DNA of 64,000 nt from Octopus vulgaris (Eukaryota). Of this stretch, positions 1 to 64,000 are shown in pieces. Both the position numbers and the translations under genes were made by a program. The DNA is taken from assembly GCA_951406725.2 (NCBI GenBank), contig OX597817.1, positions 106,640,001 to 106,704,000 of the forward strand. The letters run 5' to 3'. Position 1 is the first letter of the stretch, and each line of letters starts with the position of its first letter. The notes beneath the pieces were generated by a model. It had not been told where the DNA came from. It saw only the letters and a program-made list of their open reading frames with translations, and did no database searches.

Positions 1-260
1 AGAATGCTGGCACATCAACAAAAATTTTAAGAACTTCTCCAAAAAATGTTCAACATATTTCATCTGAAGAGCTAGAATCTAAGGTAAAAATTGATAAGAA
101 AGAAAGTGCATCTGCTTATGAGAGCTCTCTTTTAATAGTGTATGTAAAGATTTATTCTGATAATAGCAAGAGTTCTCTGATATAGGCCTTCATTAACTGA
201 AGATGAAAGATTCTGATTTGAGCCTCTGATCAGGGTACTTTAGATCTCTCAGATGTTTAA
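1..260 (+). pseudogene. Decayed partial copy of the TMF1 large exon (matches about 1681-1960)
   Basis: Colinear matches, e.g. catcaaca, tttcat.tgaaga.ctagaatc, ctgcttatgagag.tctctttta, agatgaaag.ttctgattt, tctgatcagg; contains indels and stops. Confidence 0.8.
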
Positions 261-1091
261 CTTAGTAAGCCTTTTGACTGAAGATAATTTCTCCATGACT
301 GTAAGCTCTTCAGTTTTCAGTAGATTCTGCTGCCAAACTCAATTCATCAATACATAAAGGTTCCTATGTGTATTCATCTTGGAATTTTTTAATTGCTTCA
401 GGAACTAAAATTAATATAAAAAATTTGAAACTAACACAAACACTAAATTTTCAAATGATTTCATTCCACTTTCGATACTTCACAAAAATGACATAGACTG
501 TTTTCAAAATCCAGTTTTCCAAATATACTTTTCTTTTATCTGTTTCAATCATTGGACAGTGACCATACTGGAACTATAGAAACTACTTTCATTTGTTCAC
601 TAAACTATAGAACATTATATGCTCAGCTATCTTCTCTAAGTCAATAAATGCAAGAAGATATATTTGTTCTTTGCTAAATATTTCCCTTGCAGATATTTAA
701 CTAAAATATCATATCTTGGGTCCTTTATCTTGATACACTCCATGCATCCCATCTAGGCTTACTTTATCCATAAATTTGCAATGACTCTTTGAACAAAAGT
801 ACTACTGGTGAATGTTCACATTGTACAAATATTAATATGCTTTGTTTTAATGAAATTATGTTATAAATATTAAGTTAAAAAATAATATTTATAAGATGAA
901 CTTAATTGGTGAATTTATGTCCTCATACTGTTTTGGCTTTCTGTTTGTTTTTTGGTAAAGATTCAGAAACTGTTGTCTAGAATAGGAATTGTTTTTTTCT
1001 AAAATAAGCTGTAATTATTGTTCATAGATTTAAAAATTTCATTTGTATTTTTAAATTTACTTAATCTGTATTTTTAATTTAATTTTTATAG

Positions 1092-3089
1092 ATCATAGAT
1101 CTTCAAAAAAAGAAATCGAAGACTCCAGCTGGTCTACTTGGCTTCCTTTTGATCATGAGAAACTAACATCACCTCGTAGTTCCTGGTCTTTGCCATTTGG
1201 CTTAAAAAGCGAACCAGAAAATGATAGCTTTTTCACTCAGCAACCAAGTACACCTGTCACACAGCAAGCTCCAAAACAGACCAACTTACCACCCATATAT
1301 CCTTCAAGAAATAATTCTGCAAAAGACTTATTAAATCAGACACAAGAGACAAGTGAGAAAATAAAAGGTGAAACTTCTCAGTGTACTACTTTGGAAGCTG
1401 AAACAGAGAGCCATAAGGATAAAACTGAAGTAGTCCAAGCAACTTTGGATCCTTCAAGCAAAAATAAAACTAAGAAAAATGAAAAACACTCATTATTTGA
1501 TTCAGTAGAAAATAAATCAGATTCTCCAAAAGAGGATTCTTTTATAGATATTTCTTCAATTGAATCCAATATTTCATTTGATAGTGAAAAATCTAATTTT
1601 GTAGAACATGATGAATCTATAGCAGAAATTAAATCTACCATGGGTAAGGCAGTTCCTGATTTTGAAGAAATTTCATCTTCAAATACAGGCTCATCAACAG
1701 AGATTTTAAAGAGTTCTACAGAAGCAAATATTTCATTTGAAGAACTAGAATCAGAGGTGAAAACTGATAATGAGCGAGAAAGTACACCTGCTTATGAGAG
1801 TTCTCTTTTAGCAGTGTGTGTAAATACTGATTCTGATAATGGTGAGAGTCCACTACAGATGAAAGGTTCTGATTTTGAGCCTGCAGCCTCAAGAGACAAT
1901 AACAAACCTTCTCATCAAAGTTTTCACTCTGATCAGGAGAATGTAGGGCTCTCAGATTTAGATTTACAAAATTTTCAGCCTATAGAAATTGGAAAACAAA
2001 CACTGGAGTCTGCAAATGATTCTCTTCAAGAAGATGAAAATGCTGAAATTAGTATAGTAAATGAGGACCTCAAAACTGTTAGTGGTACTGATGCTCTTCC
2101 CTGTGATAACTCAAATTTGATGGATATTACTTGTGAATCTTTAAATAGTTTCCATACTGTTATCAGATCACAAACAACAAGTGATAAAACTAATAAATCT
2201 GATGTAGTGGAAGTTGTTGAAAGCTGTGATATAACTGAATTTACTCAATCTGCCTCTCAGGCTCAAGTGGAGCCTTCATCTTCATTGGTTTCTGAATCAG
2301 TTGAAGATCATTATGACAAAACTCTTTCAGAAGAAGGAAAGTTACTAAGAGATAATAAAAAGATTTTTAAAGGTGTATGTGAAACTCCTATAAATAACAA
2401 ACAACAGGAACTTGAAGAATATAGTCCATTAAGTCCAATTGTAGAGGTAATTGAAGAAAGTTCAAACAAAGTAGATTGTTATGAAAGTAAAATTGACAGT
2501 AGTGCTAATACAAGCAGTTGTTCATCAGAGACTGTTATAGAGAAGGTGTCTACAATAATTGAAACTGAAGGAAAACAAGAATTAGAAGCTGCTAGTACAG
2601 AAAGTATCATGTCTTCCTCTTCCAATAGTTCCTATGTCAAATGTCTTATAGAAGAAGCAATGGAAGAGGCTCGGTCTGAACACAGTGATAGCCATTCAAA
2701 TTCAGCTGACCGATCAGAGAGTTCCAAAACGGAGTCTGAGCATAATAGTGAAAAGAGTGTCAGTGGTCATGATTCTGGTGATGAAATAGACACAACAACA
2801 TCATCAGATATCGAAATAATATCTACTCCAACCCCAAATGGAGAACGCGGTGAGCGTTTGTTTGATTTATCTCCATTACGAATAACATTGCACAAAAGCT
2901 TACGACGGCATAGTCCTGTTCATGCCCACCAACGATCAGATAGCCAGTCAAGTTCTAGTACATACAGCAAATGTGGAGAATCCGATCAGTTAAGTCCTGG
3001 ACGTGATAGCTTAGAACGACAAGATCTAGAATCTGGAGACGAGAGTAAAGAAGGTGCTACTCCTTCAGTTAAAGAAGAGCCAAATAATG
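1092..3089 (+). CDS. TMF1: TMF1 exon, 1998 nt, acidic Ser/Glu-rich low-complexity region
   Basis: tttttatag acceptor at 1091; open frame containing ORF 1190..3097; donor G|gtgagt at 3089/3090; phase 1-1. Confidence 0.9.
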
Positions 3090-3841
3090 GTGAGTAATTT
3101 ACTTCTTCAATATTGATGCTGATTTGTCTTCATCTATCTACCTATGACAAGTATATAGAGGAAGACATATCCAGTCAAGTGCTGGGGTTGATATAATCAA
3201 CTGTTTCTGCCTACACAGTTTGTGGCCTTCTTCCCATGTAATAGATCAATATTGATAACAAACGCTGCTTCCTAAAAAACATAATTTTCTTACAATAAAG
3301 TATTTCAGTATCTTTTTTTTTTAACCAATTGTAGATTTTTGTTTTAACTCTCATTGATAGCTTTGTGATATTATATTACATTCTTTTACATTCTGAGTTC
3401 AAATTCCATTGGGCTCAGTTTTATCTTTGAGTTCTCTTGGTTTAATGAAATATATATATAAAAAGTCAAATACTGATGTCAGTTAAATAAACTACATGCA
3501 TTTTCTTTATGCATTTGTAGTTATGTACCAATCATCATCATCATCATTTAACATTTGTTTTCCATGCTGGCATAAGTTGGATGTTTGATTGAAGCTGGTA
3601 TAGCCAGGGGCCATACCAGGCTCCATTGTTTGTTCTGTATGATTTCTTACTTACTAGAACCTTAGACGTTGCTAAGTTAAGGCGCAGGAGTGGCTGTGTG
3701 GTAAGTAGCTTGCTAACCAACCACATGGTTCCGGGTTCAGTCCCACTGCGTGGCATCTTGGGCAAGTGTCTTCTGCTATAGCCTCGGGCCAACCAAAGCC
3801 TTGTGAGTGGAATTGGTAGACAGAAACTGAAAGAAGCTGTC

Positions 3842-3889
<48 letters not shown>

Positions 3890-6800
3890 ATATGTTTGTG
3901 TGTCTGTGTTTGTCCCTCTAGCATTGCTCGACAACCGATGCTGGTGTGTTTACATCCCCGTCACTTAGCGGTTCGGCAAAAGAGACCGATAGAATAAGTC
4001 CTGGGGTCGATATGCTCGACTAAAGGCGGTGCTCCAGCATGGTCGCAGTCAAATGACTGAAACAAGTAAAAGAGTAAAGAGTTAACCTTAAGACCATTTG
4101 ATTCTAGGTTTTGCTTCCACGCCTGAAATTTTGTTCACCAATGTTAGTTATTATTGAAATTTTTCAGACTATCAATTTGTCTTTTAAGTTGAACATTTTA
4201 TTTTTACATTGTGACGTATATTTGCCATTTAAATATGGCTAACCCCTAAGGGTGGATGCTACTGTAGTTTGTAGCCTCAGGAGGACACCTCCTCCAGCTG
4301 GCTAAAGACACACTTTCTGTGCCCTTAGGGGTTAGCCATATTTAAATGGCAAATATACGTCACAATGTGTTACAGCTACTGTTTATAAATCACTGTAAGA
4401 TTTATTATTTTATTTTTAATATTCTACAAATTTTTTGATTGGTTTGATTTCTGATCATTATCAGGTGCCTTATTCCTGCATATGTACATAATACAGACAG
4501 GATTCAATCTGGAAGCCTTTATCTTTAAACTGAGCATATACTCTTACCTACGAGGCCACTGAAATTACATTATTAGTGACAACAACTCATAACTATCTTT
4601 CCTTCTCCACCACCATATGTTTCTCATTCATCCCATGTGCTATTTCTGCATCTCTCTCTCTCTTCCCTCCTTTACTCTTGCGACTTATCCCTCCTAAATA
4701 TCATTTCTCTTAGCTGTACCGTCATTACTATACTGTTCCATCCATCATTAGTCACTCCATACCCTTTATCCACCATTTACTATCCAATATACAATTTTCA
4801 CCTACTCTTCCCTACCTCTCCTACTTATCACCTCCCAATACTTGTTCGTCATTCATTATACTCACTCCCCCACCCATTCCCTACACTCCACCCATACTTT
4901 TGGTTTTTCTGTCCTCACTCACTTCTACTCACCTCATACCTTGAGAATCCACTATTTCTGTCTCTTCCCAGCTTCACCCTGATCACCTCATCTACTCTCT
5001 CTCCTAAAATAGGAGAAGCCACGTAGCTCCTCTACAACAAGAAGTCTGTTCTCCTCTTGCCTCTTCTGTAAAATTTATCACATTTCCAGGCATAACTCTC
5101 TTGTGGTATGTAATCTTGCAAGTTGCATGGTGACCTCACTGGTATTGGCACTATGAAAAAAAGCACCCAGTACATGCTGTAAAGTGGTTGGCTTAGGAAG
5201 AGCATCCAGCCATAGAAACTAAGCCAGAATAGACAGTGGAGCATAATGCAATTCTTGTGCCTGTTGGATCCTATCAAACCATGCAATCTATGCCAGCATG
5301 GAATGTAGACATTAAATGACAAAGATGATGATTATGATGATAATATATAGTTGTTTGTAAACTAAATGTAGTAAATTGAAACAAGTATATTTCTGAGTTT
5401 AAAAGCAAGTTTAACTTATCAGCAAGGTATGATTTCAGTATTATCTAATAGATCAAATGTTGCAAATTTAACACAGTAAAGCAGAAGTTGTTATTGAAGT
5501 TTGTAGCTTAACTTTTGCTATCAGTTACCATTGCTTGGTTACGAACCCTGGTATCTTAGAAACCTGATTTAAAAGAATATTAATAACTATTTATAATGGT
5601 ATGACTGTCTAAACAATACCCACTAAGTGAATCCTTGTTATCAGTGTGTAACTAAAACTCTGAATGACCACTACCATATCCCTAGATGAGATCAGGCAAA
5701 CTGCAGTGTAGAGAAAGTTCCATGTAGAATATGATATGGTCACTTATAAATATGGAATTAAATAAAACAGTACATGGCTTAGTACTTAGGGTATTTGGCT
5801 TACAATTGTAAGGTCATGGGGAGTTCAGTTCCCAGTAGTGTGTTGTGTCCTTGAGCAAGACACTCTATTTCATGTTGCTCCAGTCCACTCATCTGGCAAA
5901 AATGAATAGTACCTGTATTTCAAAGGGCCAACCTTGTCACATTCTGTGTCATGCTGAATCTCTCTGAGTGTGTCTGTGGAGAGCTCAGCCACTCCACTTG
6001 CACATTAAGTTCATGGGCTATCTATTCTGTTGATCATATCATAGTTGTAACCAGTGGAGTGCCAGATATATATATATATGTACACACACATCGTTTTTGT
6101 CCATTTTCCATGCTGGCATGTGTAAGGTGGTTTGACAGGATTCAAGGATTGGAGGACTATATCTTCAATGTCTCATTCTTGGCATGGTTTCTGTAGCTGG
6201 ATGCACTTTTAACGCCAACACCAGCTACTATATAGAGTGTATTGGGTGCATTTTTCCAAGGCACCAACCCTATAGAGGTTGCTTTGTTGTCAGCAATACT
6301 TAAGAGCTCTCAGGTCCTGCATTGTCACTGCTTGAATTGATTATCAATCACTTACAGAGTGTATTGGGTGCTTTCTGTGGCAGTAGCACTGCTAGAATGT
6401 GCCCTGCAGCTGGCAAAGTAGAGAAGAGCTTTTCTGATGGACGGAATAGATTTATGTGGGAGAATGATAATGGAGAAATAACAGAGGTAACAGTATTGGG
6501 GTGAGAGTAATGGAGACACAAGAGAGGAGTTGGAAAGGGGAAGAGTAATGTCAAGGGTTAGTGTGCAGTAAAGAGTGAGGACAAAGTGGTTTTGGTAATG
6601 GGGTGGGTTGAGTAGGTGGGCACAGTGATGTAGTAGATCAATCCATCTGCCATTGCCTGTATTGATTGGATTATCTGCTTGGGGTTAAGACAGTTCTTAT
6701 TGGAGCTATATAGGTTTATTATTGAGAGAAGGATGGTAGGAGAGAGACTAACAGAGATCGTGTTAGAAAAGTGGGGAGTATTAGGAGAGGAAGTGAAAAG

Positions 6801-9800
6801 TAGTGTCTGGGAGTTAGTGAAAGAGAATGAATGGATAGGACTCTGGGGAGGTTTGTGTTGGAGGAGATGCATGGCTGCCACATGTTATATATGGCTGGGT
6901 AAAGTAGTGCATGAAGAAAAGACAAGACAGTGGGGAAGAGAAAAAATAGTGTCAGGGTTAGTGAAGGAGAGTCGGTGATAAGGGCAGATGAAAGGGAGGT
7001 GAAGGATTGAGTAGGAAAGGGGAAATAAGATGAGAAACCAATGCATATCTTTAAGATAACATGTCTAGAAGAGTATACTGACAGGAGAGTCAGGGATGGT
7101 GGATAAAGGTTCTTTGTGCACAGTGTTCACTCAAGCATCTGGATTTAGGAAGTAAGAGGGAGAAGTGATGGCAGGATATAGATGGTGGAGGTATGGAGAA
7201 GGGAGATGTTTAATATGCTCAAAGTGAGTATTTTCCTCTCAGTTTAGGGTGGCATGGTGCAGTGAGTATAAGAGATGAATGTGGCAATGAATGGGTACAG
7301 AATAAGAACAGTAGTTAGGAGAATAAATGGTGGGAGGGTGTGAGAATATAGGTTGGGTGATATATAGTGGGTGATACATGTACAAAACAATAGACAAGAG
7401 AAGAGGTGCATGCACTAGGGTTGTGCAGGTGGCTTGGTCAGTTAGTGCAGTCTTCTGTGATCTCCTTCACTTGGGACTTATTCCTAGTCATGTGGTCCTC
7501 TTATGGTTGTCCTACACGGACTGTAGCATCAGTGGTGCCACCTTTTCCTTGAGTAACCTGGTCTAACAGTTTAATACTTCTGTAGTTTTCTCTCTCACTT
7601 GTGCCTCTTACAATGAGATTGCAATGTTGGTCATTGTCTGTATTACTTGATTTACTATATGAGCAACTATTTTGGTAATGAGAGTTGCTGAAGCATGGAA
7701 CAAACTGCTGGCATCAGTTGTTAGTTGTCGGAGCACTGCATCCTTCAAAACTTCCATGCTTTCTGAGATTCGCCAACACTACACCTGATTTTCTCCCCTC
7801 CATACACACACAGGCAGGTATCTGACTCATACATTGTTCGCTTTCCAGACATTTGTACATTACTGCATATACTCTATACGCACTTTCTGACAAGTTATGG
7901 TGCACCTGAGCACTGTATACAATAATTTCATCATTATTATTATTATTTTTATTTTGACTATTGAATATTTTGTAAATGAATTTATTCATATTTTTACAAC
8001 ATGGCTGTCAGTGTTTCAGCAAAGAAAGTGTTTGCTAACCCCATCAGATAAATGTTTCAGAAGCTGTCAAGAGATGTTTCTGATTAATTTCTTAAGATGT
8101 TTCTTGGTTGGTTTGACTTTTCTGTGTATCTAGTTAAGGGTCTCATTTTGTTTGTGGAAATGACTGTACAGGAAATTAGTAAGATCATTTACCAGTTTAT
8201 AAAAGTTAAACTGTGAAGGCATTTATAAAATGTTTAAGAAAGATGTTATAAGGGTATATTAATTAGTATTGACAAACGTTTTATAAAACAAATGTTTATG
8301 TTTTGTAGATAAAGATTCACCTGATGTTCCATTGGATGTTAAAGATGCATGTCATCCAGATAAATTGCTTAAAGTAAGTAACTACTGTTCTTAGAATATG
8401 TTGTTTTTCACACCTATTCCTCAGTAATATTTCATGCATTTATACAGGATTTCTAATGTTTAGCTTTCACTTCATTTCAATCTATGTTTCTGAAATTTGA
8501 ATTATGCTTGCAATTTCTTGTGATTAATTGTGCTAATACTTGGAATAAAAATACTTCACTAAAGCATTTAACCAATCATTTACAAATGACTAGCTGGAGT
8601 ATTAATATTTTAAATTGAACAAAGACCTAATCACTGCATTTGCCAGCACACTATTACTAAGTAAATTAAAAGAGAGTAATGAAACATCTGGTCTATGCTA
8701 TTTACCCTATAGAAGCTTCTTATTGTTTTAATGGTCCTTTTTTGTCTTGTTCTTTTATATTGATGAAATGCACCATATCCACTGCAGGAAACAAAAATAG
8801 AGTGTTTTGAAATTTTAAAACACATTCTATATATTTAGATACATTTGTCAATAAAATTTAGCTATAGAAATATATTACCAAAACATAGATAGATCAATAT
8901 ACACTGTCATCATAGGAACCATTGGAATAACAAATCAGTTATTTACTTGGTGATTGATGTTTAGACCTAGATCGACCTTGATTGAAGAGATCTAGGGTCA
9001 AATGTATAACAGATGTTACCATCCCATTTTCTTGTGTTTGACCTTATGTATTTAAGACTCCATTATCCAGTTTATCCTGTGTTATGTCTTCCTTTTTTTT
9101 AAGATGGTAGGGTGCAATTTGAGGGAGATTTGGCTGTTAATCCTTGTACTTGAGCAACTGCTTAGAGGTTCACTCATTGACTTGTTATTCAGTTTTTAAT
9201 GGATACTACTGTATATGTTTCATATAGTTTGATTTGAGCATGAAATTATATTTTATATAGTAGTAGATAGATTTTATTTATTTAACTAATCTCTCTTCAT
9301 ACTGGTTGTATATAGTGGAAAGCAATATGCATGGACGTGCGCGCACACACACACACACACTGAAGACACATACATTCATTAAGCAATTAAATAAAGGTAG
9401 TCCTTTGAACTGAGCTGTCTTTGTAGACCATTATATGTCTTTGTAGAGCATTATATCCTTACAATATAATTATCTCAAGTCTTTTCCAGTTGTTTACTAG
9501 TGCTGTCTCCACTCCCTTCTCAGTTCAAACTTCATACTCTGATTGCTTGCTCATATCACTCATCAATGCCTTTGCCTCTCAGCACACCAATTAAGTTCAC
9601 TATCTTATAAAAATATCTATTGCTTTATCTGGCTGGCCTTTTTTATTTTTAAGTTTATTCTTTTACTCTTTTATTGGCTTTGAGTATTTTATGTAATTAT
9701 ATTGTCCCCAGTACTTTATCTGGCAGGTAAACATTTACGCTGGCCCCCATTTATCAAATGACTAATTGTTGCTGGGCATATATCTTTTCAAAGAATTGCT

Positions 9801-12800
9801 GACCTTTTATGGACTTAAATATAACAAAATATTTACACTGGTTTACACACACTCACACACCCCCACACACACACATATGTATGTAGAGGAAATATTACCT
9901 TAATTAAAATAAGGTGAGAATTGGTGTTAGGAAGAGCAGCTTATTGTAGAAAAATCTGCTTCAACAAGTTTTTTTCTAACTGATGTAAGCATGGAGAAAT
10001 GATCTTTAAAATAGTGATGGTGGTGATATACATGCATATATAATGCATAGTGTGTGTCTGTATATGTATACACACACACACATACAATCAATACATAAAT
10101 GCAAAACAAGGTGGAAAAAATGGTATTTGAATGACAAGGGTAGAGTAATATGCTTTTATTAAAGATGAAAAAATTTTCACAAACAGTTTGTGAAAACTTT
10201 TTCAGCTTCAGTAAAAGTATATATTCCTTTATTTGTTTCAGTCATTTGACTGTGGCCATGCTGGAGCATCGCCTTTAGTCGCAAACTGACCCCAGGACTT
10301 ATTCTTTGTAAGCCTAGTACTTTTTCTATCAGTCGCTTTTGCTGAACCAAATTACAGGGATGTAAACACACCAGCATCAGTTGTCAAGTGATGTTGGGGG
10401 GGACAAACACAGACACACAAACATATATATATATATATATACGATGGGCTTCTTGCAGTTTCCATCTACCAAATCCACTCACAAGGCTTTGGTTGGCCTG
10501 AAGCTATAGTAAAAGACACTTGCCCAAGGTGCCACGCAGTGGGACTGAATCTGGAACCATGTGGTTGGTAAGCAAGCTACTTACCACACAGTTGCTCCTG
10601 TGCCTATGTATATGTTCTTTTTATAATACAATAGAATGTTTGATTTGAAGGAAGTTTTCCTGGTTATTTCTAGTCTGAGTAGATCTTTAATGAAAGTGTT
10701 AAATTCCTCTTTCTGTATATCATTTTCTAAAATATCCCTCTGTTTTAGAAAAGGTAGATTCTGATTTTTTTGAGTTCTGGCTGCTACTTTTAGCAGGTCA
10801 GTCAATTGCATTAGTTCTTGTTGTTGTTAGCTTTGGATCAACTCTGATAGATCAGACTTATGGTAAAATGTGTTCTTTTAATACTGGTAAGCTGTCTTTT
10901 TGAATATCAATAAGTCTGTTGCTCAATGTGTCCTTCCTTTTTAAAGACTGTAAGCATATAATTTGAGGAAGATTTGGCTGCTATATCTAGCGATTTGAAT
11001 GGCTGTTTATAGACTATGTCATTGATTACCACATAAAGCTACCTTAAGTTGCTCTTTTGCCCCAGGTTAAACCTTATTGAGTAGACCTATGTTAATGCAT
11101 TCCAATGCGACTTGTCTTTTTGTATATCAGGGACTGCATTATGAAAAGTATCTTTTTCCTTTATTAAGATTATGTGTGGTTTGAAGGAGATTTGGCTGCT
11201 ATTTCAAGCAGTTTGAGTGACCACTCAGTCTTATTTTTGTCACACATATTGATAGAGATTGTGTGCATGTGTGTGTGCATGCATTTTGTGACATTTACAT
11301 TCAGTAAAAGGCATACCTTGAGCATTCAAATGCACAGTTTAGTGGGAAAATTAATAAATATTTTAAGTATTGTTCCATGTTTGCTGCAGATATTGTGTGT
11401 GTGTGTGCATGCACATGTGTGTATGTGTGTGAACCTGTTTAAATTGACATTCAATAAAGGGCACGTCCAATTTATTCAAATGCAGAGTTTAGTGGGAAAA
11501 CTGACATTTAAAATATTGTTTCTTGTTTGCTACAGTCATAGTATGTGTGTGAGAGTGAGAGATGAAAAACTGGCACTTTTGGGAACCCACAATCAGGAGG
11601 GAACACAATTTTGAATACTTTGTAAATGAATTTATTCATATTTTTACAACATGACTGTCAGTGTTTCAGCAAAGAAAGTGTTTGCTAACCCCATCAGAAG
11701 TTGTCAAGAGATATGTTTTTGACAATATTCTTAAGATATTTCTAGGTTGGTTTGACTTTTCTGTGTATATAGTTAAGGGTCTCATTTTGTTTGTGGAAAT
11801 GACTGTACAGGAAAGTGTGATATCAAAGAATTATTTTCAAGTTATTCTAAAAACACTTTCTCTGGATGGAGAAATCCTTGGAAAGAACAGTTGGTGTTGG
11901 AACAGATGCTAGTAACACAGAGGGGGCTTAGTGATTTTGTTGCTTTACTCTTGTTGCATAATTTAAAATCAAATTTCGTTTTTCTTAACCACCTTTTGCA
12001 ATTCTGAAACCATGACCTTCACTGAGAAAAAATATCTCCACTGGTTCTTTGATCCTTTAGCGTTTAAACCAGCCATATCCAGCCAAAATATTCTACTTTT
12101 TATATGTTCAAACAGCCTAGATCTTGCTTCTCATACCAACCCTGCAATATTCATCATCATCATCATCATCGTTTAACGTCCGCTTTCAATGCTAGCATGG
12201 GTTGGACGATTTGACTGAGGTCTGGCAAACCAGATGGTTGCACCAGGCTCCAATCTGATCTGGCAGAGTTTCTACAACTGGATGCCCTTCCTAATGCCAA
12301 CCACTCCGAGAGTGTAGTGGGTGCTTTTATGTGCCACCAGCACGAGGGCCGGTCAGGCGGTACTGGCAAAGGCCATGCTCAAATGGTGCTTTTTATGTGC
12401 CACCTGCAAAGGAGCCAGTCTAGCGGCACTGGCAACGACCTTGCTCGAATGTTTTTTCACATGAAAATTAACAGTTACCTCATCAAAATCTCATAGCTAC
12501 AAGGCAATGCATGATTAATTCAAAACAATGTGATTAAAAAAAGTATAACTTTTGCTAGAATAATGTAAATTGCTAAAGGGTTAATTTTTGTGATATATTT
12601 ATAATTATCCAAATCAATTTGAAAATATTTGACTTTCTTGATGTCTCTAATTTCTTGTACCGTCTTTTTCACAAACCAAATGAGATTCCTGGTTATATAC
12701 TCAGAAATTCAAACCATCCAAGAAATATCTTTAAAATATATCCTTTATAATATCTAGTCTGATAGCAAATGAACAAATTTTTCAAAAACAATGTTTATCA

Positions 12801-14694
12801 TTGTGGTGATACAATGAAGCACAGTGGCTTTCAGGAAAAAAATCACTTTTATTAAATCCACAGATACTCCAACCAACTGTAAGAATAGACAAAGAAATAC
12901 TACATGGTTCAATCCACTTTTGAATCAAAGGTCATTATTTCTATTGCCAAATTATTTTTCTCCAGTAAAAAAGCATTTTCTCCATCAACATAAGTACCAC
13001 TAAATATTTAACAAAAGTACAACTAAAATCTCATACTCTGCTATCCCTAACCTAGAACAGTCTATCACTTCTAACCATACTAGACAACAAAATTAACTAG
13101 GATCTCAATCTTCACACTAACTGAACCAACTTTCTTTGTCTCTTAGATTCCATATACCTATCTAGAGTAGCAGCTTACCAATGCAATGTCTATACTGGTA
13201 ATTCAGCAAAAATTTTCATCTGTCAAACCACCAACTTCAGAACTTCATACAATATACACCTCTTCACAATCATGCACAAATCAAGATGAGACAATATCAC
13301 TATCTGAATATATTGAGATTTAATGGTTGGAAACAGTTTAGATTGAAAAATTATTTACTAAGCTAATTCTTTCACTGGAGACCAAAATAGTCTGTTTCTT
13401 GGCCTGGCAGATTCATATGAGACTCACACTCTGAAAAATTATTTTCATGTAACTTCAGAACTTTTAAGTACTTCAAGTCTACTACATTTTAACCAGGACA
13501 ATCCCACTGAAAAAATCACTGCAACCATTCCAGTTTTAAAGATCCTTAACTCATTACCTTTTCCCCATGTCTTCCACATTCAACTCTTCTACCACTCCTA
13601 ACATGATGTTAGTTCATTATGTGTCGCTACCAATTTTTGTCCCATGTCTATTTTACACACACACACACTATCTTTACTTTGCTCTGTAGACAAGCCACCA
13701 TACTTTATACCTTTTCTACCATTTTTATATTTATGTTCTGCTAATGAACATATACAAATACCTACTTAATAACTATCCATTTGTCCTAGATTTTGTTTCT
13801 TATGTTTTATTACATTCATATATACATGTGTCAAGCTAAGTGAAATCGTAATTGTGGCCAGAGCTGCTAACACATGAAAGGCTCCTGTGCCAATGACACA
13901 TTAAAGGCACTTGTGCTGGTGACACGTAAAAGGCACCCATGCCGGTGACATGTTAAAGCACCCATGCTGGTAACATGTAAAGACACCCAATTATTCATTA
14001 TTTCAACAATTTATTCATATTTTACAATTTAGTATTGGTTTTTTTTTTTTACATTTTTTATTATTAGTTTCCATTCTTAATTACTTGTTCTTTTATAACT
14101 ACTAGTGACATTTTCATCTTGTATGATCACATCATATTTCCCTTTTTTCTTTGTTGTTGTTGTTGTAGTAGAAATAGTAGTAGTACTACTACTACTCGTA
14201 AATTTTCCAACTCAAGCTCAGCCTTATTTTACTCATCATTCTAATGTCCACTTTTTCATACTTGGAATTCATGCGGGTGAACCCCAAACCATAAGGTCAG
14301 GAAGCAAACTTCTTAGCCGTGTAGCCATACTCACGCACACATACACACACCTTTGTAATGAGGATCCTGAATGTAAAGGAATATTTCCTATAAATGTCTA
14401 GATCTAAAGCTATATGTATGTGTGTGTCTTTCTCATGAGTTTTCTATTATCAAAAGACTATTTACTGTCACTTCTATATACCTTTTTAATAAGGTTTCTG
14501 ACTGGTTAATAGACAACTTTTGTAGCAATTTTTTAGTTGGTACTTGACAGGAAATGAAGACAAGCAATCATTTAGAAAAAAGTACTAGGCTTACAAAGAA
14601 TAAGCTCTGGGGTCGATTTGCTCAACTATAAAGACGGTGTTCCAACATGGCCGCAGTCAAATGACTGAAGCAAGTAAAAGAGAGAGTATATCTA

Positions 14695-14754
<60 letters not shown>

Positions 14755-17700
14755 CTGAGACTGATACAAGTATGTCAAATACCATACAACATAAATTCTT
14801 GATCTATTAAAATATTCCCTGTTTCTGGAGGATGAGTCACAATTATTAAATAGTAATTTGTGTAATTTATACAAAAATAAGTTAAGAGAAATAGCTGAGT
14901 GGCCAGTGTCATGTTTTTGAACAACATAGACAAAAATAAGTATATCAAATCTCTTATAATAATTCTGTTTATTCCTCCATTACTTAGCCTGTCCATAACA
15001 CTTCCATGCGAATAGTTGAAGGGAGGGGAGGGTGAGGTGGTGGTAAGTGAAATGTGTATTTTTTTTAACTAAGTTTTTTTCCCTCCTTTACTTAGCCTGT
15101 CTGTTATGCTTTTACATGATTAGTTGAAGGGAAAGGAGAAAAGCGAAAGAAAAGGGAGAGATAAAAAGAGGGAGAGTGCTGTGTATTCAGTTTATAAAAT
15201 TGTGCATAAAGTATATAAAGGGTGTATATAAAGTGCATTAAGTAATCATTGTATTCCAGTTCCTTCACTTTTCAATGATTAGCAGATTAGTGACTATCTT
15301 TTCATACAGATACAACACATGCTATGATTTCAGGTTTTTTGTTATAAAGTTTTCAGAAATAACCCAATAAGTTTACCATGAATTCCGTGAAATATTTACA
15401 GGTCCCACTAGTAAATATAAATTATTGATTTAAAATATTTTCCATCTCTAGAGAATGTGTCACAATTATCAAAAGGCAATTAAAACTGGCTCCATATGAG
15501 AAGGGCACATATGTCAGTGTCTAACAAGTCAAGAGGGTATTTCACACAGTGAACAAAGATTGTCTGATGTCAAACTCTTTATGAAAAGTAGAGTAGATGT
15601 ATACATATTTTTAAACTAAAAAGGGTGACAATTACAGAGGTATAGGTGAAAATTATCTCTCATTTCACTCTCCCTCTCAGCTCACCTCCTACTTAATTTT
15701 CATTCCACATGAGCCTCTTGCTTTTTTCTCACCTCCTCTTATCCTAAAACCATTCAAAATTTTCACTTTTGCGTAGAAAGTGATAGATAAATTTATGTTG
15801 GTGCTGTGGTAGTTTCTGTGGATAGGATAACTAACAGATACGCACTTAAAGTCTGTAACCAGCTAGTATTTGTCACTATTTCCTTATCCTCATTGTTTTC
15901 ATGCCCACTTTTCCATGCTTTTATGGGTCAGATGGAAGTTGTTGAGGCAGATTTTCTATGGTTGGATGCCTTTCCTGTTGCTAACCTTTACCTGTTTCAA
16001 AGCAAGATAATGTTTCTCCCTTACTAGAAATGTTCACAACAATTATGCAATATCAAGCAAGGAGACACAAACATGTAAACACTCACTCACTCACACATAT
16101 GTACACACACACACACACACACACACACACGCGCATACATATATACATACATACATTCATCCATCCATCTATTCGAGGTTCATGTACATGACATTTGCTC
16201 AAGGTGATGTGCTGTATGATCAAATCCAGAACCATGCACTTGCAAAGTAAACATTTTAACATACAACCATGCCTTCCTTATTTATTTCTTCCTTGTCATC
16301 CTTCACCAGGCTTTGAGGTTATGCAGGGTTATATGTTATATGGGGTGCTTGAACCAGAATTTACCCATCCCTAATTCCTAAGTATTGTTGATGAAAGAGA
16401 ACCATTGGTTCACTTTCATAGTAGATTTATGTCTTCTGAATAAATAGAAACTTTAGTATTTCTTCAAGTGTTATGCCACAGTTTTTTTTTACTACTACTA
16501 CAGTGGCTTTTGTTTCTTGGAGCTGGTTTGTCTTGTATCACCTTTACTGAGATAATTACAACTTTCTTCTTCCTCAATGTCCACATTCTGTCTGTTTTAC
16601 AGGCCCCTTACTAACCACTCTGTCCAGATTTCCCTCACCAGAATATTGACCCCCTCTCTGGAATTCCTCCCTGCACATATCAGTCAAGAGGAACATTATG
16701 AACTTTATCCATGTCATTCTCTCTGGTTTCAGAGGCCTGTGAAGCTCTTATTCCAGACTAAACCCCACAAAAATAAAGGAAAAAATAAACTTTAGTTCAG
16801 AGCTGCATGCATGTATGCATTATTTGCTGGGATAAGCAAACTTGGTACTCCAGAAGTTTGGCTTATTTTGTTATATATGCATGCATGTATATCTCTCTAT
16901 GTAAAGCACAACACTATCAATTTCTAAGTATGCACTGTTTTTGTTTTACTTGAGTTTCTCTTTCAAACTTTAGATTTCAGTTTGTTTTTTTTTTCTACTG
17001 AAATGGGATTTTTGAACACATTGGCAACTTATTAACCCTTTAGCATGCAGAATACTCTGTCAGATGTAATGCTTATTTATTCACATTGTTTTGAATTAGT
17101 CGTGCATTATCTTGTAGCTTCACGATGTTGATGATGTGACTGTTTATTTTTAGAATAACATTATAGGGTATGTATGAGAGGCTGCATCTGACCAGTTTGA
17201 ACATAAAACATAAAGAATATTTGGATCAGATATACCAGTTTAAATGCTAAAGGGTTAACTTGTATGTTTATATTTCGGGTTTGGCTGCATGCTTATTACT
17301 AAATTCATTTTGGTCTTACGATTGCCACTTATAGGCGGAATTGAACCCTAGACAAACAGTGGAATTCTGTAAGGTAAGTAAACTAAAAGTTACTGTTGGG
17401 TCACTACCAAAGTTGCTGCGGGTATGTGGACACATATAAACACACATACATATACACACACACACACCACATGCACGAACACATATATGGTTATTTTATA
17501 ATTCATTTACCATTTACAGTGTATTTGTGTGTGTGTGTATACACACACACACACACATTATATATATATATATAATGTAAATTGCAGTCAAGATCTCATC
17601 ATCAATACCCTGGATTTCTGAGTCAGTGGAGTTGGTTCATTGACATCCTTTGTTAACAAAAGGTCTAATTATTAGTCTTTTTGTCAACTGAAAGAATGAC

Positions 17701-17861
17701 AGTAGACCAACTCCACTAACAGGAAACCCAGGGTATTGTATTGAGACTTTGACCATAATTATTTATATATTAAATATTTATACCCAACTCCTGCCCTGCT
17801 ATTAGTACTTACCTCAGTTCATTATCACTAACACACACACACATACATATGTATATGTACA

Positions 17862-17901
<40 letters not shown>

Positions 17902-18574
17902 GAATTAGAGATAAAAACCACTATTATGCAACTCAAACAGTGATAGACATAAACCAATACATAAATAACAAATAATATATATAATTAGTATAATATATAA
18001 TTTTTATATATATACACACACACATGTACTCACATGCTAGATGTACACCAGAATACTAATGATACAGTGACGTTATGAATAAATATGTGGAAATTAGGGC
18101 TACAAAGTTCCACTTTGGGTTTTTAGGATGGGAATTGAACTGACTGATTTTATTATTAAACAACTCATTAGGTTTCATTGACCTCTCTCTCTCTCTCTCT
18201 CTCTCTCAAACTACTGGCACAGCTCGTTTGCATAATAGTAGAATGTTGATGCACTGACAATAATTGTTAAAGTACTAGTACAGTATGTGTTATGACCAAA
18301 TAAACACACTGACTCATCCATATGTTCTAAGTTTTGCTAGCTTGGAATGAAGATTTAAACAAATCATGTTTCATTCTTATTTAACAACCCAGCAAGATTC
18401 ACTCACCTCTTCCTCTCTAATTACCAACGATAGCAGCAGAAATTACACATAGGCACAAGTAGGCATAAGTGTGGCACTCTGGGCATGTGTCTTCTACTAT
18501 AGCCTTGGTCCAACCAAAGCCTTGTGAGTGGATTTAATAAACAGAAACTAAAAGAAGCCCATTGTATGTATGTA

Positions 18575-18607
<33 letters not shown>

Positions 18608-19465
18608 TATAAGCGGAAAGTGTAACCTCTCGAAAGAGCTGTTCTTCACTCCTGCTCCAGAGCGTCGGCTGCGGGGTCATTCCGAAAAGCTCTACCTGCA
18701 ATGATTTCATCTCAATCGAAGGAGAGGAGCTTTCTCCGTCCGCGTTGCGGATCCGTAGAACAAGCTGCCAGACGAGATGGTGAAGATGCCGACGACCGCT
18801 TTGTTCAAAGCCTCCCTGGACCTCAAGTGGCCTGAACTCTTTACATGAACACCACCCTGTACTTAACTCCATGTCCCCCTACATGGCCTTGCTATTTGCT
18901 TTTGAGCCAAATTAACTAACTAACTAACTAACATATATATATATATATAATTGTCCAACCCATGCCAATATGGAAAGTTGACGTTAAATGATGTGATGAT
19001 GTGTGTGTGTGTCTTTGTGTCTGTGTTTGTCCCCCACCACTGCTTGGCAACTGGTGTTGTTGTGTTTGCATCCCTATAACTTAGTGGTTCAACAAAGGAG
19101 ACCGATAGAATAAGTATTAGGCTTAAAAAAAAGAAGTCCAAGGGTCAACTTGTTTGACTCCCTCCTAGGTGGTGTCCCAGGATGACTGCAGTCCAATGAC
19201 TGAAACAAGTAAAAGTTAAAAGATAAAAGATCAAGATGAAAATGCAAACAAAACTGGTAAATGAAGCAACTCATTTGCATAATGATATAAGTTGATGGCC
19301 AGACCATAATTACTTAGTATATAGTTATGAAAAATAAATATACAGCAAGTTTTGTATGATGGAGACAGTTCCTTCCTGATTTCATATTTACTGGAATTGT
19401 TAAGTTCTACATTGGGTTTGTTTTCCTCTTTGCCTTTCTCAGCCTTTGACCTCATGCACTTGTGT

Positions 19466-19500
<35 letters not shown>

Positions 19501-21055
19501 CTCATGCCCTGCAAAATGCACTCTTGCTGGTGTCATGTAAAAGGCACCCAGCACACTCTGTAAAGTGGTTGGCTTTAGGAAGGGTATCCGGCCATAGAAA
19601 CCATGCCAAAACAGACAATTGGAGCCTGGTCAGCTCCTGTTAAACTATCAAACCCATGCCAGCATGGAAAATTGATGTTAAACAATGAGGATGATAACCA
19701 ATGCATTGTGCATGGATTTGGAAGATAGAAACTGAAAGAATCCCATCATATGTATGTGTTTGTTCACATTTGTGCTTCACCAAAACTCACTAAACTACAA
19801 GTGATGATATTATTATTCCCCTTTTATCTTTTACTAATTTCAGTCATTAGACTGTGGCCATGTTGGGGCATGACCTTGAAGAATTTTTAGTTGAATGAGT
19901 CAACCCAATACTTATTTTTTTAAAGCCTGCTACTTATTCTATCAGTCTCTTTTGCTGAAACACTAAGTTATGGGTACATAAACACACCAATACCAGTTGT
20001 CAATCAGTGGTAGGGAGACAAAGACAGACACAAAACAAACACACACACACAATGAACTTCTTTCAGATTCCTTCTAACACATGTTAGCTTGGAAGTAGAT
20101 ATAAAATCAAATAAATGAACTAGGTCATTTATACAAGGGTTGACTGAAAAGTTCATAGGCTGACCAAGATACTCTCATGAAATGTGACCAAAAGTGGTTT
20201 ATTTTTCAACATAGTTCCTTTTGCAGTCCACACACTTCTTCCATTGGTCTTGCAGTGCTTTGATACCATTGGTGAAGAAGCTGTCATCCAGTTGGTTGAA
20301 AATGTCATCAACAGCAGATATGATATCTCCGTCACTGTGATACTGGTTTCCAACCAAGTGTTTTTTCAAACAATGTCAGGTTTCTCCTTGACATGACCAG
20401 CCTTCATCATGCCAATTCATTGTGCAGAATATTCTCAACTCTCTCACAGGATATACCAGTAGCATTGGCTGTTTGATTTATAATCAGTTGCTTGTCATCC
20501 ATTACCATGTGATGAACATAACAATGTTTTCCTAGTGGTAGCAGTTGTAGGATGTCCTGACCCAGGGTCATCTTCAAGACTTTCTCCTACCCTCCTAAAT
20601 TCAGCTGTTCACTTTTGCATTGTTGATAAAGCTAGAATGTCATTGCCTAATGTAACAGCCATGTCAGCATGGATTTTGTTGGCAGCTAAACCCTTTTTCT
20701 TTAGATACTTGATCACACCAAGATTGCCAAATTTTCTCTATTTTCAAGAGAAGTTGCTACTAGTTATTTTTGAAGTCTTCTTTGAACAGTCAAATGTCAG
20801 TTTATCTGCAAAAAAACTGAAGTTATTAATAAGAAGAGTTGAAATTATTGCATGCAAGATTTCACAGCTCTGGCATCACTCCTTCAAAGTCAGCCTATAA
20901 ATGTTTCCTCATGTATATTTTTAGTTTCACTCTGAAATTAGACTGCAAGGGTCTTTTTGGCATCTTAGGCTAATGATTGAAACAACTTTATCATTCATTC
21001 AGTTATTTATCATTTCATCAGGATTCACTCAACCACCCCTCTCTCTTAGTATATA

Positions 21056-21097
<42 letters not shown>

Positions 21098-23180
21098 CAC
21101 ACACACAGACATATGTATATATGTGTATAAATATATATATATATATCATAAAACTGCCAATGACAATGGTAGGAGGTTATTTATTAAAATGATTTCAAAT
21201 TTTGGAACAAGGGCAGTAGCTTCTGAGCTAAGAATTCTACCAGCTTGCCTCCTTAGGTTACTTGTTAAAAATGCAAACAAAATTTGTGGCTGACTCAACT
21301 CATTAAATTATTCAAAGCTGACAACCTGATAATTACTAAAGTACCAATACACACATACACGTATGTAAACTCTCATGCATTTATACTATATACAATAATG
21401 CATATACTTACCTTTCCAAATAATATTTTACTGTTTTAAACAACCTGTTTACTTTTTACATATTTCTTTGTAATATTACTTTACCTTTTCCTTGTATTCT
21501 TGTGTAAACTCTAAAACTACTGCACGTGTTGCTGTTTTTATCACTACTGCTACCATTCTGTTATTACTACTAATACTATTTCTATTATTAAACTGTTTGC
21601 TTTGGGCCTTTTATATCACCTTTTAATCGAGGTAATACAAAACTATATCCAACCAAAGATTTCTTTAAGTAGCTTTCTGTTACATGAACTCAGTTATTTT
21701 CACTGTGCTGAGAGAAGCAAATTCAGTTAATAACATGGACTAAAATAATTCCAAATTCCAATTTTATTATGATATAAAATTGATAAACCATTAAATTATG
21801 TTTATTTTGATTTTAAATGTAGTTGCAGTTACTCTGTCCAAAATCATGTCATATTAAACAAATATTAATTTGTTTAGAAAGTAACTTACTTATAATTGCC
21901 AACCACATGTGCATCATCATCATCGTTTAATGTTCGCTTTCCATGCTGGTATGGGTTGGACGAGTTGACTGAGGACTGGCGAACCAGATGGCTGCACCAG
22001 GCTCCAATCTGATCTGGCAGAGTTTCTACATCTGGATGCCCTTCCTAACACCAGCCACTCCGAGAGTGTAGTAGGTGCTTTTACGTGTCACCAGCATGAG
22101 GGCCAGTCAGGCAGTAACTGGCAACGGCCATACTCAAATGGTGTTTTTTACATGCCACCTGCACAGGAGCCAGTCCAGCAGCACTGGCAACAACCTCGCT
22201 CGAAAGTTTTTTCTTGTGCTACTAAGGCAATGCTATGTATATATATATATATTTATATATACACACAACAGCTTCTTTCAGTTTCCATCTACCAAATCCA
22301 CTCACAAGGCTTATGCAATCTTATACATTTACATAGTGAATCTTCCATCACTGCAGTTGATTCAATGATGAGACCAAAACATTTTGATTTGTCTTTTGGA
22401 CTTATAGCAAAATAAATAAAATAATTTTAGTCATTAACTAATAATGTCTTTTTTCCTCACAACCTAATTATTTTCTAGTTAGATTTTTAATGCTCCTTAT
22501 ATTAAATATGTTAACAACAGCTTAAATATCAATTTGAACTAGCATACTACTAAATATGGTAAATTAATGGAATGTTGGCATTCTCTATTTTTTAATTGAT
22601 TCTCTAAATCAGTTTAATTGTAAATGTCTTCTACTCACCTACTTTATTTATCAAGCTTTTACTTTTACCTAGTAAATATATAAACACTATTTGCAGCAAT
22701 GTATTTACAAAAATATTCTTTTCCTTTTTGTCATAAATTATGTTTGAGATTTACTACAAAAAATTAAAAACCTCTTCAAAGTAACTTTCAAATTAACATT
22801 ATTTTTACAATTATTATTTGTTTATTTTTGTATTTCAATTTAATTACTTTATATGACATGGGTGGAGAAATTTGATGTGTTTCAAGATATATATTTGGCT
22901 TACAATTTGTCATATTTTATACTAACTTTGTTGTCACTTTGCCAGAGGTTCTTGACCTTTTTATGGTTCCAAACCCATCGAAACTTGTCCAATATGCCCC
23001 TATATCCTCATTGCCAGACTACTGAAATCATCATCATCTCTAGTCCTATTACATGTCAGATTAGTTCCAAAAGATGAATAGCTTGGTTTTACTTAACATG
23101 GATAACCAGGAACAGAACAAGAAAGGGAATTATAAGGATTTTGTATTTATTTATAGAAAATGATACTAAAGATTGAGAGA

Positions 23181-23234
<54 letters not shown>

Positions 23235-25512
23235 ATATGAATATATATACTCCCAGCTTTTGATTTCCATACACTCAAGAGGTATGGACACCCCTAGTTG
23301 AAAAACCTTTGTTTTATGCTTTTTTTTTCTTCTTTGGCTTTAACTTACTAATATGTAACAACTAAATAATCATTTTTACATTTCAGCTACTCGAGGCATT
23401 AGTACCTACAAAACCACCCTTGTGCCAACATTTTTGTTTTTAGTAGGATGCTAGTAATTGTGTTGAAACCCAAAACAGTATTGGATTAATTGCATTTCAG
23501 TATTTAGTTTTATTTCTTTAGTTTCTGAGTTCAAATTCTGTCATAGTCAGCTTTATATTTTATCTCTTTAGAATTGATAAGATAATTTCTAGTAATATAA
23601 TGGTATCAGTTCCATCAACTATACTTCTCCTTAAGAAAAATGTGTTCTATTCGTATATAGATAACTCTAGATATTTTGAGTGTCACTTTCATTTGTTCAT
23701 TCAGTTGTGTGTGTGTGTGTGTGTGTTGTATGCACACACACATATATATATATATCAATGTATTATGATTTTATAAAATATTAATATCAATTTATAATTT
23801 ATTACAGTTTGCTGGATATGAATGAGAGGTGATAGTGATTTCAATTTTTGTCACAATTTATATTGTGCCCTAATCAAGATAAAACCGTGCTTGCACTGTT
23901 TATCTGTGAAATATTATGCATATTTTATCAGATCGTTTGAATTAATTATGCATTACCTCATAAATTTGAGATTTTGATGATGAGATTGTTTATTTTTAGG
24001 GTGATGTTATAGGGTAGGTGTGAGAAGCTCATTCAGGCCAGTTTGAACAGTAAAGCAGGTAGAATATCTTGGCCAGATATGGCTGTTTTAAATGCTTCTC
24101 ACACCTACACACTATACTATGCACTAGGGATTTTGACCTTTAAATTTTAGGGAAAAAATGCAGATTATACTCGAGGATTTACGGTATGAGGGCTTCTCTC
24201 AGTTTCTGTCTACTAAATCCATTCACAAGGCTTTGGTCAGCCTGAGGCTATAATAGAAGACACTTGCCCAAGGCGCCACACAGTGGGACTGAACTCGGAA
24301 CCATGTGGTCGGTAAGCAAGCTACTTAACACACAGCCACTCCTGCACCTTTATGTAAGCAAAAATTCAATGCTTTGTTGCACAAAAGACTTTATAAAGCT
24401 ATCAGCTGCTCAATGGCTCATAAATACATTAAATTTGAATAAATTTTAGAAAAGGTTTGATGCCCACAAAGAATACCTCAGTGTCCCCCTGTTACTGACC
24501 TCTGTTCTGTATTAATCTTGCTTTGTTTCATTTATGAGTTACTATCTATTATGGAAACTGTTGATCTGTAGCATGTTTGGTAGTCTCAATATCAGGTTCA
24601 ATGAAGTTGCTAACCTTACCACAAATAGGGCCTAATGGCAAAATGGTTTTTCTAAAATGTTATTGCCAACATTTCTTATGCTGTGCACTAACCCTTATGA
24701 AAAAGAAGAGTGTCGAAAAGTTATATGACAAGTAACTACCATACTACTCTCTATGTTAATCAGATTACCACAAGGCGTCTTGTTGTATTTTTGTATTGAC
24801 TTCTCATTAACTTGTTCAGTGCCTGAGGCAAGTGTTTATCATAAATGAAAGATACCATCTCAAGAGAAAAAAAAAATAAACCCTATTCTTTCATCTTTTA
24901 CTTGTTTCAGTCATTAGACTCTGGCCATGCTGGGGCTCCACCTTGAGAAATTTTGCTCAAACTAATTGACTCCAGTACTTATTTTCTTTTTAATTCTGGT
25001 ACTTATTCTATCAGACTCTGTTGCCAAACCACTAAGTTACAAGGATATAAACACACCAACACCAGTATTCAAGTGATAGTGAAGGATAAACACAAATGCA
25101 CAAACATACACACATACATATGATAGGGTTCTTTCAGTTTCTGTCTACCAAATCCACTAACAAGGCTTTGGTTGGCCCAAGGCTATAGTAGAAGACACTT
25201 GCCTGAGGTGCCATGCAATGGGACTGAACCCAGAACCATGTGGTTGAAAAGCAATGTATATATATGGATGTATTCCATTGAATTTAGGAAAATAATCCTT
25301 CGAACACCTGCTGGGTTCGACTGATCTGAAACTAGTCTGCAGATGCCTGACCAGCAAGGGGAAGCGGCTGACCTCCCCTGTTTGAAGGTTATTATGGACA
25401 CAGTTTTGTGTGTCACATAGCTAGCTTGAGGCAATGACCTCTTGGAGCTAATCAACGGCAGCATTCGTCCTATATTTCTGGACTGCCATATTAGCTTGGC
25501 GATAACTATTAA

Positions 25513-25583
<71 letters not shown>

Positions 25584-25600
25584 ATGTGTGTGTGTGTATG

Positions 25601-25651
<51 letters not shown>

Positions 25652-25884
25652 CCTGTCGTATATATGTATATATATATGTATGTGTGTGTCTGTGTTTGTC
25701 CCCCTAGCATTGCTTGACAACCGATGCTGGTGTGTTTACATCTCCGTCACTTAGCGGTTCGGCAAAAGAGACCGATAGAATAAGTACTGGGCTTACAAAG
25801 AATAAGTCCCGATTTGCTCGACTAAAGGCAGTGCTCCAGCATAGCCGCAGTCAAATGACTGAAACAAGTAAAAGAGTAAAAAGA

Positions 25885-25932
<48 letters not shown>

Positions 25933-26495
25933 ATATGTATACATATGTATATATATAAATCAATAATAAAAGGGTAAAATTAATTAATTATTAATTAATT
26001 TTACCAAGTAGTGTTTAGTATGTAAAAAGACCATTTACGGTATATTTAAAACATTATGTTATATAATTAGGGTTCAGTAAAATAATTTACTTTACCACAC
26101 ACCGAACTTTTAGAAATAGCAGCCAAAAAATCTTAGCTATTTCTTCTACCATAAGAAAAGTCTCCTAGACAATGTATACTCAAAAATAATTCACGTAGGT
26201 ATAGAGGGAAAAATAACGAAAGATCACACATACATCGAATTACTTGAGAATGGCCGTTTCTGGATTAGTTGAATATAAAGATCAACATTTCCTTCGTCAG
26301 CTCAAGATTTCTCTGGATTTGGATTTGAGAGCACTAAAAATCGAACATACCCGTCTGATGAGTATTTTTGAGTATACATTGTCTAGGAGACTTTTCTTAT
26401 AGTAGAAGAATTAGCTAAGATTTTTTGGCTGCTATTTCTAAAAGTTCGGTGTGTGGTAAAGTAAATTATTTTACTGAACCCTAATTATATAACGT

Positions 26496-26552
<57 letters not shown>

Positions 26553-26586
26553 GAATATGTATATATATATATATATGTATATATGA

Positions 26587-26636
<50 letters not shown>

Positions 26637-26669
26637 GAATATGTATATATATATGTATATATGAATATG

Positions 26670-26720
<51 letters not shown>

Positions 26721-27732
26721 GAATATGTGTATATATATATGTATATATGAATATGTATGTATATATATATATATATATGTATATATGAATATGTTTATAT
26801 ATATATATATATATATGTATATATGAATATGTATATATATATATATGTGTGTGTGTATTTGTATATATGTGTATATGTATACATATATGTATATATGTGT
26901 GTGTGTGTGTGTATTTGTATATATATGTATATGTATATATATATGTGTATATATATATATGTGTATATATATATATATGTATATATATATGTATGTATAT
27001 GTATATATATGTATGTATATGTATATATCTATGTATATATATGTATATATTTATATGCATATATACATGTATATATATATATGTGTATGTGTGTGTGTAT
27101 ACATATATGTACCGTAAATCCTCAAGTATAATCCACATTTTTTTCCAAAAATTTAAAGGTCAAAATCCCTAGTGCGTACTATATACGAAGTTAAAAATGA
27201 AAAATATTTTCTAAGCAATGTCCGAGTCTCTATTTGCTGTCCAGCAATGAGTCATAAAAGAATCACCCATAACTTGCAGTAAGCAACATTTATTAGAATT
27301 ATTCAGAACACAGAATAACATATAACAAAAACAATTTGCAAACATATTTACATTCCCATATAACAGTTAAGAACATCACCATTATTGTGTTACGCATGTG
27401 CGGAAGTGTTTGTTCAACTAGATGCTGTTGGCTTAATTACGCACGACTCAAGTTAGAGAAGCGGTGCATATTATACACAAGGTTTAGGTTTTCAGGGGTA
27501 CAGACCTCCCCCCCCAATCCTCTGCATATTATACTCAAGGGCAGACTATACTCAAAGATTTACGGTATACGTGTGTATATATATATGTGTGAATATGTAT
27601 ATATGTATATATATGTGTATATGTATATATGTGTATATGTATATATATATATATATATATATGTATATGTATGCATATATATATGTATATATGTATGCGT
27701 ATATATATATATATATGTATGTATATGTATAC

Positions 27733-27792
<60 letters not shown>

Positions 27793-28074
27793 GTATATAT
27801 ATGTATATGTATAAAAAAGGAAATGAAGAAAATGCTGACAAAATAATTTAAGTAATTTAATTAGGTGAAAGTTCTCTTTACCGGTTGCGCATTTGTTATG
27901 CTTATCAAAAGATTAGAGTTCCTTTCTGATAGATTTTTTCCTCTTATCTGTATTTGTATATATATGTATATATATATGTATATGTATATATATATATGTG
28001 TATATATATGTATATGTATATATGTATATGTGTATATATATGTATATGTATATATATATGTGTATATATATATA

Positions 28075-28141
<67 letters not shown>

Positions 28142-28228
28142 GTGTATATATATATGTATGTGCATATGTGTATATATATATGTGTGTGTGTGTATATATG
28201 TGTGTATATATATGTGTATAAATATGTG

Positions 28229-28263
<35 letters not shown>

Positions 28264-31200
28264 TTGTATATGTATATATTTTTGTGTGTGTGTGCATGTA
28301 TATATATATATATATATATGATGGTGACGGTGTCACATTAAAAGCAGCCAGTAGACTATAGAGTGGTTTGAATTAGGAAGGGTATCCAGTTGTAGAAACT
28401 AAACTAAAACAGACTATGGAACCTGGTTCAGCCTCTGGCCTTGCCACTTCCTGTCAAGCCATCCAACCCATGCCAGCATGGAAAACGGATGTTATATGTT
28501 GTTGATGATGATTGTAATATGACAAAATTATTTTTCAGGAAGTATGTCCCCAATTTTCTGTGTTCTTATGAGTTAAATGATGATGAAAGAAGTGTACTTT
28601 ATTTTGACATTTGTCTTTTTTTAGTTGGCAATTTATTTATGTTTCCTTTTTCCTAAAAACATTTCCTAAAGTTCCTTTGAAAGAAAGAACGAAGAATATT
28701 TTGTTTCTTTACTTGCACTGAGTATTCTTTTCATTTGAGAAATTGTTGTAGAAATAATGCTAATTTTTAAAATCTAGTTATTAAAATTTTTTTTCTTTTC
28801 TGTGTGTTTTCCTCTTTTGTTGTGAAGTAGAAGAATTTCTTAAATCAGTGTTAACCAGGTTTGAAATTGCAGAGTAAAGCAGACCAGCATACAGCCAGTT
28901 AAATTGTATGAAAATAGATTGCCAGCAAAATGTTTAATGTTACTACATACTACTATTATCATAAAAACAGATACTATTGATGGATTGTGCTGTTATACTA
29001 GAAGAACCAAATGTTCAGTCCATATAGTATTACCATAATCATGCTTGTAAGCTTGATTTCTTTGAATTTGAGAAAGAGTCTTAATCTAACAGTTCAAAAA
29101 TTGAATCTATAACTCCTATCACAATAAGGACTTTTGCTAGAAAAACACAGGATTTAAAACTTGCTCATACATTTTGATAAACTTTTTATTCTTATGTTTG
29201 ATGAAATTGAATATCTTTTCATTTTAACAAAATATTGTCTGTATAATCTTAACAGACATTTCATTCCACTATAGCTACTCCCTTTGAAATTTATAATTAA
29301 AATCACTTTCATATGTCTTATTACTGTTCATGATAATCATTTATCTTGTAAAATTTCAAAAATATTTCCTAACGGGCTTGTTTAAAATTTTTTTAATGTT
29401 TTTCTTTCAAGCCAACAATAGTTAAATTTACTTTTGAAAAAGTTTTGTATAATAATAATTAGTAATTCAGAATGTCTTTTAAACTCAATTTTTGACAAAT
29501 TAACAAAATAATTAAATCATAGTACTTAAAAATTAACAATATGTGTAAATTAGTCAAATGAAAGTTGACTACAGAAATCTAAAAATTATCATCATTTTAA
29601 AATCCCTGCTTGCATGGGTTTGGATGGGTCTATTTTAACACAGTGTCTTGATATGCATCACATGTCTGTATCAGCACAGTCTTGTCTCTTGCATGCTATA
29701 TCTAATTCCCTTTACACTTATCTCTCTTTTTCTCTTATGCTGTATCATTTATGTACACTAACATTACACACCCAACAGAGCATGTTCACCTTATTTCTTT
29801 CCAGTCTTTTCACATTCTCTGCATTGAATATCTCTGTTTTACCTGAGTCCAAGCTTCGTTTTTACATTTTGAAATTTTTTCTCCGATTCTTCAACAAAAC
29901 TAGACCATTGGTATGCAGGCATTCTCATGGATAGCCAGTCTTAAATTCCTTTGTTATGACATAGAAAATAAGAGAGACTGAGAACTGAGGCCTGTGAACT
30001 CCTACCTGTATGCTAAATTCCTCAAAGAACCAATTCTCATCTTGTTAACAGTATCTTTATATATAATTTGCACAGCTCTCACAAGCCTTTCTTCTACACA
30101 GTCTTTTTTAGCAACCATCAGACAACAGAGCATGCTACCCTGTCAAAGACTTCCACCAGCTTACTTGTCTGACTATGAAGAAGGCAACAATAGTGCCATG
30201 TCTAGTTATGAACCCAAACCATATTTCATTTCATCTTAGTTCAGTCTCTTCCTCATCACTTGTGCTATTATCTTTCTGTCACTTTCATAACCTAGTCTCT
30301 CAATTTGTTGCCTCTATAGTTACCTTTTTTTCTGAAGCATTTGTGAGGACTTTGTACTACTTGATTAACCATGCAATCTCACTGACTATCCATTACGGTT
30401 TCCATTTTTCCATGTCCTTAATTCCACTTTTGATTATATATTTGTTAGCGTCAAAGCTGGTCCCTCTCCACCTTCAAGGCAACTGTGTAATCATGCTGTA
30501 TGCACATTTACCCCAACAACTTCTTGATTCACACAGACATGCTGCTTTGGCATTGAAAGCAATGATGTCTCTGATCTTGTCTCAGAACATTAACGAACCT
30601 CTTACTTTCTGTTACTCTACTTGCTAAAGATAACTGATGTTTAGTTTCTTTACTTGTTACCTGATATTGTTTCTTGCGCTCCTTATCCTTCTTTCAATCT
30701 TTTCAGATCCTACCATCAAGTCACTTTCTTTCTGAATGGAACCTTGTTTTATCCAATCTGCTCTGAGATTCACAGCAGGTTGTTTTGAAGAAACTCCCTT
30801 TTGTCATCATAATTCTCTGCCTCTATCCCCTTCTCATCATCCACACCAATTAGTATTTCTTTGCATCTACATCTTTCAACTTCCATATCTTCTCCAAGTT
30901 GTCCTGTATCACTGAGTCTGTCTAGCACTGAGCCCAAGATCACTTATCACTTGTTCTTGTTGAGTAGCACATTCTTCACCAGGAAAGGATTTAGTATTCA
31001 CAGCTAATTGTCTTTCACACCCTCTAATGACTTTAGTCTACCTGGTTTTCATATTTGACTTATTGGTAAGTTATCAGATGACACTGTCAGTTTTTTGAGG
31101 TTGCTGTCATTTGTTACTAAGGTAGTTTGCAAGAGAAACTTGTTGAAACGGTCCTTTTACTGGTCTGTCAGTCCTGATTGTGGTGCATATGGAGGGTAAT

Positions 31201-34200
31201 TGTTTTGCTGTCATGTTATCTATGTTGTGTCTAAGCTTAATTATTCTACTACATACTTTGATTACTTCAATGACTTCAATTTCTCTACCAGTAATATGCC
31301 TACACCACCCACTTCAATGTCTTTTCCTTCCCAGAAGAATTTATACCACTATTCTTTGGTCAAATGCCAGGAAGGGCATCTGGCCATAGAAAATCTATAG
31401 ACACTTTTTTCACACTGGAAAAGTGAGTGTTAAAATGATGATGTTCCTTGCCTTTGAGAGATCTGTCTGAAGTATCTTTCCATTTTTTTTTTTTTTCTGA
31501 AGTTTTGTACCTGATAGGAAGAAGGGAGTTTCTAATGGAGGATAGGTAGTTTGATGTCTGCTGCTTCTCTCCTAAAACTTAAATATAGGGAAAATGGTTT
31601 TTTTGTACAAAAAATCTTAACAATTGCAGTTATAGTATTAATTTATTGTATTCATTATGAATATTCTGATGGCTTACTACAGAAATTTTAAATGATATAC
31701 AATGTCAGTAGTTAATCTGTATATGATATTGTCTCCTGAAAAGCTGCTTAATTAGCAATAGTTGTAGAGCAGTTGATTTATAGTAAAATCAACAATGTAT
31801 ATTTGAGTTTTGTTTCAAAATTGTTTGCATATAATGTCTCTTTTAACATTAAATCATTCAATTATAAATTGGGTTTTTTTAGTTAAACTTTTTCATTTCA
31901 TTTCTCTAATTTTATTTTATTAAAAAAGGGAAATATCATTCAAATTTGTATCAACACTAAAATGTAAATACTAATAAATCATTCTGACATTTTCTTTTAT
32001 TGTGTATTTTTTAGTGTTTTTTTTTCTTTCAAATATGACATTTGCATTGAGAAATATTTTTACTCTAATATATTGTGAATGCTTTTTTTCCGTTTCAATT
32101 CATTGTATATCATTTAAAAAAAAATTTTTTTCAATTCCAATACTGCCATATTTTGAAATATCTTTAATTAATTGCAGTACATGTTACACTATCTTTGTTA
32201 TTTATTGGATCTAAAAATTACTCTCGGTGTATTCTTTTTTTTTTTGTTAATATAAAAGTCTTATTTATTTAAAAATTAGTTATATCTTATTCTTTTTCTT
32301 TTGTAAAAATTCACAATATTTGAAAGTTGTGATCTATAAGATAAACAAATTAATTTTCTTAATCATTAAAATGAAGTGGGGAAAATATTTATAACTTTTA
32401 TAAGGAAAAGATAAAACAATTCATTCATATGGTAATATGTTTATAGATAAGTAGTTACATACAAATTATGTTACTATACCAAGTAAAGTTACATGAAGAC
32501 TTTTTTTATATTTCATTAAGGCATTTAATATTTTTAAATTGAAACATTGTATTACTTGTATAAAATTATTCTTAATTAATTTTTGTTATATTTTAGAAAC
32601 TGGCTGAATTATCTGAAGTCCTTCAACATCGAGAGAATAAGCTTGTTCAGCTGAGCCGAGAAAATAATGATCTTTTAGAAACAAACAGTATACTTCGGAA
32701 GTAAGTCTCTGATTAGACTAATGCGTTTAGAACTGTAGAAACCCTGGAATTTATGCATAAATATTATTTTGTTTATATATGTTTTCTAATTTATAATTAT
32801 TGAATTAATTACCTATTGAACAGAAACAAGACTTAACCCTTTAGCATTCAGATTACTCTGTCAAATGTGATGGTTATTTATTTACAATATGTTGGACTAA
32901 TCATGGCTTATTTCATAGATTTGAGGTTTCAGTGATGTGATTGTTTATTTTTAGAATGACATTGCGGCATAAGTGTGAAAGGCTGGTTCTAGTCAGTTTT
33001 AACATAAAAGAGATAGAATATTTGGACTTTGTATAACTGCTTTAAATGCCAAAGAGTTATATAATCAATGACAACTAGATGTGAAAAGTAAAATTAATGA
33101 ATGTCTCATTTTAGCCAATTACAGCAGTCTGAAGAGATTCGGGAAACAGAACAAGCTGATATCCATATTCTCACAGAAGAGTTTACAGAACGGTTAGCAG
33201 AATCCGAAAAGAAAGTACAGACTGTGCTCAGAGTATGTTCGCCCTTTTTTTTTGTTTTACTTTAAAGAAAATTCCAGATCTAGTTTTTCTTTCTAAATCC
33301 TGTCTTTGTAACTTGTGATTATTCTGATTTTAGGAGAAAGAGAGTTTGAAGAAACAGCTACAGAAAACTATTGAAGAAAACACTCAAAAGTAAGGAAATT
33401 TGATGATGTTATCTTTTACTTATTTCATTCATTGGATTGCAGCTATGCTGGGGTATCACCTTGAAAGGTTTAGTCAAACAAATTAAACCCGAGTATTCAT
33501 TTTTTAAAAATTTTGAGCCCGGTACTTATTCTATCAATCTCTTTTTGCCAAACTGCTTAAGTTACAGGAGATGGAAACAAACCACACCAGTTAAATGGTG
33601 GTGGTGGTGGTGGGAACAAACACACACACACACATGACAGGCTTCTTCCCATTACTGTATATCAGATCCACTCACAAGGCTTTGCCTGTCCAAGATTAAT
33701 AGCAGTAGATACTTACCCAAGGTGCCATGCAAGGAAACTGAACCCAGGACCTTACCACACAGCCATGCCTACTTCCATAGAAAACACTAGCTCAAGGTGC
33801 AACATAGCAGGACTGAGCCTGGAGCCATGTGATTGAGAAGCAAACATCTTACCAAACAGTCATGCCTGATATAACACATATATTTAGTTACTTGTTTTAT
33901 TTCATATATTATTTCGTAATATAATATTATAAAGCACCACAAAGCTTTATCATAAACATGCAACCTGGTTACTGATATGGTTCCTCTTCATCAATTTCTG
34001 ACACTGATATAGTGTCAATGAGTAATTTATAGATGTATAGTGGACAGTTTTGATGCTTAAAAACAGTGGTTCTCAACCAGGGTCCATATGGTCTTTAGGG
34101 GTCCATAAATTTTGTTGTTAAAATTTATCTGCAGGCATGGCTGTGTGGTAAGAAGCTTGCTTCCCAACCACATGGGTACAGGTTCTGTTCCACTGTGCAG

Positions 34201-34291
34201 CACCTTCGGCAAGTGTCTTCAGCTATAGCTTCAGACTGACCAAAGCCTTGTGAGTGGATTTGGTAGACAGAAACTGAAAGAAGCCCATTGC

Positions 34292-34331
<40 letters not shown>

Positions 34332-34999
34332 GTATGTGTCTGTGTTTGTCCCTGCCACCATTGCTTGACAACTGATGTTGGTGCATTTATGCCCCCATAA
34401 CTTAGCAGTTCAGCAAAAGAGACTGATAGAATAAGTACTAGGCTTACAAAGAATAAGTCCTGGAGTCAATTTCTTCAACTAAGAAAATCGTTTAAGGCAG
34501 CATGGTCGCAGTCAAATGACTGAAACAAGTAAAAGAATAAAAGAATAAATTGCTTATACTTTTATAATGCACAAAGTATTTTAACAATTTTTTTTAAACA
34601 TTGAATGGCTAGGAGGGTCCATCTGAGTAAAATAGAAATTAAAGGGATCTAGGTAAAAAAATGGTTGAGAAACATTTCTTTAAAGTATAAAATATAAAAT
34701 TAAAATAAAAGTGAATATAACAGGTTTTCATCATCATTATCATTATCATTTTAACTGCCCCAGCGAATTCAGATAGAATTCACTGAGGCAGACTTTCTAC
34801 AGCCAAATGTCCATTCTGTCACCAACCCTCATTTGTTTCCAAGCAAGGTAATGTTCTCTCATGACTGAACTGGTTCTCGTATAAGGTTGGGAAATAATGA
34901 TGCTGGTTGTATAACTGACACTCATTTACAACTGTCATGCATTGTCAAGATGTGAAGGCATATCTCTCTCTCTCTGTCTCTCACATGCTCACTCACACA

Positions 35000-35055
<56 letters not shown>

Positions 35056-38000
35056 GGGATTCTTGTGTTATTGTCCATCAAATCCCCTCAAAGTCTTTGG
35101 TCATCCCAGGACTATAGTAGAAGACACCTACCACACAGAGTGAGACTGAACCTGAAACTATGCTATTAGGAATCAAACTTCTTAAACCACAAAACCATGC
35201 ATGCACATAGTCATGTGTAGTGTGCACATGTATTTTTTAATGGCTGTTGTGACACTTCCAGGATATAATTGTCTTAATTTCTCAATTTCAACACATTTGA
35301 TCTCTGATCAATCACTAGCCAAACAAAATGAACTTTGAAAGAAATGTAATTTTATCTCAAGTATGTTAACTCTAATAATAAGTGATCAATCAATGTTTGT
35401 GTTATTCCTTATATTTTCAGCAAATCATTGGACTCTTCATATAAAGATATTCTGGAAGAAAAAGAAAATCAAATAGCTGAGCTTTTGCAGGAAGGTAAAT
35501 ACTATTGTTTAATAAGAAAATCCAGTAAACAGGTTTTATTCTGTGTATGCAATAACACTTGAAAATTTTAATTATGGTTTGAGTCTATTAATTAAAGTGT
35601 CTGATAATCTTAGTGTGTTTAAAATTCATAACTGTTAAATCCCAATGGGCCATGATTTGTAATGAAAATACAAGAGAATAATGCTGGTACAATTTTGGTG
35701 CATAAAACTATAGAATAAAAACCAAAAGAAAAACATCATCTGACCCATTTAGTATGCAATGCAAAGATGTCCTTTTGCAAAATCTATGACACACTAAAGA
35801 ACAAATGGATTGAAGTTGTAAAAGACAAGCTAAGAACACATAACATTCCTCCTCTCCAGTGATTTAACTCTTTAGAATTCAGATTACTCTGTCAAATGTA
35901 ATGCTTATTGTCTAACATTGTTTTGAATTAATCATGCATTATCTCATAGCTTTAAGATTCCAATGATGTGATTGTTTATTTTTAGAATGACATTGTAGGA
36001 TAGGTGTGATAGGCAGAATCTGGCTGGTTTGAACATAAAATAGGTCAAATATTTGAGCTGGATATGGCTGGTTTAAATGCTAAAGGATTAAGCTTGTACT
36101 GGACAGGCAGTCTCTTTCCCCTATGATGCTACACATAATAAATAGACTGGAAAATGAGGGAAGAATCATTTTTTCTACTTGACTAAATGATAGTTTATTC
36201 AAGCAATAATGACAATTCCATATTACTTTAATGTTTTCAGGTGAGAAATTGTCGAAACAACAACTTCAGAGTAATAACATTATTAAAAAATTACGAACAA
36301 AAGAAAAAGAAAATGATTCTCTCATTGCTTCACAAAAGTAAGTTTTTTTTAAAACTATATCTATATCTTGTGTGTACACTTAGATATCTGACTATTACAG
36401 TTGAGTTTGGAGCTGCACATAGATTATCATCATCCAGTATAGTGCTTAGGTTACTGTTATACTTAGTAATATTATTGGTGGCAATATACATAGCAAATGT
36501 AGGAGATATTATGATCAACACAAATATGTATCCATTTACTGTATAATAATAATGAAGGAACCACAATATTTGATGTTCCATGTACAATTGAATGCTTAAC
36601 AACAACAGATCATCAGGGTAACACTTTATTGCATTACATTACAGAGTACATGTGATCATATGATCTCAATAGGAAAACATGTAGGCAACAAATGATATAA
36701 ACTTGTGATTATCATAATTCCTACTTTATTTATAAAATCAATCTCTTTGAAACCATTTTAGTAATGTCCATTATCATCATCATCATTTAATGGCTGTTTC
36801 CCATGGGTTGGATGACTTCACTGGAGCTGGTAAGCCCAGGGGCTGCACCAGGCTGTATTGTCTGTTTCGGCATGGTTTCTATGGCTGGATGCCTTTCCTA
36901 ATACCAGCCACTCCACAGAGTGTACTGGGTGCTTTTTACAACACACTAGTACCAATGCTTTTAACATGGCATTAGCATCAGTGCTTTTTATGTGGCATCT
37001 GACCTTCTTGCTGGCAGCAATTCCTTTGATAAAATACACTAGTGTAGATGGAATGCATATAATTTTACTTTTACAGTTAACATTTTGTGTTTAGCGTCAC
37101 AGTGTCAACTTGGTTGTGAATTCAAGCTTTGCTTTTTGTTGCCATTGAATTGTGACAGTTGAGGAAAGAATCACATAAACACGGATTGAATGGTTCTTTA
37201 AATTTGAAGAATATCTTTCTAATTTTTTTTTCGAATAGAGATGTGTTTTATAGCTAGATTCACTTTATACAAACTATTCAATAACTCATGAAATCTTATC
37301 TGTTTATAATATGTTTGGGTATAGTAAAGAAAAACAGGTATATCCATTACATTGTGTTACAAAGTTAAATTTTTTTTTTGTCTTTGGTCACTAAGTGTTA
37401 TTTCCTATTTGCTTCTATCTAGAAATCAAAGGAAATAACTACTATTCTCTTCAAACTTTGCTTTTGTGACCTGGACATCAATGTTTTGAAACTGAACTAT
37501 TTTCCATTACATTTCAGACAGATTCACTGCTGAGTTGCTTAAGTAGAAATATCATTATAGCAAATATTCTGCTCAATACCACAGATTTACTTGTCAGTTG
37601 CTTGACCATAACTACTTGAGCATGGCCCTTGGTGGCTAACAATATATGATAACGAGCAGAAGTAGTAGAGGAGCATCATAGCTGTGTGTTGAGAGGGACT
37701 CTTGGAGGTTTGAATAAATGTAAACAAAAGCAAAGTTAGCCATTTTTCATACTTTCTAGGGGTGAGCAAATAGGAAATAACAGTGGCTACCAGAGGGCAA
37801 AAATCATGTTACTCAATTAAGCAAGGAATATTATTCTGAGAGATTAGTCAAGGTATACTACTTAAAACTATTAGGCAAAGAACTTGCTACTAGCCACATT
37901 TATTGCAATGCTTGCTACAGACAGTAACTGTTTCTGAAGTAAGGAACATACTCTAACTGTTTAGTATCAGCTGGACATAAACAAGATTATCATGAAGAAA

Positions 38001-41000
38001 TCTTGTAAAGAGACTATTTACAACTAGGAGAGTAATTTACTATTAATGTGAATAGGCTAGATTGAGAAAGCTTACCCAATATATTTGCTGGTAATGAAAA
38101 ATGAATATAAAGATATTGGTTACTGAACTGGACTATCTCCAGAAGGATAAAAGGCAAACTTAGCCTCAACTACATTTGAACTAAGAATGGAAAGAGTCAT
38201 TATAAAGAGAAAAATATTAAGGTCTTTATATTTCTTTTTTGCTGAATTTTGGAAAGATTTGAGACTGTTTGTTATTTGCTGAATTTTTTCAGGGCAGTAG
38301 ATTGGAGGAAATGTTGAAGCATTTATTCCAGCTCTTAGCTTTCTGAATTCAAATTCCACTGAGATCAATTTTGCCTTTTCATCCTTCTGAAGTCAATAAA
38401 ATAAAAGTACCAGTCAAGTATAACTAATTTCTCCTCCCCATGTAATATTGTGGTTTTGCGTTTATGTAAGGATTATTATTGCATTTTTGTTTATTTTGTT
38501 GATGTAAATGTTGCAGTTGATAAAGCATTTCTTTAACAATTCTATTTTTAGGAAAAAACTTGAAGAATTAAAAACTGAATCAGATGATTTAAAGGCAGTT
38601 TTGGATTCTAATGAAGACACTGGAAAGAAACAGTCAGGTATGTCTTTCAGTAATAGGAACGATACTAATAGAGTGTTTGTGAATTCTTTCAAAACTGAGT
38701 AATTTTAGGGACTATTAAAACCAGTTGAGAAGAAATGAGATTAAACTTTTCAAATGTTATTTCTGACAACATTTATTTTAATTGTTGATAGTTATTTATT
38801 ATGTGGTAAATTATCGCATTTGTGATTTCTTGTACTGTTTATTTTCAATTGCTTATTGAGAGATTTAATATATACATAGATGATGATGATGGTTAAAACA
38901 AGATACTTTCCTTCACAACCTTGCTACCAAGTAGGTGGCTGGTCAAAATTTACTCTAAATTAAAAAGAGAAAGAGAACAATATGCATGCATGTATGCATA
39001 GGCACATATGCATGCATGCATTATTCCAAATGTTGACTGGTTGTTTGTATGTATATTTGAGTTACCATTATTTGATAAAAATATGCAAGATTATTTACCA
39101 GTAAATGTGGTGAATCATTTGAAGTATTTTTTTAAAATTAGAAATGAGTAAACATTAAATGGTTCAGTCATCATCAAATAAGTATGTGGTGGTGGTGGTG
39201 GTAGCGGCAGCAGCAAAAGCTATATGTATGGATGCACATTAAAAAAATATATAAAATATAAAGACAGATTTTTTTTAGATAGTGAATTTATGCAAATATA
39301 CTATAAAGCTGTATTTTTCTGAATATTAATATTTTTTTTACATGTGTTTGTTTTTCTTAGAAACTATTTCTAAACTGAATTCTGCATTAGTGAAGCAAGA
39401 GAAAGAAGTAACGAAATTAAAGGTAAATTGATTATTCAAACGGAAATATTGATAGAGGACATGCTACAATATGGACAGTATACTTAAGTGTACATCGCTA
39501 CTGATTGTAAATTTTACTGTATCCCAACACTGTCTGTACATTTCATTTTACACCAACACTAACAATACACTTTATTGTACATCAGTACTTCAGTACACTT
39601 TTAGGTACATTTTCACTGATTGTATATCATTCATCAAAACTTACAGTACACTTTTAGGTAAACTAGTACTGAAAGTATACTTTTACTGTACACCAATACA
39701 GAATGTACATTTTCTGTGTGTTAACACTGACACTTTACATCAGTACTGATAGTAAACTTCAATGTATATTAACACTACAGTATACTTTTATGTATACCAA
39801 CATTGACAGAACATTTTACTATCTGTTATGTTAACTATTAAGTTGTAAAATTTATGTTATATTTTAGACTGACTTGGATGAGAGCCAAGAGAAAGTTCGA
39901 GGCTTACAAGTTGCTTTAGACAACTCATATAAGTAAGTTTAGTAAATATTATCACTGCCTTTTTTTCATTTCTAACCTGTTTAATTTTGCAGTGTTTCAC
40001 TAAGTTTATTCAATCTTCCTAGGGAAATTGCTGAACTCAACAAAACCAATGCTGCTCGTGATAGCAAAGTCCAGGAAGCTGTACTCAGTGCAGAACTTCA
40101 AGTCCGAGAAGAGTTCAATTACTCCATGGAAAAAGATCGTCAGAAGGCTAGACTTGAAAAAGAGTCTTTTATATGTCAAGTAAGAAAAGAATTTTTATGT
40201 GCAATTTATTATATATATATTGGTCAAATAGACTCAAGTACTTTGTCTGGTACTTGTTAAGCTCTCATTTTATTGACTGGTTAATTCCTCTTTATTGTAA
40301 AGAGAAGTAACATACATAAATAAATACCATGCAGTATTTTCGCTCAGTGCACCTATTTAACAGCAATCTGTTGATATGTAGGTGTGTGCATATGAATGAT
40401 CCAAGGACCCAAGTGTAGGAAGTGGGTAAGCTTCAAGCAGTGAGTGGCTGATATAGAGAACAAAAAGAGGACAGTATATGATAAGAAACAATAACAATTT
40501 ATTGGGATGAAGAGTTACACAGTTTTTTTTTTCCATCAAAGTTGCTAAGAGACATATATAGCTTGCATTTTTATTTGTTCCACTCCTTCAGTTCATGTAT
40601 GTGGATATATCATCATCATCAAACGTCTGTTGTCTATGCTGGCATAGGTCAGACGGTTTGATCAGGGCTGGCAAACTCGAAGGTTGCACCAGACTCTAGT
40701 CTGATTTGGCATGGTTTCTACTAATGGCTTTCATTATTCTGGAACTGATAGACTTAAGTAACCAGTCATGTACTAGGGTTCATTTAATCACCTGTACTCT
40801 ACATCAAAATTTAGAGCTTATGCCAATCTTAGCTATCAATTATCTACATGTAAGTAAAAGTACAATCTCATATTTATTTTCTGAGTCACACCTGGCTGAT
40901 TTTATTACAATTCAAGACTGTAAGAGTAAGAAGTTCGTAAATAAGTATGCCATTCTTTGAAAATATTTAAACATTGTAGAAACACTGCCACATCTGACTG

Positions 41001-42772
41001 GCCTGGTGCAGCCTTCGGGCTTCCCAGACCCCAGTTGAACCGTCCAACCCATGCTAGCATGGAAAGCGGACGTTAAACGATGATGATGATGATGATGTGA
41101 CCTATATTTTGAGGGAGTAGATAAAACTGACATATTTTTATCAAAACAGATTTTCTACAGATGGATGACCTTTCTGTCACACACACACACACACACAGTT
41201 TACTGTTCCGTGAAGGCACATGGCTCAGTGGTTAGTGGATCAGGCTCACAGTCATGAGGTAGTGAGTTCAATTCCCAGACCAGGCTGTGTGTTGTGTTCT
41301 TGAGCAAGACACTTTATTTCACATTGTTCCAGTTCACTCAGCTGTAGAAATGAGTTGCGATGTTACTGGTGCCAAGTTGTATTGGTGTCTGCCTTTCCCT
41401 TGGGTAACATTAGTGGCATGGAGAGGGTATGCGTGGGTGACTGCTGGTCTTTCATAAACAACCTTCCTGGACTTGTGCCTTGAAGGAGAACTCTCAAGGT
41501 GCAATCCCACGGTCATTCATGACCAAACAGGATCTTTACCCTTTTTACTGTTCTGTTATGGTTGCTGTTTAGGAAGGGCATCCAGCTGTAATAACCCAAT
41601 CAGACACTGTAGCCTGATGTACTCTACTACCTGGTCGGCTGCTGTCAAACCATCCAACCCATGCCAGCATGGAAAACGGACATTAAATGATGAATGAGGA
41701 TGATGATGTATTAAAATAAAAGCCACTGATAGTTTCTTGCCATTAAGACATGGTTAGGCTTGCTTTTATAAAACGCCTTGTACCTCCAAGTAATTCACCC
41801 TTTGTCTTCTCATTCTACTTTTCACATCATCCTTCTTGTTTTCTCTCATGGTTTCTCATATGTCAGCATCCTGATTTTCAAAGAGAACAAAACTTGTGTT
41901 CAGATCCTAAAGATTGTTTGGAGACACAAGGCACATTATAAAAACTGCCTAACACATGTTGTAAGGGCAAGAAGCCATCAGTATCTCTTATTTTAATATA
42001 CTGTACATTAATTGATGTTAGGAAGGGCATCCAGCCATAAAAACTGTGCCAAAACAGAAACAGAAGTCTGGTGCAATCTTCTGCCTAGCCAGCTCCTGTC
42101 AAACCATCCAACCCATGCTAGCATGGAAGGTGGATGTTAAACGATGATGATGATGATATAAGGTGCGGGTATGGCTCACTTCACAACCACATTTCTTTTT
42201 ATGTTCAGTTCCAGTCCATGACATACTATAGCCCTGGGCCAACCAAAGCCTTGTGAATGGACTTGGTAGTCAGGAACTGAAAGAAGCCCATCTTGTGTGT
42301 GTGTGTGTGTATGCTGTCTTGACATAGTGCCCTAATTGTAAACAAGTGCCATCATTGCACAGTAGTGCCTTTCATTTCCAGTCCTATGTATAAACATGTC
42401 CAGCTATAAGGAAAGATTACCTTGCTTGATGATAGGGTGATGGGTGGTGGTAGAAAGGGTCTCTGGCCACAGAAAATGAATTCTGTCTAACCCATGCAAG
42501 CATGTAGAAGTGGTGATGATGATGATGTGTATTTATATGTACACACACATGCATTTATAAATGTATGTGTGTGTATATTGGTAATGCTTTTTCCAATATA
42601 TATAGCAATAAATGTACTTCTTTTTCCAAATAAATTGCACTTCGTATTGAAGGCACCAATGAAGCTTATAAGGTGTTACTCAGGCACCCAACTATGAGTC
42701 CACTGCATCTTACAGCAGAGACAGCTGTAATCTAATGAAGTTCATAAGATAATCATTTATTCCTTTGTCATC

Positions 42773-42844
<72 letters not shown>

Positions 42845-43904
42845 TGTCTGTCTGTCTGTGTGTTGAGTTTCTACCAAATTTTCATAGCCATTGTACTTGG
42901 AAGACACTCAAAAGATGCTACTTACTGCAGTACACTTTTAAACAATCAACTAATGTGGATTATATTTATAGCTGTTTTAATATTTAATATATTTTTTAAC
43001 TTACTAACACTATCATTAATATATTTTGATGTATCAATGGTTTGAGCTCTTATCCTCCTTATAACTTAATTCTTAGAAATAAAGAATTTCATTACTGAGT
43101 AGGCCATGATCCTCCCATCTTATTTGGAGACTAAATCTTATTTTCGGACTATATTGTCTTCTATGTCCTTCCTTGACAGTAGTGTTTGATTTGACTGTTG
43201 TTTCTAGCAGTTATAGCTACCACATATAGGCTCCTTCCCTGATTCATTTTAATTGTAGTTCCAAGAGGTCAAAGTTACATACTCAATTAAAGGATTGCAG
43301 ATCCTTCCCAAGCCATAGATTCATGAGGCCATTTTCCTAGATTCTGTGACATATATATTCTCTCCCTTGATGGGACGCTGGTTTGTCACAGGAATACTCA
43401 TTTTTGCCAGCTGAGTGAACAGGCGCTACCTGAAATGAAGTGTTTTGCTCAAGAACACAACACATTGTCTAGTCCTGGGATTGAAACCATAACCTTATGA
43501 TCATGAATACTGCAATGAATTTAATCAACTTTTTCTCTACTCCTACACAGATATGCATTGTAACACTCATTCATTAAAGCTGCAGTTCCTACAATTTAAG
43601 TTAATTCACTGTTTCAGCTAAACATCATGACATCCTCTGGCTCCAAGCTCACAGCATTGCCGTAATGCAGAGGAGAGAAAAGTCAATAAATACAGGAGCC
43701 TGGTTGGCTGCTACTCGTTTGTTCTGGTTGCCATCAAGGCATCAGGTGTTCTAGGAACCTGTGCTACTGATTTCCTCCACAAAATAGCGATAAAGGTTGC
43801 CCCTCAGAGAAATAAACCCTGAGTGGTAGAGTGGCTACTGCAGTGAGTGTCACAGGCCATTGCAGTCATTATCACAGAGTATGGCTGACCACCTTAGTTG
43901 TTAA

Positions 43905-43985
<81 letters not shown>

Positions 43986-46900
43986 TGTGTACAGTGCTCA
44001 GGTGCACTACAACTCATCTAAAGTGTATATATAATCAGGTGAAGTTTCGGCGGATTTCGGAAAGCATGAGGGCCTTAAAAGATGCAGTGTCATGGCAGTC
44101 AACAACTGACGCAGGCAGTTTATTCCATGCTTCAGCAACTCTGAGCGTGAAAAAATGTTTCCGAAAGTCATGGGAGCTGTATTGTTTTCTGACTTTGTAG
44201 GCATGTCCACGTGTGTTAGACACATGGAGATCAAAAAGGTGTTCAGTGTTGTTGTTGGTGAGGTGGTTGATAACTTTGTGGGTGTTTACCAAGTCCGTCG
44301 CCAAACGCCGGAGCTTCAGTGAATCCATGCCCAGGGAAACAAGGCGCTCAGAATATGGTAGGTGTCTGATGGAGGGTATGCGTTTGGTTGCACGTCTCTG
44401 GACAGATTCCAGGAGGTCAATGTTCTGTGCAAGATAGGGGTTCCAAACTGATGATGCGAATTCCAAGTGTGGTCGTACCATAGCTGTATACAGTTTTAAA
44501 TAGATGGCTGGAGAGCGGCTAACAAAAGACCTGCTGAGTGATGCCAAGACACCCTCGGCCTTCCTGACAATCTTAGAGATATGCTTTGACCAACGCAAAT
44601 CACTGCTGACAGTGATGCCTAGGTCACGCTCGCAAGAGGATTTCTTGATATCAGTGTTGTGGAGGGAGTATGTGAACGCAGGGTTTTTTCTCCCAAAATG
44701 CATGGTGGTACACTTGTCCACAGCCAGTTTCAGTTGCCAGTCTGTGATCCATTGCTGCATTGTGTCTAGGTCTGATTGCAGGAAAGAGTTGTAGACATCA
44801 GGATCTGTCCTCTTGATTTCAAGGTACAGCTTGATGTCGTCTGCATATTTCAATACTGTGGCATTCTTTAAATTGGCATCTATGTCGTTAATGTATGCCA
44901 CAAACAAGAGGGGGCCAAGGACAGATCCCTGTGGTACACCCGATGACATCTCATATGGTGTAGAGTGCTGTCCTAGAACTGTGACTACCTCCTTTCGGCT
45001 GAGGATGAAGGATTTCAACCAGTTAAAAAGGTCATCCCCCACACCCATTGCAGAGAGTTTCACCATAAGCCTTTTGTGTGGCACAGAGTTGAAAGCCTTA
45101 GCAAAGTCAAGGTAGACAACATCCACCCATGAGCCACTGTCAGTAATCTGAGTAATGTCCTCAAGGAACTCGACAAGCTGGTCACTGCAGCTGGAGTTAG
45201 GGACAAATCCATATTGTGAGGGTCGGATGAGACTGTGAGAGCTCCAGAAGTTCCAGAGTGTTTCTCTGACACACGATTCCATCAGTTTTGCAATACAGCT
45301 AGTGAGACTGACTGGGCGATAGTTGACAGGTGATGTGCGGTCGCCCTTTTTGAACAGAGGAATGACACTGGCAGTTTTCCACTGCTCCGGAGTAGCACCA
45401 TTGTTGAGACAGTACTGGAAGAAAATAGAAAGCTGGTGTAAAAGGAAGTGCCTGCCACGTTTGAGAAGCAGGTATGTAACTCCATCGAGACCAGGGGAGG
45501 CATAGTTGCGCTTATTTTGAAGGTGACGTCGCAGCATTGCAGGTGTAAATTCCATAGTTGTTATGGAGTTTGCTGTTAGTGATGGTGAAGATGGTACATT
45601 TTGACTTTCAACAGTGAATATGTTTGCATAGCACTCGGCAATGAGTTCTGCGCATTCCTTGGGGTCGTCAGTGATCTGGTTTGTGTGAGGGTTGCGAAGA
45701 GGGCCCACTGGAGAGTGAGGTCTCTGCTTTGAGTGCACATATTTCCAGAAAACCTTGCTGTCAGGATTGGCTGCTATGCACTGTTCAAATTCAAGCACTG
45801 CTTTTTTTGTCACTTGCTTGAGATGGTTGGAGGATTTATTCCGCTTCTTCCTGTTGGTGTCTGATTTATGCAACCTGTATTCCCGTTCAGCAGTCCGACG
45901 TTCCCTCCTGGCAAGTCGGACCGCTGAAGTTTCCCAAATTGCCCTTTTGGGGCGGTTCTTCTTTTTTTGTTTACGTGGCACTGATGCTGCACATGCTGCC
46001 CATATTGAGTCCAGGATACTCTGGAGTATAGTATTCACATCTCCAGAGTTGTAGAATTCACGCCAGTTTGGGTGCTGTAGTTCAGTGTGGTACAGGTTCC
46101 AATCTGCTCTCTTCCAATCGAAGGAAGCAGATTGGAGATGGTTCAGGTTTTTGTTGCCCGCAAGAGCCAGATTGGCGATGATCATAGCATGATCAGAGTC
46201 ACCTAGAGGTTCCTCCGTAGTGCAATTGATAACCGCTTCAGGAGTTGTGGTGAAGAGCAGGTCCAAGGTGTTGTCGCCTCTTGTTGGAGAGGTGACTACT
46301 TGTGACCAGTTTGAGTCCAGCACAAGCTCAACAAAATCGTTTGCACTCTGTGGCCAATGGAAGGTCTCCCAATCGATCTCAGGATGATTGAAATCGCCTG
46401 CAATAAACACATAAGTGGCTGTTTTCCTGGCAGCAGCTCGGAGGACATTGCAAAGCTGTGTGTCCCGATGGTAACTTGGGGGACGATAAACAACGCCAAG
46501 CAGGAGTGTTGACATGGTCATACGCACGTCACAGAAAAAAACTTCTTCTTGTGATTCGTTCAAATCGGCACAAGGAATTACCAAAAAATTTGAACGAACG
46601 TAGACCATCACACCACCACCACGGCGGTTAGTGCGGTCCTTACGGAAGAGGTTGTACCCCGTAATGTTGAAAACCCCATCACAGAGTAAGGAATGCGCCC
46701 ATGTTTCCGTGACAGTGATGAAGTCAGGGTCAACACTTCTGACGTAGGCGTTGAACAAATGTATTTTGTTGCATAAACTGCGAGCATTTAAGGACAACAA
46801 TTTGTACCCTGCTCACAGTTTATGATGGTGTGTAGAGGATGGCAGGTTGTTCTGGCTTAGTTTCCCTGAGTTGCTGTAGTTTTTTTAGTTATTGTGGGTA

Positions 46901-49900
46901 GAGAGCACTCAGACCAGCTGGTATCTCTCTTCCACGTTTCAGCAGTCTTGACAAATCTCCAGATTTGTCCATCTTCCCGAAGACTGAAGCTTTCCTGTAG
47001 AGCTGAGTTCCTATTCAGGGAAGCCACTACACGTAGCTTTGGGCGTACATCGGATGGTAAGCCTGGGCGTGTTCGGAAGGTGGTCCGATTTTCCCGCCCA
47101 GCTTTAACTGAGGCCAGATGGTAAGAGGTTGCCTCAGTGGGGTCCGTAAAAGACAACTTGATGAGCCTAGGTTTTGGGCCAGGTCGTCCAAGGCGGATAG
47201 CACCCGTTGGGGGAACGCAGCCTAGGTCTTTGGCTGAGTTGGCAGCAAAAGCCTGAAGATCAGCCATGTTGCTGGGATATGTGGCTTATCACCCCTCCCA
47301 TTACGTCTTCCACTGCTTTGTCCCCGCCACTTTTTTTTTTACTTTTTCCCCCCTTTTCTTTCTTTCCCTTTCTCATCTCTCTTCCCTGTTTCTTGATATA
47401 TGTGTGAATCTTTCATATTTCAATTGATTCAAAAACAAAAAAAAAATATTGTTGCTATATGACTGCTCTTTTTCTTATCCGATAGATTGAAGATTTGCAA
47501 ATTAACCTCAGCCGGCAAGAAAAAGAACACACCAGACGTGAGGATTTATTGAAGCGAGAAATTTCTGACTTGCAGCAGGTTTGACCCTTTCTGTTTAAGC
47601 TTGTCTTCTATTTACTCTTTGTGTTCTACATTTCATTTGTTATTTAGCCTCAGGTTAGTTCTGACCTAATCAAAACTATGATCAAAGGCATTCCAAATAT
47701 TTGTATCTTTTATTCAAACTTTTAGTATTTCTAGAACTATTTTATTCAATATGTCCTTTTTTTCTTTCTTTGAGACAATAAGATGTGGTTAGTACAAGGG
47801 AGATTTGGTTTCTGTTTCTAGATGGTTAAGTGACCATAGATACTTTTGTAAATTAATTTACAACAAAAAGAAAAATGGATTTTCTTATCTGTTATTTTTT
47901 ACTTGCTTCACTCATTGGACCGCAGCCATGCTGGGATACCACCTTGAAGGGTTTAGCTATTCATATTGACCTCAGGACTCATTTTTAAGCCTGCTACTTA
48001 TTCTATCAATCTCTTTTTGCCATGTAAACAAACCAACACTGGATGTCAAATGCCAGTAAGGGATAAACACAAAGTCACACACACACACATGATGGACTTC
48101 TTTTAGTTTCATTCTATCAAACCCACTCATCTACTCACAACACTCTAGAGTTTGTAGAAGACATTTGTCCAAGCTGCCATACAATGGGATTGAACCTGAA
48201 ACCATGTGGTTGGGAAGCAAGCTTCTTATACAGCCAAGCCAGCTTATTTATATTTCTTTGAAATTTTTTAAAGAGTTTAAAATTTTTTCAGTAAAATCCT
48301 CGCTGTTAATTTTAACAAATGAGACAGCCAATTGAAATGATGTAACTCATAACTAATTGGAATAGAAAAATTACTTTAAAATAATTTTTATAATTTCATA
48401 AAAGGTTATCAAACCCTCTAGAATTCTGTCATGTTATGATGATATATTTTCTTGTTTAAAGATGACATATTCATCTGATTTATCATTGTAGAGATTGCAA
48501 GAAGATGAGGCCCGAAATCAAGATTTAACAATCTCTGTAACCTCTGGTAAGAAATATATTATAAAATATAAATTCCACTTTTTTTTTATGGTAATGGATT
48601 ATGCAGTAAAGAGAGAGAGCAGTGCCCATGACTTTCTTTTGCAGGTCCTCCAAGGTTGGAGACATTAGCATCATTATCCTCATTGTTTTAACATCCACTT
48701 TTTTAAGCTTGCATTGGTTGGATGGAATTTGTTGAGGCAGATTTCTCTACTGTCAGATGCCCTTCCTGTCACCAACCTTCACCTGTTCCCAAGTAAGGTA
48801 ATATTTCCTTACAGCTGGACATGTTTTCATGGAACATTTGAAACAAAGGGCACTGCTTGTATGATAGTGACACTTATTTCTGACAATCATATGTTGTCAA
48901 GGCAAGGAAACGCCAATCCATATGCATGTAGACACTCACAGGCAGACACACACACACTTAAGAGAACCCACCCAACACAACAAAATTGAGATCTTAAAAC
49001 CAAGGTGCTACATCAAGAGCATTGGTGTGCATACTGGTGCCATGTAAAAAGCACTCAGTGCATTCTATAAAGTGGTTGGTGTTAGGAAGAGCATCCAGCC
49101 ATAGAAACCAAGATTAAACAGACTCTGGAATCTGGTGCAGCCCCTGGCCTTGCCAGTTCCTGTCAGGTCATCCAACCGATGTCACCATGGAAAACAGACA
49201 TTAAATGTTGATGATGATGATGATGATGATTATGGTGATCACACACACACACAGTAGGCACTTTTCAGTCTCCATCTACCAAAGCTTTGATTGGCTGAGG
49301 GCTCTAGCAGATGACATTTGCCCAAGGTGCCTCTTTGGGATTGGACCCAGAACTAAGTCATTGGGAATCAAGCTTCCCAACCACACAGAACCACTGATGC
49401 AATACAAACTGCATATCTGTTGAACTATGTGAGTGGAAATGTTTCTGTTTTTCATATCAAATTAATGTTTATAATGTCTAACATGTTGGTTATATACTAG
49501 AAAATATTTTGTGTAATGTGTTCTATCAGTTCTCAAAAAATAGACCAGGGGAAGAAAACTTATATTTTAATTTAGTTTAGAAAAGAATTTCTGATAATGA
49601 AGGGATGTTATTATTTGTTTTGCATATCTGATTCAAAATTGTTTCACAAATTCCTCTTGTTAAAATCATATACATTGTTTTGTAGCTACTCGTCCTCTGT
49701 TACGGCAGATAGAAAATCTACAGTCCACATATGGTGCCCAGTCATTGCTGTGGGAGAAAAGAGAAAAAGCTCTTACAGAAAGAATCTGTAAGTTGAGGTT
49801 TTTTTTTTCTCTAACAAGCATATTAATATAACAAAAAAAAAAAAAAACATCATAAATGAAATTTCAATTAAAAATCATGGAAATCAATTAGTTCTACCTT

Positions 49901-52900
49901 TCCCTCAAGCTTTTAATTTTTCAGTTAGGGTAAGTAAATTACCATTTGCTGATGAAAGAAAAATGTAATATTTCATATCTTTGTTATCAAGTTTTATATA
50001 TCTATGATGGTAGTTTATTCAACTGTGACAGTAAATGGAATGTTTCCTGGTTTTATGTACTACTTGAGCCTATCATTCCATCAGTGGTTGATAAATGTAG
50101 ATATCTTTAGATAACTGTAAAATACCAATACAATATCTTACATTATCAATAAATTTATTAATAAAAATTTACTAATTCCAGTCTACTTTACTGAGGTATG
50201 ATTTTACATTTTTTTTTCCTTCTTTCTATTATTTGTTTTTATTGTCTTAATATTTTCATTGAAGCTGAAATCCAGCAGCAGTTAGCTGTGGCTGAAGAAA
50301 AGGAAAATATTAGCAGTGAGAAAATCCTAACATTATCTTCAAAAATTAAAGCATTAGAAACACAAAATACCAGTATGAGACAAGAAAAATGTCAACTTGC
50401 AGCACAATTAGAAATGGAAAAATCTAAAAGAGAAATGCTGGAAGACAGCCAGAACAAGTAAATGTCACTTTAGTTTTCAAAAAATAAAAGTTTTTTTTTT
50501 ACTTAATTTTAAAAGTATATGACATCATTAATTTAATAAAGTTAGTTTTTATTGTAGACGTTTTGTAACAATCTATAAAATGGAAAATCTTACATTTTCT
50601 ATTTTATGTGATATATATTTGAAGAACATAGATATGTTATAGATTCAAATCTTCTGTATATTTCTGAACTTTCTTCCATTAATGCCAGTTAGATATAGAG
50701 AGAGGGCCATCAAAGTGAGTGCGACAATATTTTCAAAGATATCAACTTTTCTTTATTTAATGAAATGAAAACACTGAATATGAAAGTAGCTATTAAATTT
50801 ATTTGTAGCTGTTTTCTACTTGAGAAAGTTGAAGTAAGCTTTCTTTTTATAAATTTACTTGTGTTCAGTCTCACTGCATGGAGCTTGGGGCAAGTGTCTT
50901 CAAAGCTTTATGTGAATAATTGAGTTTATATCTCAGAACTATGATCAAAAGTGATCCATCTGTGGCCATTTCATCTTATTTTTCAGGCCTTTCTAAGATA
51001 ATGTGTCCCACTCATTTTGTTTTTAAGATGGTAAAGTGTGAACTGTAGGAGATTTTGAATGACTGCTAAATCAGATATCGTTACTAAACTAGATATCTGT
51101 TACTAAATGATATTCCATTTGTTTTAGTGTAATCAACATTATCAGTAAAGAAATAATAATAACATATGCTCTAACACTTTAGTTATTGTATTTATATCAT
51201 GCAATGTGATGATTTTTATGTTATTTTATATTTCAGTGCCACGTGTCAGTTGGCTGCTTTACGCCAACAAATGTCCAATGAGGTGATGGAATTAAAAAAA
51301 GATAAGGTAAATTTAGTCTTTATTTCTAAAAAAGATTGAGAAGAATGTTGGTGTGGTTGAATGGTTAAAGCATTTGCTTTGCAATGACTTGGGTTTTGGG
51401 TTTGATCTTACTGCATACCATCTTGTCTTCTACTACAGACTTCAACTGACCAGTGTCTTGTAAGTGAAATCTGATAAATGGAAACTGTATGGATGCTCAT
51501 TGTATGTGTGTGTGTGATTGTCCTTATGTATCATCATATTCACCCCATTTTCCTGTAAACAAATGTCTCACAGCAGTTCAGCATGCAAAGATCTGGAATA
51601 AAGAACCTTATTTGAAAAGGTGTAATGTTTGGTATCAGTATGTAAAATACTGGCTGAAGAAGTTTCATCCAGCTTATGTTAGTATCAAAAAAGCAACTGA
51701 ATTTGGAAACAGTGTTTTTATGTTGGGTTAACATATACACTGATCATTACTTACATATCAGTATGCACACTGCTGAAACCCAAGGGGAATGAGCGAATGA
51801 GAAAGTATCTACATGGTAGCTTGACCTGCCAGAAATTCTCAAATCATGTTCTACTATCTTTAAAAAAAAAAGGATACAGACAATGTAGTCTTGTTATAGA
51901 TAAAAGTCATATCACTGATATGATTATTTATTAGAACAAGAGGGTATCAGTTTTATGGTTGATTGACTATTGTTTTCAAGTAAAGGCATGTGGCATATGG
52001 TGTTAGGTTCATAATCATTAAGTTGTTTCAATTCTTACACTGGGAAGTGCATTATGTCTTGAAACAAGTTACTTTACTTGACACTGCTCTAGTTTACTCA
52101 TCTGAAAATGAGAACTAGTGGTAGTTAGGAGTTTACACTCTGTTGAACTGTTGTCTTTGATTAGGTACTTTCAGTCACCCAAACATCTCAGAAACCCAAA
52201 TTAACTCGTCTCATGAGCTTGCTGCCTCCAGGTGGACTTTTACTATTTTCAAGGTGTACATCTTAATGTATCTTGGTTTGGTTTTGCAATTTTAATTACT
52301 TTGTTTGAGAAGATTTATGATGAAAATCATTTCAGTTACAACCAGATAACCATCTTTCTCATGGATATTGTATATTTAGGATTGCATTGGTATAATATAT
52401 CCTTCTCTTTTCAGGATAGTAGGTTGTAATTTGAGGAATATTTGACCACTACTTCTAGCAGATCAAATGATAATGTAAGGTCTTCCTCATAGGCTCAATG
52501 TTTTGCAACTTTGAAATAATTTCTATCAGGTAAAGTCATAGCATAGAGCAGTGGTTCTCAATATTTTTGACTTTATGGTGCACTGAAGATGAAGTAAAAA
52601 AATTACTAGAACTCTTCACATAGAAATTTAAAAAGCAGAAAAGCTATTTTAAGGTCAAAAAATTTAGAAGAATAAAGAAAACTATTGCTTGTTGGTTTAA
52701 TGTCTGTTTTTCCATTCTAGTATGGGTTGGATTGGAACTTATTTGAGATTGCCTTTTATAGCCAGGCTCTTTCACCAATCCTTGTTTCTGAGTGAAGGAT
52801 ATTTTTTTATTTCACTGGTATTGGAAAGTGTAAGATGACCATAAAGCTAACAAGTAATGTAAACATATTAATGTTTTACTGAGACAGTGACAAGATGTCA

Positions 52901-55900
52901 TCATTCACACACACACATGATGGCTTTCATACAGTTGCTGTCAACCATTTCCACTCAAAAAGCATTGGTTGACATTGGGCTATAGTAAAAGACTCTTGCC
53001 CCAGCTGCTGCACTGTAAAACTAAACCTGAAACCATATAGTTACACTCTTAACCACATAGCCATGCTTACACCCAATAAAACTACTAAAGAATTACTTAT
53101 CTGTTTCTTTGCTTTAATGTAATAATGTGGTTTACAATATGTGAATTTTATGTATCTTCTTCCTTATATTCCTTAATTTCAAATTCAAATTTCTCATCAT
53201 GTGCCATGTTGTGAGATAGTTATCTCCTTTGTATTAACAGCCATAACCCAGAGGATGCCACATATAATTTAAAATGTTTGGTTATTTTTCTAAAATTTAA
53301 GATAAACTCAATTATTTCAAGTATCTGTAGCATGTCTTAGTTGCTAGAAATAAGGTCTTTGAGAGAATGCATTTCTTTCATATCAAAGATTCACACATTT
53401 AATCAATATAAAATAACCCTTAGATTTGGGTGAATTTTTGAAGCTTTGCAAGTAATCTTAAATACTAGAATATAAAGCATATGTTTCTTAATCATTTGAA
53501 AATCATTTGTAAAAATATTTTAGATCTCAAATTTGAATATCATTAATACGAAATGTTTTATGAAAACAAAAATATATTATCATATTAAAATAAAAAATAT
53601 TGTCCAGATCTACAAAACATAAAAATATAAAAAAGAAAAAATATAATACTTCTTGCTTTTCTTTTAACTTATCTTATTTTATTAAATTTTAGGTTTATCT
53701 TGAAGCTCAACTGGAAATTGAAAAAACCAAAGTTGACAACGAGAAGAAAAAACTTATCCAGTCCCTTGAGCAAATAAAAGAAATGGTATGTTGTTTACCT
53801 ATTTTTACTAATGATGGGTATGAAGTAGAATGAAATGAGAATTAACAGAAGCCTTATATATATATACACATATATATATACATGCACACACATATATATA
53901 TACATATATATACACATATACATTATATAGTAATACTTCAACAAGTAGCAAAGCACTTGATCAGCAAAGAGAGTGTTTTTATTTCGCCACTTTTCAAGCT
54001 TAGAGTTTTTTTATTATATATATAATGCAGGCTGATCAACCCTCTAAAAGTGAGATAGGTATCATTAGCAAACATATTCTTGATACTATCAACTCCGATA
54101 TCAGAAGGGTTATATGGGTGACTCTGTGGAATTCCAGCGCAGCCATTATTGACTGCTTCTGCGGTATGAAGAATAAATTGGCTTGCAGATTCACCCGGTT
54201 TGACATTGTCGACTTCTACTCTTCCATATCTAAGCCCCTCCTTCTGAAGGCCCTAACTTTTGCTGAGCCAGAATTATCATGAATGCCAGAAAGTCAATTC
54301 TGGTCCATGACGATTCCTTTTGGGTGAAGAAAGGTGATCCATTGTTTGATGTCTCCATGGAGAGCTTTGACGGGGCTGAAATTGCTAACCTTGTAGGGTT
54401 ATATATCTTGGATACTCTCAAGAGACGTACCCACCCACATAGGTCGGCCCTCTATAGAGACAACAGCCTGGCTGTCTCAAGCCATATGAATGGCCATACC
54501 ATGGACAGGTTCAAGAAGGACTTGATAAAATTATTTAAGGAGATTGGCCTGTCCATAATGGTTACCACCAACCTGACTAGTCGATTTCTTGGACGTTATC
54601 TTAGACCTGAATATGGGCAAGTATTACCTGTACAGGAAGCCTAATGAGGAAACAGTATACATCCACAAGAGCTCAAACCATAGCCCCACTGTAATTAGAA
54701 ACATGGTTTCAGGCATTAGCAAACAACTATCTAATCTCTCAGCCAATAGAGAGATCTTTATCAGGGCTGCCTGATAAAGACACACAACACACACTACAAC
54801 GATACTTTGCCTTAGAGTGGGTTTACTGAGAAGCTCACATATGTGGACAACCCCCAAACACCCTCTCCTCACCCCAAAAGGATTAGGTAAAAGAAAATTA
54901 TATGATATAATCTCCCTTTCAACCTAGAAGCTTTCACCAACGTAGCTGGGGGCTTCTTGTTGTTAATTAAGAAGCACTTCCCCTGAGTCCACAAGTATTA
55001 CAAACTCTTCAACCCCCATAATGTCAAAGTGAGCTACTCCTTAGACAACATCACATCTAACATCGCATGCATCAACAAACATAAAAATGCACCTGCGCCA
55101 ACCCCAACCTGCAACTGCTGAAACTCCACCATGTCCCCTCTAGATGGATCCTGCATCTGAAGGGCCATATTATACAGAGCCACCCTTACACCATCTGATG
55201 GCATTACAAGGAACTATACAAGCATAACAGCTAATGACTTCAAGGGAAGACACTTCCAGCATATGCACTTGTTCAGATCTAGGGACAGAGAGAACTCTTC
55301 TTCCTTGTCTCTGGAGATTCCATAACCTCTGAGATGAAACACCCAGTATCAAGTGAACTGTTTTCAACAGAGCGCCACCATATTCACCCGGCATCCCCAA
55401 CTGTCAGCTCTGCCTCCATCAAAACACTGCATACCCTCCAACAATCTGCAATATCCATCAACAAGAAATACAATTTATCTTATTGCTGTCACCAGAGGTA
55501 TGCCCTTCTGGCAAATTACAAGCCACTGCCGACAGCCTGGATATACCACCTTAGTACCAGCTGCTACTCTGCACCATCACCAACCAACCCCATGAACAGG
55601 ATCACAATTAACAAACCCCAATGCTTACCAACCCCCAACGCTTACCAATTCCCATCGCATACCAATCCCCAACTTTTGTCATGCACATGTATATTCATGT
55701 ATGCATGTGTGCGCACACTGGTATGCATGCGTATATACATATGTATATAGAAACGAATATGCATGTGTATATGCACTTGTATGTGTGTGTGTGTGTGCAT
55801 GCATGTTTGTTCATATGTGTGTGGGCATGCGCTCCTATGTACAGATGCGCATGCTTGTATCAATACAGACATGCACACAAATCCATATGAGTGCATCTAT

Positions 55901-58900
55901 ACACCCACATATGAAACTATATAATTGCATATACCACCCCTTCCTACTTCCCCTCCAATAGCCCAACCGATTTCCTATCCACCACGTGGTCAATTTCCTG
56001 TTCACCATGCAGTATTTTCCAACTAACTGTTACCTATATACCAACATCAAACTACGACGCTGAGTGACCTACCTTGACCAATCACAGCCCACCTTACGGT
56101 AATAACAATCAACTTCCGTCATTCAAATTCAAAATGGCTGAAGACTAGCATCACGCTTGAAGCTCAAGAGTACCAACGAATTTGAATCAAACTGTTTTGA
56201 CCCATTTCAATTTACCCCACTTACAGATTTTAATAATTGCATTAAAGGTTTACATTATTTGGAATCAGAAGATACAGAAAGCTTGTAGCTGTAGTGAGTT
56301 GATATTAGTAATGGAATGCCTTTAAGTGTTTCTTATTTTAGTGTTAGTTTAGAAACATATTAGGAGAATTTACTTTTTGAAGATCCCCAATATATGGTTT
56401 TTTTAAGTAATTCTTCGGTAAAGGATGAGAAAGAGTTTTTTGTAGGGACTGACATATAATCAGTTGTTTGTCAAAGTCCTTTCGTTACTCTTCAAAACAT
56501 CACCAATGACATGCCTTCTCTCTTCAAGGTCTTTATATATACACACATATATATATATTTCCTGTAGTACTTCAAACGTGATTAGCACAATAGTCAGAAA
56601 TAATTTCACAAAAAATTGCAAATAGACACCACTTGTGTGGCAGTCATTTGTTTACAGTTAGTATGCAATATCAGGGCAAGGAGATATGAACACACACACA
56701 CCATGGCTTCTTTCAGTTTCCATCCACCAAATCCACTCTGAAGACTTCAGTTGGCTGTAGGCTATAATAGAAGACATTTGCCCAAAATCTTTATAAGTCC
56801 TACTGTAGGCCTGAGCTGACTAAAGACTTATGAGTGGATTTGGTAGATGGAAACTGAAACAAGCCCATTATGTATATGTGTGTGTGTGTATTCATATCTC
56901 CTTGCCTTGATATTGCATACTGATTGTAAATGAATGTCACGCCTATACAGGCAGTATCTGTTTGCACGCTTCCATGGAAACATACCTGATTATTGTGTTT
57001 GTCATGTTCAAAGGAAACAGATAAGGTTGACAAGAGTTAAAAAGTACGCAGCTCTAGAAAATCTGCTTCAACGAATTTTGTTTGACTATGGAAAAGTGGC
57101 CATTAAAAAAATATGTGTATTAGTGTTTATTTCATTATCATTGGTATTTAATGTTCACTTTTCCATGCTTGCCTGGGTTGGATGAAATTTGTTGAGGTGG
57201 ATTTTCTATGACCAGATGCCCTTTCAGTTGCCAACTATCACTTGTTTCCAAGTAAGGTAATATTTCCCCTTGACTATATGTCTTGGAAGATTAGAAGCGA
57301 AGGGCACCATTTTGCAAGATGATAACACTCACTTATAATAACTATCATGTGATATCAATGAAGGCAGGAAGGCAGTAACATACACAACTTTTGTCAGCTC
57401 AGGGTGCCATGCAGTATGACTGAACCTGAAATCATGTGATTTGGAAGCAAACTTTTTACCACACAGGCACATACCTACACACACATACTAATATGATTTG
57501 GTCTGAAAGTTTGTGAGTGTGTATTTTGGGGTTTTTTTTTAAGCAAATAGTTTTACAGCTGGAAGCTTTGTCTGGTGCTAATTTTTCAAATGTGAAGTAG
57601 AGAGTGGCACCTATCAGTCAGACAACTGGAGCAATATGAAGGCTACAACAGTAAGGTTTAAACCTTAATCCACTACCTTAGTCTCACAACTATTTGCCTC
57701 TTGTATTTAAATATACATATATATTAACTGAATATTTTTGTGATCAGAATACGAATTGTTATCAGGACCTTCACATGTTTCTTGTTTCTATTATTTCTCT
57801 CCCTTCGGTCATTTTCATAAATTTTACTAAAACAAATTTTTTCCACTATGTATACCAGTTCCTTGAACTACTATGAATAGCATATGTGTTTTGATTTCAG
57901 GAGAAAAACTTTTACAGTCGGGGAAGCCCTTCACCTATATCATCCAATCGGACTAGTCCTAATAACCCTATAGAAGCCACATCAATCTCAATGACCAATT
58001 CATTATCGGCCAGTGGCCTATCACAGGTAATACTTCACTCTATTAGTATCTTTTATCATTTGTGTGTATATATATATATCTTCTAGTCTGGGAGTAGACA
58101 GTGCGTATTAGCCTTTACAGGGGCCACCAAGACTTGCGGGAGGGAGGGTGTGGGGAGAGGAAGGAATTTTCAAAACTGGAGACTTAGCCTGAATGCTTGC
58201 AGCAGAGTGGACTATATAAAAAGGTACCCAAGAAACTAGTGTTAAACTGGGGAACAGATTCAGTCTGCCACACAAATAGACCATGGCAAGATTTGAACAC
58301 AGAATGTAGAAAGCAAGAACAAATATCACAAGGCATCTGATCCAGTGTTCTTCCAGTTACACCAATTCTGGATTTTTTTTGTCTTTTTTTGTGGGTTTTT
58401 TAAAAATCAACCTTGAAAGGAAGAAAGGTAGGATTTGGTCTCAGAATACAGTGTCAGAACTCAGAACATATACTGCTAGCTATTCTACTGGATGTTCTTA
58501 CACCTCTGTCACTGTGATCCCTATATATGCAAATATATTTAAAATTTAGATTATATATATATATATACTAGATATACCCATGTTTGAATCTACATGTTTG
58601 TATATATAAATGTATGTGTATGTATGCATGTGTGAGTGTGGTGAATTTTTAAATAAGGCATATGTGAGGTTTTTGGAGGCTTGGTTAATCTTACTCTAAT
58701 GACTTTTTAATTATTTCTTAAAAATTAAATGACATGCCAGAGATTAGATTCTACAGTTACTACTATCACTAAACTTTAAGATTTAGGTTACAAAATAATG
58801 TCAATATTTTGCTAGTTCTGAAGGTTTCAGTATCTCTTAGCTTTTCTTAAGAAATAGTTTTGTTGTTGCTGTTGTTTAACTCAAGATCCATCTTGGTCGA

Positions 58901-61900
58901 GCTGATGTACAATATGAATAAAGATGTTCCATCCTATTGTATTTTTTCCCCAAACCAGTATTTCTCATGGGTACTGTGAGGGTTGCTTTGAGTAACTCTT
59001 TTACTGTGAAAAATCAGATACATCTATGCAAAATTTTGTTATTCTTAACTTTGAAATGCAGTTTATATACCAGTCCAATTTTTGCTGAGGAATATCATGT
59101 TTGAAACTTTTTTTTAGTGAGATATGTCAAATTTATTGAGGGACATGTGACTTGTAGAAATACCAAATCTATCTTTTGGTAAATTTTTAATATCATTACT
59201 GGAATATCCATGAAATTTTATTTCACTTTTAAAGGGTCAATAAAATTAAGATGGCTTTAAGCTTTTTAAACATGCCTAACTCTATAGTAAAGAAAGAAGA
59301 ATTAGATAGACGTTTATTTTTTTTTTGCAGCATGGAAGGTGTTTATAAGCCATTTAAAAACACACAAAAGCCATTAATTAGATTCACTTTAACATTAAAT
59401 TTAATTTGTCACTTTGAGACCACAACCTGTTCACTGACAAAATTCCATGCAGCACAGAATTTTGCCAGAGAACAGGTCACGGTCTCAAAGCAATGAAAAT
59501 ATTTTGACAAATTAAATTTAATGTTAAAGTGAATCTAATTAATGGCTTTTGTGTGTTTCTAACAGGTTTCATGTGTTTTTAAATGGCTTATAAGCACCTT
59601 CCACGCTGCAATTGTTTTTGTTTCAGCACATGGTCTCAGATCAGGTCATTTTGTTTTTTTATTAATGAAGTGTTGGGGTGGCAAAAAATTTCACTAATAT
59701 TGCATGGGGAGTACCTTTTGGTTTGAGGAATCCTTTATGAGCCACCTCATCCAATATACCTCTACTTTTTGAAGACAGTAGTGTGATCTGAAGATGATTG
59801 GATTGCTATTTCTAACAGACTAACTGACCATGTAGGGCTCCATCAATGTCTTGATAAATATATTATTTGAACATTATACAGTAATTAACAGAACACTTTC
59901 TTTTCAGGATGATCTAGACAAAAGCTTATTGTTTGTAAGCACATCAGCTAGTGGAAGTAAATCTAGCCTCTATGAACATTTACGTCAAGGAGGAGGTGGA
60001 GCTGCTAATTTACTTGAGAATCTACAGTCGCAACTGAAACAGAAAGAAGGAGAAATAACTCAGCTACAAGTAATTATTTCTAGTTCTTTTTTTAAGTGTT
60101 TCTTGATTGATTTTTGCCGTTTCACAAAGTAACTCTAATTTCCACGGACTATATAATTTAATCAAGTTTTGCCAGAATTAGTTGTTAACATTTATGAAAA
60201 AGAAATTAACATCAAGGTCTGTATTTTGAAAGTTTGAAATTTCTGTGTCATGCTGAATCTCCCTGAGAACTACATTAAGGATATGTGTGTCTGTGGAGTG
60301 CTCAGCCACTTGCATATTGTTTTCATGAGTAGGTTGTTCTATTGATTGAACCAACTGGAACACTCATCATCACAACTGACAGAATGCCAGACCATATAAA
60401 GTTGATATTTGTCAAAAATTTTAGAGTCAGTGTAAATGATTATGTCCCAATCCCAAAATTTGATGGTTTTGACCCGTGATAAGAATCAATAATTATACTA
60501 TGAATCTGTACACAACAGTTGTACTACAATAAAAGTTATTTGCTAAATGTTGCAGTTCTTTTATTTTTCATTATAGGATGATATTAGTCAACTTGAAAGG
60601 ACCAGAGAATCTATGGCTAGAGAACTGGTTAATCTTTCAAACTTAAATGATAATCTTCAAGAACAGGTAACAGAACTTCCAGAGATCAAAGAAAAGCATT
60701 CTGTAAGTACAAAAGTTATCTTTTTCCATCCAGTATGCTTAAGTAAATGGTATTTATATAAAATATAATCTGTTTATCACTAGATTAGCAACTTTTATCT
60801 TGCAAGCTCATGAGTGCTGGTGCCATGTAAAAATACCTTCGCTGGTGCCATATAAAAGCACCCATGCTGGTTTCACATAAAAGTACCCAATATGCTCTGT
60901 AAACTAGTTGTCATTAGGAAGGGCATCCAGCTGTAGAAATCATGCCAAACTACCACAAATGGAGCCCAGGCAACCCTTCAGCTAGCTAAATCCTATCAAG
61001 CCATCCAACCCATACCAGCATGGAGAACGGATGCTAGAAGATGATAATGATGATGATAAAATGAATGTAGCTCTCGTAATGATTTGCTGATAATAATGAA
61101 AACTGTTTTATCTTTTACTCTTCTCAATCATTGAATTGTGGCCATGCTGGGGCACTGCTTTGAAGGTTTGAAATTAATTAGCCCCAGTATTTATATTTTT
61201 AAGTCTACTACTTATTCTTTTGCTCTGTGCCAAACTGCTGAATTACAAGGACATAAACAAACCAACATTAGTTGTCAAACAGTGTTGGGCTAAATACAAA
61301 CACAAAGATACATAAACACACACAATGGGTTTTCACACAGTTTCTGTCCACCAAGATATTTGTTGGCCAAGGGCTATAGTAGGACAGAACCTGAAACCAC
61401 ATAGTTGGCAAGTGAGCTTCTGAACCCATGCACCCATTCCTGCAGCTATGTTTAAAGAGGATTCAAAATAGTTCAAAAGTTGTTTCAATAATGAATTAGA
61501 ATGCAGAGTATTTTGGTTTGCTGGATGATGTTCTTGTCAGTAGTGAATAGCTTCCTGTTGGTGTTGACAGATTATGTTGTTCATCTTATAAATTTTGTTT
61601 TTAACAGGAATTGTATCAGCGATATAATGCTCTTTTACAAATGTATGGTGAAAAAGTTGAAGAAGCTGAAGAACTGCGTATGGATTTGCAAGATATTAAA
61701 AAGATGTACAAGGACCAAGTAAGAATAGTTCACATACTAAGAAAAATAATTAAAAAAAACTCTGAAATATTAGTTTCAAATTTTGAACAGCAGTTTTGAG
61801 AGAGGGTCCAAGTCAATTAAATCAACCCCAGTGCGCAACTCGCTCTTATTTTATTGACCCTGAAAGGATGAAAGGCAAAGTCAACTATGGCAGAATTTGA

Positions 61901-62648
61901 ACTCAGAACATAGAGATGGATGAAAAGCTGCTAAGCATTTGCCCAGTAATCTAACAATTCTGCCAGCTGGCCGCCTCGAACCCTGTGAACTATTATTGTC
62001 ATTTAACATCAGAGTGGGCCTGTGATCAATTGCATTTCAGCTATAACCATACTGTACCTTTATCAGGCATTGTGTATATTGGACTATATTATCTAATGAG
62101 TCCCTCCCTTTTCAAAATAGTATGGTGAAATTTGAGAGAGATTTGGCTGCTATTTCTAGCAAATGGAGTGATCCCTGTAAAGGCTCACTGTAGATTGTAA
62201 ACCCATGATATATGCGCAATAAATAATAATCCGCTATCTCTCAAATATTTTATTAATTTCTGCAATTAACTTTAATGTTGCCCAAGGTGCCACACAGTGG
62301 GACTGAGCCCAGAAGCAGATGGTTAGGAAACCAACTTCTTACCACACAGTCACGCCTGTGCCTATATGTTCAACCTGTTTAAAACTCCCTCAGCAGATTA
62401 GCTTACCATCTTTAAAAAGGAAATCACGTTTTTTATGCTAATTTTAATGCAAGTTGAACACAGTAGAGACTAGAAGCAATAATTAGTTAAAACTACCAAA
62501 CTGAAAGCTTACCAGTCCAACAACTTGCTATACTATTGCCAAAAAATTTACAGATGATGTTTTTGTTTTAAGAGGTTTTTCAGGTTAGTTATTTACTAAT
62601 CTCTTTTTCTGTTTTGTGTTTCAGATTGATCATCTTCTGGCCAAATGA
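1092..62648 (+). CDS. TMF1: TATA element modulatory factor 1 (golgin), spliced CDS, 22 exons in window, 5' end outside window
   Basis: Hand-spliced exons join in one frame with GT-AG sites. Recognisable TMF motifs: [20 protein letters not shown] (TMF_DNA_bd-type), [13 protein letters not shown], and C-terminal [15 protein letters not shown]...[31 protein letters not shown] (TMF_TATA_bd-type). Confidence 0.93.
3681..4081 (+). mobile_element. tRNA-derived SINE with internal (TA)n/(TG)n; representative of the most abundant family here
   Basis: A-box-like tggctgtgtggt and B-box-like ggttcagtccc, conserved body cttgggcaagtgtcttc...gccttgtgagtgga, tail gactgaaacaagtaaaagag. Copies in both orientations near 10228-10607(-), 18470-19230(+), 24893-25250(-), 33411-33770(-), 34131-34550(+), 47890-48240(-). 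Confidence 0.85.
4206..4368. repeat. Perfect 47-bp inverted repeat with 69-bp spacer
   Basis: 4206-4252 is the exact reverse complement of 4322-4368. Confidence 0.95.
7679..7950 (+). mobile_element. 5'-truncated 3' end of a LINE related to the element at 43905-47300
   Basis: Encodes [35 protein letters not shown] versus [35 protein letters not shown]; shares terminal gtgcacctgagcactgta and an (ATT)n tail. Confidence 0.88.
7962..11814 (+). repeat. About 210-bp direct repeat pair (7962-8174 and 11611-11814) bracketing the 65-nt exon
   Basis: Both start ttgaata.tttgtaaatgaatttattcatatttttacaac and end gtggaaatgactgtacaggaaa; ORF track shows the shared [11 protein letters not shown]. Confidence 0.9.
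8309..8373 (+). CDS. TMF1: TMF1 exon ([22 protein letters not shown])
   Basis: ttttgtag| ... |gtaagt; phase 1-0 links the big exon to the exon at 32597. Confidence 0.8.
12152..12455 (-). mobile_element. Short interspersed repeat with (GAT)n tail (SINE or RTE-tail type)
   Basis: Near-identical to 21913-22205; body ggaagggcatccagc...ccaacccatgc.agcatggaaa recurs near 5150-5340, 28340-28510, 36775-36960, 42015-42155, 49040-49230, 60860-61060. Confidence 0.8.
12620..13500 (+). mobile_element. Older, heavily decayed Penelope-like fragment (RT thumb to GIY-YIG region)
   Basis: Fragments [43 protein letters not shown], in the same order as the element at 54-55.5 kb. Confidence 0.7.
17032..17258. 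mobile_element. piggyBac-like MITE (about 220 bp)
   Basis: TTAA|ccctttagcat ... atgctaaaggg|TTAA. Further copies near 32833-33060, 35864-36091, 12050-12584 (inverted, split by a SINE) and a partial near 23900-24095. Confidence 0.78.
17587..17753. repeat. Imperfect hairpin, arms about 75 bp
   Basis: caataccctgg/ccagggtattg, agtggagttggt/accaactccact, gt.aacaaaa/ttttgtcaac pair symmetrically about 17670. Confidence 0.8.
18608..18932 (+). mobile_element. 5'-truncated 3' end of a second CR1-type LINE family, inserted inside a SINE microsatellite
   Basis: GC-rich; reads [36 protein letters not shown]...FKASLDLKW; (AACT)n tail. Confidence 0.82.
20132..20915 (-). mobile_element. Internally deleted, decayed mariner (Tc1/mariner) transposon
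   Basis: Minus strand gives N-terminal VIKYL..KGL..KIHADM...[10 protein letters not shown] and C-terminal [22 protein letters not shown] pieces; terminal inverted match ataggctgac / gtcagcctat. Confidence 0.8.
26058..26493. repeat. 131-bp near-perfect inverted repeat with 174-bp spacer
   Basis: 26058-26188 pairs with 26363-26493 with about two mismatches. Confidence 0.95.
26243..26306 (-). ncRNA. Minimal type I hammerhead-ribozyme-like motif (one core-adjacent mismatch)
   Basis: Minus strand: cttgag-CTGACGA-[agga..gttga/tcaac..tcc stem II]-GAAAC-ggcc-ATT-ctcaag; stem I cttgag/ctcaag is perfect. Confidence 0.6.
27110..27567. mobile_element. Non-autonomous Tc1/mariner-superfamily (pogo/Tc2-like) MITE inside a (TA)n tract; a lone end also at about 24114-24186
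   Basis: TIRs taccgtaaatcctcaagtata / tatactcaaagatttacggta with TA flanks. Confidence 0.75.
32597..32700 (+). CDS. TMF1: TMF1 exon ([34 protein letters not shown])
   Basis: ttttag| ... |gtaagt; coiled-coil start; phase 0-2. Confidence 0.9.
33115..33232 (+). CDS. TMF1: TMF1 exon (QLQQSEE...[19 protein letters not shown])
   Basis: ttttag| ... |gtatgt; phase 2-0. Confidence 0.9.
33334..33389 (+). CDS. TMF1: TMF1 exon ([18 protein letters not shown])
   Basis: ttttag| ... |gtaagg; phase 0-2. Confidence 0.88.
34064..34677. mobile_element. hAT (Charlie-like) MITE interrupted by a SINE
   Basis: Ends cagtggttctcaacc / ggttgagaaacatt; a SINE occupies about 34131-34550. Confidence 0.55.
35421..35494 (+). 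CDS. TMF1: TMF1 exon ([24 protein letters not shown])
   Basis: ttttcag| ... |gtaaat; phase 2-1. Confidence 0.9.
36241..36337 (+). CDS. TMF1: TMF1 exon ([32 protein letters not shown])
   Basis: ttttcag| ... |gtaagt; TMF signature motif; phase 1-2. Confidence 0.93.
38552..38637 (+). CDS. TMF1: TMF1 exon ([28 protein letters not shown])
   Basis: tttttag| ... |gtatgt; phase 2-1. Confidence 0.88.
39361..39422 (+). CDS. TMF1: TMF1 exon ([20 protein letters not shown])
   Basis: ttcttag| ... |gtaaat; phase 1-0. Confidence 0.88.
39868..39932 (+). CDS. TMF1: TMF1 exon ([21 protein letters not shown])
   Basis: ttttag| ... |gtaagt; phase 0-2. Confidence 0.9.
40023..40179 (+). CDS. TMF1: TMF1 exon ([24 protein letters not shown]...ESFICQ)
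   Basis: ttcctag| ... |gtaaga; phase 2-0. Confidence 0.9.
41214..41545 (+). mobile_element. Second tRNA-derived SINE family (related head at about 5772-6065)
   Basis: tggctcagtggtt A box, gagttcaattccc B box, body gtgttgtgt.cttgagcaagacact.tattt. Confidence 0.75.
43550..43895 (+). mobile_element. Decayed C-terminal restriction-like endonuclease (RLE) fragment of a CRE-like non-LTR retrotransposon
   Basis: Frame from 43667 reads [41 protein letters not shown]...P*VVEWLLQ*VSQAI, matching the remembered RLE pattern AE..K..KY..L...Y.F.P.A.ET.G..G..A..FL...R...L.QR.S.AI; both stops sit where Arg (CGA) is expected. Confidence 0.7.
44035..46800 (-). CDS. LINE ORF2: apurinic-like endonuclease + reverse transcriptase, 921 aa
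   Basis: EN motifs LNARSL, TETW, GGGV, YRPP, GDFN, SDH; RT motifs [38 protein letters not shown]; CR1-type C-terminus RGH...WNKLP...FK. Confidence 0.95.
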   Translation of the reverse strand: MLSLNARSLCNKIHLFNAYVRSVDPDFITVTETWAHSLLCDGVFNITGYNLFRKDRTNRRGGGVMVYVRSNFLVIPCADLNESQEEVFFCDVRMTMSTLLLGVVYRPPSYHRDTQLCNVLRAAARKTATYVFIAGDFNHPEIDWETFHWPQSANDFVELVLDSNWSQVVTSPTRGDNTLDLLFTTTPEAVINCTTEEPLGDSDHAMIIANLALAGNKNLNHLQSASFDWKRADWNLYHTELQHPNWREFYNSGDVNTILQSILDSIWAACAASVPRKQKKKNRPKRAIWETSAVRLARRERRTAEREYRLHKSDTNRKKRNKSSNHLKQVTKKAVLEFEQCIAANPDSKVFWKYVHSKQRPHSPVGPLRNPHTNQITDDPKECAELIAECYANIFTVESQNVPSSPSLTANSITTMEFTPAMLRRHLQNKRNYASPGLDGVTYLLLKRGRHFLLHQLSIFFQYCLNNGATPEQWKTASVIPLFKKGDRTSPVNYRPVSLTSCIAKLMESCVRETLWNFWSSHSLIRPSQYGFVPNSSCSDQLVEFLEDITQITDSGSWVDVVYLDFAKAFNSVPHKRLMVKLSAMGVGDDLFNWLKSFILSRKEVVTVLGQHSTPYEMSSGVPQGSVLGPLLFVAYINDIDANLKNATVLKYADDIKLYLEIKRTDPDVYNSFLQSDLDTMQQWITDWQLKLAVDKCTTMHFGRKNPAFTYSLHNTDIKKSSCERDLGITVSSDLRWSKHISKIVRKAEGVLASLSRSFVSRSPAIYLKLYTAMVRPHLEFASSVWNPYLAQNIDLLESVQRRATKRIPSIRHLPYSERLVSLGMDSLKLRRLATDLVNTHKVINHLTNNNTEHLFDLHVSNTRGHAYKVRKQYSSHDFRKHFFTLRVAEAWNKLPASVVDCHDTASFKALMLSEIRRNFT
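46857..47267 (-). CDS. LINE ORF1, C-terminal portion (136 aa)
   Basis: Directly upstream of ORF2; [16 protein letters not shown] resembles the RLG...RP.lv.F RRM segment of LINE ORF1 proteins; ends QGN*. Confidence 0.7.
   Translation of the reverse strand: MADLQAFAANSAKDLGCVPPTGAIRLGRPGPKPRLIKLSFTDPTEATSYHLASVKAGRENRTTFRTRPGLPSDVRPKLRVVASLNRNSALQESFSLREDGQIWRFVKTAETWKRDTSWSECSLPTITKKTTATQGN
47486..47578 (+). CDS. TMF1: TMF1 exon ([31 protein letters not shown])
   Basis: gatag| ... |gtttga; phase 0-0. Confidence 0.9.
48492..48546 (+). CDS. TMF1: TMF1 exon ([18 protein letters not shown])
   Basis: ttgtag| ... |gtaaga; phase 0-1. Confidence 0.9.
49686..49787 (+). CDS. TMF1: TMF1 exon ([34 protein letters not shown])
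   Basis: tttgtag| ... |gtaagt; hallmark TMF motif; phase 1-1. Confidence 0.94.
50265..50457 (+). CDS. TMF1: TMF1 exon ([13 protein letters not shown]...EMLEDSQN)
   Basis: Pyrimidine tract then ttgaag| (AAG acceptor) ... |gtaaat; phase 1-2; overlaps ORF 50198..50461. Confidence 0.85.
51237..51306 (+). CDS. TMF1: TMF1 exon ([23 protein letters not shown])
   Basis: tttcag| ... |gtaaat; phase 2-0. Confidence 0.85.
53693..53785 (+). CDS. TMF1: TMF1 exon ([31 protein letters not shown])
   Basis: ttttag| ... |gtatgt; phase 0-0. Confidence 0.9.
53930..56180 (+). mobile_element. Degenerate Penelope-like element (RT + GIY-YIG), frameshifted
   Basis: ORF pieces [58 protein letters not shown], then a YNLPFN segment, Cys-rich CNC..CPLDG.C linker and IIYRAT (GIY-YIG-like); hammerhead-like motif near the 3' end. 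Confidence 0.85.
56135..56175 (+). ncRNA. Degenerate hammerhead-ribozyme-like motif at the Penelope-like element 3' end
   Basis: tgg-CTGAAGA-ct agc atcac gct t-GAAG-ctc aa gag-TA-cca; core has GAAG instead of GAAA. Confidence 0.45.
57901..58026 (+). CDS. TMF1: TMF1 exon ([20 protein letters not shown]...SGLSQ), Ser/Pro-rich linker
   Basis: tttcag| ... |gtaata; phase 0-0. Confidence 0.82.
59325..59611. repeat. Long palindromic foldback / MITE-like element
   Basis: ttgcagc.tggaaggtg.ttataagccatttaaaaacac... pairs with the right arm; each arm has small indels; loop near 59445. Confidence 0.88.
59908..60069 (+). CDS. TMF1: TMF1 exon (DDLDKSLL...[20 protein letters not shown])
   Basis: ttttcag| ... 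|gtaatt; start of C-terminal TMF domain. Confidence 0.92.
60577..60702 (+). CDS. TMF1: TMF1 exon ([21 protein letters not shown]...KEKHS)
   Basis: ttatag| ... |gtaagt; phase 0-0. Confidence 0.9.
61608..61718 (+). CDS. TMF1: TMF1 exon ([37 protein letters not shown])
   Basis: ttaacag| ... |gtaaga; highly conserved TMF C-terminal motif. Confidence 0.95.
62625..62648 (+). CDS. TMF1: TMF1 last coding exon (IDHLLAK*), followed by 3' UTR
   Basis: gtttcag|ATT GAT CAT CTT CTG GCC AAA TGA; completes the typical ...YKxQID.LL terminus. Confidence 0.9.
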   Translation: MDHLLAK

Positions 62649-63495
62649 CTAGAACAGGATTACTCTTCACGAAAATTATTTACATAAGATGTCTGTTCAG
62701 CAGTTGATCGGCATGATGCCATACATATGGATTAACGAAGCAACATATGAGAATATGTGATCCACATTTTACAAATCTTGCTATTTAGAGCAAACAAAAT
62801 GCTGTACATGTTGTATAAAATCAGTGATTAAATAATATGTTGCCATTTGGTATGAAATGAAAAATACGGGATAAAGATTGTTGTACATTTTGGGAAATGC
62901 CAGTATATATATATGTAATTATTTTTTTCCTGATTTAGTGTTTGTGTGTGTGTGTTGAGAGAGAGAGAGAGTGAGAGAGAGAAGGAGAGTGTGTGAGTTG
63001 ACATTCACTTAAGGGACCCTGGCTATTTGTTTTATTTGTTATTTCAGTGCCTCTAGTTCTGAATTCAAATTTTCTTGCCTTACCTATCAAGATGAGGTAT
63101 AACTTATGTGTACTGCATTAATTCAATTGGCTACACTTGTATCTTTTGTTTAATCAATGGACATATACAAATGCACATATTCATGATACACACGTGTTAT
63201 ATATATATCTACTTATATATATATATATCTACTTTATATATATATATGTATATCTGTTGAACATATTTACCATGATTTACTATGGAAGAAAGCTTTTAGG
63301 AAATATAATTTATTCAAAGGATAACTTCATCTTGTTATGAGTATGTTTAAACAATATAAAATTCAGTAAACTGATGACCATTGGGGAAATATTATCTGTC
63401 CTAAATTGAGGAGTAATCTGAATTAAACAACTATTTTGTGAAACTTGCTTTGTTATTGTTATTGTTGTTTGTCTTTTTGTCTTTTTATCTTTTTA

Positions 63496-63501
63496 AATAA
63501 A
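63496..63501 (+). terminator. Candidate polyadenylation signal AATAAA of TMF1 (an ATTAAA at 62827-62832 is an alternative)
   Basis: Hexamer downstream of the stop codon with T-rich flanks; usage cannot be shown from sequence. Confidence 0.35.
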
Positions 63502-64000
63502 CCACATGGTTTTAATTCTGTTTCTATAAATAATGTAGATCATTTATATTTATTTACAGCTACAATATCCTGTTCTTAAATTACAAATGAATTATTTCAG
63601 AAACAGTTGTAAATCTACATTGTGGCTGATACTTATTATTAGAGAGGTCTATTGTATTGTCTCAAAAACAAACTGTTTGAATGTTATGGGCATTTGTAAA
63701 AAGACTTCACAAAAAATCCCACTTCCATTGCTCGTGCACCCACATTCACATACCCCCTTTTACATACACACACATATATTTACACAGATTTGAAATGCTG
63801 TTTGATTTATTTTTTCAGCGTACTATTTTCATCATCCCACTACCAAGTATGACATCACCCCTTCCTTTCTCATTCATAAACACAAGAGTATTATTATTGT
63901 AGATTATCTTGGTAACCATGAGTGCAATGAAAAAATACAAAGCCCAGCAACACCACCGGATCATTCTACACATATGTGTAATTTTTTGTGCAATTCCACG

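Follow-up and report, generated by a model that had tools for sequence, protein, structure and literature searches.

A predicted programmed −1 frameshift site at the ORF1/ORF2 junction of a CR1-type LINE family in Octopus vulgaris

RESULTS

A young, truncated LINE copy and its family

The window, by which we mean the whole stretch of 64,000 nt of Octopus vulgaris DNA analyzed here, carries on its minus strand one copy of a LINE family designated family A. The features of this copy are given in Table 1, in the coordinates of the window.

Table 1. Features of the family A copy and of its ORF1/ORF2 junction
Feature	Position	Strand	Remarks
Family A LINE copy	43905..47269	−	CR1-type, young, 5′-truncated
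ORF1, C-terminal third	46857..47269	−	Ends GGA AAC TAA; full ORF1 ~410 aa in full-length copies
ORF1/ORF2 overlap	46857..46884	−	No ATG; contains most of an A7 run (46886–46880)
Slippery heptamer G_GGA_AAC	46860..46866	−	In ORF1 phase, directly 5′ of the ORF1 stop; predicted −1 shift site
Linker, shift site to endonuclease	46792..46856	−	ORF2 frame, no ATG
TGA in the linker	46813..46815	−	Specific to this copy, within a CpG; sister copies have CGA and a related subgroup has CAA
15-bp stem-loop	46772..46824	−	46824–46810 paired with 46786–46772; begins 35 nt after the heptamer; family A only
ORF2 body	44035..46812	−	APE endonuclease and reverse transcriptase (Pfam Exo_endo_phos and RVT_1, both above cut-off); 925 aa without a stop beyond the TGA
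3′ UTR	43905..44034	−	Short; small stem-loop (~44011–43988, by eye) and (ATT)n tail; same end in other copies

Searching the species' own genome with a 601-nt query returned 370 candidates, 40 of which were scored, all of them 99–100% identical; 30 loci, including that in the window, were taken. Being ~99.8% alike, they are copies of family A, which is very young and present in high copy number, and agreement among them reflects recent descent, not selection. Because the family is this uniform, diverged relatives were sought without using the heptamer. Comparison with the other family A loci places the 5′ edge of the window copy, at 47269, inside ORF1; this boundary was seen in 26 of the 29 other loci, most of which run on into more ORF1. 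From the 5′ ends of three copies, full-length family A starts ~1840 nt upstream of the heptamer and measures ~4.7 kb in total. The full-length copies L175, L176, and L177 have 5′ ends that begin ...ACATGTCATGATACAGAGTC, and in L176 these first bases (...ACATGTCATGATACAGAGTC) recur as short tandem repeats at the 5′ junction.

The properties of a LINE were all observed: dispersed copies, variable 5′ truncation, a common 3′ end with a simple-repeat tail, and an ORF2 that encodes an APE endonuclease followed by a reverse transcriptase. No clear target-site duplication was seen on inspection of the two ends of the window copy. We take the family to be of the CR1 type from its protein motifs and from a 3′ end built of a stem-loop and a microsatellite, the tree of endonuclease (EN) sequences containing only unnamed relatives. 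The window copy is probably dead, because it is 5′-truncated and bears a nonsense change in the linker.

Elsewhere in the window, a short 3′ fragment (7669–7785, plus strand) is akin to the C terminus of ORF2 (67% over 39 aa). On the same strand, a coiled-coil-like open stretch at 50195–50461 resembles a host exon, its weak Rab11-FIP3-like match (E 0.0095) falling below the cut-off. The LINE may lie antisense within a host intron.

The proteins encoded by ORF1 and ORF2

By eye, ORF1 comprises what we take to be a Cys-rich N terminus, Gln-rich repeats, and an RRM-like part. In L003 (protein P0001, residues ~120–205), the Gln-rich stretch is a tandem repeat whose length varies among copies. ORF1 (P0001) had no significant match in Pfam and none to an esterase, the ORF1 type by which canonical vertebrate CR1 elements are recognized, and in the Atlas every match was under 0.9.

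In ORF2, the Asn of LNARS (46788–46786) and the Glu of TETW (46707–46705) align, through an endonuclease profile, with N14 and E43 of the human L1 endonuclease (PDB 1vyb/2v0s), presumably its catalytic residues. L1 ORF2p structures were likewise matched by profile search, and a PDB search with the single protein sequence gave chance matches only.

The ORF1/ORF2 junction

Read on the minus strand, ORF1 ends ACT CAG GGA AAC TAA, with the stop codon at 46859–46857. An earlier, preliminary description of this DNA had pointed to G GGA AAC (46866–46860) as a heptamer in the phase X_XXY_YYZ and had placed ORF2 in the −1 frame relative to ORF1, both of which are borne out by our reading. The −1 frame is shut upstream by a TAA at 46887–46885, leaving an overlap of only ~10 codons. 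As also described, ORF2 has no ATG until the sequence GGGVM: the first is codon 87 from the heptamer (46608–46606), past LNARSL and TETW. A start at this ATG would cut into the enzyme, because the residues aligning with N14 and E43 of L1 precede it.

The junction is the same in the sister copies. The heptamer is intact in 28 of the 29 other family A loci, and the linker is open, in frame, and free of Met in 29 of 30 pattern-matched loci, with the exception of L077, which does not resemble the element. From the site to the first domain, an open −1 frame without a start of its own is present in all 29 sister copies; in the window copy it is broken by the TGA. The supposition that this TGA was a copy-specific change from CGA proved correct, as the codon is CGA in 29/29 other loci. 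Among A-type pattern-matched loci, the same codon is CGA in 18 and CAA in 4. One further copy with TGA was found by eye among the 100 listed of 241 pattern matches (control 7), as expected from CpG decay.

Family B and a metagenome relative share the heptamer

Family B was found with an endonuclease pattern that did not include the heptamer and with family A excluded (38 matches, 30 loci taken). Its endonuclease is 78% identical to that of family A, and its ORF1 ends KILGN*. GGGAAAC-TAA is present in 29 of the 30 loci, the remaining one having GGGAAAT-TAA. The distance from the heptamer to LN is 72 nt, compared with 75 in family A, a difference of one whole codon. When the stretch between the heptamer and LNARSL was checked for an in-frame ATG, none was present in family A or B.

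The locus L095, from a metagenome, has 57% EN identity and forms a clade with families A and B (100/100). Its ORF1 ends CAG GGA AAC TAG, with ORF2 again in −1 and again at 72 nt; further upstream, this copy bears a 1-nt lesion. An ATG lies two codons before its conserved Asn, inside the first strand according to the L1 alignment, and this counts against a reading by frameshift. Ungapped identity of the flanks amounts to 15/30 upstream and 21/30 downstream between A and B, 14/30 and 8/30 between A and L095, and 5/30 and 10/30 between B and L095. Nine bases, GGGAAACTA, are identical in all three, and the base preceding GGA is G whether its codon is Gln (CAG) or Leu (TTG). The check on conservation thus found the heptamer and the stop kept in two families, B and L095, whose flanks have diverged. 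It is most improbable that the heptamer is carried over by chance or ancestry as a neutral remnant here, even if other CR1-type elements use theirs; the exact terminal layout is common to just these three lineages, and A and B are still alike at 21 of the 30 nt downstream, but such a remnant would hardly leave GGGAAACTA the same in all three with A and L095 agreeing at 8/30 positions downstream and B and L095 at 5/30 upstream. More diverged families in the same genome were sought with two exclusion patterns, which gave two matches each, one being family A and three unlike the element.

Seventeen of the 30 family B loci (L031–L040, L042, L045–L047, L056, L058, and L060) constitute one chimeric lineage, in which the reverse transcriptase region of another LINE is joined, always at one position, to the 80 codons that immediately precede the family B endonuclease. 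The foreign region is RTE-like by eye, with an RVT_1 match and a weak PHD match. These copies have an extra G at the slippery run (4G) and are dispersed over many contigs, having therefore spread as a unit. A natural in-frame fusion of ORF1 and ORF2 in family B was considered and rejected, since the 17 4G loci share a single chimeric 5′ junction and lack most of ORF1.

Slippery sites in a survey of related elements

Metagenome relatives were ranked by endonuclease similarity and the best 80 of 455 loci were surveyed. ORF1 was at least 150 aa long in 57 of these 80, overlapping ORF2 in −1 in 44, in +1 in 4, and not at all in 9; the 23 loci whose upstream ORF falls short of 150 aa and the 13 outside the −1 overlap were set aside before the 44-locus count. 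The 44 loci fall into 35 clusters at 70% EN identity, and on the EN tree the median length of a terminal branch is 0.27 changes per column. Of the 44 loci, 29 contain a strict heptamer, at 29/2226 in-phase positions of the overlap versus 3/4364 out-of-phase positions and 22/13222 positions of the ORF1 body. At the latter rate (in phase), a strict heptamer is expected in the ~10-codon overlap of family A ~2% of the time.

Under a relaxed rule, in which G_GA is allowed as the first triplet because it is in use as such (PMC5009743; here and below, PMC articles are cited from excerpts), a site is present in 42/44 loci and an AAC-ending one in 41/44, two loci having no site of either kind. The 41 AAC-ending sites are 17 G_GAA_AAC, 17 A_AAA_AAC, 5 G_GGA_AAC, and 2 U_UUA_AAC, and in 37 of them a U follows directly. 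The ORF2 frame shuts at a median of 15 nt upstream of the site; downstream it is open through overlaps of as much as 432 nt. Of the 41 relatives, 24 lack an ATG between the site and the Asn. The other 17 have one in frame, no more than 6 codons from the Asn in 6 of them and further up in 11, and these count against a reading by frameshift. In two loci, L122 and L125, U_UUA_AAC is followed by the stop. When all 80 loci were scanned without calling ORF1, an AAC-ending site was found in the −1 phase in 54, versus 1 and 11 in the other phases. The 26 loci without an in-phase AAC-ending site include several short or broken contigs; an in-phase site is also present in 8 of the 23 short-ORF loci and 5 of the 13 non-overlap loci.

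Because the sites lie in ORF1 protein motifs, codon choice was evaluated with motifs defined by their amino acids, using one locus per cluster and an expectation derived from ORF1 codon usage. Slippery codons were used at 31/31 motif sites, against 1.95 expected, a result that does not amount to a clean p-value because the motifs were picked post hoc and the loci share ancestry. The first base of the heptamer follows the P-site codon, being A when AAA comes next and G when GAA or GGA does, and the slippery form persists across sites that encode E, G, or K. In families A and B, L095, and the survey loci alike, the site is conserved beyond the needs of the protein. The survey shows selection at the nucleotide level that favors slippery heptamers where ORF1 and ORF2 of related elements overlap.

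Some other features of the surveyed loci were noted. About 12 nt after the heptamer, GTGGTAGG (V-V-G in ORF1) was found unchanged, by eye, in L096–L098, L102, L107, L108, L112, and L113, and also in L116, L123, L127, L133, L141, L148, L162, and L172; it is a candidate for a stimulator of the sequence type or for a dual-coding constraint. In L132, L138, and L169, ORF1 and ORF2 share a reading frame and are divided by a single UGA, with C as the next base (UGA-CUA, UGA-CAA, and UGA-CUU, respectively). These three have similar ORF1 tails, no slippery site, and an ATG ~4 codons before the endonuclease Asn, and are candidates for a stop-readthrough version of the same fusion. L101 is one A short in its A_AAA_AAC run relative to its close relative L126, and its ORF1 stops early; the missing A probably reflects a lesion of the slippery run private to this copy.

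Sequencing runs across the junction

The junction stretch occurs in 20 of the 24 listed sequencing runs, most of which are guessed to be RNA. Contigs of four probable RNA runs, compared with L003, cover the junction and have no joints or indels there, one of them spanning L003 positions 1–2380. Such unbroken contigs are a weak hint against splicing, as contigs drop rare forms and the RNA status of the runs is guessed.

These data bear on another explanation, namely that the heptamer is kept for an ORF1 motif, RNA packaging, or polymerase slippage on runs of A and G, with ORF2 being made from a spliced, slipped, or subgenomic RNA. The sites of the relatives do fall in protein motifs (EN-Y, KN-L), but their synonymous positions are fixed across changes of residue between E, G, and K. 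An A7 run does lie in the family A overlap, but it is absent from family B. The extra G brings the two frames into register in 17 of the 30 family B loci, but these 4G copies are one chimeric lineage without most of ORF1. Since the contigs of the four probable RNA runs (a status that is guessed) also have no joints or indels at the junction, we regard this explanation as very unlikely.

RNA structure downstream of the heptamer

Canonical 3′ stimulators of −1 frameshifting are stem-loops or pseudoknots placed ~5–9 nt downstream of the slippery site. A conserved stimulator at this spacing was not found with a folding program that does not handle pseudoknots. The first 60 nt after the site fold like shuffled sequences in families A (z 0.1) and B (z −0.5), a stem of moderate strength lies near the site in L095 (z −2.85), and z is below −2 for the 60-nt fold in just 8 of 41 relatives.

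The preliminary description had reported only a weak stem (cctgc/gcagg) downstream. This was incomplete, as it overlooked the 15-bp stem listed in Table 1 (z ~−5.5; 0/200 shuffles as stable), which reaches ~−29.6 kcal/mol over 90 nt. The 3 kb scanned contain no longer perfect stem. An older copy of family A has it in a weaker form, and family B and L095 lack it. As a stimulator, this stem was rejected: it is too far from the heptamer, it is not conserved, and windows within ORF2 fold equally or more strongly (z −8 at +910). Two further candidates were also discarded. Pairing of site positions +7 to +14 with the hairpin loop, suggested by eye, does not appear in any of the 10 best folds (within 3 kcal/mol). 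The 3′ end, as a long-range partner, ranked from 114th to 362nd of ~812–824 windows in 3/3 copies, the best internal partner differing between the three. In L003, coding windows of ORF2 fold strongly at ~+210, +685–760, and +885–1010 nt from the heptamer (z −4 to −8), more than plain coding DNA would lead one to expect.

A strong hairpin after the ORF1 stop is also what one might look for if ORF2 were made separately, by termination and reinitiation at a near-cognate codon or independently of AUG as in human L1, perhaps aided by the hairpin as in SART1. For reinitiation, SART1 requires RNA structure 3′ of the ORF1 stop (PMC10275272), and in mammalian L1 the ORF2 ATG can be replaced by any sense codon (PMC1965478). 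Family A has, besides the hairpin, a CTG 11 nt past the stop, and an ATG is found near the start of the endonuclease in L095 and some relatives. The CTG, however, is CAG in family B, for which reason a CUG start at this position was dismissed, and the hairpin is not conserved. The UAAUG stop-start coupling of the SART1 type is not found either, UAA being followed by G in family A and by C in family B, without AUG. Because reinitiation would also leave unexplained the slippery synonymous codons, the fixed −1 phase, and the long open overlaps upstream of the stop, we consider it unlikely, with a chance of perhaps one in nine.

DISCUSSION

A predicted ORF1–ORF2 fusion

It is likely, from the comparisons made here, that programmed −1 frameshifting at G_GGA_AAC makes an ORF1–ORF2 fusion in this LINE family. 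The idea of a Gag-Pol-like product, already put forward in the preliminary description, gains support from the CGA of the sister copies, the missing ATG in families A and B, the conserved heptamer, and the selection seen in the survey. We infer that translation would mostly terminate at UAA, yielding ORF1p, and that a minority of ribosomes would slip back one base on the heptamer and read on through the ATG-less linker. The product would be a fusion of ~1350 aa (410 plus 943), made in a ratio to ORF1p like that of Gag to Gag-Pol. A stop in the next codon, or the U that follows the site in 37/41 relatives, may contribute to the slip. In two single-ORF relatives (predicted proteins P0019 and P0020), one polypeptide combines a PHD finger with the endonuclease and the reverse transcriptase, a layout which indicates that an N-terminal extension on this part is tolerated.

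That recoding to an ORF1–ORF2 fusion is the ancestral and general route for two-ORF LINEs of the CR1 group appears to us slightly more probable than the opposite. If so, the retrotransposition enzyme of a large group of LINEs would be a Gag-Pol-like fusion, unlike that of L1. The enzyme of CR1-type elements that frameshift would carry ORF1 at its N terminus, with slippage setting the stoichiometry of ORF1p and ORF2p. Annotations that start ORF2 at an internal Met, or that call such elements broken, would then be wrong. The lack of an obvious stimulator may hint at a hitherto undescribed class of frameshift signal.

Comparison with known systems

The heptamer G_GGA_AAC is the one used by PEG10. 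It ranks with the heptamers most prone to shifting, and G_GA is a first triplet in use (PMC5009743). Like PEG10 and the gag-pol genes of retroviruses and LTR elements, the LINE is predicted to follow the logic of a structural protein versus its fusion to an enzyme. Unlike PEG10, which has an identified pseudoknot stimulator (PMC5009743), it has none that could be found. As no protease domain was detected in the Pfam search of ORF2, the fusion would likely stay whole, unlike the products of gag-pol systems.

The way in which ORF2 is expressed has been worked out for few LINEs (L1, SART1, and Zorro3; PMC1965478 for L1 and Zorro3), all with separate initiation. Like SART1 and mammalian L1, the octopus element has a bicistronic RNA from which ORF2 is to be made after ORF1. 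SART1, by reinitiation (PMC10275272), and L1 (PMC1965478) make a separate ORF2p, whereas here the junction has no AUG, the frames overlap in −1, and the heptamer is under selection. HeT-A relies on a frameshift for its gag, and for TART separate initiation is presumed (PMC5009743). Vertebrate LINEs of the CR1 group likewise have an ORF2 with APE and RT and an ORF1 upstream (PMC13343379). In the vertebrate CR1 and L2 elements, ORF1 is of the esterase type (PMC13343379), unlike the ORF1 found here, which has no esterase match.

In excerpts of the main text of that CR1-group survey (PMC13343379), the words “frameshift,” “slippery,” and “translation” are absent, and excerpts of PMC5006619, PMC5443660, PMC11835228, and PMC7175516 added nothing on CR1 frameshifting. 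Our literature search found no frameshift site in CR1-type LINEs; its scope did not extend to most subscription papers, to supplements, or to Repbase, where an older proposal may exist. What we propose on the basis of sequence is thus a known mechanism, placed in a LINE group for which no prior description was found.

There is precedent for a −1 frameshift among non-LTR elements, since the Dictyostelium elements TRE5-A and TRE3-A are stated to require one for ORF2 (PMC5911963, figure legend). These resemble the octopus element in having two ORFs, with APE and RT in ORF2. They are amoeba elements with a zinc finger, an oligo(A) tail, and targeting to tRNA genes, whereas the element described here is an animal LINE of the CR1 type whose heptamer is defined and has been kept in many lineages.
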